A stretch of DNA of 41,810 nucleotides from an uncultured Dongia sp. (lineage in GTDB: Bacteria; Pseudomonadota; Alphaproteobacteria; Dongiales; Dongiaceae). Location: NCBI GenBank assembly GCA_964618305.1, contig CAZUAL010000002.1, forward strand, positions 1-41,810, in the 5' to 3' direction. The translations under genes were made by a program, and so were the position numbers. How positions within the stretch are numbered: position 1 is the first letter of the stretch; every line of letters starts with the position of its first letter. Below, piece after piece: positions 1 to 41,810 of this stretch. Under the pieces are notes generated by a model. The model was not told the DNA's origin. It saw only the letters and a program-made list of their open reading frames with translations, and searched no databases.

Positions 1-1000
1 TCACCTTTTCATAATGCTGCTTGGTGACGAGCGGGCCCATTTCGGCTTCCGGGTCCGTACCCGGCGCCACCTTCATGCCGCGCACGCGCGGGGCCAGCTT
101 CTCGATTAGTGTGTCGCCCACCTTGTCGCCGACCGCGACGGCGACCGAGATCGCCATGCAGCGCTCGCCGGCCGAACCGTAGCCTGCACCCATGAGGGCG
201 TCGGTTGCCTGGTCCATGTCGGCATCCGGCATGATGATCATGTGGTTCTTGGCACCACCCAGGGCCTGGACGCGCTTACCGTGCGCCGTGCCCGTGGTGT
301 AGATGTATTCGGCGATCGGCGTGGAGCCGACGAAGCTGATGGCTTCGATGCCCGGATGGGTGAGAAGCGCGTCGACCGCGACCTTGTCGCCGTGGATGAC
401 GTTGAAGACACCATCGGGAAGCCCCGCCTTCTTCAGGAGGTCGGCAACCATCAGCGAAACCGACGGATCGCGCTCGGAGGGCTTCAGGATGAAGCAATTG
501 CCAGCGACGAGGGCGGTCGGGAACATCCACATCGGCACCATGGCCGGGAAATTGAACGGCGTGATGCCGGCGACGACGCCCAAGGGCTGGCGTACGGACC
601 AGCTGTCAACGTTAGTGCCGACATTTTCGCAGAACTCGCCTTTGAGGAGCTGCGGCGCGCCGCAGGCGAATTCGATGACTTCGAGGCCGCGGGTGAATTC
701 GCCGCGCGCGTCGGAGAGGACCTTGCCATGCTCAGCCGTGATCATGGCGACGATCTTCTCGGCATTATCCTCGGCGAGCTGCTTGAACTTGAACATGATG
801 CGGGCGCGGGTGAGCGGCGGCGTGTTGGCCCAGCCGGGGAAGGCGGCCTGCGCATTCTTCACCGCGGCGTCGACTTCCTGGGTGGTCGCCAGATGCACCT
901 TTGCCTGGACCTCGCCGGTCGCCGGATTGAACACATCGGCGGTGCGGCCGGATGTTCCCGCCACTTCCTTGCCGCCGACGAAATGATTGATGGTCCGCAT
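1..1000 (-). CDS. mmsA: CoA-acylating methylmalonate-semialdehyde dehydrogenase, 3' part outside the window
   Basis: Manual translation from ATG at 1000: [35 protein letters not shown]...[20 protein letters not shown]...[13 protein letters not shown] (catalytic Cys motif of MMSDH). Absent from the ORF track because it runs off the left edge. Confidence 0.93.
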
Positions 1001-1152
1001 TGCCGCTTTCTCCCGATCAGCCAGAACCCGTTAAGAAGGTTGCCCGATATAAGGCTTGGGAGGTGTCTTGGTCAAGATTTTAATCAAGGCGATAAATATA
1101 TTGATCATTCGGAAAGCGATTGATCAGTGGTTTTGTATAGGGATGGCCTTGT

Positions 1153-2163
1153 TCAACCGAGGCGAATGAGTGCCAGGTCCCGGCTGCTCAGGATAACCGC
1201 CTGTGCAGCAAATGCCTTCAACAGTGAATTGAAAGCGGGTTGATCCTTGGCCGCCATGGCGCCGATGGTCGACAGCCCGTCCGCCAGTGCCGCCGACTGG
1301 GCCCGGACCGTGACACTCATCGCCGGATCGGCGCATTGTCCGCTTCTGGCGTCGACAATGTGGTTGAAGAGTCCGTCACGGTCAAAGCACAGCCCCGCGC
1401 CGGCCGAAGTTGCCATGGCGCCCGATTCAAGCGGTTCCGAGATGCGCTGTTCCCCGTGCTTTCCGGGTTCGGATAGACCGATTTGCCACGGCGTCCCATC
1501 CGGCTTGGCGCCCAGAGCGTACAACTCACCGAGATTGACGAGGCAATGGGAGAAGCCGCGCTTCTTCAATAGAGCCGCCACCCGGTCGCTGATATATCCT
1601 TGGGCAATGCCGTTGAGGGTCAGCTGCATGCCCGGTTTGGCAAAGGCAATCCGAGCCGGTGACAATTCAATGTCGCGCCAATCAACGAGGTGCCGCACCG
1701 CCGCGATCTGAACTTCGGTGGGGCCGGTCGGCAAAGGATCGGCTTGAGCGAAATGGTCGGCAAGGAGCCGCCACAACGGTTGGATGCTGGGGTCGAAACA
1801 CCCGCCCGAGCGATCGCTCAGCGAGAGTGCCAATGACAGGAGCTCAACGAGTTCGCTCGGTGGCGAATCCAGCCTGCCGGTCGCATTCAGGCGGCTGATC
1901 GTCGATTCCGGCCGATGCAGGCTGAAAATGCCTTCCAGCCGACTGATTTCGGACAGCGACGCGTCGATCGCCTCCATCGCCTTGGCCCGCGTCTCGGCAT
2001 AGAGCGTCAGGTCGGCGACGGCGCCCAGCGCCAATCCTTGCCAACGATAAGATGCCGGCAGCTCCGAAGCGCTTACCTTGCCAAAGGGCAACGCGGCGCC
2101 TGCCGCCACGATCGACAACATGCGGCGGCGTGTGAAAGAGAGACGAGGGTGGAGGTTTGGCAT
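1153..2163 (-). CDS. nosX: FAD:protein FMN transferase (ApbE family), NosX
   Basis: Tat-type signal (TRRRML), ApbE motifs FDPSIQPLW, LTLNGIAQGYISD, ATSAG and ADGLST; last gene of the nos cluster. Confidence 0.92.
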   Translation of the reverse strand: MPNLHPRLSFTRRRMLSIVAAGAALPFGKVSASELPASYRWQGLALGAVADLTLYAETRAKAMEAIDASLSEISRLEGIFSLHRPESTISRLNATGRLDSPPSELVELLSLALSLSDRSGGCFDPSIQPLWRLLADHFAQADPLPTGPTEVQIAAVRHLVDWRDIELSPARIAFAKPGMQLTLNGIAQGYISDRVAALLKKRGFSHCLVNLGELYALGAKPDGTPWQIGLSEPGKHGEQRISEPLESGAMATSAGAGLCFDRDGLFNHIVDARSGQCADPAMSVTVRAQSAALADGLSTIGAMAAKDQPAFNSLLKAFAAQAVILSSRDLALIRLG

Positions 2164-2173
2164 GCGAATGTCC

Positions 2174-2680
2174 TCAGCTACCGGCCTGGTCGGTGCTCAT
2201 GGCTTTCTTTGTGGCCTCGAAATCGAGAACTTCGCCGCCATATTGAACGGCGAATTGTGCGGCAGCTTCCTGTTTGGCAAAGGGGACGGCTTCCTTCTCG
2301 CCCATGCTGCCCATCTTGCTGCTGCCGACGACGTAGAAAGCCTTCTCCGCCTCGATCCAGGCCCCGGGCGCCGGCTTTTCCCAACTGCCTTGCCCCATAT
2401 CATTGACGTATACCGCGAGGAGGTCCCGTGGCTGGGCAAGCTCGGTCGAGAGGAACATGAAAGTCTCGCCTGGCGACGCAAACCAGACTGGCGCCTTCTG
2501 GCCACGCAGAAACAATTGGCCTTTGGGCCCTTCATGCTCGGTAAGGGACATATGGCAGAAATAGGCGATCGAGGTGGCATCCGGCTCCAGAGGCACGGGC
2601 AGCGCTGCCTCTTCGTCGGGCGAGCAGGCAGCGACGGACAGCATCAGCAGGGCGATTCCGGGAATGAAGAAGCGCTTCAT
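2174..2680 (-). CDS. nosL: Copper chaperone lipoprotein NosL
   Basis: Lipobox LSVAAC; CHMSLTEHEGPKGQ, YVNDMG and GSMG..EAVPF motifs; synteny with nosY. Confidence 0.95.
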   Translation of the reverse strand: MKRFFIPGIALLMLSVAACSPDEEAALPVPLEPDATSIAYFCHMSLTEHEGPKGQLFLRGQKAPVWFASPGETFMFLSTELAQPRDLLAVYVNDMGQGSWEKPAPGAWIEAEKAFYVVGSSKMGSMGEKEAVPFAKQEAAAQFAVQYGGEVLDFEATKKAMSTDQAGS

Positions 2681-3501
2681 GATTCACTCCTGACAAAACG
2701 TCGACCAGCCAGCAGCAGCGGCACGACGATCCAGGCCAACAAGGCGGCCACCAAGGTTGACGGGGCAAACTGGGCCTGCTCGCTCAGGCCGGCCATCCCT
2801 GAGAAGCTGCGGATGTTATCGAAGGCCGTAAGGTTGAGCAGGCGATAGATGTCGGCCGGATTGGCTAACAGCAGATAGGGAAAAATCCTGTCATCGATCC
2901 AGCCTTTGGAACCGATCAGGAGCCCCATGAGCGCAAGATCGAAAATGACGACCATGGCAAACCAGATGCCGATCGCGATGCCGGCGGCCGTGCTCTGCTC
3001 GCGTACCGATGCACTTACCCAATAGGCCAAGGCCAGGAACGAGCAGCCGAGCAGGATTGAACTCACGATCAGATTGGCAAAGGCCGCCCACGATTGCGCA
3101 TCGGCATGTCCACCGAACGCGGCGGCGATACCGGCGGCGCCGTAGCCGACCATCGTGGCGACGGCGAGAATTCCCGTGTGGCCCATGAACTTCCCAAGGA
3201 GGATCTGCGGCTTGGTCACCGGATAGGTCAGCAGCAACAGCATGCAGCCACGCTCCACTTCGCCGACGATTGCGTCATAGGAGATGAGCAGGGCGATGAG
3301 CGGCATCAGAAAGATGGTGAGGCTGGACAGGCTGACGACGACGACGGCCAGCGGCTTGACGTCCAATTGGCCGCTTGGCGCACTGCCCAGGAAGGCCAGC
3401 GCGAAACCGAGGCCGGCTAGGAGCAGCGTGGCGCCAAGGACCCAGCGATTGCGCAAGCCGTCGGTGATTTCCTTGCTGGCGATGATGCAGATTGCCTTCA
3501 T
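2677..3501 (-). CDS. nosY: ABC transporter permease NosY
   Basis: KEITDGLRNRW, YDAIVGEVERG and LLANPADIYR motifs; several TM segments; ATGA overlaps with both neighbours. Confidence 0.95.
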   Translation of the reverse strand: MKAICIIASKEITDGLRNRWVLGATLLLAGLGFALAFLGSAPSGQLDVKPLAVVVVSLSSLTIFLMPLIALLISYDAIVGEVERGCMLLLLTYPVTKPQILLGKFMGHTGILAVATMVGYGAAGIAAAFGGHADAQSWAAFANLIVSSILLGCSFLALAYWVSASVREQSTAAGIAIGIWFAMVVIFDLALMGLLIGSKGWIDDRIFPYLLLANPADIYRLLNLTAFDNIRSFSGMAGLSEQAQFAPSTLVAALLAWIVVPLLLAGRRFVRSES

Positions 3502-4472
3502 TCTGCGCCCTCTGCTTGGTCAGCCGGTTGCGGGCTGAAGTGATGGTAGATATCGTCGAGGCCCGGATGCTTGATATCGATATCCGTCACCGTGGCGCCT
3601 TGTCCCACGAGGCTCGCCAGAACCGCCATCTTCGCCTCAATGGGGCAAGCGAGGGTGACCAGATCATCGGTAATGGCCAAAGCGGAGAATTCGGCCATGG
3701 CGCCGGCCAGGCGCGCGGCCGATCCTGGGCAGGTCACCTGAAAGCGCACCGGCAGGTTGGCCCGGTGCCGCAGCATCTCCAGGGGGCCAAAGGCGACCAA
3801 GTGCCCGCCATTCATTATGGCGACCAGGTCGGTCTGGGCTTCGAGTTCGGTTAGGATATGCGAAGAGATGAGCACGGTTGCGCCTCGCTCCGAGAGTTCG
3901 CGGATGATCGCGAAGAACTCGCGTCTGGAATTGGGGTCGAGCCCGGTCGTCGGTTCGTCGAGCAGCAGCAGGCGCGGCACCCCGAGCAGGGCCTGCGCGA
4001 GCCCCAGGCGCTGCCGCATGCCTTTCGAATAGGTCTTCACGCGCCGCCCGGCCGCAAAGCTCAAGCCGACGCGGTCGAGCAGGGTGGCGCATGTCCTGCG
4101 GTCGACACCTTTGAGATCGGCGTAGAATCGCAGAGTCTGGGTGCCCGTCAATTCGTCGTGGAAAGCGACATTCTCCGGCAGGAAGCCGATCTGCCGGCGA
4201 TAATCGAGGCCGGCCACCGCCGGTTGCTCGCCGAGCACCGTCAGGTCCCCGCCGCTCGGGCGGATCAGTCCCAGAATGAGCTTCATCAACGTCGTCTTGC
4301 CGGCACCATTGTGGCCGATCAACGCGACCGTGCGGCCGGGTGCGACGGACAGGTCGATTCCGTCCACGGCGCGATGCGACGCGTATTGTTTCACCAGACC
4401 GACAGCATGAATGGCCGGTTGTTCTTCACCTTGGCTGCGGTCGATCGAGGTCGTGTTCTTCATAACGTTCAT
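3498..4472 (-). CDS. nosF: ABC transporter ATP-binding protein NosF
   Basis: Walker A GHNGAGKTT, signature YSKGMRQR, Walker B LLLLDEP. Start placed at 4472, where the ATG overlaps the nosD TGA, rather than at 4682 as in the ORF track. Confidence 0.93.
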   Translation of the reverse strand: MNVMKNTTSIDRSQGEEQPAIHAVGLVKQYASHRAVDGIDLSVAPGRTVALIGHNGAGKTTLMKLILGLIRPSGGDLTVLGEQPAVAGLDYRRQIGFLPENVAFHDELTGTQTLRFYADLKGVDRRTCATLLDRVGLSFAAGRRVKTYSKGMRQRLGLAQALLGVPRLLLLDEPTTGLDPNSRREFFAIIRELSERGATVLISSHILTELEAQTDLVAIMNGGHLVAFGPLEMLRHRANLPVRFQVTCPGSAARLAGAMAEFSALAITDDLVTLACPIEAKMAVLASLVGQGATVTDIDIKHPGLDDIYHHFSPQPADQAEGAE

Positions 4473-5779
4473 GATGCCGGGTCCGCGTTGCCTTCCTCCC
4501 ACTTGACCTCGCCCGGAACATCCGGAAGGTCGCGCGGCGATGGCGGCGCGGTCATGAGAGGATGTGAATCGACGACGCCGCCGGGATAGAGGGCCGGAAA
4601 TTGACTCTGCCCCGCACGCAGGATTTCCATCGCCGGACTCGACATCAAGAGTTTCGACAATGGGTAACGCCACATGACCCAATCGACGACATCGTTTGGC
4701 CGATAGGCGGTGTCCGCCATGCCGTCACCATCCAGGTCAAAGGCTGGATTGTCACTCCAGTAATTGCCGCGCCCGTCTATCGACCATTCGTGAGACTTCG
4801 TTCCGGCGTAATGCATCTGAACCCGGTTGCCGACAAAGGAATTGCCGCCAATGAGATTTTCATCGGATCCCGTCACGTGAACGCCGATTCCGCATCCCTC
4901 GAAGCGATTGCCGATCAGCTTGTTCTGCAAAGCAAGGTAGAAGAAGAGACACTTGTCGGCTGTGCCAGAGATGACATTGTCCTGAATGTCCCCCTTGCGC
5001 GCGGAATTGAGCATCAGCCCGTAATCCCGATCCTTGACGCTGACATTGCCGTGAACTTGCAGCTGATCCGAATACATCAGCGCGTATCCGATGTGATTGC
5101 CGACGGAAATATTCTCGGTCACTGAGCCGCGCTTCGAATACATATAGTGGACGGCAAAGCGTAAATGGCTGAACCGGTTACCGACAATTGTATTGTCACT
5201 GCCGAGCTGGACGAAGATTCCGTCCCGTCCGCCGGTGACGACATTGTTCTCAATGCGTGAACCGACATTGTTCCACATGTGAACGCCGTTGCCGCGGTTG
5301 TTGAGCCACAGATCGTTGCGATTTGAGATGACGTTGTTCCGGACAATCGCGCGCTTGGGTCCGTGCAGGCTCACGCCGAACTGATTGCCTTCGAGACGGT
5401 TGTTTTCGATCAACGGGTCGTCGGCATTTTGCGCGACATAGATACCGCCGTCGATGTTGGTGCTGTTCGTGCCGGATCCGGTGATGAAAAGACCGCGCAC
5501 GGTAACACCGACAGCCTCGATCCTAATGACGCTGCCTTCACCATTGCCGATGACCTCGGCGCCGGTTTCGCCAATTATGGAGAGTTTCTTGTCGATAAGG
5601 ATTGGTCCCTGGTGCCGTCCCGGCAGCAGATCCAGAACGTCGCCAGGTGACGCGGCGGCAACAGCCTCGATGAGGTTGTTGCCGCCGGCCGCCACATTGA
5701 TGGTCCTGGCCCACGCGCCGGCCGGCATGATCGCAACAGCGATCATGATTGCCACAAGAATGGCGTCCGGTTGGCGCAT
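4469..5779 (-). CDS. nosD: Nitrous oxide reductase maturation protein NosD
   Basis: Signal peptide, beta-helix repeats, LRFAVHYMYS, GNYWSDNPAFDLDGDGMAD and PGGVVDSHPLM motifs. Confidence 0.96.
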   Translation of the reverse strand: MRQPDAILVAIMIAVAIMPAGAWARTINVAAGGNNLIEAVAAASPGDVLDLLPGRHQGPILIDKKLSIIGETGAEVIGNGEGSVIRIEAVGVTVRGLFITGSGTNSTNIDGGIYVAQNADDPLIENNRLEGNQFGVSLHGPKRAIVRNNVISNRNDLWLNNRGNGVHMWNNVGSRIENNVVTGGRDGIFVQLGSDNTIVGNRFSHLRFAVHYMYSKRGSVTENISVGNHIGYALMYSDQLQVHGNVSVKDRDYGLMLNSARKGDIQDNVISGTADKCLFFYLALQNKLIGNRFEGCGIGVHVTGSDENLIGGNSFVGNRVQMHYAGTKSHEWSIDGRGNYWSDNPAFDLDGDGMADTAYRPNDVVDWVMWRYPLSKLLMSSPAMEILRAGQSQFPALYPGGVVDSHPLMTAPPSPRDLPDVPGEVKWEEGNADPAS

Positions 5780-5785
5780 GGCGAC

Positions 5786-7720
5786 TTAGGCTTCCACCAG
5801 CATCTGCCCTGACATCTCCATATGGAGCGCATGGCAGAACCACTGGCAGTAATAGTAGAAGACGCCGGGCTTGTCGGCGACGAAGGTCACCGACGACGTC
5901 GCCTGCGGACCAACTTCCATCGCCACGCCGTAATCGACCATGGTGAAGCCATGGGTCAGATCGACGACATCGTCGATGTTGGTCTGGATGATGGTCACTT
6001 CCTCACCCAGCTTCACCTTGAAGCTGGTGATGCCGAAAGCCGGCGCAGCCGAGGTCATGTAGACGCGGACCTTGTTGCCGTCGTGGACGATCTTGTTGTC
6101 CTCTTCCAGCTTGATACCGTCCTTCTTGGCCATCTGCCGGGCGTCTTCCCACATCGGGTCGTCGCGCTTCCAGATCTCCAGCGGAGCGATCATGTTCGCC
6201 TTCATGATCGTGGCGTCATGCGGTTCCGGGAAGTTGGAGCCGTCATGGACCAGTTTCATCTCATCGCCTGAGATGTCGACAAGCTGGTCGTTCTCCGGCT
6301 TCAGCGGCCCCACGTTTATGAAGCGATCCTTGGAGAATTTGCACAAGGCGACCAGCCACTTGCCGTCTGCATCCTTGGTTTCGCTCATGGACGCATTGAC
6401 GTGGCCGACCTGGTAGTTCACGTCGAGCTTCTGCTTGATCGGGTTGATCTTCTCGCCTTTGAACTGCCGGATCGCTTCATCGATGTTCCACTTCACGATC
6501 TGTGAATCGAGGAACAGCGAAGTGTAGGCGTTGCCGCGGCCGTCGAACGAGGTGTGAAGTGGCCCAAGCCCCAATTCGACGTTGGCGACGATTGCCGATG
6601 TCGGCTCCGCCTTGCCGGCAAAGATGTCGTCGAGCTTATCCCATTCGATGACGGTTGTGGTCGGCGACAATTTGCCGTTGATCACGACATATTTCCCGTC
6701 CGGCGTGGCGTTGCAGCCGTGTGGGGAATTGGCGATGGGAATGTAGAGGGTATAGGCCGACTTGGCCTGCTTGGTGCCGTCGAGCACCGGCACGTCGTTG
6801 ATCATCTCCGCCTTGCCGGCGGCGACGGCTTCTTCAATCGCCTTGATGTTGAAGAAGACGGCGTGGTCGGTTTCAGACGAGGTCATTTCCTCGACGGTGA
6901 CACCTTCTTCGGAATTGTAGCAGGTCGAGGCCGCATACTTCCCTTTGTAGTCGGCATCATTGTTGTCGAGATTGCCGCTCACGATAACCTGCCAGGCGAC
7001 CTTCATCGTATCGCCATCGACGGCGGAGAAGACGGACCGCCATTTCTTGACGTCTTCAAGATCGCGCCCGTCATTGATAAGCGGCACCCGGTTTTCACCG
7101 TTGCAGAAGACGTACCCGGTCTTGGGATAGCGCTGGACGCGCAGGCCGTGGATCGAGTGCGCATTGGGGATCTCGATGATCTTGTCGACCTTCATCACGT
7201 CGAGGCGGATACGCGCCAGACGGGTATTCGCCTTGTCGTTGATGAAGACATAGCGGCCGTCATAGGAACCGTCGGTGACGGAGGGACGGGGATGGTGGCA
7301 GTCGCCGTTCTCGTATGTCTTCATGCCGCGCTTGGCCAGCCATTCCTTGGTCTTGGGCAGCAGGCCTTCGGTCAAGATCTTCAGGCTTTCGTTGGTCTGG
7401 CCCCATCCAGTCGCGCTGCAGCGATTGAAGACGGGGATGCGGGTGAGTTCGCGCATTGATGGAACGCCTAGAATGCGAACTTCACCTGATTGTCCGCTGC
7501 TCCAGAAGCCGACATAATCATCAAGCTTGCCCGGCGGCACGCTGACTTCGCTCGTTTCGGCGGCTTCGGCGGCCTTTGGAGTCGCGGTGACGGCCGCTGC
7601 TCCGACGACCGCACCGCCGGCGCCGGCAACGGCCAGCGACGACAAGGCGACGCCACCGCCCAACAGATCGCGGCGACTGACATTGGCGAGTTCAGTGACT
7701 TCTTCAGATTTTTTAGTCAT
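5786..7720 (-). CDS. nosZ: Tat-dependent (clade I) nitrous-oxide reductase
   Basis: Start MTKKSEE after a GGAGGAG RBS; Tat motif SRRDLL; CuZ His motifs DCHH, IHG, SPHG, GPLH, VGH and EPHD; CuA motif HGF...[12 protein letters not shown]; no C-terminal heme extension. Confidence 0.98.
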
Positions 7721-7734
7721 GGTACTCCTCCTTC

Positions 7735-9915
7735 TCAAACGGATGGATTTTCGACGGAGATTGATGCGACGGGCGCCGTTGCAGCCGCAGGTGCCGGGCG
7801 TGGTGCCGGCTTCTTGCCGCGGCCGGTCTTCTTCAACAACAGCGGTGGACAGGTTGAATCGTCCCAATAGATGACCTGGCATTGCATGCAGTAGACACAT
7901 TCATTGGGATTGATGTGGCCCAACGGATGGATGGCTTGGACGGGGCAGCGTTTGGCGCAAAGCTGGCATTCGAAACCGCATTGCTTGCGCCGTTTCAGCC
8001 ATTCGAAGAGACGCATGCGGCCAGGGATCGCGAGTGCCGCGCCAAGCGGGCAGAGATAGCGGCAGAAAAAGCGCTCGATGAAGAGGCCGGCAACGAGCAG
8101 CCCGACCGCCCAAATGACGAACGGCCATTCACGGACGAAGCGAAGCAGGACAACGGTCTTGAAAGGCTCGACTTCCGCGAATTGCTCGGCAAGGGCGAAT
8201 TCATTGAGGCTCAGGCCGAAGAGCCCGAGAAAGATGATGTACTTGATGGGCCACAGACGTTCATGCCAGTGGAATGGAATAACGATCTGCCGCACACCGA
8301 CCCGGCGGGCGATCTGATTGAGCAGTTCCTGAAGGGAGCCGAAGGGGCAAAGCCAGCCGCAAAAGGGGCCCCGCCCCCAGAAAAGGAGCGAGACGGCGGT
8401 TGCACACCATAGAATGAAGATGAGCGGTTCCAGGAGGAACTGCTCCCATCGGAAGCCACCGCTGAAGAGCGCTCCGGTGAAAGTCAGCGCGTTGACGACC
8501 GAGAGCTGCGCTTGCGCCCAGCCGCCAATCCAGACGACGGAAAAGACGAGATAGCCAATCCTGAGCGACGTAAACAGGCGCCCCTTCTTCACCAGCACGT
8601 CCTGGAAGAAGAAGATCATCGTCAGCAATGCGAGCGACAGGGACAGGATGATGATGTCGACGATCCTGCTGCGCCATATCTGCTTCCAGAGATTGCTGGC
8701 CGGGGCTGCTTCCGCAGGCTGCGGTTCGGCCGTGGCCCCTGCCGCCGCCGGTGTCGGCAGCGCCTCGACATGGATGAACCGGTCGGGAAGGTGGTAGCTC
8801 AGCGGGAAACTGGTAAAGGCCTTCTGCGTCGGCCCGGTCGGGCGCTGTGCCAGCAGGTTGATCTGCCAATCGGCCGTCGGGTCGAAGGTCAGTCCTTCCG
8901 GAATTCGGAAGAGGCCGACTTCCTTGAAAGCGGGAATGCCATCCGGCAAGTCGCCCATGCGACGGTAATCATGGTCCTTGAAGAGGATGGAGGTCTGGTC
9001 CTGCTGCAGTTGGAAGCGGTCGAAGATGCCGCCTCGGACGAACCCCGAACCACGGAAGGAATAGTCGCCATTGGCGGCGATCAGAATGGCCTGCTGGCCC
9101 GGCTTCAGCCATTTCTGCAGGCGCTGGAATTCGGCATCGCCCAGCAGATTGCGGCCGATTCCCTCGACAGAGACCAAGGCGATATAGAGGTCGACGAATT
9201 GCTCGGTCGGCACGCCAGCCCGCGCATATGGTTCCGGGCTGCCGACACCGATCTTGGTAAAGGCTGCATCGACATCGCTGTTCAGAAGATGCATCCGCCG
9301 CACCGAACCGTCGCCCAGCATGGTCTGCCAATCGGCCTTGGCGAACTGAATGTTGCTGAGTTCCCGTTTCCTTGTGTCGGTCGCCGCGGCGTCGAAACCG
9401 GCCAGACCATGCGCTTTGGCGATCTGCAGTGCGGCGCGGCTGATACCGTCATTTATGACGATGGCGGTGACGGTGGCGCCGCTGATGGCGTCTACCGACT
9501 TGGCCTCGCCGTCGACCTTGGCGACGACATTGCGGCCAACATAGGCATCGACGAAGGCAGTGAGTTTCTCGGGCGGAATGCCGACAAGCAATATCGGCTC
9601 GTGATGCTCGACGACTTTGGCGCCCCGGATGACGCCAGTCTTGTCCATGCCGACCAGCAGTTTGATCGGCTTGCCGGAATAGCCGATATCATTTGTCTCG
9701 AACACGTAGCCCAGTATTTCCTCACCCTTGAACGCGGCCATGGCCGGCGGGTTGCCTTCGCTTGGGCCAAAGCGATCGGCATCGGGAAAGACATCTTGTG
9801 GTTTGATATCGGCGGTATAGGCGCCGAAACCTTTGGCATGAGCGGCTGGCGCCGAAAATACGGGCGCGAGCAGCAGGCCGGCAAGGGTAAGGCAGCGGAG
9901 GATGCGGGTGATCAT
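7735..9915 (-). CDS. nosR: NosR flavin/Fe-S membrane protein
   Basis: FMN-binding [17 protein letters not shown] and CRYLCPLG motifs, C-terminal ferredoxin-like Cys clusters ([16 protein letters not shown]). Start at 9915 (MITRILR..., signal peptide) overlaps the upstream stop. Confidence 0.96.
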
Positions 9916-10352
9916 GCGCGGATACTCTGCAATGTCGATGGATAGGGTGGCGCTTGCGCATGCACCGAACTGGCGAATTGGCGCGGGACGGTCAGAACAG
10001 CCTTGCGCTGGTCGGCAATGTCGAGACCAGCGAGATTCCAGCGCGCGGCGAGCGCAAAGCTGCCGCCGGAGAGCATCGGACCCGTGCAGCAGCCGGTTGT
10101 GCATTGCGTCGTACAAGATGGGCAAGGTCTCGTCTTGTCCGGCCGCATTGGGGCTTTTTCCGCCGGCATCAGGCCGGTATCAACCAGGCATCGGGACTGA
10201 GCGATGAGATCGTCGAAAGCACGCGCCTTGGCGATATGTACGCCACCCAGATTGGACGCGAGAAAACCGAACACCAGCAGCGGGGCAAGCAATGCGCCGA
10301 TCACTTGGCGCGTCTGCCTCAGGGTTGCGAGTATGCGGTGCGTGCCGATCAT
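9912..10352 (-). CDS. DUF2946-like Cys-rich exported protein, possible copper-sensing leader ORF
   Basis: N-terminal hydrophobic segment, CPSCTTQCTTGCC cluster and C-terminal HAQAPP (RAPP-like); stop overlaps the nosR ATG. Family assignment is by motif architecture only. Confidence 0.7.
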   Translation of the reverse strand: MIGTHRILATLRQTRQVIGALLAPLLVFGFLASNLGGVHIAKARAFDDLIAQSRCLVDTGLMPAEKAPMRPDKTRPCPSCTTQCTTGCCTGPMLSGGSFALAARWNLAGLDIADQRKAVLTVPRQFASSVHAQAPPYPSTLQSIRA

Positions 10353-10377
10353 CTGACGCGGTCTCCGCGATCCTTTG

Positions 10378-10800
10378 CTACTTGCAGGCAGCCATGGTTT
10401 TCAGGCCGTCGATCGCGGCCTTGCGCTTGGCCTCGTCCTTCATCTGGAACATCATGGCGTTCTTCAGGGGCTCGCCATTGACTTCAGCGAGAAATGCCTT
10501 GGGGTCGGCCAGATACTTCAGAAGGTTCTCGTCGCTCCAAATGAGCCCTTTGCTCTGCGCTCCCTTGAGTGCCGGCGAATAGCCCTTGAAATCGGCAGCA
10601 TGCAGCGCCGCTTGCCCCGGTATGCCGTGCAGGTTCGGTCCCGTTGCGCGCGACGGCTTGCCCGGCTCGAGCGCATGGCAGGTCTTGCATTGGTTGAGGC
10701 TGGGCGGCACGGGGCAGTCGGCATGGCTGGCCGCAACGCCCACTGCAAGTGACGCAAACAACGAAAAGGCCGACAGACCAGCCCTTGAATACATCTTCAT
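10378..10800 (-). CDS. Periplasmic class I c-type cytochrome (c2/c550-like)
   Basis: Signal peptide, CKTCH heme motif, TGPNLHGI, YSPAL, LIWSDENLLKYLADPKAF and distal Met region (NAMMFQM). Start at 10800 after an AAAGAGGG RBS. Confidence 0.9.
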   Translation of the reverse strand: MKMYSRAGLSAFSLFASLAVGVAASHADCPVPPSLNQCKTCHALEPGKPSRATGPNLHGIPGQAALHAADFKGYSPALKGAQSKGLIWSDENLLKYLADPKAFLAEVNGEPLKNAMMFQMKDEAKRKAAIDGLKTMAACK

Positions 10801-10861
10801 GCCGACGCCCTCTTTAAAGATACATTTCAAGTGAAGCTTATTATGCTGGCTGCGAATGACT

Positions 10862-10875
10862 TTGATTTGGATCAA
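10862..10875. promoter_or_regulatory. FNR/FixK/DNR-type binding site
   Basis: Perfect TTGAT-TTGG-ATCAA, about 60 bp upstream of the cytochrome c start that heads the nos cluster. Confidence 0.9.
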
Positions 10876-11070
10876 GTGGCTCGGCTGGTCTGGCCGGCCA
10901 GTCGGGCGCAACGCTGGACGGATCGACACGCGCTGGATCGGTCGATCGCCGGCGCCTCCAGCAAATGTAAGAGGACCTTGGACTATTTGTGTTTGGCGAA
11001 GCCGGCGCGGCTATGGGAATGGCATCCTTGGGGCGTCAATTGCCCGCTCGATGACGCCGACATTGTGTCC

Positions 11071-11382
11071 TTAGCCGACCCGATAGATCGCCGTGCCGAT
11101 GATGGTCTCGCCGGGGCCGGTAGGTGGCTGGTTGAAGTTGGAGGCGCGGTCGTCATAGATGCCGACAAACTCGGCGACACGGCCGCATTCCAAGACCCAC
11201 CAGGCGGGAACCGGACGGCCGTCATATATCGCCACCGTCGGTCCGGGGCGCACCGGACTGACCGGGTGCCACTTACCGCCGATGGAAACCGCATTCTTGT
11301 AGGGAAGGATCCGGCATCTGGTCCGACGCCAGATGCGCGTCAGTGTTCGGGTGGCCGAAACCGTTTGTTCTTTGTCGGGCAT
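11071..11382 (-). CDS. Hypothetical protein (103 aa)
   Basis: ORF MPDKEQTVS...GTAIYRVG fills the gap between the nos promoter and the methyltransferase; no recognisable motif. Confidence 0.4.
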   Translation of the reverse strand: MPDKEQTVSATRTLTRIWRRTRCRILPYKNAVSIGGKWHPVSPVRPGPTVAIYDGRPVPAWWVLECGRVAEFVGIYDDRASNFNQPPTGPGETIIGTAIYRVG

Positions 11383-11510
11383 GATCTGGATCGATCGGGT
11401 AACGTTGACTGCCTTTATTGCCGCCGCGGGCGGGCCGCGTGACGCAACGGTGCGGGCAATAGCAGATGGGCGCCATCCCGGCACTGCGACCAAATGACTG
11501 GCGAGGAGCC

Positions 11511-12344
11511 ATGGAACAGGAAAGCCAAATCATCGCGCATTACGATCAGTCGGGGCTGGTTGAACGAATTCTTGCGGCGCTGCAAGCAGCGGGGCTCGAC
11601 ATTGATGAACTCGATGGCGACAGCCTCGCGCCGATTGACGAGTTCCATCTGGGCCGCCGTGAACTCACGGAAATCCTGCTCGGCGACCTGGCACCTTCAC
11701 GTGGCACGCAGGTGCTGGATATCGGGAGCGGCATCGGCGGACCAGCGCGCTACTGTGCCACCCGCTTCGGCTGCCGCGTGGTGGGGCTGGACCTCACGCC
11801 CGCCTATGTGGCGCTCGCTGCCGATCTCACGCGCCGCAGCGGCCTCGATCACCTCGTCTCGTTCGAATGTGGCAGTGCCTTGGCGATGCCGTTCACCGCT
11901 GCAAGCTTCGATGCCGCCTACCAGTTCCATGTCGGCATGAACATCCGCGACAAGAACGCGCTATTCGCGGAGGCGGCAAGAGTACTGAAGCCCAAGGGCC
12001 GCTTGCTGGTCTATGACGTGATGCGGATTGGCGTCGGCGACTTATCCTATCCGATGCCATGGGCCGCCGGCCCGGAGGCAAGCTTTGTCGCAACACCCGT
12101 GGAATACCGCGACGCCTTGGCGCGCGCGGGTCTTCATCTGCTCGGTGAAACAGATCATCGCAGCCGCGTGTCAGCTCAGTTTGCCGCCATGCGGGCGGCG
12201 ATCGCGCGAGATGGGCTGCCGGTCCTTGGCTTGCATACCCTGATCGGTGCGGCCGCCAAGGAGCGGATGGGCAACATCACCGCGGCGGTGGAAGCCGGCC
12301 TGCTTGCGCCTATCGCCATTCTGGCCGAAAAGGACTTCGAATAG
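11511..12344 (+). CDS. Class I SAM-dependent methyltransferase
   Basis: GAGGAG RBS before ATG 11511; motif I VLDIGSGIGGPAR, VVGLDLT, GSALAMPF and RVLKPKG. Confidence 0.88.
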   Translation: MEQESQIIAHYDQSGLVERILAALQAAGLDIDELDGDSLAPIDEFHLGRRELTEILLGDLAPSRGTQVLDIGSGIGGPARYCATRFGCRVVGLDLTPAYVALAADLTRRSGLDHLVSFECGSALAMPFTAASFDAAYQFHVGMNIRDKNALFAEAARVLKPKGRLLVYDVMRIGVGDLSYPMPWAAGPEASFVATPVEYRDALARAGLHLLGETDHRSRVSAQFAAMRAAIARDGLPVLGLHTLIGAAAKERMGNITAAVEAGLLAPIAILAEKDFE

Positions 12345-12407
12345 GATTGCCGATCGGGCGCGAATGCGCGCAATCTCGTGCCCAGTTTCAGCCGGCGCGT
12401 GAGTGTG

Positions 12408-13052
12408 ATGATGAAGATCTATTTCGTTTCGGATGTCTCGTGTCCCTGGTGCGTGATCGGTCTGCGCAGCCTGGAAACGGCGCTGGCGCGGCTTGCCGGG
12501 GAGATCAGCGTCGACATGCAGTTCCGTCCGTTCGAACTCAATCCACATATGGGCCCGAATGGGCAGAATCTCGTCGAGCATATCGGTGAGAAATACGGTG
12601 CCACGCCGGAACAATCAGCCGAGACGCGCGCCATGATCCGCGACCGCGCGGCGGAACTGGGCTTCGACATGCGCATGAACGAGAAGAGCCGCATCTACAA
12701 CACGTTCGACGCCCATCGCCTGCTGCATTGGGCGGACAAGTCAGGCAAGCAGCACGCGTTGAAATTGGCACTCTTCAAAGCGTACTTCACTGACGGCCGG
12801 GACGTCTCCAACCGAGACGTGCTGGTTGAGGTCGCGGCGTCCGTGGGTCTCGATTCTGCCGAGGCGAGGGCCCTTATCGAAGGCGATGCTTTCGCAAAGG
12901 ATGTGCGGACGGAAGAAGCTTATTATCAGAACCAGGGCATTCACGCCGTGCCGGCGATCATCATCAACGAAAAGTATCTCATTTCCGGTGGACAAAAGCC
13001 GGAAGTTTTCGAGCAGGCGTTGCGCGAGATTGCACGCGAAGCGATTGCCTGA
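12408..13052 (+). CDS. DsbA family oxidoreductase (FrnE-like)
   Basis: SDVSCPWC active site, RPFELNP, NTFDAHRLLHWA, GIHAVP and ISGGQ motifs. Confidence 0.92.
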   Translation: MMKIYFVSDVSCPWCVIGLRSLETALARLAGEISVDMQFRPFELNPHMGPNGQNLVEHIGEKYGATPEQSAETRAMIRDRAAELGFDMRMNEKSRIYNTFDAHRLLHWADKSGKQHALKLALFKAYFTDGRDVSNRDVLVEVAASVGLDSAEARALIEGDAFAKDVRTEEAYYQNQGIHAVPAIIINEKYLISGGQKPEVFEQALREIAREAIA

Positions 13053-13205
13053 GGCGCGACACGCGCGAGCATTCTCCCCCTGGTTGTTCATATTACCCTT
13101 CGCCGCCAGTTTGACTGGCGCGATGTTCCCTATGGGCCGGCATCGGCAAGGCCGCACGATGCCAAAAACGCTGGTTCGCGCGCCTTCCACTGCTGCCCAT
13201 CCGTT

Positions 13206-13225
13206 CAATTCACGCCCGTGTCACG
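13206..13225 (+). promoter_or_regulatory. Putative SARP-type operator, copy 1 (TCACG-N6-TCACG)
   Basis: CAATTCACGCCCGTGTCACG, 19/20 identical to 19832-19851; internal direct repeat with 11-bp period; intergenic, upstream of ORF 13337. Confidence 0.6.
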
Positions 13226-13336
13226 CACCCGGTCCTAGAGAGGAGGGACCGAAGACGAGGTGCGAAGGGGCACTGGCTGTGGTGCCTGGCAGTGAAGGCG
13301 CCGGAGCAAGTCTTTGAATCGGGGTAAGAGGGCGAT

Positions 13337-13771
13337 ATGGCACAAGTGAAACTGGCAGTGCGCCGCAAAAGCCAATCCGTGAAGCCCGTTCGGGGTTATC
13401 AGGGCAATGGCGTCGATGGAGAGATTCAAGTCAAGGCATTGGAGGCGTTGGCAACCGCCTACAGCCGGATCATCCGGATTCTCAGCAGTGAAATCGACCG
13501 CACGAAGAAGGATGTGGACCGGATCTCGGATCTCGGCGGGCACATGCGTTGGGTGGCGGAGCGACAGGGGCTCGTGCGCACCGCGCTGCTGGCTGGGCCG
13601 GACTATGTGACCTATGTCTGCGGCGACTGCCGTGATCTGCCGCAGGTCTATTCATTGGCTGAAATGGCGGCGAAGCTTGCCAATGACGGCAATGCATTCC
13701 CGACCACGCTCAACTTGCTGAACTATATCGACGGGGAACTGGGCTGGTCGCAAGCGGCCGGGCACGCATGA
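13337..13771 (+). CDS. Hypothetical protein (144 aa, CxxC motif)
   Basis: AAGAGGG RBS; sole plausible ORF in the gap; contains VCGDCR; no family recognised. Confidence 0.7.
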   Translation: MAQVKLAVRRKSQSVKPVRGYQGNGVDGEIQVKALEALATAYSRIIRILSSEIDRTKKDVDRISDLGGHMRWVAERQGLVRTALLAGPDYVTYVCGDCRDLPQVYSLAEMAAKLANDGNAFPTTLNLLNYIDGELGWSQAAGHA

Positions 13772-13796
13772 CGCCCGACCGGACACCAAAAGCTGA

Positions 13797-14240
13797 CTAC
13801 TCGTCGCGTCCGAGGGAGCGCGCAAGATCGACCAGATGCTTGCGCACCCGCGGATTCTTGATCTGGTAATAGGCGCGGACCAGTTCCAGGGTCTCACGGC
13901 GCGCCATCGGGTCCTTCTGCGCGTCTTCCGTGGCCGGTGCGGCGGCCGGATGCTCACCGCTCTGCGTGGCGAAGTCGGCCTCCATCCCTTCGAAGAAGTA
14001 GGGGATGCCGATATCGAGGACCCGCGCGATGTCGAAGAGGCGGCTTGAACTGACACGGTTCGCGCCGGATTCGTACTTCTGGATCTGCTGGAATGTGAGC
14101 CCGATCGACCTGGCGAGCTTCTCCTGGCTCATCCCGAGCAGGGTTCGACGCAAATGGATCTTCTTCCCAACATGAACATCGATGGGATTGGGAACACCTT
14201 TGCCGGCTGCTGAGCCGGCGCTGCCGCGCGCACGCGCCAT
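13797..14240 (-). CDS. XRE-family HTH transcriptional regulator
   Basis: PNPIDVHVGKKIHLRRTLLGMSQEKLARSIGLTFQQIQKYESGANRVSSSRL, a typical alphaproteobacterial HTH_3 protein. Confidence 0.93.
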   Translation of the reverse strand: MARARGSAGSAAGKGVPNPIDVHVGKKIHLRRTLLGMSQEKLARSIGLTFQQIQKYESGANRVSSSRLFDIARVLDIGIPYFFEGMEADFATQSGEHPAAAPATEDAQKDPMARRETLELVRAYYQIKNPRVRKHLVDLARSLGRDE

Positions 14241-14284
14241 CTTGAAACCTCGTGACTCGGGTCGACGGGAATATTGTCCCGCAA

Positions 14285-14303
14285 AATTAGGCGAGAACTA
14301 ATT
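14285..14303. promoter_or_regulatory. Palindromic putative operator upstream of the XRE gene
   Basis: AATTAG-N7-CTAATT perfect inverted repeat; a second repeat CGGGA-N6-TCCCG lies at 14266-14281. Confidence 0.4.
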
Positions 14304-14323
14304 CCCTGGCCAGCCCCGTGCGC

Positions 14324-15454
14324 TCATTGCTGCGAAGATGGTGCGGAGGGCGGGAAAACCGCGCGCCGAAGGACCTTGCTGGCACAGCGGGGCCCGCCGC
14401 CTGCCCGCGCCAGAGCACTCCAGCCAAAAACGGGCACAATTTCGAACTCGATTTCTTCCCAAATAAGGCGGTTGCGCCGATCGAATTCGGCCAATTCAGG
14501 TTCCAGATCCGAAAATTGCGGCAGCCAGGCGAGTGGGCGCGCCTTCCCGCAATTTGTGCGCGCGTTATTCTCCAGGAACACGTTATTGAAAGGACGCAGG
14601 CTCGGATTCGGGCTGAATTGCGGATGCGCCAGATAGGGCACAGGATTGCGGACGACCGCAAAGCCGTCGGCTAAGAGGCGATTGGCGCTCGCGTCGAGTT
14701 GCTCCGCCCAGCCGGGGACACGCGGTCCATCGGGATCCGGCCCAGCGCGCGGATCCGCCAGGACCAGAAGTGGGCGCCCGTCCCGAGATCTCAGCCCCGT
14801 CACGGACAAGACGAGGTCGACATGATGCGGCTGCTGGCGAAGCTCGGTCGCTGTGCCGGCCTGCGCGGGCAGGGCGAAGCCGAAGACATGCAGCGGCCGA
14901 GGATCGCTCGCGCGATGGCACGCCAGTGCGTCGTCGAAGCTCAGCGGATTGACGCCGACATATCTTGTCTGCTCGACACTCTGCGCGCCGACGATGCGGA
15001 AGTCCGGGCCCATCAGCGTGTTGCCGCCGGTAAGGTGCAGCGGCAGGTCGCTCATGGGTGCCGGCAGTGCGGATGAAAGCCAATCCGCTTGCCGGCCGGG
15101 CCGGTCAGTGAACTTCAGACGATAGAGATGGAGATTGCCGGCGTGGTTCGCCACCATGAAAGGATCCTGCGACCACATCTCGGATTCCATCAGCGGTTCG
15201 TCGGGACCGGCGCCGACAATGGTCAGACGGCACGCGGCATCCATTTCTTCGATCCAACGTTGAAACAGCGGCGCGGCGGGATCGTCCGTCATCAGGAACA
15301 GCTGGATCGGCGACGGCAGGGCTTGAATGAGCTTGGCGAAGGCGCGGGCCTTGCCGTCATCCCGGTGCAGCATCTGGCAAGGTATGGTCATCGCCATGGC
15401 TTCTATCTGGCCGCCGCAATCGGCAACGAAATGCGCTTCAGCGGGTGTGCTCAT
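14324..15454 (-). CDS. Pentein-superfamily guanidino-modifying enzyme (arginine/peptidylarginine deiminase- or amidinotransferase-like)
   Basis: Ordered motifs MWSQD, GGN, HHVD, FNN and C-terminal GGGPRCASK give a candidate Asp-His-Asp-Cys catalytic set; ATGA overlap with tfuA. Confidence 0.75.
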   Translation of the reverse strand: MSTPAEAHFVADCGGQIEAMAMTIPCQMLHRDDGKARAFAKLIQALPSPIQLFLMTDDPAAPLFQRWIEEMDAACRLTIVGAGPDEPLMESEMWSQDPFMVANHAGNLHLYRLKFTDRPGRQADWLSSALPAPMSDLPLHLTGGNTLMGPDFRIVGAQSVEQTRYVGVNPLSFDDALACHRASDPRPLHVFGFALPAQAGTATELRQQPHHVDLVLSVTGLRSRDGRPLLVLADPRAGPDPDGPRVPGWAEQLDASANRLLADGFAVVRNPVPYLAHPQFSPNPSLRPFNNVFLENNARTNCGKARPLAWLPQFSDLEPELAEFDRRNRLIWEEIEFEIVPVFGWSALARAGGGPRCASKVLRRAVFPPSAPSSQQ

Positions 15455-16173
15455 TGGCTGCGCCGCCGCACATCGTCGAGCAATGCGTCAAAGAACATCG
15501 TGTGACTGAAGGGTGCCGGCAGCGATTGCCTCTCGGCGGCAATATCCGATCTGCGCATCGCGTCGATGAGCAGCAGCGCATCGGCCGTCTTGATGGAGAC
15601 GCGGTGCGTTTTGACGAGAGCCAGCGTCCGATCAGCTTCGGGGATGTCGGCGCGGTCGATCAGGAATTGCCAGCTGCGATCCTTGAAGTGCGCGGCCCGC
15701 GCGGCCGCAAGCAGACGCGTGCAACGTTCCGCCGGCAAGAGTCCGGCACTGGTCAAGTTCGCCAGTGTCGCTTCGATGTCGACAAGGGCTTCAGTGAGCG
15801 GTTGGTGACCAAGGCCGGCCGGCCCGTGGACGACGGCCACATCCGCATCGGCCGTCCGCCGCCCGGATAGGTAATCATTGTAGATTTGGCCGATGCCCTG
15901 CATGCCGAAGGCGGCACACTCGGCGGCACGCAAGGCTCCCAAGCTCGCTGCGCCAAAGACAGCGACACCGCGATCGAGCGCGAAGAGGATTTCCTTGTGC
16001 CAGGTCGAGGGGCTGAATTCGAACGTCCCGTCGACCAGGCCAATGACTGTAGCCCCATCGAGCACGGCAGCAAGCAGATCGCCCTTGCCGGCGGGCGGGC
16101 GCAGTTCAATCTCGCCAAGCTCCGTCCCGGGCACGCTGCTAAGGCTGGGGCCGGCGAAGAGGATGCGCCTCAT
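15451..16173 (-). CDS. tfuA: TfuA-like protein (thioamidation partner of YcaO)
   Basis: FAGPSL, RPPAGKGDL, IGLVDG.F, WHKEILFAL, GAASLGALRAAE and DADVAVVHGP motifs; ATGA overlap with ycaO. Confidence 0.95.
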   Translation of the reverse strand: MRRILFAGPSLSSVPGTELGEIELRPPAGKGDLLAAVLDGATVIGLVDGTFEFSPSTWHKEILFALDRGVAVFGAASLGALRAAECAAFGMQGIGQIYNDYLSGRRTADADVAVVHGPAGLGHQPLTEALVDIEATLANLTSAGLLPAERCTRLLAAARAAHFKDRSWQFLIDRADIPEADRTLALVKTHRVSIKTADALLLIDAMRRSDIAAERQSLPAPFSHTMFFDALLDDVRRRSQ

Positions 16174-17351
16174 GTTGCGGCTTTCATGAGAGCATCAAGC
16201 AGGCCCATCCCGCCCTGGCTGATGCCGGCTTCCATGCTGGCACCAAGGTCCGGCACGAGGACACGGAAGACCGAGAAACCGAGGCCCTTCGGCGCCAAGG
16301 GAAAGCAAAAGACGTCGTCGATGCCGGCTCTCGCCAGCCGATGCATGATATCGCGCAGGTTGGCTTCGGGATCACGATGGTCGCAGCACGGAAGGTGACC
16401 CGGAACCAGGTCGAAGCTGGCAAGCGGATCCGCGCTTTGCCGCAGACTGGCGCGGGAGCCGCGATAGACTTGATCTTTGATGTCGTCGCGCGCGCCGGCG
16501 ATATCGGTGGCGCGCGACTGGACGCATTCCAACAATGCGGCCGCGGCGGCCTGATAGGCATCCAAACGGCAGGCGAATCCGGCCGTCAGTGTCGTGCCGA
16601 CACCCTCGTCCGTGGCGACCTGGCGATCCAGAAAGCAGGCAATCACCGGGATGGGCACCCGGCCACCCAAGGCGAAGAACCTTGGCGCAAAACCGGCCTC
16701 GTGGACCAGTGCGATCAGCCGGTCGAGCTCTTCATGCGCTCCCGCGTCATGACGTACGGGCTTGGCAATGGACAATCCCAAGAGATCAAGGGTCGAAGTC
16801 GCATCGTGTTCGATGACTTCGAGCAGCGCGTGCAAGATGGCGGCAGCATCGTTCGCCCCGGCGCCCAAGCCGATGGAGGACATCGCAAAGGCGCCGTGGT
16901 CCCAGGGAGCATTGTGCCGCATGTCGAGGCCGATCAGTTCGTAAGGGGCCGCGACCTTTGACCCAGCACGCAAGGAATGACCTTGCACCCAAGCGAGACC
17001 TTGAGAAGGGTGCAATCGATCGGGCCTGATCCGCATGAGCCTGTCGAAGTCGAGGGGGCGGAGGCCGCGATTCCGCGCCTCTTGGGGCGTGACCTGATAG
17101 ATGACGAGATCCTCGGGCCGCTCCGCGCACGCCCCTTCGGCCGCTTCCATGATGGCGGAGATGCGCGCCTGCCGATCCGTCGCGCCTTTCCCCTGCGAGA
17201 CGGACAAGGCGCGGGCGTTCGGCCGGCAGGCGAACCAGACGGGCAGGCCGACGGTATCGAGCCCGGTCAGATCGCCGACGCGCGTGATGCCCAATTGCCG
17301 GAGCAGGCGCGGATCGGCGATCCCAGTCGCGAATAGATCCTCGTCAGGCAA
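16170..17351 (-). CDS. ycaO: YcaO-family protein, TfuA-associated (thioamide-forming type)
   Basis: GITRVGDLTGLD..G.P, VSQGKG, SAIMEAAE, SSIGLGAG, ALLEVIEHD and ECVQSR...AGARDD motifs; lacks the Pro-rich C-terminus of azoline-forming YcaOs; TTG start. Confidence 0.94.
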   Translation of the reverse strand: MPDEDLFATGIADPRLLRQLGITRVGDLTGLDTVGLPVWFACRPNARALSVSQGKGATDRQARISAIMEAAEGACAERPEDLVIYQVTPQEARNRGLRPLDFDRLMRIRPDRLHPSQGLAWVQGHSLRAGSKVAAPYELIGLDMRHNAPWDHGAFAMSSIGLGAGANDAAAILHALLEVIEHDATSTLDLLGLSIAKPVRHDAGAHEELDRLIALVHEAGFAPRFFALGGRVPIPVIACFLDRQVATDEGVGTTLTAGFACRLDAYQAAAAALLECVQSRATDIAGARDDIKDQVYRGSRASLRQSADPLASFDLVPGHLPCCDHRDPEANLRDIMHRLARAGIDDVFCFPLAPKGLGFSVFRVLVPDLGASMEAGISQGGMGLLDALMKAAT

Positions 17352-17360
17352 AGACCGGAC

Positions 17361-17771
17361 TTAGACGAGCTGACCGTCTTTGAGCTGCGTGTCGGGCGGC
17401 AGAGACGGATTGAGATCGGCCAGAGCGCTGGAAAGTGGGGCGGCAACCCAACGGGTGGTCGCCCAGTCCGTGTCGTCCACTTCTGCGACAAAGCAGAAGT
17501 CGGCATCGGAAACCGTGGCGCCCTTGGCGATCATCTGGCCGAGCGCCTGATAGGTGGTGTCGACGTCCGGGAAAGACTGTGCAACTTCGGTTTTGTTGAT
17601 CATGGCCTTTGCGCCGGCCGCCACCTGCGCGAACGCCGCGTCAAAGCTGGTGCCATGCTGGGTGGCATAGGCTTCTATTGTCGCCTTGCTGATATGCGTC
17701 AACTTGAGTGGATCAGTCTTGACGAAGAGAACGCCAATATTCCGATCCCCAATCACATAAAGTCTAGCCAT
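17361..17771 (-). CDS. Hypothetical protein (136 aa), candidate substrate or partner of YcaO-TfuA
   Basis: Fills the gap between the regulator and ycaO on the same strand; GGGGG RBS before ATG 17771 (alternative start 17783); ends 9 bp before ycaO. Confidence 0.8.
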   Translation of the reverse strand: MARLYVIGDRNIGVLFVKTDPLKLTHISKATIEAYATQHGTSFDAAFAQVAAGAKAMINKTEVAQSFPDVDTTYQALGQMIAKGATVSDADFCFVAEVDDTDWATTRWVAAPLSSALADLNPSLPPDTQLKDGQLV

Positions 17772-17784
17772 TGCGACCCCCATG

Positions 17785-19734
17785 TTAGGTTGAATGCAGT
17801 TCCGCCAGCCTAAGGCCCTCGGTGAACTTCTTGCGCGTATGCTCGTGCTTCAACGGCACAAAGCTGCAAATATTTTCAATGTTCTGATCCGGATAGAGTT
17901 CCTTGAGGCGCCTGCCATAGCCGCGCGCTTCCTCGTGGCGACCTAGATAGGCGTGCGACGCTGTTAGCAGTCTGACGACTGATTCCTGAGATTCCATTTT
18001 GCTGCAGAACTCTATGACCTTTTCATGGTCGTCGGCAAGAAAGGCCACACTGGCACCCGCCCACCAGAAATGATCTGGCGCAAATGGATTGAGATCGATC
18101 GCACGCTCAAAGCGCTGCAGTCCCGCTGCGGCATCGCCGAAGCAGGCCAGCGCGTCGGCGTGTTGCACCAGCAGATCGGCGGAATTCGGATTGAGCGCCT
18201 CTGCTTCCGAAAATTTCTCCTCGGAATAGTCGAAGTCGCGCTGATAAAGGGCAATGACGCCGGACATCATGTGATTGAACCCGGCGGCCGGGTCCATCTC
18301 GACGGAGCGGTCGACAAGTTCGCGGGCGCGCCGCAGCAGATCCGGATCGTCGCCGCCCAAGGTGATCCATTCCAGATAGAGGGTCTGGGCAATGCGGGCA
18401 TGGGCCAGGGAGAGGCCCTTGTTGAGCTCAATCGCCTGCTGGAACGAGCGGCGGGCCCGGCGGAGCTTGGGGAGGTCGCAATTCTTGAGCAGGTTCTGGC
18501 CGTCGAGATAGTGGAGATAGGCCTGGCTGTTGCCGTCGCGGCGCATGGCATCGAGCAGATGGCGTTCGACTTCGGCGGCGATGGAAGAGGCGACCTGCAG
18601 GGAAAGCAGGCGGAACGACCGCACCAGATCCTCAGGCCGGAAGGAGAACTCGCCCGCCCAGAGGATCTCACTGCTGCTGCAATCGGTCATGCGCAGCACC
18701 AGAAGCTGATCGCGCTCGCTCGGCTTGACGAAGCCGCTCACCGTGAAGTCGGCGCGCAGGACCGAATTGTCGATCGGCACGCCGGAATCGTGGGCGAGCT
18801 TGAACGAGGAATGCGGCGCCAGCGTCACGAAGGTGCGGTAGCGCGCCAGTTCGTTGGCGATATCCTCGACCAAGGCACCTACCAGCGCATTCTGCGACGG
18901 GTCCGCCGGCAAGATCCAGGCGGGTGCGAGGAAGGCGACGCGGGGCTGCGCGATGACGCGGCGCTCGCTCTGCGGTGCCGTTGCGACACTGCCGCCGCCG
19001 CGCCCGGCTAGGATGCGGCGCATGACGGCCGCTGTTTCCGGCTGCGGCGGTACGCCGAATTCGCGTTCCAGCATGGCGACGAGGGAGCGGTAGGTTCTCT
19101 CCGCTCCTTCAAACATGCCGTTGCGGCCATATGCCTCGATGAGGCTCCGATAGCTGGCCTCGCGTTCCGGGTCGAGGGCCAGCATGCGATCGGCGACGGC
19201 CCGGAGATCCTGTTCGGGCGCGCGGCCAAAACGCGTGAGTTCGATGAGGATCGACGACGCAGCAGAGAAGAACCGTTCGCGCAGGGCAGAGCGTTCGACG
19301 GTCAGCCAATGCGCAAAGGCATCCGTCGTCTCCGGGATTCCCTCTAGCAGGTCGCCGCGGAACAGCATGAGGCTGCGCAGCGCCTGTTCGGGAAAGCCGG
19401 AGCGGTAGCCGATTTCGAAGAGGTTGAGGTCAATGAGCGCACCGCCGCCGCCAAGCGCCACGGATTTCGCGTCGGAATCGATCAGCTCGTCATGGCCGCT
19501 GCTTGCCTTGCGTATCCGCGCCAGCAATTGGCGCAAATTGGCCAGGGCGGCCGCTTCGGTATCATTGTCCCACAGGAGTTGCGCGATTTCCTTGCGGCCC
19601 AGCCGCTTTGTGGGCGCGCGGGCGAGCAGGGCCAGCAACTGGAAGCCTTTGGCCGGAAAAAGCGCCGGCCCGGCCGGATGAACCATTTCCGGCACGCCAA
19701 GCAGGCGAATTTCAATATCTGATTCGAGCCCCAT
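17785..19734 (-). CDS. SARP-like regulator: wHTH + BTAD + TolB-like + TPR domains
   Basis: IRLLG, LLALLA, LLW and NLRQLLARIRK (SARP DNA-binding region); FRGDLLEG..FAHWLTVER and LDPEREASYRSLIEAY (BTAD); DIANELARYR and TPR repeats (AIELNKG, AEALNPNSAD, AIDLNPFAP). Start placed at 19734. Confidence 0.88.
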   Translation of the reverse strand: MGLESDIEIRLLGVPEMVHPAGPALFPAKGFQLLALLARAPTKRLGRKEIAQLLWDNDTEAAALANLRQLLARIRKASSGHDELIDSDAKSVALGGGGALIDLNLFEIGYRSGFPEQALRSLMLFRGDLLEGIPETTDAFAHWLTVERSALRERFFSAASSILIELTRFGRAPEQDLRAVADRMLALDPEREASYRSLIEAYGRNGMFEGAERTYRSLVAMLEREFGVPPQPETAAVMRRILAGRGGGSVATAPQSERRVIAQPRVAFLAPAWILPADPSQNALVGALVEDIANELARYRTFVTLAPHSSFKLAHDSGVPIDNSVLRADFTVSGFVKPSERDQLLVLRMTDCSSSEILWAGEFSFRPEDLVRSFRLLSLQVASSIAAEVERHLLDAMRRDGNSQAYLHYLDGQNLLKNCDLPKLRRARRSFQQAIELNKGLSLAHARIAQTLYLEWITLGGDDPDLLRRARELVDRSVEMDPAAGFNHMMSGVIALYQRDFDYSEEKFSEAEALNPNSADLLVQHADALACFGDAAAGLQRFERAIDLNPFAPDHFWWAGASVAFLADDHEKVIEFCSKMESQESVVRLLTASHAYLGRHEEARGYGRRLKELYPDQNIENICSFVPLKHEHTRKKFTEGLRLAELHST

Positions 19735-19831
19735 CCGGCAAAAACGCTGTCGCCCCCCAACTCTTTGATATTCTGTCTGAAAACAGAAAAATCCACAATC
19801 GAATTCATCTTTGCAGGCCGCATCCTCCGGC

Positions 19832-19851
19832 CAATTCACGCCGGTGTCACG
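19832..19851 (+). promoter_or_regulatory. Putative SARP-type operator, copy 2 (TCACG-N6-TCACG)
   Basis: CAATTCACGCCGGTGTCACG in the divergent intergenic region between the SARP gene and the PAS/LuxR gene; near-identical to 13206-13225. Confidence 0.6.
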
Positions 19852-19906
19852 TCGACTGCCGGACACTACACCCCGAAAATGAACGATTTGGTTAAGCGGG
19901 GTGAAG

Positions 19907-20611
19907 ATGGTCGAAACCGTCCGGCGTCTTCGAACAGGATGGGCAGGCGTGGAGCCGGCAATGGAAGCGCCAAGGCCGGGTGCAGTGCTGCCCACTGAAA
20001 TGGCAGCCCTCATCTGCCCGGATTGGCGCATGCCGTCCCTGGTGATCGCGGCTCCGGGCGGAGAAGTGGCCTATGCAAACACACCCTGCCTGCAGATGCT
20101 GGCGGCGCGTGACACGATCGAGATCGTCGATGGCCGCCTGTCGTTCCTGGCCCCCCAAATCACCGAGAAGTTCTTCAGCCTGCTGGAGCGCATGCTGGCC
20201 AACGGGCTGGAAGAGGCCACGCTGATCGAGCGCGACCGAGGCGGTGGGATCGTCATTTCCGCTCTCATCCGGAACATGCAGGGCTTCTTCCGCGACGTCG
20301 TCGCACGCCACGCGGGCGGATCCGACAGCACACGATTTGCCGTCATTGAACTGGCCAGCAGCCGTGACCGGCTGGCCTGGCCGGCAATGCGTGCCTTCGC
20401 GCAGGCCTTTGATCTCAGCACGCCCGAGGCGGAAATCGCGGAACTGATGACGCAGGGCCTGTCGGACGAGGAAATGTCCGTCACGAATAAGCGGTCGCTT
20501 ACGGATGTGCGCTCGCTGCAGCGGAGCCTCTTCAGGAAAACCAATTGCCGGCACGCGGCGCAGTTCGTGCGGCTTGTCATGACCCTTTGCCCGCCGGCGC
20601 GGTCCGCATGA
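19907..20611 (+). CDS. PAS-like + LuxR-type HTH transcriptional regulator (no receiver domain)
   Basis: GEVAYANTPCLQML (PAS-like); FDLSTPEAEIAELMTQGLSDEEMS...VRSLQRSLFRKTNCRHAAQFVRLV (LuxR HTH). Exact start uncertain. Confidence 0.8.
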   Translation: MVETVRRLRTGWAGVEPAMEAPRPGAVLPTEMAALICPDWRMPSLVIAAPGGEVAYANTPCLQMLAARDTIEIVDGRLSFLAPQITEKFFSLLERMLANGLEEATLIERDRGGGIVISALIRNMQGFFRDVVARHAGGSDSTRFAVIELASSRDRLAWPAMRAFAQAFDLSTPEAEIAELMTQGLSDEEMSVTNKRSLTDVRSLQRSLFRKTNCRHAAQFVRLVMTLCPPARSA

Positions 20612-22200
20612 GGGAAAAGGCTGACACGAAGCCGTGGGCTGAGCTGCTGAGCCGCCGCTCCGCGATGTCATGGGTGGTTGCGGCACTCCTCTGTCTCGCG
20701 ATCGTCGGCATTGCCGCCTTCCTGCTGGTCAATGATTATCGTGCCGTCGAGGCGGAGGGGCAGCAGCGCGCCGACAATCTCGCGGGGATCGCCGCGGCGC
20801 AGATGACCTCCACGCTGAGTGCGCTCGATGTGGGATTGCGGATGGTCGAAATGCCCGAAGCTGGGGCGGGGAACGGCAACCGCGAGGCTGCGCTTGACCG
20901 TCTGGCGGATGCGATTCCCGCGATCAGCGATCTCCGCTTCATCGATACTGGCGCTGCGGCGCATATTGCAAAGGCTGCGGACCGGGAGACTTTGCTTCAT
21001 CACGAAAACGACACCGATACCGGCGTGCGTTTCAGCCGGCTCGGGCAGGACGGCGGCACCTTGCTTTTTTCTCGGCGGCTCAGTGGCGGCGACGGCTATT
21101 TCGCCGGCATCGTGATCGGCCATCTTGATGTCGGTTATTTCTCAGGATTTTTGCGGGATCTTGGCGCCGATTCCGCGACTTTGCGTCTTGCCGGCCAATC
21201 CCGGCTGACGCTGTTCGGCCGCGATGGCAATCCCAGCGGAACCGCGCCATTCACCGCCGCCGCGACCTTGAATGGCTATCCCCTGTCGGTCGAGATCGGG
21301 CTGGATCGGCAGAAGCTGATGGCCGCCTGGGAAAGCCGGCGCAATGTTGGCATCGCCCTGGTCTTCGTTCTCTTGATCCTGGTGCTCGGCGCCGTGATCG
21401 CCTACCGCCAGCATGCGACACAGGCGCTGACCCTGGCCGGCCTTGAGGCCATGACCAAGATGGAGGCGGCGGCACGCCGGCGCGCCGACGAGATCAGCCG
21501 CCGCAAGTCGGACTTCATTTCGAACATGAGCCATGAATTGCGGACGCCCCTGAATGCCATCATCGGCTTCTCGGAAGTGATCAAGGAGGAATCCTTCGGG
21601 CCGGTCGGCCTGCCGCGCTACCGCGAGTATGCCGATGACATCCACTACAGCGCCCAGCACCTGTTGGCCGTCATCAACAACATTCTGGACCTCTCCAAGG
21701 TCGAGGCGGGCAAGTGGCAGATTTCAGACGACAAGGTCGATCTTGGCGAACTCATCAGCTCGCTCACGCGCCTTGCGGCCGAGCGCGCGACACGCGAGAA
21801 TGTCCAGCTTGCCATCGCCGCCGCCCCGGACGACATCGTCATCCGGGGTGACAAGCGCACGCTGCTTCAGATCATGCTCAACCTCACGATCAATGCGATC
21901 AAGTTCGCCGGGCCGGATCGCTGCGTGGATCTGGGCGTCAGCCGTCTGGGCGACGGCAGTCTCGCGATCGATGTCGCCGATCACGGCAATGGAATGACGA
22001 AGGAAGAGCAAATGCTGGCGATGCGTCCGTTCGATGCGCCGAACACGGACAAGCGCAAGCAGGACACCGGGCTTGGCCTCCCGCTTGCCGCGGCTTTCGC
22101 CGAACTGCATGGCGGGCGGGTCGAATTGCAGAGTGCGCCGGGTGCCGGTACGACCGCGCGTCTCATCCTGCCGGCCGCGCGCGTGCAAGGATCCTGCTAG
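20608..22200 (+). CDS. Membrane sensor histidine kinase (PleC/DivJ-like HisKA)
   Basis: Two TM helices flank a periplasmic domain; H-box FISNMSHELRTPLNAIIGFSE, N-box NLTINAIKF, DHGNGM and DTGLGL. ATG 20608 overlaps the upstream stop. Confidence 0.92.
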   Translation: MREKADTKPWAELLSRRSAMSWVVAALLCLAIVGIAAFLLVNDYRAVEAEGQQRADNLAGIAAAQMTSTLSALDVGLRMVEMPEAGAGNGNREAALDRLADAIPAISDLRFIDTGAAAHIAKAADRETLLHHENDTDTGVRFSRLGQDGGTLLFSRRLSGGDGYFAGIVIGHLDVGYFSGFLRDLGADSATLRLAGQSRLTLFGRDGNPSGTAPFTAAATLNGYPLSVEIGLDRQKLMAAWESRRNVGIALVFVLLILVLGAVIAYRQHATQALTLAGLEAMTKMEAAARRRADEISRRKSDFISNMSHELRTPLNAIIGFSEVIKEESFGPVGLPRYREYADDIHYSAQHLLAVINNILDLSKVEAGKWQISDDKVDLGELISSLTRLAAERATRENVQLAIAAAPDDIVIRGDKRTLLQIMLNLTINAIKFAGPDRCVDLGVSRLGDGSLAIDVADHGNGMTKEEQMLAMRPFDAPNTDKRKQDTGLGLPLAAAFAELHGGRVELQSAPGAGTTARLILPAARVQGSC

Positions 22201-23303
22201 GCGAAATCCGGCAGGATCACTTCCAGGAATTCGCTGCCCGTCTCCGCGGTGATGCCATAGGCGGCGCCGGCCGGGATGACGACGCTCTCGTTCACGTCCA
22301 GCCGGTGGCGGCCGAGCGCGGTGCCGCCAATCTCGAGCGCGCCTTTGAGGACGAAGAAGAACAGGAACTCGCCACCATGCGGATCGGCGGGGGCCGTACC
22401 TTTCCCGAGCGCGCGCACCACACGCACGCCGGCAAGGCCATCCGTCGCGGCGCCAATGCCGATGTCGCGCGCCTCGAAACCGGCGAGCCGCCAGTTCTCC
22501 CAACTCGCCTTCGCCGCGATGTGGCGCACAAAGCGCTGATCGCCATAATAGCGTCCGGGAACGACGCGGCCGGTCGGCAGTTCCATGATCTGATCGGCGT
22601 GCGTTTCATGGATGGCCGGGCAGCCAATCTCGATCACTTCGAGTCCCGGCGAAGCTTCCAGCACGCGGTGCCGGATTTCCGGCGGCTGCAGCACGCAATC
22701 CCCGGCCTTCATCACGAACGGCTCGCCCTGATCCTCGTAGACGACCTTCACCCAGCCCGCCCGGCAGAAGATCATCTGGAAGCGGATCTTGTGGAAATGC
22801 ACATAATCCGGCACCGGCCCGCCGTCGGGAATGCGGATATGCGAGGCGATGAAGCGCCCGCCGAGGCGGCTCGGGATCAGGTCTCGGTATTGCATCCCGG
22901 CGCGCCCCGTCCCCCAGGCTTCCTTGCCGGCCCGCGTGATGACGAATTCCTGCGTTCCTTCCGGAATGACGAGGGGCGGCTGGGCATCGGCGATCTGAAT
23001 GCGGGTTCCGCCTGGGGCAATCAATTCTTCTGGTGCGCCGGCGGGCAACTGACCAAGGTCACATAGCAAGCGCAATTGCAGCGGCGATTGGTTGCCGGCA
23101 TCGGCGCGTCGTTCCAGACGCAGGGCAACGCCGTGGCCTGACACGACAGCGACGCTCGGTGAATCAGCCGGCATGATGAGGTTCACTTTGAAGCCGAGCC
23201 GCCGCGTGAAGAAGTCGAGCTCGGCGGCAAGATCGCTGCAGGGAAGCACGATCTGCGCGGCACGCACCTGCGGCGCGATCATCATATCGGTCTTGGTGTT
23301 CAT
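22197..23303 (-). CDS. VOC-like + cupin domain protein
   Basis: N-terminal LDFFTRRLGFKV (VOC-like); cupin motifs DYVHFHKIRFQMIFC and GDCVLQPPEIRHRV; second cupin-like segment HGGEFLFFFVLKG. Start placed at 23303. Confidence 0.8.
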   Translation of the reverse strand: MNTKTDMMIAPQVRAAQIVLPCSDLAAELDFFTRRLGFKVNLIMPADSPSVAVVSGHGVALRLERRADAGNQSPLQLRLLCDLGQLPAGAPEELIAPGGTRIQIADAQPPLVIPEGTQEFVITRAGKEAWGTGRAGMQYRDLIPSRLGGRFIASHIRIPDGGPVPDYVHFHKIRFQMIFCRAGWVKVVYEDQGEPFVMKAGDCVLQPPEIRHRVLEASPGLEVIEIGCPAIHETHADQIMELPTGRVVPGRYYGDQRFVRHIAAKASWENWRLAGFEARDIGIGAATDGLAGVRVVRALGKGTAPADPHGGEFLFFFVLKGALEIGGTALGRHRLDVNESVVIPAGAAYGITAETGSEFLEVILPDFA

Positions 23304-23365
23304 GATCTCATCCCTGGCTTTGATGTTGGGACGATTCTTAGTCTTCTTGGCGCCGGACGGCAATT

Positions 23366-24112
23366 TCAGCGGTGGATGGCAAAAGCGCGTGCCGGAAAGC
23401 CGGATCCGTTCTTCGGCTTGGGCCAAGTGGCGCAGATGAGCGCGCCGGCGGGTGGCACGCGGTCGAGATTGGTCAGCAGCTCGATCTGCCAGCGATCCTG
23501 CGACAAGACGTAGCGTTCCAGGCTGTCGTCGCCACGGGAGACGGAAAGGCCTGGATCCGTATCGAGCTGCTCGTGACCGATGGCCCGCACGCCGCGCTCC
23601 TCGATCAGCATCGTCAGAACGTCGCGCGACCAGCCTGGGCAATGCGATAGTCCGTCGCCGCCCTTGTTTTGCATCCGTCCCTGATCCGGCCAGCGCTGCG
23701 ACCAGTCCGTGCGCAGTGCAACAAAGCTGCCGGCCGGGATGCGGCCGAAGGCATCTTCCCACGCCGCGACATCGGAAAGGATTGGAACGGCATCCGGATC
23801 GGCGGCCGCACGCGCGCTGATGTCGAGGATGACGAGGGGCAAAAGCATCTCCTTGACCGGAATGGCGTCGAGCGGCCGGCCACCTTCTATGTAGTGAACC
23901 GGTGGATCGACATGCGTACCCCACTGGCCGACATGGGTATAGAGATGCACCTGGCAATCGTGTCCCTTGGCGTAATCCTGCAGTGCCTCTCTTCCCTCAT
24001 CGGGAAAGTCCGGAAATTTCGGCTGTCCAGGAAAGAAGGCGTGGGTGAGATCGGTGAAATTGGCTCCAGCCAATTGATCGCGGTAGATCTGCCACAGGCC
24101 GGGTGCTGCCAT
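23366..24112 (-). CDS. Cyclase family (kynurenine formamidase-like) metallohydrolase
   Basis: DLTH, GQWGTHVDPPVH, ALRTDWS, WQIELLTNLD and GSGFPARAFA motifs. Confidence 0.9.
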   Translation of the reverse strand: MAAPGLWQIYRDQLAGANFTDLTHAFFPGQPKFPDFPDEGREALQDYAKGHDCQVHLYTHVGQWGTHVDPPVHYIEGGRPLDAIPVKEMLLPLVILDISARAAADPDAVPILSDVAAWEDAFGRIPAGSFVALRTDWSQRWPDQGRMQNKGGDGLSHCPGWSRDVLTMLIEERGVRAIGHEQLDTDPGLSVSRGDDSLERYVLSQDRWQIELLTNLDRVPPAGALICATWPKPKNGSGFPARAFAIHR

Positions 24113-24263
24113 TTCTCACCGTCTCCCGTCGATTTTTCGGCAGTTCGCTCCGCCGCGCCATCATTATATTGCTCGCCCATTATGTTGCCTTTATCTGTGC
24201 TGTAAAGCTGTGGCACGTTGCGACAACGAAGCTGATTCACCGACCCATCGAAAGAGCGCGATC

Positions 24264-25232
24264 ATGAGCCAGAACGCCTATGAAACCGGCCGCCTCAACC
24301 TGCCCTTCGTCGGGCATTGCACTTTTGCCAAGCAGCCGATCTGCACCGACTGGGACAATATCAACGCCGATGTCGCGGTCCTGGGCGTACCCTATGACAT
24401 GGGCACGCAATACCGGTCCGGCGCGCGTTTCGGTCCGCGCGCCATCCGCGAGGCGTCGACGCTCTTTTCCTTTGGCCATGGCGGTGCCTACGATTTCGAG
24501 GATGATGTTGTCTACCTGCCGACGGACCGGGTGAAGATCGTCGACATGGGGGATGCGGATATCGTTCACACCGACACGGTGAAGAGTCACGAGAACACGC
24601 GTTACGCCGTCCGCAAGATCCTGAAATCGGGTGCCATGCCGCTCATCCTCGGCGGCGATCACGCGGTGCATGCGCCGGTCATCGAAGCCTTTGCGGGCCA
24701 GGAGCCGGTGCATATCGTTCATTTCGATGCGCATCTCGATTTCGTCGATGAGCGGCATGGTGTGCGCTATGGGCATGGCAATCCCTTGCGCCGGGCGTCA
24801 GAGACCGGTCACGTCACCGGCATGACCCAGCTCGGCATCCGCAATGTCTCCTCCTCCAACCGGTCCGACTATGACGCGGCGCGGAAATTCGGCTCCAAGA
24901 TCCTCTCGGTCCGGCATGTGCGCAAGTTGGGCACGCAGGGTGTCCTCGATCTCATCCCCAAAGGCGTGCGCTACTACGTCACCATCGATATCGACGGGTT
25001 CGACCCCTCGATCGCGCCCGGCACGGGAACGCCGAGCCATGGCGGCTTTCTCTATTACGAAGTGCTGGAGATCCTGCAGGGGCTGGCGAAGCAGGGGGAT
25101 GTCGTCGGCATGGACCTGGTCGAGGTGGCGCCGCCCTATGATCCGACCGGGATCACTGGTTTTCTGGCCGCGCAATTGCTAATGAATTTCCTCGGTTTCA
25201 TCTTCGAGGCGCGCCATCAGCGCGGCCGTTGA
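24264..25232 (+). CDS. speB: Agmatinase-like ureohydrolase
   Basis: GARFGPRAIR, GGDH, HFDAHLD, TIDIDGFDP..APGTGTP and DLVEVAP metal-binding motifs; exact substrate uncertain. Confidence 0.85.
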   Translation: MSQNAYETGRLNLPFVGHCTFAKQPICTDWDNINADVAVLGVPYDMGTQYRSGARFGPRAIREASTLFSFGHGGAYDFEDDVVYLPTDRVKIVDMGDADIVHTDTVKSHENTRYAVRKILKSGAMPLILGGDHAVHAPVIEAFAGQEPVHIVHFDAHLDFVDERHGVRYGHGNPLRRASETGHVTGMTQLGIRNVSSSNRSDYDAARKFGSKILSVRHVRKLGTQGVLDLIPKGVRYYVTIDIDGFDPSIAPGTGTPSHGGFLYYEVLEILQGLAKQGDVVGMDLVEVAPPYDPTGITGFLAAQLLMNFLGFIFEARHQRGR

Positions 25233-25260
25233 AGAATTTCATTCATTCGGAGTGGCGTAA

Positions 25261-26532
25261 ATGACCTATGATGTCGGCGCGATCCGCGCCCAGTTTCCCG
25301 GCCTGAAGCGCCTGCACAAGGGCGAACCGGCGGTCTTTTTCGACAATCCCGCCGGCACGCAGATGGCGAAGCAGTCGATCGACCGCATGGTCTGGGCGAT
25401 GACGGAGGTCAACGCCAATCTGGGCGGCCAGTTCGAAACCTCGATCCTCGCCGGCAAGCTGGTCGACGACGCGCACGAGGCAGCCAAGGATTTCATTAAC
25501 GCTGCCAGCGTCGAGGAAATCGTGTTCGGGCAGAACATGACGACGCTCACCTTCATGATGTCGCGCACGCTCGGGCGCACGTTCAAGGAAGGTGACGAGA
25601 TCGTCGTTTCGCGCATGGATCATGACGGCAACGTGACGCCCTGGCTGATCATGGCGGAAGAACGCGGCCTCAAGGTCAAATGGCTGGATTTCAGCCCGGA
25701 GACGTTCGAGTTCGATCTGGCGCAGGTGGGCAAGGTGGTGACCGACCGCACGCGCATCGTCGCTGTCGGTTATGCCAGCAATGTCACCGGCACGATCAAC
25801 AATGTGAAGGCGATCGCCGCGGCGGCAAAGGCCGCGAGCAATGGCAAGGCACTGGTCTATGTCGATGCCGTCCAGTTCGCACCGCACGGCGTTATCGACG
25901 TTCAGGACATCGGCTGCGACTTCCTGGTCTGCTCGGCCTACAAATTCTATGGCCCCCATTACGGACTGCTTTGGGGGCGGCGGGAGCTTCTCGAAAAGCT
26001 GTGGGCCTACAAGGTGCGGGCGGCGACCGACGAATTGCCGTCGAAATTCGTGACCGGCACGACCAACCGCGAGGAACTGGCGGGCATCATGGGCGCCGTC
26101 GAATACTACGAATGGCTCGGCAAGAATTTCGGTGGCGCCACCGATCCGACACTCACTCGCCGCCAGCGCATCGTCGCCGGGGTGGAGGCCATGCTGCGCC
26201 ACGATCTCGGCCTGGCCGAGCGGCTGATTGCCGGCCTCGAGCAGGTCAAGAACGTCCGCATCATGGGCATCACCGACCGCAAGGCCTTTGCCCGCCGCGT
26301 ACCGACCGTTTCCTTCGTCATGGATGGCTGCGACCCGACCGAAGTCGCCAAGTTCATGGCCGATGAGGGCATCTATGTGTGGGACGGCCACAATTATGGC
26401 GTCGAGCCCGTGACGCGTCTCGGCCTCATCGACAAGGGCGGCGTCGTCCGCGTGGGCCCCACGCATTACAACAGTCCGGGCGAGATCGACCGCTTCCTTG
26501 GGGCGCTCAACATATATTTACAAAGGCGCTGA
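25261..26532 (+). CDS. Cysteine desulfurase-like class V PLP enzyme (VC1184-type, lacks the catalytic Cys)
   Basis: FFDNPAGTQ, DHDGNVTPW, VDAVQ and CSAYKFYGPH (PLP Lys); WDGHNYG where SufS has RxGHHC. Confidence 0.85.
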   Translation: MTYDVGAIRAQFPGLKRLHKGEPAVFFDNPAGTQMAKQSIDRMVWAMTEVNANLGGQFETSILAGKLVDDAHEAAKDFINAASVEEIVFGQNMTTLTFMMSRTLGRTFKEGDEIVVSRMDHDGNVTPWLIMAEERGLKVKWLDFSPETFEFDLAQVGKVVTDRTRIVAVGYASNVTGTINNVKAIAAAAKAASNGKALVYVDAVQFAPHGVIDVQDIGCDFLVCSAYKFYGPHYGLLWGRRELLEKLWAYKVRAATDELPSKFVTGTTNREELAGIMGAVEYYEWLGKNFGGATDPTLTRRQRIVAGVEAMLRHDLGLAERLIAGLEQVKNVRIMGITDRKAFARRVPTVSFVMDGCDPTEVAKFMADEGIYVWDGHNYGVEPVTRLGLIDKGGVVRVGPTHYNSPGEIDRFLGALNIYLQRR

Positions 26533-26579
26533 GCCTGGCGTGCTAGTCTCGATCCTCCGTGAAAGCCGAGGACCGATCG

Positions 26580-26855
26580 ATGTCTTGCCGCCTGTTCTCA
26601 GCCTTGATCCTGTGCGTAGCGCGCGCCCAGCCGGCTTCCGCGCAATCGACCGACGATGCCGAGCGGCTGGCGGGCGAGGGCCTGGCCAAGATCTTGGAAG
26701 CGCTCGACCTGTTGCTGAAGACGATCCCGCAATACGCGGCGCCCGAGGTGCAGCCCAACGGCGACATCATCATCCGGCGGCTGCATCCGGAAGAGGCGCC
26801 GAAGAAGGCCCCCGAGGAAGAAGATGACGAACCAGGCGACGGCACCGAGACTTGA
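26580..26855 (+). CDS. Small exported hypothetical protein
   Basis: Signal peptide and YAAPEVQPNGDIIIRR motif, which recurs in small alphaproteobacterial proteins. Confidence 0.75.
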   Translation: MSCRLFSALILCVARAQPASAQSTDDAERLAGEGLAKILEALDLLLKTIPQYAAPEVQPNGDIIIRRLHPEEAPKKAPEEEDDEPGDGTET

Positions 26856-28059
26856 AGCGGCCACGCGCTTGCGCGAACTGGGCGCCCTGGCGCCAGATGG
26901 GGATTTCGAGCTGGAGCCCACCGGGCATGGGCCACTCGACGGCCTGACCTTCGCCATCAAAGACCTGTTCGACGTTGCCGGGCGGGTGACCGGCGCCGGC
27001 AATCCGGATTGGCGGCGGACGCACGCGCCCGCATCGCGCCATGCCGTTGTCGTCGAGAAATTGCTCGCGGCCGGCGCGCACGCCATTGGCCGGACCATCA
27101 CCGACGAAATGGCCTTCAGCCTCAACGGGCAGAATTACCACTATGGCACCCCGCGCAACTCGGCGGCGCCGGACCGCATACCCGGCGGCTCCTCGGCGGG
27201 TTCGGCCGCGGCGGTTGCCGGCGGCGCCTGCGACTTCGCGCTCGGCACGGATACCGGTGGCTCGGTCCGCATTCCGGCGGCGCTCAACGGCATTTTCGGG
27301 ATCAGGCCCAGCCACGGCGCCGTCGACATGGCGGGCGTCATTCCCTTGGCCAGGAGCCACGACACGATCGGCTGGTTCACGCGCGGCGCCGCCTTGCTGG
27401 AAGCGGTTGGCGATGTGCTGCTTCCGGCGGATTCCGGCGAGGCACCTTCCTTCGGCGAAGTCTATGTCGCCCGCGATGCCTGGGCGCTCGCCGATGCCGC
27501 CATTGCTGCCGCCCTGGCGCCGGCCCGCGATGGCATTGTGAAGGCCGTCGGCCCCGCCATCGACATGACACTGGCGGCCGATTGCGGCGGGCTTTCCGCC
27601 TGGCGGATGGCCTTCCGCTTTCTGCAGATGCGCGAGATCTGGGCCGAACACGGCGCATGGATCGAACGCGAGAATCCGCAATTCGGGCCGGAGATCGCCG
27701 AGCGCTTCGCCATGTCGCGGGAGGCGGCGGCAAAGACGGATACGGGCGAGGCCGATTTGCGCCGCCTGATCACCCGGCGCCTGGATGACATGCTGGCCGA
27801 GGGCGGCATCCTGCTCATCCCGACCGCGGCCGACATAGCGCCCCTCAAATCCATGAGCGCTTCTGATTCCGCGGGCTTCCGTGACCGGACGCTGAGTCTC
27901 ACCTGCATTGCCGGTCTGGCGCGGCTGCCGCAGGTCACCTTGCCGGTGGCGCGGGTGGATGGGGCCCCGGTCGGTATCTCGCTCATCGCCCGCCACGGGC
28001 GCGACCGGGCACTCATTGCCTTGGCGCGCCGTCTCGAAGCGCTGGTCGCGGGTGCATAA
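26824..28059 (+). CDS. Amidase signature family protein
   Basis: AIKDLFDVAG, PGGSSAGSAAAVA and ALGTDTGGSVRIPAA (Lys-cisSer-Ser triad). Confidence 0.93.
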   Translation: MTNQATAPRLEAATRLRELGALAPDGDFELEPTGHGPLDGLTFAIKDLFDVAGRVTGAGNPDWRRTHAPASRHAVVVEKLLAAGAHAIGRTITDEMAFSLNGQNYHYGTPRNSAAPDRIPGGSSAGSAAAVAGGACDFALGTDTGGSVRIPAALNGIFGIRPSHGAVDMAGVIPLARSHDTIGWFTRGAALLEAVGDVLLPADSGEAPSFGEVYVARDAWALADAAIAAALAPARDGIVKAVGPAIDMTLAADCGGLSAWRMAFRFLQMREIWAEHGAWIERENPQFGPEIAERFAMSREAAAKTDTGEADLRRLITRRLDDMLAEGGILLIPTAADIAPLKSMSASDSAGFRDRTLSLTCIAGLARLPQVTLPVARVDGAPVGISLIARHGRDRALIALARRLEALVAGA

Positions 28060-28075
28060 AAAAACTTTGGTGCGC

Positions 28076-28102
28076 TGTCGAAATCGGACCTGCCGGCCCG
28101 TC
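28076..28102 (+). promoter_or_regulatory. ECF42-type promoter
   Basis: TGTCGA-N17-CGTC upstream of the DGPF/YCII gene, matching the recalled ECF42 -35/-10 consensus. Confidence 0.7.
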
Positions 28103-28163
28103 TATCGGGGTGAAGGGCAGGCAATGGGCCGGTCCCTGGCGGCCCGAAGGAGGGGCTAAACCG

Positions 28164-28517
28164 ATGAAATACATGCTGATGGTCTATGAAAACGAGGCCC
28201 AATACGGCGATCGTCGTCCCGATCCCGAGGTCCTGAAGCGCCACATGGCGTTCCAGCAGGAGATCAAGGCGCACCATGTCGGCGGTGCCGGCCTCAACGG
28301 CGTTGCCACGGCGACGACGATCCGGACCGAGGGCGGCAAGCAGCTTGTCCATGACGGTCCGTTCGCCGAGACCAAGGAGCAACTCGGCGGCTTCTATCTC
28401 ATCGACGTGCCCGATCTCGACGCGGCGATCGCCATCGCCAAGAAGCTGCCGCTCCTCAAGGACGGCGCGGTTGAGATCCGGCCGCTGCTGACGGCGGATG
28501 CCAAGCCGCTCGCTTGA
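28164..28517 (+). CDS. YCII-related DGPF protein
   Basis: MKYMLMVY, DGPFAETKEQLGGFYLID and GAVEIRP motifs; GGAGG RBS. Confidence 0.93.
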   Translation: MKYMLMVYENEAQYGDRRPDPEVLKRHMAFQQEIKAHHVGGAGLNGVATATTIRTEGGKQLVHDGPFAETKEQLGGFYLIDVPDLDAAIAIAKKLPLLKDGAVEIRPLLTADAKPLA

Positions 28518-29726
28518 CGCTGCGGTGCGCGGGGCGGGCGGCCGCATCATCGCCGCCCTCGCCGTGCGCTTCCGCAATCTCGACCTCGCCGAGGAGGCCT
28601 TCGCCGAGGCCAGCCTGCGCGCGGCCCGCCATTGGCCCGAGCGTGGTGTGCCGACCGATCCGGCCGCCTGGCTCTACCGGGTGGCGGAGCGTTGCCTCCT
28701 CGACGCCTTGCGCAAGCGCCGGCCCGAGACGGCGGATGCGCCCGACTTGGCCGACCCGGCACCCAATGCCGAAGAAATGCTCACGGATGATCGCATGCTC
28801 ATTCCCGACGAGAGGCTGCGCCTCATCTTCATCTGCTGCCATCCGGCGGTGGCGGTCGAAGCCCGCGCGGCGCTGACCTTGAAGCTCGTCTGCGGCCTGG
28901 CGACCGCGTCGATCGCGCGTGCCTTCCTGGTGAGCGAGCCGACGCTGGCGCAGCGCCTGGTGCGCGCCAAGCGCAAGATCGCCGAAGCCGGCGTTCCTTC
29001 GAACTGCCGGCTCCCGATTTCTGGCCGGAACGGCTCGATGCCGTGCTCACCACGTTGGAAATCGCCTATTCGAAGGCGCATGAGGACGCAGCCGGTGCCG
29101 GCCCGCATGCTGGTTTCGCCGCGGAGATGCTGGAACTGACCGGGCTTCTCGCGGCGCTTCTCCCGCGCGAGCCGGATGTGCTGGCGCTTGCCGCCACCAT
29201 CCGCTTTGCCGAGGCAAGAAGACCGGCGCGGTTGGCCGATGACGGTGCCGTGGTCCCGCTTGCCGATCAGGACCCGAACGACTGGCACCGTCCCCTGATC
29301 GACGAAGCCCGCCGCTATCTGGCGCGGACCGAGGCGGTGGCGCCCAGCCAGCGGGTCCTGCAGGCGCAGATTCATGGCTTGTGGTGCGCGCGGCGCAGCC
29401 TTGCCGAACCAGCGCCCTGGCCGCAGGTGCTGCTGGCTTATGACGCGCTCCTGGACCTGCGCGACGATGCGATCGTCCGGCTGAACAGAGCGGTGGCGTT
29501 GGCCGAGGTTGCGGGCGCCGAGGCGGCGCTGGCCGAGACGGACCGGCTCGACAGTGCGGCCCTCGCGCAGTTCCCGCCTTTTCATGCCGTGCGCGCGGAT
29601 CTGCTGCGCCGGCTCGGCCGCGCGAAGGAGGCGCGGGCCGCCTACGATGCCGCCTTGTTGCTGGGTCCAGGCCCGGCGGAGCGGTTATGGCTCAGCCGGC
29701 GCCGGGATGAGCTTCAGCTGTCGTAG
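28498..29726 (+). pseudogene. ECF42-group sigma factor with C-terminal TPR extension, split by a 1-nt frameshift near 28996-28999
   Basis: First frame: DLAEEAFAEA, IPDERLRLIFICCHPA, TLAQRLVRAKRKI. Adding one base at gtt-cc-ttc restores AGVPFELPAPDFWPERLDAVLTTLE, which continues into IVRLNRAVAL and FHAVRADLLRRLGR. May be a sequencing error. Confidence 0.85.
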
Positions 29727-30229
29727 GCGAGCAGGCTGTGGACCGGGATGTCGAACCGGTTGCGGCCACCGAGGAAGGTGAGCTCGATCAGGCACCCGAT
29801 CGCCACCACGTCGCCGCCGACTTTCCGAAGCAGGGTGACGGCCGCATCCATGGTGCCGCCGGTCGCCAGCAGATCGTCGAGCACGATGACGCGCTGGCCC
29901 GGCTTGATGGCATCGGCCTGAATTTCGATGATGTCTTGGCCGTATTCCAGATCATAGGCATGGCGGATCGTCTCGCCGGGGAGCTTGCCGCGCTTCCGAA
30001 CCATGACGAAGCCGGTTCCCAGCCGGTCGGCCAAGGGTGCCGCCACCAGGAAGCCGCGGGATTCGATCCCCACCAGCACATCCGGCTTGTAGGCGCCGAG
30101 GATGCCGGTCAGCCGGTCGAGCGCCTCGTGCCAGGCGCCGGCATGGGCGAGCAGGGTCGAGATGTCATAGAAAAGGATACCGGGTTTGGGAAAATCCGGA
30201 ACGTGGCGGATGTGCTGTTTGAGATCCAT
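29714..30229 (-). CDS. apt: Adenine phosphoribosyltransferase
   Basis: [32 protein letters not shown] and [11 protein letters not shown] motifs. Confidence 0.97.
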
Positions 30230-30239
30230 CGGGCCCTAT

Positions 30240-30267
30240 GGCGTCTGTCGTGCGGCGTCTGTCGTGT
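30240..30267. repeat. 14-bp tandem duplication upstream of apt
   Basis: GGCGTCTGTCGTGC / GGCGTCTGTCGTGT. Confidence 0.7.
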
Positions 30268-30370
30268 GGCGGCTGGAAGCGGTAGCGGTTCGGCGGTGGA
30301 AAGGCACCTTCTTCTGGCTGTATAAGCCATGGACCCGGGCGGGGGAAGGCCAAAGCGGAAGGGGCAAAAC

Positions 30371-30877
30371 ATGCGGAAGTCGCAGCGTATGGACAAGATG
30401 GACGTGAAGATCCTGACCGCCCTGCAGGCGGCCGGGCGCATGAGCAATCTGGAACTCGCCGCCAAGGTGGGCCTCTCCGCCAGCCCCTGCCATACCCGCC
30501 TGCGCCAGCTCGAGAAGCAGAAGGTCATCCGCGGCTATCGGGCAGATATCGACTTGGCCAAGGTCGCCGACCATGTCGAGATCCTGAGCTTCGTGACCCT
30601 CCACAAGCACGGGCGCGCCCAGCAGGGGGCCTTCGAACAGCTGATCGACGAGACCCCGCAGGCCATCGCCTGCTATCAGATCTCGGGCAATTTCGACTAT
30701 ATCGTCCACTTCGTCTGCCGCTCCGTCGGCGAGTATGTGGAGATCCACCATGCCCTCATCGAGCAGGATCCGAACATCGCCTCGGTGACGACCAACGTCA
30801 TCATGTCGGAGACCAAGAAGTTCGCGGGCTACCCGTTGAAGGAACTCATCGACCCCGGCGAGCTCAAGATCGACTGA
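30371..30877 (+). CDS. Lrp/AsnC family transcriptional regulator
   Basis: MDKMDVKILTALQAAGRMSNLELAAKVGLSASPCHTRLRQLE and CYQISGNFDY. Confidence 0.93.
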   Translation: MRKSQRMDKMDVKILTALQAAGRMSNLELAAKVGLSASPCHTRLRQLEKQKVIRGYRADIDLAKVADHVEILSFVTLHKHGRAQQGAFEQLIDETPQAIACYQISGNFDYIVHFVCRSVGEYVEIHHALIEQDPNIASVTTNVIMSETKKFAGYPLKELIDPGELKID

Positions 30878-30884
30878 GGAATGC

Positions 30885-30929
30885 CTGGCTGGGGAAAGGC
30901 CAGCTGAGGAAAGGCTGGCTGGGGAAAAG
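30885..30929. repeat. Three tandem imperfect 15-bp repeats
   Basis: CTGGCTGGGGAAAGG / CCAGCTGAGGAAAGG / CTGGCTGGGGAAAAG. Confidence 0.75.
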
Positions 30930-31150
30930 CAGAAAATTCTTCGGGTGAGCGCCCCCTGGCTGCGCAGATATTCTGCCGGAGGCGCCATCAAAAACGACAA
31001 ATCCTGCTAAGCAAATCTTATCTATTTGCCCGCCATGATGGCATTCGCCGCGTGGGATTCGCCCTTCGGACAAGGGGTTTCCAACGCGGCGATTTCATTT
31101 TTCGGCTTTTTTCGGGGCGAGGGACCGCTCCCAGAAGGATGAAACGGTAG

Positions 31151-32404
31151 ATGAGCAAGATTGCGGCTTTGCGTGCGAAGAAGAAGGAAGTGAGCGCCCG
31201 TGACCTGACGACGGCCTCGCTGCGGGCCCAGCTGGCCCCGCAGGCGGTCATCGCCAATGACGCGGCGCCCCGGCCCGAACGCGCGCTGAAGTTCCTTGCC
31301 GAAGAAAAGCCGGCGACCCCTTGCCTCGTCGTGGATCTCGACGTGGTCGAACGCAAGTACGCCGATCTCCGCGCCGCTCTCCCGCAGGCCGAAATCTTCT
31401 ATGCCGTGAAGGCCAATCCCGCGCCGCAGGTCCTGGATCGCCTGGCCGCCGCCGGGTCGAGCTTCGACACGGCCTCGTCCGGCGAAATCCGGGCGGCCCT
31501 TGCCGCCGGTGCCACGCCCGACCGCATCTCCTTCGGCAACACCATCAAGAAGCCTGCCGACATCTGCTGGGCCTATGAGACGGGCGTGCGCCTCTTCGCC
31601 TTCGACGCGATCGAGGAATTGCGCAAGATCGCCGCCCACGCCCCGGGTTCGGAAGTCTATTGCCGCATCCTCGTCGAGGCGGAAGGGGCGCTGTGGCCCC
31701 TCAATCGCAAGTTCGGCTGCGTACCGGAGATGGCGACGGACCTGCTGATTGAAGCGCGCGAGCTCGGCCTGAAGCCCGCCGGCGTGTCCTTCCATGTCGG
31801 CTCGCAGCAGCTTGATCCCAGCCAATGGGACCGCGCCATCGCCAGCGCCAAGTCCGTCTTCGACGGCTGCGCCAAGGCGGGCGTCGTCCTCAACCTAATC
31901 GACCTTGGCGGCGGCTTCCCGGCCGAATATGCCCCGGGTGTTGCCGGGATCGACGCCTATGGCGCGGCGATCGCCGAGGCGCTGACGCACAATTTCGGCG
32001 CCGACTGGCCGCGCCTCATCATCGAGCCAGGCCGCTACATGGTGGCCGATGCCGGTATCATCGAGGCCGAGGTTTTGTTGGTCTCCCGCAAGTCGGAGTC
32101 AGAGGAACGCCGCTGGGTCTATCTCGACATCGGCCGCTTCGGCGGTCTGGCCGAAACCGAGGGCGAGGCGATCCGCTACCGGGTCGAGGCGCTGGACACG
32201 GTGGCGACGGCGACCGGCCCGGTGATCCTGGCTGGCCCCACCTGCGATTCGGCCGACATCCTCTATGACAAGGCGAATTACCGCCTACCCCTGGATCTCA
32301 AGGCCGGCGACAGGGTGCGCCTGCATTCGACCGGTGCCTATACGACGACCTATTCTGCCATCAATTTCAATGGCTTCGATCCGCTGAAGGCCTATTTCAT
32401 CTGA
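31151..32404 (+). CDS. Fold-type III PLP-dependent ornithine (or lysine) decarboxylase
   Basis: FYAVKANP (PLP Lys), FDTAS, KFG, SFHVGSQ, DLGGGFP, IEPGRY, AGPTCDSAD, GAYT and FNGF motifs. Confidence 0.93.
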   Translation: MSKIAALRAKKKEVSARDLTTASLRAQLAPQAVIANDAAPRPERALKFLAEEKPATPCLVVDLDVVERKYADLRAALPQAEIFYAVKANPAPQVLDRLAAAGSSFDTASSGEIRAALAAGATPDRISFGNTIKKPADICWAYETGVRLFAFDAIEELRKIAAHAPGSEVYCRILVEAEGALWPLNRKFGCVPEMATDLLIEARELGLKPAGVSFHVGSQQLDPSQWDRAIASAKSVFDGCAKAGVVLNLIDLGGGFPAEYAPGVAGIDAYGAAIAEALTHNFGADWPRLIIEPGRYMVADAGIIEAEVLLVSRKSESEERRWVYLDIGRFGGLAETEGEAIRYRVEALDTVATATGPVILAGPTCDSADILYDKANYRLPLDLKAGDRVRLHSTGAYTTTYSAINFNGFDPLKAYFI

Positions 32405-32478
32405 GCGTGATCCGGTTCAAACATTGCCGTGCCAAGGCGGGCTGCTAGACTGCAGCCCGTTTTGCATTTGAGGCACCT

Positions 32479-33606
32479 ATGAGCGACCCCGGCTGGGTCA
32501 AATTCAGCACCAGCGGCGGCATGGCCATCTGGTCATGCGGCGGGGCCTGGACCATCGACCACGCGGCGCGCCTGGGCGAGGCGCTGGCCATTCCGGCAGA
32601 AGCCAAGAGCAAGGCTGCCCTCATCGACCTCACGGCGATCGATCAGCTGGATACGTCCGGCGCCTGGCTCATCCGCCGCCATGGCAACGCCCTTGTCGCC
32701 GCCGGCTTCGCGGTGGAGACGCGGGAAGGCGATCCCGACCTGGCCGTGCTGCTGAAGCGTGTGGTCGAAACCCGCGATGTGCTGCCAGCGGAACCGCCTA
32801 AGCGCAATCTCAGCGACAAGATCGCCGAGGTGGGCGCCGCGACGGAGAGCATCCTCGTCGAAAGCCGCGACCTCGTCGCCTTCTTCGGCAGTTTGATGAG
32901 CGCCCTGGCACGGCTCAGCCTGCGGCCGTGGAAGCTGCGCTGGAACGCCATCTTCTCCCATCTTGAGCAGACCGGGCTCAACGCGCTGCCGATCGTCGGC
33001 ATGATCAACCTGCTGGTGGGCGTCGTGCTGGCCTTCCAGGGTGCCGATCAGCTGGCCCGTTTCGGCGCGCAGACCTTCACCATCAACATGCTGGGAATCT
33101 CCGTCCTGCGCGAGATGGCGGTACTGCTAACGGCGATCGTCGTTGCCGGCCGTTCCGGTTCCGCGTTCACGGCGCAGATCGGCACCATGCAGGTCAATGA
33201 GGAAGTCGACGCGCTGCGCACCATCGGTCTCGATCCAATGGATGTGCTGGTCGTGCCCCGCGTGCTGGCGCTGATGGTGGCTCTGCCGCTTCTCACCTTC
33301 TTTGCCGACATGATGGGCCTGCTCGGTGGCGGGCTTATGTGCGTGGCCCTGCTCGATATCAGCTTCGGCCAGTACTTAAGCCTTCTCAACCAGGCGATCT
33401 CGATCACCCACTTCTGGGTCGGTATCGTCAAGGCGCCGTTCTTCGCGGCGCTCATCGCCCTCGTCGGCTGTTTCGAAGGCTTGCGTGTTTCGGGCAGCGC
33501 CGAGAGCGTCGGGCGGCTCACCACGCGTTCCGTCGTCGAAGGGATCTTCCTGGTCATCATCGTCGATGCGCTCTTCTCGATCCTCTTCTCCTATCTGGGG
33601 GTATGA
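32479..33606 (+). CDS. mlaE: MlaE-family ABC permease with N-terminal STAS-like domain
   Basis: LDTSGAW (STAS), LREMAVLLTAIVVAGRSGSAFTAQIGTM..NEEVDAL and SVGRLTTRSVV motifs. Confidence 0.92.
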   Translation: MSDPGWVKFSTSGGMAIWSCGGAWTIDHAARLGEALAIPAEAKSKAALIDLTAIDQLDTSGAWLIRRHGNALVAAGFAVETREGDPDLAVLLKRVVETRDVLPAEPPKRNLSDKIAEVGAATESILVESRDLVAFFGSLMSALARLSLRPWKLRWNAIFSHLEQTGLNALPIVGMINLLVGVVLAFQGADQLARFGAQTFTINMLGISVLREMAVLLTAIVVAGRSGSAFTAQIGTMQVNEEVDALRTIGLDPMDVLVVPRVLALMVALPLLTFFADMMGLLGGGLMCVALLDISFGQYLSLLNQAISITHFWVGIVKAPFFAALIALVGCFEGLRVSGSAESVGRLTTRSVVEGIFLVIIVDALFSILFSYLGV

Positions 33607-33609
33607 GCG

Positions 33610-34401
33610 ATGGCGCGTGGGCCTGAAAACGTCATCTCGCTGCGCGGCATCGTCAACCGCTTCGGCGCGCAGGTGCTGCATGACGGGCTCGATCTCGATG
33701 TGCGGCGTGGCGAAGTGTTGGGCGTCGTCGGCGGCTCCGGCACCGGCAAGTCGGTCCTGATGCGCACCATCATCGGCCTCAACCGGCAGGCATCCGGCAC
33801 AATTACGGTCCTGGGCCAGCGCATGGACCAGATCAGCGATGCCGAGCGCACGAAGATTGAGGCGCGTTGGGGTGTCCTCTTCCAGAACGGTGCGCTCTTC
33901 AGCTCACTGACCGTCGCCGAGAATGTCGAAGCGCCGATGCGGGAGCATACCGATCTGCCGCCCCAGCTGATGGACGAGTTGGCGGCCCTCAAGATCCGCC
34001 TCTCCGGTCTGCCGGCAGAGGCGGGTGCGAAATATCCGTCGCAGCTTTCAGGCGGCATGAAAAAGCGCGCTGGCCTTGCGCGTGCCCTGGCGCTCGACCC
34101 GGACATCCTCTTCCTTGATGAGCCGACGGCGGGCCTCGATCCGATCGGTGCTGCCGAATTCGACCAGCTCATCCGCAATCTGCAGCGAAGTCTGGGGCTT
34201 ACGGTCGTCATGATCACCCATGACCTCGACTCTCTGGTGGCGATCTGCGATCGAATCGCTATCCTCATCGACCGGAAGATCCGGGTGGGCACGCTCGAGG
34301 AGCATCTCAAGGACGAGCATCCCTGGATCAAGGAATATTTCCACGGACCGCGCGCCCGCGCTGCCGGCATCGGCGGCGGATCGCAGCAAAGGATTGATTG
34401 A
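33610..34401 (+). CDS. mlaF: MlaF-family ABC ATP-binding protein
   Basis: GGSGTGKS, FQNGALFSSLTV, LSGGMKKRAGLARAL and FLDEPTAGLDP motifs. Confidence 0.93.
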   Translation: MARGPENVISLRGIVNRFGAQVLHDGLDLDVRRGEVLGVVGGSGTGKSVLMRTIIGLNRQASGTITVLGQRMDQISDAERTKIEARWGVLFQNGALFSSLTVAENVEAPMREHTDLPPQLMDELAALKIRLSGLPAEAGAKYPSQLSGGMKKRAGLARALALDPDILFLDEPTAGLDPIGAAEFDQLIRNLQRSLGLTVVMITHDLDSLVAICDRIAILIDRKIRVGTLEEHLKDEHPWIKEYFHGPRARAAGIGGGSQQRID

Positions 34402-34404
34402 ATC

Positions 34405-35343
34405 ATGGAGACGAGGGCTCGGCATCTGGCGGTTGGCAGCTTCGTTCTGCTGCTCCTCGCGGGCGTCTTCATCTTCGTCCTGTGGGCAGCCAAGTTCCAG
34501 GGGCGCGTTTCCTACGATCCTTATTTCGCGCGCTTCTCGGGCTCGGTCTCGCAGCTCCGGGTCGACAGCACGGTCAATTTTGGCGGCATTCCGGTGGGCC
34601 GCGTGACGGATGTGCGGATCGACCCCGAGGACAGCGCGCTCGCCCGCGTCGATTTCGAAGTGCGCGCCGGCACGCCGATCCGCGTCGATTCCCAGGCGAC
34701 GCTGGAACTGCAGAGCCTTGCCGGTGGTGTCGGCATGTCGGTGAGCCGCGGCTCTTCCGCGCAGGAACTGCTGCCGCCTGGCAGCGAAGTGCCGGCGGCC
34801 GCGTCGGCCCTAGAGCGTCTGACGCGCCAGGCGCCGGACCTCGTCGCCAAGATCGACCGCATCGCCAACAACCTCAACGCGATGCTGTCGCGTGAGAACC
34901 AGGAAGCGCTGACGGAAACACTCGGCAATCTTCGCGACCTCTCGAGAAACCTGAAGGATCAGACGCCGGCCATCAACACGCTGCTGGCGGATAGCGATCA
35001 GGCCGTCATGAGCGTCGTTCAGGCGGGCGACGAGTTCCGCAAGCTGGCGGCCGATCTCAACAAGACGCTCGGCCCCGCGGCGAAGGAAGCGCAGAAGGCC
35101 GTCGACGCTTTCGAAAAAATGGCGAAATCGTTCGAACAGACCTCCGACCAGATGAACGCCATGATCGCCGAGAACCGCGAGCCGCTGCGGCAATTCTCCG
35201 GCACCGCGCTTTACGAAGCCACCGACCTCATCGCCCAGCTGCGCGAGCTTGCCGCCTCGATGGCGCGGATCTCGCAAGAGCTGGAACGTGATCCGGCGCG
35301 CTTCTTCCTCTCCGATCGCAGCAAGGGTGTGCCCGCTCCATGA
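34405..35343 (+). CDS. mlaD: MlaD/MCE family protein
   Basis: METRA..AVG.FV N-terminal anchor, MCE domain (V.FGGIPVGRV), helical tail ending LERDPARFF. Confidence 0.9.
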   Translation: METRARHLAVGSFVLLLLAGVFIFVLWAAKFQGRVSYDPYFARFSGSVSQLRVDSTVNFGGIPVGRVTDVRIDPEDSALARVDFEVRAGTPIRVDSQATLELQSLAGGVGMSVSRGSSAQELLPPGSEVPAAASALERLTRQAPDLVAKIDRIANNLNAMLSRENQEALTETLGNLRDLSRNLKDQTPAINTLLADSDQAVMSVVQAGDEFRKLAADLNKTLGPAAKEAQKAVDAFEKMAKSFEQTSDQMNAMIAENREPLRQFSGTALYEATDLIAQLRELAASMARISQELERDPARFFLSDRSKGVPAP

Positions 35344-35987
35344 TCGAACCCATGAACCGAGACATGCATAGACAGTCGAGCCAGTTGATCAGCCGGCGCC
35401 TGCTGTTGCTGGGTGCCACCGCCTTCGTTGCTGGCTGCGGCATCGTCCCGGAAGTGAACACGCCGCTGACGCTCTATTCGCTGTCGCCGAAAGTGACTCC
35501 GGTGGCGGGCCCCTCGGCTTTGAACTGGCAGCTTGTCGTCGCCGAACCCAAGGCTGGCGCCGATCTTGCCACCAACCGCATCGCGCTCACGCGGGCTGCG
35601 AACCGGATCGAATATTTCGCCGACGGCGTCTGGTCCGACGCGGCACCGGCCCTGGTGCAGTCGAAGCTCATCGCCGCCTTCGAGGATGTGGTTCCGGAAC
35701 TGGCCGTGGGCCGCGATTCCGCTGGCTTGAAGCCTGACTACATCCTGCAATTGGAACTGCGCGACTTCGAAGCCGTCTATAGCGGCAGCAATGGCGAGGC
35801 CCTGGTGCGCCTCACCGCCAAGCTGGTGAAGATGCCGGAGCGCAAGATCGTCAAATCCGTTTCGGCGGAGGCGCGCCGTCCGTCCTCGGGCAGCGGGCTG
35901 CCCGGCATCGTCACCGCCTTCGAAGCGGCGCTCGGCGACGTCTTCAGCCAGCTCATCGCGGCTGTCCTGGCCGCGCCGCAATCCTGA
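35340..35987 (+). CDS. ABC-type transport auxiliary lipoprotein (PqiC-like)
   Basis: Lipobox VAGC, WSDAAPALVQ and LELRDFEA motifs; fourth gene of the MCE operon. Confidence 0.85.
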   Translation: MIEPMNRDMHRQSSQLISRRLLLLGATAFVAGCGIVPEVNTPLTLYSLSPKVTPVAGPSALNWQLVVAEPKAGADLATNRIALTRAANRIEYFADGVWSDAAPALVQSKLIAAFEDVVPELAVGRDSAGLKPDYILQLELRDFEAVYSGSNGEALVRLTAKLVKMPERKIVKSVSAEARRPSSGSGLPGIVTAFEAALGDVFSQLIAAVLAAPQS

Positions 35988-36019
35988 TCGACCTTCCTTC
36001 CAGAAAGCTGATTTCCATC

Positions 36020-37342
36020 ATGAGCCACGTACTGCACCGCGATCTGCGCAACGCCCTGCCCAGGGCCGTCCGGGGCGAAGGCCCCTATGTCATCGACAGC
36101 GGCGGAAAGCGCTATCTCGATGCATCGGGCGGGCCGGCCGTCTCCTGCCTTGGCCACAGCCACCCGAAAGTCATCGAAGCGGTGCGGCGCCAGGCCGGCG
36201 AGATCGCCTTCGCCTACACCGCTTTCTTCACCCATCAGGCAATGGAGGATCTGGCCGACAAGCTGATGGCGCAGGCGCCGGCCGGCCTCAATCATGCGTT
36301 CTTCGTTTCCGGCGGTTCCGAGGCGACCGAAGCGGCCATGAAGCTCGCCCGGCAATACTTCCTGGAAATCGGCCAACCCACGCGGCGCTATTTCATCGCG
36401 CGGCAGCGCAGCTATCACGGCAACACGATCGGCGCCTTGTCGCTGGGTCACGATGTCAACCGGCGCATGACCTACGAACCCTTCCTGCTGCCAGTCACGC
36501 ACATCTCGGCCTGCTACGAATATCGCGAGCGGCGCGCCGACGAGAGCGCCGAGCAATACGGCATCCGCATCGCCGACGAGCTTGAAGCGGCGATCCAGAA
36601 GATCGGCGCCGAGAATGTCGCGGCTTTCTTCGCCGAGCCCGTCGCCGGATCCTCGCTCGGTTGCGCCGCGCCCGTGCCGGGCTATCTCGCGCGCCTGCGC
36701 GAAATCTGCGATCGCCATGGCGTGCTGCTGGTATTCGACGAAGTCATGTGCGGCATGGGTCGGACCGGCTACCTCTATGCCTGCGCCGAGGACGGCGTGA
36801 CGCCGGACATCCTGACGATGGCGAAGGGCCTGGGCGCCGGCTATCAGCCGATCGGCGCCTTCCTGGCCCATGACAAGATCTACAACGCGATCGAAAAGGG
36901 GTCCGGCCAGCTCAAGCACGGCCATACCTATGCGGGGCACACGATGGCCTGCGCCGCCGCCCTGGCGGTGCAGGAAGTGTTCGCCGAGGAGAATCTTCTT
37001 GTACGTGTCCGCGATCTCGCGGCCAAGCTCCGCGCCCGACTCGATGACAAGTTCGGTCAGCATCCCTTCATCGGCGACATTCGCGGGCGTGGCCTCTTCA
37101 TCGGCCTGGAAATGGTCGCTGATCGGGAGACGAAGCAACCCTTTGACCCGGCGGAAAAAAAGTGGCTGAAGTTCCGTCAGGCCGGCTTGGCCGAAGGATT
37201 GATTACCTATCCTGCGGCCGGCTGCATTGACGGCAAGAGCGGCGATCACATCCTCCTGGCGCCGCCCTTCAACCTCACCGACGGGCAGCTCGATGAAATT
37301 GTCGACAAGATGGGGCGGGCCCTGAAGCAGGTTGTCGGCTGA
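36020..37342 (+). CDS. Class III PLP-dependent aminotransferase
   Basis: YLDASGG, VSGGSEATEAAMK, SYHGNT, FDEVMCGMGRTG, AKGLGAGYQP and HGHTY motifs. Confidence 0.92.
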   Translation: MSHVLHRDLRNALPRAVRGEGPYVIDSGGKRYLDASGGPAVSCLGHSHPKVIEAVRRQAGEIAFAYTAFFTHQAMEDLADKLMAQAPAGLNHAFFVSGGSEATEAAMKLARQYFLEIGQPTRRYFIARQRSYHGNTIGALSLGHDVNRRMTYEPFLLPVTHISACYEYRERRADESAEQYGIRIADELEAAIQKIGAENVAAFFAEPVAGSSLGCAAPVPGYLARLREICDRHGVLLVFDEVMCGMGRTGYLYACAEDGVTPDILTMAKGLGAGYQPIGAFLAHDKIYNAIEKGSGQLKHGHTYAGHTMACAAALAVQEVFAEENLLVRVRDLAAKLRARLDDKFGQHPFIGDIRGRGLFIGLEMVADRETKQPFDPAEKKWLKFRQAGLAEGLITYPAAGCIDGKSGDHILLAPPFNLTDGQLDEIVDKMGRALKQVVG

Positions 37343-37477
37343 CAGCTAAGTATGTGATTGCGCGAAAATTTTAGCTATCATCGTTCGATCCGTTGGGACT
37401 CCTTTAACCAATTGTGCCGTAGGTTTTAGCGTGCACATATTGGGCGCGCTGGGCCCGCAACACTGGAGTAGACGCTG

Positions 37478-38584
37478 ATGGCTGGCATGCTGACCGAAGC
37501 CGACGTCCGCAAGCTGATGACCGATCCGTCCGCCGATGCGCGGGTGGAGACGGCGACGAAGGTTGCCAAAGCCTTCTATGAAACGGAACTCTCGCCGACC
37601 GAGCGCAAGCTCGCCGAAGAGATTTTCCGCGTCATGGTGAGGGATGCGGAAGTGCGCGTGCGCGAAGCGCTGTCGGTCAATCTGAAAGCAAGTCCCGAAT
37701 TGCCGAAGGATGTGGCGCTGTCTCTGGCGCGCGATGTGGAGATCGTGTCGCTGCCGGTGCTCGAATATTCGACCGTGCTGTCCGATACCGATCTGATCGA
37801 GATCATCCGTGTCTCCGGCGCCGAAAAGCAGACGGCCGTGGCGCGCCGCGCCAATGTCTCGGGCGAAGTTGCCAATGCGCTGATCGATCACGGTAAGACC
37901 GGTGATGTCGTCGCGACCCTGGTCAACAATCCGGGTGCCGCCCTGAAGGATGCCGAACTGGAAAAGGCCTTTGCCAAATTCGGCGGCGACCAAGCGGTGA
38001 GCAACTCGCTGGTGGCGCGCGCCAACCTGCCGCTGCGCATTTCGGAAAAGATCGTGGCGCGGGTCTCCGAGGCCCTGCGCGATCATCTGATGTCGCACAA
38101 GGAGATCTCGGCCGAGATGGCGGCGGATCTGGTTCTGCAGGCGCGCGAGCGGGCAACGGCCGGCCTGTTGCCGCCGGGCTCGAAGTCGGCCGACGTGGTC
38201 GAACTGGTGCAGCAACTGCGCGACAACCGGCGCCTGACCCCCTCCCTCATCCTGCGAACGCTTTGCACGGGCGATCTCAGCTTCTTCGAGGCGAGCCTTG
38301 CAGTTCTTGCAAACATGTCCATCGTGAACGCAAGGGTGCTCATCCACGACGAAGGTCAACTCGGGCTGCAGTCGATCTATCAACGGACGCCGCTGCCAGC
38401 CAACCTTTTCCCGGCCTTCCGCGTCGCTTTCGACGTGGCGCGGGAGACGGAATATGACGGCGGCGCCAACGATAGGGCTCGGTTTTCGGCCCGGGTCATT
38501 GAACGTGTCCTCACCCAGTTCGAGGATATCGGCAATGACAACCTCGAATATTTGATGAAGAAACTCAAACAGTTAGCGGCATGA
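37478..38584 (+). CDS. DUF2336 domain-containing protein
   Basis: RDAEVRVREALS, ALSLARDVEIVSLPVLEYSTVLSDTDL, LVNNPGA and LTPSLILRTLC.G...FFE motifs. Confidence 0.85.
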   Translation: MAGMLTEADVRKLMTDPSADARVETATKVAKAFYETELSPTERKLAEEIFRVMVRDAEVRVREALSVNLKASPELPKDVALSLARDVEIVSLPVLEYSTVLSDTDLIEIIRVSGAEKQTAVARRANVSGEVANALIDHGKTGDVVATLVNNPGAALKDAELEKAFAKFGGDQAVSNSLVARANLPLRISEKIVARVSEALRDHLMSHKEISAEMAADLVLQARERATAGLLPPGSKSADVVELVQQLRDNRRLTPSLILRTLCTGDLSFFEASLAVLANMSIVNARVLIHDEGQLGLQSIYQRTPLPANLFPAFRVAFDVARETEYDGGANDRARFSARVIERVLTQFEDIGNDNLEYLMKKLKQLAA

Positions 38585-38859
38585 AAAACATCACACGCGT
38601 TCTTTTCGCTCTTATCACCCTCACTGCAACCCCAGCCTTCGCCTGCGACCAGCAGGAAGCCGTTGATCTCATGGTCAAGGTGTCGACGGCGCTCGGTGAA
38701 AAGGCCGGTGCGGCCCAGACCGAGGAAGACAGCCAGCGTGTCGTCGCGGCCAACGCCAAGATGAACGAGGGCGGCGAGGCACTTGCGGCCAGCAATCCCG
38801 ACAAGGCCTGCGAAATCTACCGGGCCGTGGCCAAGGAAAACGGCATCCCGCTCGAATAA
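38581..38859 (+). CDS. Small secreted hypothetical protein with two Cys
   Basis: Signal peptide ending PAFA-C; second Cys in DKACEIY; ATGA overlap with the DUF2336 gene. Confidence 0.75.
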   Translation: MKNITRVLFALITLTATPAFACDQQEAVDLMVKVSTALGEKAGAAQTEEDSQRVVAANAKMNEGGEALAASNPDKACEIYRAVAKENGIPLE

Positions 38860-38867
38860 GCGGGTTC

Positions 38868-40721
38868 CTATCGCATCAGCACGAAGCGGCCCGGCGCAGG
38901 GCCGAAGCCTGCCGGCATGTCCGGGGGTGTCGTCTTGGCGCCGGAATGGGCAGCAAGCCATGTCTGCCATTCCGGCCACCAGGATCCTTCCTGTTCCGGA
39001 ATCGCCTCGAGCCAGGTTTCGGGATCGCGATAGCGTTCCCCGATCGCCTTGGTCGAGGCGCGATAGTGTCTGCCGTCCTTGCCGGGCGGGCTGACGATGC
39101 CGGCATTGTGGCCGCCGCTTGCGAGCAGGAACGTGACCTCCGTTGCCGGATGGAACGTGATCTTGTGGACCGACGACCAGGGCGCCACATGATCGCGCTC
39201 GGTGCCGACGGCGAAGATCGGCACGCGGATGTCGGCAAGATTGACCGGCCGGCCATCGACCATGTGCTGGCCGCGCGCCAGATTGTTGTTGAGGAACAGC
39301 CCGCGTAGATATTCCGAATGCATGCGGTAGGGCATGCGCGTCGAATCCGCGTTCCAGGCCATGAGGTCGGTCATCTGCGGCTTCTGCCCCAGCAGATAGA
39401 GGCGCAGCACCTGCGACCAGATGAGGTCGTTGGAGCGCAGCAGCTGGAAGGCGCCGGCCATCTGCTTGGTGTCGAGATAGCCTTGCTCCCACATCATGTC
39501 CTCGAGGAAGCGGACCTGGCTGTCGTCGATGAAGAGCGTCAGCTCGCCGGCTTCGGTGAAATCGACCTGCGCGGCGAGGAGTGTCATGGATTTCAGCCGC
39601 TCGTCCCCGTCGCGCGCCATGGCCGCCGCCGCCGTCGCAAGCAGTGTCCCGCCCAGGCAATAGCCGGCGGCGTTGATCTTCCGCTTCGGCATGATGCCGG
39701 CGATGCGGTCGAGTGCCGCCATGACGCCGAGGCGCCGGTAATCGTCATAGGAGCGGTCGCGGTCGCTCGAATCCGGATTCTTCCACGAGATCATGAAGAC
39801 GGTGTGGCCGCGCTCGACCAGATAGCGCACCAGCGAATTCTCCGGCGACAGGTCGAGTATGTAGTATTTCATGATCCAGGCCGGAACGATCAGCACCGGA
39901 TCGGCATGCACTTTCGCCGTCTGCGGCTTGTATTGGATGAGTTCGATGAGCTCGTTGCGGTAGACGATCTCGCCCGGTGTCACGGCGACATGTTCGCCCG
40001 GAATGAAATTCTCGGCACCGACCGGCGGCTTGCCGGCGATGAGCCGCTCCCAATCGGCCAGCAACTGCTCAGCGCCGCGCTGCAGGTTGGCGCCGCCCTC
40101 CTGCATCGTTGCCTTCAGCACTTCGGGGTTCGTGGCGATGAAGTTCGCGGGCGACATGACATCCAGGATCTGCCGCGCGGCGAAGGAAACCATGTCCTCA
40201 TGGTGCTTGGAAACGCCGGGCACCTCGGTCGTCGCGTTGTGCCACCATTGCTGCGTCAGCAGGAAGGATTGCTGCAGCAGGTTGAACGGGAATTGCTGCC
40301 AGCCCGGTTCGGCAAAGCGCCGGTCTTGCGTCAGCGGCTCGATGCAATTGGGCGCCGACAGACCCTGGCGCGCGCAATTCTGCGCATAGGCGGCAAGGCG
40401 CAGCGCCTTCTGCACGAGATGCGCCTGCTTGCCGGGCGACATCGCCAGATGCACCGCCCAATCAGCATAGGCGTCATAGAGCGAGGCGGGCGAGATGCCA
40501 TAGGTCAATCGCGCCTGCGCGGCATGGACCTGCCGGTCGATCGTCTCAGCGCTCATCGTCCCCCAAAGCAGGTCACGCTCCGGCGCTTCCGGCAGCGGCC
40601 CATGCCCGTTGCGGGCCGGGGATGCCGGTAGCGGAGTGGCAGGAGAAGGGAGGCGCGCCGGCACCAAGGCGCGGCGGGACTTCTGTTTCGACGTTGGATC
40701 GGCGGACTTGGCGCGCATCAT
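38868..40721 (-). CDS. phaC: Class I polyhydroxyalkanoate synthase
   Basis: SPANFIATNPE, VTPGEIVYRN, PAWIMKYYILDLSP, lipase box GYCLGG, ERDHVAP, SGGHNAG and GSWW motifs; start uncertain. Confidence 0.92.
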   Translation of the reverse strand: MMRAKSADPTSKQKSRRALVPARLPSPATPLPASPARNGHGPLPEAPERDLLWGTMSAETIDRQVHAAQARLTYGISPASLYDAYADWAVHLAMSPGKQAHLVQKALRLAAYAQNCARQGLSAPNCIEPLTQDRRFAEPGWQQFPFNLLQQSFLLTQQWWHNATTEVPGVSKHHEDMVSFAARQILDVMSPANFIATNPEVLKATMQEGGANLQRGAEQLLADWERLIAGKPPVGAENFIPGEHVAVTPGEIVYRNELIELIQYKPQTAKVHADPVLIVPAWIMKYYILDLSPENSLVRYLVERGHTVFMISWKNPDSSDRDRSYDDYRRLGVMAALDRIAGIMPKRKINAAGYCLGGTLLATAAAAMARDGDERLKSMTLLAAQVDFTEAGELTLFIDDSQVRFLEDMMWEQGYLDTKQMAGAFQLLRSNDLIWSQVLRLYLLGQKPQMTDLMAWNADSTRMPYRMHSEYLRGLFLNNNLARGQHMVDGRPVNLADIRVPIFAVGTERDHVAPWSSVHKITFHPATEVTFLLASGGHNAGIVSPPGKDGRHYRASTKAIGERYRDPETWLEAIPEQEGSWWPEWQTWLAAHSGAKTTPPDMPAGFGPAPGRFVLMR

Positions 40722-40832
40722 ATCGCTCCGGGCAGCTATCCCGCAGAAGATGGGGATGGCCCAGCACCATCGCAAACAAAATTGCTGCGGTGCGGCAAAT
40801 AGGTCCGGATTTCAAGGGGGAAAGGGCTGAAA

Positions 40833-40909
40833 TGGTCGGAGTGAGAGGATTCGAACCTCCGGCCCCTACGTCCCGAACGTAGTGCTCTACCAGGCTGAGC
40901 TACACTCCG
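40833..40909 (-). tRNA. tRNA-Pro(CGG)
   Basis: Reverse complement CGGAGTGTAGCTCAGCCTGGTAGAGCACTACGTTCGGGACGTAGGGGCCGGAGGTTCGAATCCTCTCACTCCGACCA: cloverleaf with anticodon CGG, GTTCGAATC T-loop and encoded CCA. Confidence 0.97.
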
Positions 40910-41059
40910 ACCCGAAACGCCCGGGTCCTGGAAGTGCCGGGCGGCGAAACGCGGTGCCTTATAGCCGCTGGGCGGGCAAGGTGCAAGCCTGCCCTGCGGC
41001 GCGGCGCGAACTTTGTTCCCCCGCCCCAAGTCCTTGAGTGGACAGCGCCTTTTGGGTCT

Positions 41060-41810
41060 CTAGAAGCCGCGCTCGATGCAGAAGTCGATGACATCGATGA
41101 GGGCGCGCTTTTCCCGGCTGTCGGGGAAGATGCCGAGCGCGTCGCGGGCGATGGCGCCGTAATGGGCGGCGCGGGCGACCGTGTCCTTCAAGGCCCCGTG
41201 GCGTTCCATCAGCTGGATCGCCCGGCGGAGGTCGCCCTCCTGCTGGTCGACATCCTCCAGCGTCCGCTGCCAGAAGGCCCGTTCCTCGGCATCGCCGCGC
41301 AGGAAGGCGAGGATGACGGGGAGCGTGATCTTGCCTTCGCGGAAATCGTCGCCGACCGTCTTGCCGAGCGTTTCCTGCTTGGCCGAATAATCGAGCGCGT
41401 CGTCGATGAGCTGAAAGGTGATGCCGAGATTGAGGCCGAAGCTCCTCAGCGCATCTTCTTCCACCTTCGGGCGGTCGGCCACAACGGCGCCGACTTCGCA
41501 GGCGGCGGCGAAGAGGGCAGCGGTCTTCCCCTTGATGACCTCGAGATAGGCCTGCTCGGTGGTCGTCGTGTCGTTGCTGGTCATCAGCTGCAACACTTCG
41601 CCTTCGGAGATGATCGCCGACGCCGTGGACAGGATCTCCAGCACGCGCAGCGACCCGTCGGCCACCATCAGCTGAAAGGCGCGGCTGAAGAGGAAGTCGC
41701 CGACCAGGACCGACGCCTTGTTGCCCCAAAGCGCATTGGCCGACGCCTCGCCGCGCCGCAATTCGCTTTCATCGACGACATAGTAGTTTATCATGTTCGC
41801 GGTGTGGATG
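41060..41810 (-). CDS. ispB: Long-chain trans-polyprenyl diphosphate synthase, 5' part outside the window
   Basis: RRG, VLVGDFLFSRAFQ, GEVLQL, KTAALF, SARM FQLIDDALDY and GKTVGDDFREGKITLP; the first Asp-rich motif is garbled at the window edge. Confidence 0.92.
   Translation of the reverse strand, partial: IHTANMINYYVVDESELRRGEASANALWGNKASVLVGDFLFSRAFQLMVADGSLRVLEILSTASAIISEGEVLQLMTSNDTTTTEQAYLEVIKGKTAALFAAACEVGAVVADRPKVEEDALRSFGLNLGITFQLIDDALDYSAKQETLGKTVGDDFREGKITLPVILAFLRGDAEERAFWQRTLEDVDQQEGDLRRAIQLMERHGALKDTVARAAHYGAIARDALGIFPDSREKRALIDVIDFCIERGF

Follow-up and report, generated by a model that had tools for sequence, protein, structure and literature searches.

A conserved YcaO-TfuA-pentein operon of an uncultured Dongia sp. 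as a candidate thioamitide-type RiPP system

An operon in a 41,810-nucleotide stretch of DNA from an uncultured Dongia sp. (hereafter, the window) is real and conserved, and is best read as an uncharacterised family of thioamitide-type RiPPs. It encodes a regulator, an orphan protein that is most likely the precursor, YcaO, TfuA and an enzyme of the pentein superfamily. We give an about even chance to a pathway in which a thioamide is installed beside Arg107 of the orphan and Arg107 itself is citrullinated by the pentein enzyme.

Organization and distribution of the operon

Five open reading frames lie on the minus strand in the order regulator, orphan, ycaO, tfuA and pentein, with intergenic distances of 13, 9, −4 and −4 bp (Table 1). 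This is the layout described in the first-pass annotation (gaps of 13 and 9 bp followed by ATGA-type overlaps), and its BTAD/TPR, YcaO and TfuA identities all scored above Pfam cut-off (E 5e-19 for BTAD; others in Table 1). In the 649-aa regulator TPR_2 was also above cut-off, while Trans_reg_C was below it. TfuA matched the solved TfuA structure 6xp8 over residues 2–208 (E 9e-25). As annotated, Pfam scoring of the five genes revealed no protease, exporter, PqqD/RRE or ThiS; three ThiS-family matches were found in the genome, all on other contigs. A promoter and terminator scan performed no better than chance.

Table 1. Features of the operon and its neighbourhood (window coordinates)
Feature	Coordinates	Strand	Description
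SARP-like regulator, 649 aa	17785..19734	-	winged helix (weak), BTAD, C-terminal TPRs
Orphan, 136 aa, likely precursor	17361..17771	-	folded leader (predicted), recognition strand, Arg core, follower
Leader domain, residues 1-88	17508..17771	-	predicted three strands, then helices
Cassette, residues 89-113	17433..17507	-	hydrophobic strand (F92), acidic spacer, W103-x3-R107, P112
Arg107 codon, predicted modification site	17451..17453	-	conserved Arg, variable neighbours
YcaO, 393 aa, TTG start	16170..17351	-	Pfam YcaO E 7e-55
TfuA, 240 aa	15451..16173	-	Pfam TfuA E 1e-40
Pentein enzyme, 376 aa	14324..15454	-	AgD/PPAD-like by structure model
XRE-type HTH regulator, accessory	13797..14240	-	Pfam HTH_3

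An identical five-gene order was found in 8/8 other loci of the same genus carrying the orphan, and the five-gene operon is also present in several Rhizobiales. Eleven of 14 fetched pentein-anchored genome loci were examined; eight contained orphan, YcaO, TfuA and pentein, a combination not present at the three most distant penteins. The co-occurrence in other genomes on which the first-pass annotation had made its proposal depend is observed. A pattern search of metagenomes yielded 19 matches, of which 4 were false and 15 true. The regulator gene is located 5′ of the orphan in 8/8 same-genus loci and in 12 of the 15 true metagenome matches, the remaining 3 loci being too short. An XRE-type gene travels with the cluster as an accessory component: it was found nearby in 8/8 same-genus and 5/8 Rhizobiales loci, and also beside a BTAD-YcaO-TfuA scaffold common in Rhizobium. 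The cluster is shared by scattered alphaproteobacteria. A class-wide search detected the orphan in only 3/401 genomes, 130 genomes of another order contained none, and the first genome scan gave no match. No account of the system was found in the literature searched, which lay outside subscription journals, and the operon, annotated as a candidate undescribed system, is apparently uncharacterised.

The orphan, YcaO and the pentein enzyme

The orphan is a coding gene, differing from four relatives mostly at third codon positions. It has no Pfam match above cut-off, PDB and Pfam profile searches were blank, and an ESM Atlas search gave no usable match. The orphan model reaches pLDDT values of about 75–79 over residues 1–50 and lower ones beyond (59 for the model); a fold search for the leader with this weak pLDDT-59 model as query gave a best Z of 4.7. 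An RRE at the N-terminus found no profile support (hhalign probability 0.3% against 25 PqqD sequences). Fused longer forms numbered 0 among 7,996 candidates, which is weak evidence.

The leader is followed by a strand, a core and a follower. Among 55 diverse homologs F92 is conserved in 54, R107 in 53 and P112 in 48. Arg107 is kept in 27/27 close homologs with variable flanking residues; the position preceding it varies freely and is Pro in 0/53 sequences, and an aromatic residue is found at −4 from the core Arg in 39/53. Repeats beyond residue 55 were detected in 12/85 homologs; 200 shuffles gave 0.12 on average. The repeated unit of multi-core homologs is the cassette, of which L038 holds six whole copies; an Arg-bearing 4-mer is repeated in L045, and L044 carries two precursor genes in tandem. 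In seven Labrys-type loci the same leader is followed by Gln/Ala repeat cores, and no pentein is present. The orphan also occupies the slot held by a 47-aa peptide in the common Rhizobium BTAD-YcaO-TfuA cluster. By its sequence architecture alone, with a conserved leader and a variable or repeated core, it has the features of a co-encoded precursor. The first-pass annotation had seen no classical precursor and had suggested a folded protein or an atypical long precursor as the substrate. The former statement is not upheld, as the orphan is very likely the precursor; the suggestion of an atypical long precursor is supported by its position and by its repeated, exchangeable cores.

The follower helix and W103 of the orphan are also conserved. 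Such conservation is expected of a folded protein as well and counts against the precursor reading.

In YcaO the motif glutamates are retained, the terminal Arg of ExxER is replaced by His182 and the second usual Arg by Ala; in all, the site departs from the usual residue at three positions that are normally conserved. The roles that we assign to these two arginines are presumed ones. Since the ExxER Arg belongs to the published YcaO ATP-binding motif (PMC7774982), this motif is incomplete here, which the first-pass annotation had missed. The annotated lack of a Pro-rich C-terminal tail was confirmed, and neither this tail nor the E1-like partner of azoline-forming YcaOs was found. The adjacency of tfuA and ycaO, a mark of thioamitide RiPP clusters, persists across the family.

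The ExxER Arg is missing in 22/22 family YcaOs first aligned and the second Arg in 40/40 orphan-linked YcaOs, while 26/26 other alphaproteobacterial TfuA-linked YcaOs, taken as controls, retain the ExxER Arg. The first-motif Arg of archaeal YcaO was dropped as a marker; it is missing in all 26 controls too and is non-diagnostic. Given the presence of the ExxER Arg in every control and in the published motif, the YcaO could be impaired or perform other chemistry. Its loss lowers the standing of the enzyme as a canonical thioamide synthetase, not the case that it works like one.

The ExxER Arg of YcaO covaries with the core Arg, through about two switches on the tree, both inside one family of 10 genomes. 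A core Arg at position strand+15 was present in 28/33 loci with Arg-less YcaO versus 0/9 loci with ExxER YcaO, although 3 of these 9 ExxER-type cores carry 1–4 Arg elsewhere. An adjacent pentein gene follows the same pattern (22/27 assessable loci versus 0/9); five loci combine an Arg core and an Arg-less YcaO with no adjacent pentein. A single clade of Arg-less YcaOs was rejected (p-AU 0.0007).

Sequence searches missed the identity of the pentein enzyme: it has no Pfam match above cut-off, PAD Pfam matches were obtained for 0/30 members, and PF04371 was matched by 2/3 distant relatives. Its identification comes from the structure model only (pLDDT 93.6), in which the five-fold alpha/beta propeller of the superfamily is recognized, and which bears out the call made by eye in the first-pass annotation. 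The best structural matches are agmatine and peptidyl-arginine deiminases (Z 28.7 and rmsd 3.3 Å over 312 residues to 1xkn; Foldseek E 4e-13). AgD and putative PAD structures tie as closest folds at Z 28.1–28.7, while amidinotransferases score lower (Z 19.8–20.5). The Asp, His-x-Asp and Cys of the catalytic center are present as D97, H211, D213 and C357, invariant in 30/30 members; we take their roles to be those of their counterparts in PAD4 and AgD. The enzyme is a candidate peptidyl-arginine deiminase.

Relation to known systems

The closest known system is the thiovarsolin (var) cluster of Streptomyces varsoviensis, as described in the available part of PMC6511847. Both clusters encode YcaO, TfuA and a guanidino-modifying enzyme with no dedicated protease, and both VarA and the orphan homologs have repeated Arg-bearing cores with an aromatic residue four residues ahead of Arg. 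The enzyme mix is therefore not wholly unprecedented. This weakens the first-pass statement that the combination was not recognised among characterised pathways. The differences are several. The thiovarsolin thioamide sits at a Pro-Arg bond, and the VarA-like short leader with Ala/Gly-Pro-Arg cores is not seen here (Pro before Arg in 0/53). In VarA, a protein of 113 aa, only about 34 residues precede the repeats, whereas the orphan has a predicted folded leader of about 88 aa and a follower; on reading of the sequences, the two leaders look unrelated. VarS is a dispensable amidinotransferase, whereas our pentein models as AgD/PPAD-like. VarO, VarL and a transporter belong to the var cluster (partial text of PMC6511847) and were not found among the operon genes and flanking ORFs scanned, and a BTAD-TPR regulator is a constant part of the operon described here.

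In the std cluster of Streptomyces thermodiastaticus a YcaO-TfuA thioamide lies beside a ureido amino acid, as proposed here, but the latter is homocitrulline formed by Lys carbamoylation, and the cluster, which is stated to encode no deiminase, includes genes for a peptidase and an MNIO (partial text of PMC13174530). Citrulassins are lasso peptides in which a PAD converts Arg of a ribosomal peptide to citrulline, a reaction only proposed here; their PAD is encoded outside the cluster and they have a lasso fold and no thioamide, while our candidate deiminase is in the operon (PMC12971885, available in part). McrA and uL16 are thioamidated by YcaO without export, the uL16 site adjoining an Arg, but are housekeeping targets rather than a candidate co-encoded repeat precursor (available part of PMC13063428).

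A plasmid cluster common in Rhizobium and Sinorhizobium (in the order BTAD, 47-aa peptide, YcaO, TfuA) has the same scaffold and an XRE neighbour, and trees place its YcaO as the nearest outgroup; the regulators are about 30% identical. It differs in its short unrelated peptide, canonical ExxER YcaO and lack of a pentein. No product of this cluster is known in the literature covered. In the available part of PMC8120280 Rhizobium TfuA clusters are counted, not characterised; a supplement file gave 0 matches, and the cluster tables, which may list these loci, are probably elsewhere.

Proposed pathway and alternatives

In the proposed pathway, the leader and the F92 strand would recruit the modifying enzymes. 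YcaO and TfuA are predicted to convert the backbone C=O beside Arg107 to C=S, by analogy to thiovarsolin at the bond just preceding Arg107; a ThiS-family carrier encoded outside the operon would supply the sulfur by way of TfuA. The substrate Arg may fill, or need the space of, the Arg lost from YcaO; in either case thioamidation would precede deimination. The pentein would then likely convert Arg107 to citrulline. As the operon contains no protease or exporter, the product would remain on the protein or be freed by housekeeping peptidases, and might be an intracellular ligand of the TPR regulator. Arg substitution and product release are the two weakest steps. Among the observations that count against the pathway are the loss of the ExxER Arg, the variable residue ahead of Arg107, unlike a fixed Pro-Arg site, the five Arg-core loci without adjacent pentein and the dispensability of the pentein-family gene in thiovarsolin; the covariation was counted as support, yet comprises only about two switches.

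A bolder version, which we regard as rather doubtful, is a new RiPP class with a folded leader of about 88 residues: the YcaO would have handed one of its ATP-site arginines to the substrate, Arg107 would complete the active site, the neighbouring bond would be thioamidated, and the in-operon deiminase would then erase the Arg and lock the product. At the extreme, both enzymes would together produce thiocitrulline, and the TPR regulator would sense the product as a signal inside the cell.

In an unlikely alternative, the orphan is thioamidated but not citrullinated by the pentein, which would instead act on a small guanidino compound, transfer the amidino group, or be dispensable like VarS. 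Deletion of VarS left thiovarsolins unaffected (partial text of PMC6511847), agmatine deiminases are among the tied closest folds, and five Arg-core loci manage with no adjacent pentein; against this, the pentein is missing from 9/9 loci without positional core Arg, its gene overlaps tfuA by 4 bp, and amidinotransferases score lower.

Serial side-chain chemistry appears improbable. Here the pentein would form citrulline, and the remodelled YcaO with TfuA would then either convert it to thiocitrulline by sulfur transfer to its ureido carbonyl or close an amidine ring using Arg-derived nitrogen, pentein-free members acting on Gln side chains. The three altered YcaO positions, the 11–28 Gln of the seven pentein-free repeat cores and the acceptance of amine nucleophiles by YcaOs (available part of PMC12670281) would fit. 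However, five Arg-less YcaOs have no pentein, and the Gln repeats are Ala-rich too. Ala-rich cores suit backbone thioamides, as in thioviridamide. Backbone thioamides are also what characterised YcaO-TfuA pairs make, as far as the partial sources describe.

We consider it equally improbable that the orphan is an accessory protein (an adaptor, or a sulfur donor through Cys93) and that the true target is some folded protein whose gene lies outside the operon, like McrA or uL16. The orphan has a compact predicted domain, Cys93 is invariant in 27/27 close homologs, and YcaOs do modify folded proteins (PMC13063428, available in part), but Cys93 is present in only 39/55 diverse homologs, and a substrate is suggested by the low-complexity repeat cores, whose copy number varies, by the gene duplications and by the covariation of core and enzyme. 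Just as improbable is a pseudo-enzyme or binding scaffold YcaO, with no thioamide and the pentein as sole modifier: the missing arginines suggest it, but at 40–60% identity the YcaOs keep their full length, the motif glutamates and a glycine-lysine-glycine segment near the N-terminus, TfuA stays adjacent, and close relatives regain the Arg when the core changes, so that tuning fits better than decay.

The proposed pathway would provide a small system amenable to expression, in which Arg107 is the named site of thioamide plus citrulline, a combination with no printed example in the literature searched. Switching of the YcaO motif Arg with the substrate Arg, seen at least twice, is a natural experiment on YcaO site choice. 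Because the same leader precedes anything between one Arg cassette and extended Gln/Ala repeats, the thioamidation platform would seem to be a tolerant one, and precursors of 130–330 aa would likely be overlooked by short-ORF precursor finders.

Operon layout and distribution

The window holds the five operon genes on its minus strand with intergenic gaps of 13, 9, −4 and −4 bp, the layout proposed by the first-pass annotation. The regulator (BTAD and TPR domains), YcaO and TfuA each scored above the cut-off of a Pfam search, in which no family was found for the 136-aa orphan or the 376-aa pentein enzyme. As had also been claimed, no Pro-rich tail is present at the YcaO C-terminus. Homologs that carry names indicate Dongia as the genus. 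The regulator would presumably switch the operon on.

Co-occurrence of these genes across Alphaproteobacteria, which the annotation had left to a synteny search, was found. Of 41 related genomes, nine carry the orphan; these belong without exception to its own genus, and the five-gene order was retained at 8 of 8 other same-genus loci. A pentein-anchored scan gave 14 loci, 11 of which were examined. Eight of these (Rhizobium, Ciceribacter, Stappia, Roseibium and relatives) contain orphan, YcaO, TfuA and pentein genes, with the regulator also visible in seven and the eighth contig beginning at the orphan; three, with distant penteins, have no orphan-YcaO-TfuA set alongside. A Neorhizobium plasmid carries the full set. 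Fifteen of 19 metagenome pattern matches were true orphans, with YcaO immediately downstream in 12; two of the remaining loci stop at a contig edge and one looks chimeric. The family occurs sporadically, in 3 of 401 genomes class-wide and in 11 of 401 from the order that includes Rhizobium.

Coordinates of the operon, its neighbours and loci from other genomes or metagenomes (L-handles)
Locus	Coordinates	Strand	Feature
Window	14324-19734	-	Five-gene operon
Window	19901-22200	+	LuxR-like gene and DivJ-like histidine kinase gene, divergent; kept beside the operon in 8/8 same-genus loci
Window	13337-13771	+	144-aa orphan, convergent with an XRE gene; conserved in the genus, paralog on contig C47; in Rhizobium loci small helical ORFs likewise adjoin an XRE gene
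Window	4469-10125	-	nosR, nosZ, nosD (nitrous oxide reductase genes, by Pfam); ordinary, unrelated to the operon
L022	9756-15083		Rhizobium gene for a >1,770-aa Ser/Thr/Ala-rich repeat protein, starting ~1.6 kb downstream of the pentein gene
L028	9762-15074		As L022, second Rhizobium genome
L042	114-1067		Precursor N-terminus fused in frame to a reductase-like sequence to which it is unrelated; probably chimeric through misassembly
L054	5721-5864		47-aa peptide encoded after the BTAD regulator and before YcaO-TfuA, Rhizobium/Sinorhizobium plasmids
L055	5722-5865		As L054
L140	G694:C1:6542000-6560000		One repeat precursor, then two YcaO genes, EamA transporter (the sole exporter-like gene noticed inside any such cluster), tfuA

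The orphan as a putative precursor

A profile search returned 90 orphan representatives, 85 of them with the N-terminal domain. Homologs share a leader of ~88 residues, a hydrophobic strand, an acidic spacer, an Arg and a Pro-led follower. Among 55 alignment rows, selected out of 117 for being full-length and, for the most part, free of repeats, F92 of the strand is present in 54 and an Arg 15 residues further on (strand+15; Arg107 in the window) in 53, with variable flanking residues. Tandem repeats lie beyond residue 55 in 12 of 85 homologs (200 shuffles: mean 0.12, maximum 1) and within the first 60 residues in one of 85. One locus (L038) has the cassette of strand, spacer and Arg in six copies, another (L045) repeats an Arg-bearing 4-mer, and two tandem precursor genes occur in a third (L044). 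Precursors from one family of large genomes, which resemble clusters named Labrys, keep this leader and follower and carry Gln/Ala-rich repeats in between; YcaO and TfuA accompany them, the pentein does not. A cluster common on Rhizobium leguminosarum plasmids is built on this scaffold too, and a 47-aa peptide takes the orphan's slot there.

Judging from these sequences, the orphan is likely a precursor. The earlier suggestion of an atypical long precursor is supported by the repeated, exchangeable cores; the annotation's 'no classical precursor' is not supported. Profile comparison and a fold search on a low-confidence predicted model gave no support for an RRE in the leader. Six further variants (P0076, P0134, P0130, P0143, P0148 and P0150), available as sequences without genomic context, include two leader domains within a single chain, and Arg-Arg-Trp, His-Lys-Ser, His-Gln-Ala-Asn, Ser-Ala-Asn-Ile or Gln-Ala-Thr-Ser repeats.

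YcaO active site and the core arginine

The YcaO ATP-binding motif ends in ExxER, according to the accessible part of PMC7774982. The window's YcaO, with His182 in place of the Arg, departs from the canonical motif. With three family rows and one fragment removed from the controls, the ExxER Arg was found in 26 of 26 readable YcaOs adjoining tfuA versus 0 of 22 family YcaOs, and a second Arg in 22 of 25 controls versus 0 of 40 orphan-linked YcaOs. The YcaO motif was readable at 42 of 51 precursor loci. At 33 of the 42 YcaO is Arg-less, and Arg stands at strand+15 in 28 and nearby in the other five. At the nine ExxER loci Arg is never at strand+15, though three have 1-4 Arg elsewhere in the core. 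Pentein genes accompany 22 of 27 assessable Arg-less loci versus 0 of 9 ExxER loci.

A quick tree unites the 40 orphan-linked YcaOs in a single clade (SH-aLRT 100), inside which the ExxER forms are nested. Within these, His recurs in one subclade together with Arg at strand+15, and the sister of that subclade combines ExxER with Lys at this position. A single Arg-less clade was rejected (p-AU 0.0007; 24 rows, trait columns removed), the group having been defined by trait after the first tree had been seen. Because the loci are related, the covariation amounts to roughly two events, which fall within a single family of 10 genomes, and a Fisher test makes it look stronger than it is. At the sequence level, the YcaO active site appears altered and tracks the Arg of its putative substrate.

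Pentein, proposed mechanism and related clusters

Sequence searches failed to place the 376-aa protein. Its predicted model (pLDDT 93.6), compared by structure and with Foldseek, matches agmatine and peptidyl-arginine deiminases (Z 26.7-28.7); amidinotransferases, DDAH and arginine deiminase score lower (Z 18-20.5). D97, H211, D213 and C357, which we take to be catalytic, are invariant in 30 of 30 penteins, and W-x-Q-D presumably resembles PAD4. The modelled structure alone cannot tell AgD from PAD.

By analogy, the most likely scheme is thioamidation beside Arg107 and deimination of that Arg. The leader and F92 strand would present the core to the enzymes, YcaO-TfuA would thioamidate the bond adjoining Arg107, and the pentein would deiminate this residue. 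If the substrate Arg replaces the one missing from YcaO, thioamidation must come first; that the substrate completes the YcaO site and an enzyme of the operon carries out citrullination seems, as a combined claim, rather unlikely. TfuA uses ThiS-type carriers as its source (accessible text of PMC13063428), and three matches to such carriers lie outside the operon in this 83%-complete genome. Against the scheme count the atypical YcaO site, five Arg-core loci without pentein and the dispensability of a pentein-family gene in thiovarsolin, as stated in the available part of PMC6511847.

The operon would work like a thioamitide pathway, thiovarsolin being nearest by analogy, yet it is not a thiovarsolin. 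The accessible part of PMC6511847 places the thiovarsolin thioamide at Pro-Arg, in a repeat with an aromatic residue at −4 and Asp at −7 relative to Arg; among 53 orphan-family cores, 39 show an aromatic residue at −4 and 23 an acid at −7. This three-residue likeness is a lead, not homology. Citrulassins rely on a PAD outside the cluster (PMC12971885, in part), whereas here the candidate deiminase is inside the operon, and the std cluster combines thioamide and homocitrulline by another route (PMC13174530, in part). The system was not found described in openly accessible literature; subscription papers or supplement tables might contain it.

Several related clusters were noted. Five loci (L137, L138, L139, L143 and L144, in genomes G879, G766, G824, G903 and G796) carry arrays of two precursor-YcaO modules, which have a single tfuA in common, and three BTAD-TPR regulators; one precursor has a long series of Gln/Ala-rich 6-mer repeats, and in L139 an FMN-binding (PF04299) gene separates precursor and YcaO. 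L135 and L136 are regulator-precursor-YcaO modules without adjoining tfuA, which the same genomes carry at another such locus. The YcaO query matched 159 Rhizobium plasmid records, two of which were opened; the 47-aa peptide of the Rhizobium/Sinorhizobium plasmids is likely an uncharacterised thioamitide precursor. Some records of this cluster label tfuA and the regulator 'toxin'.
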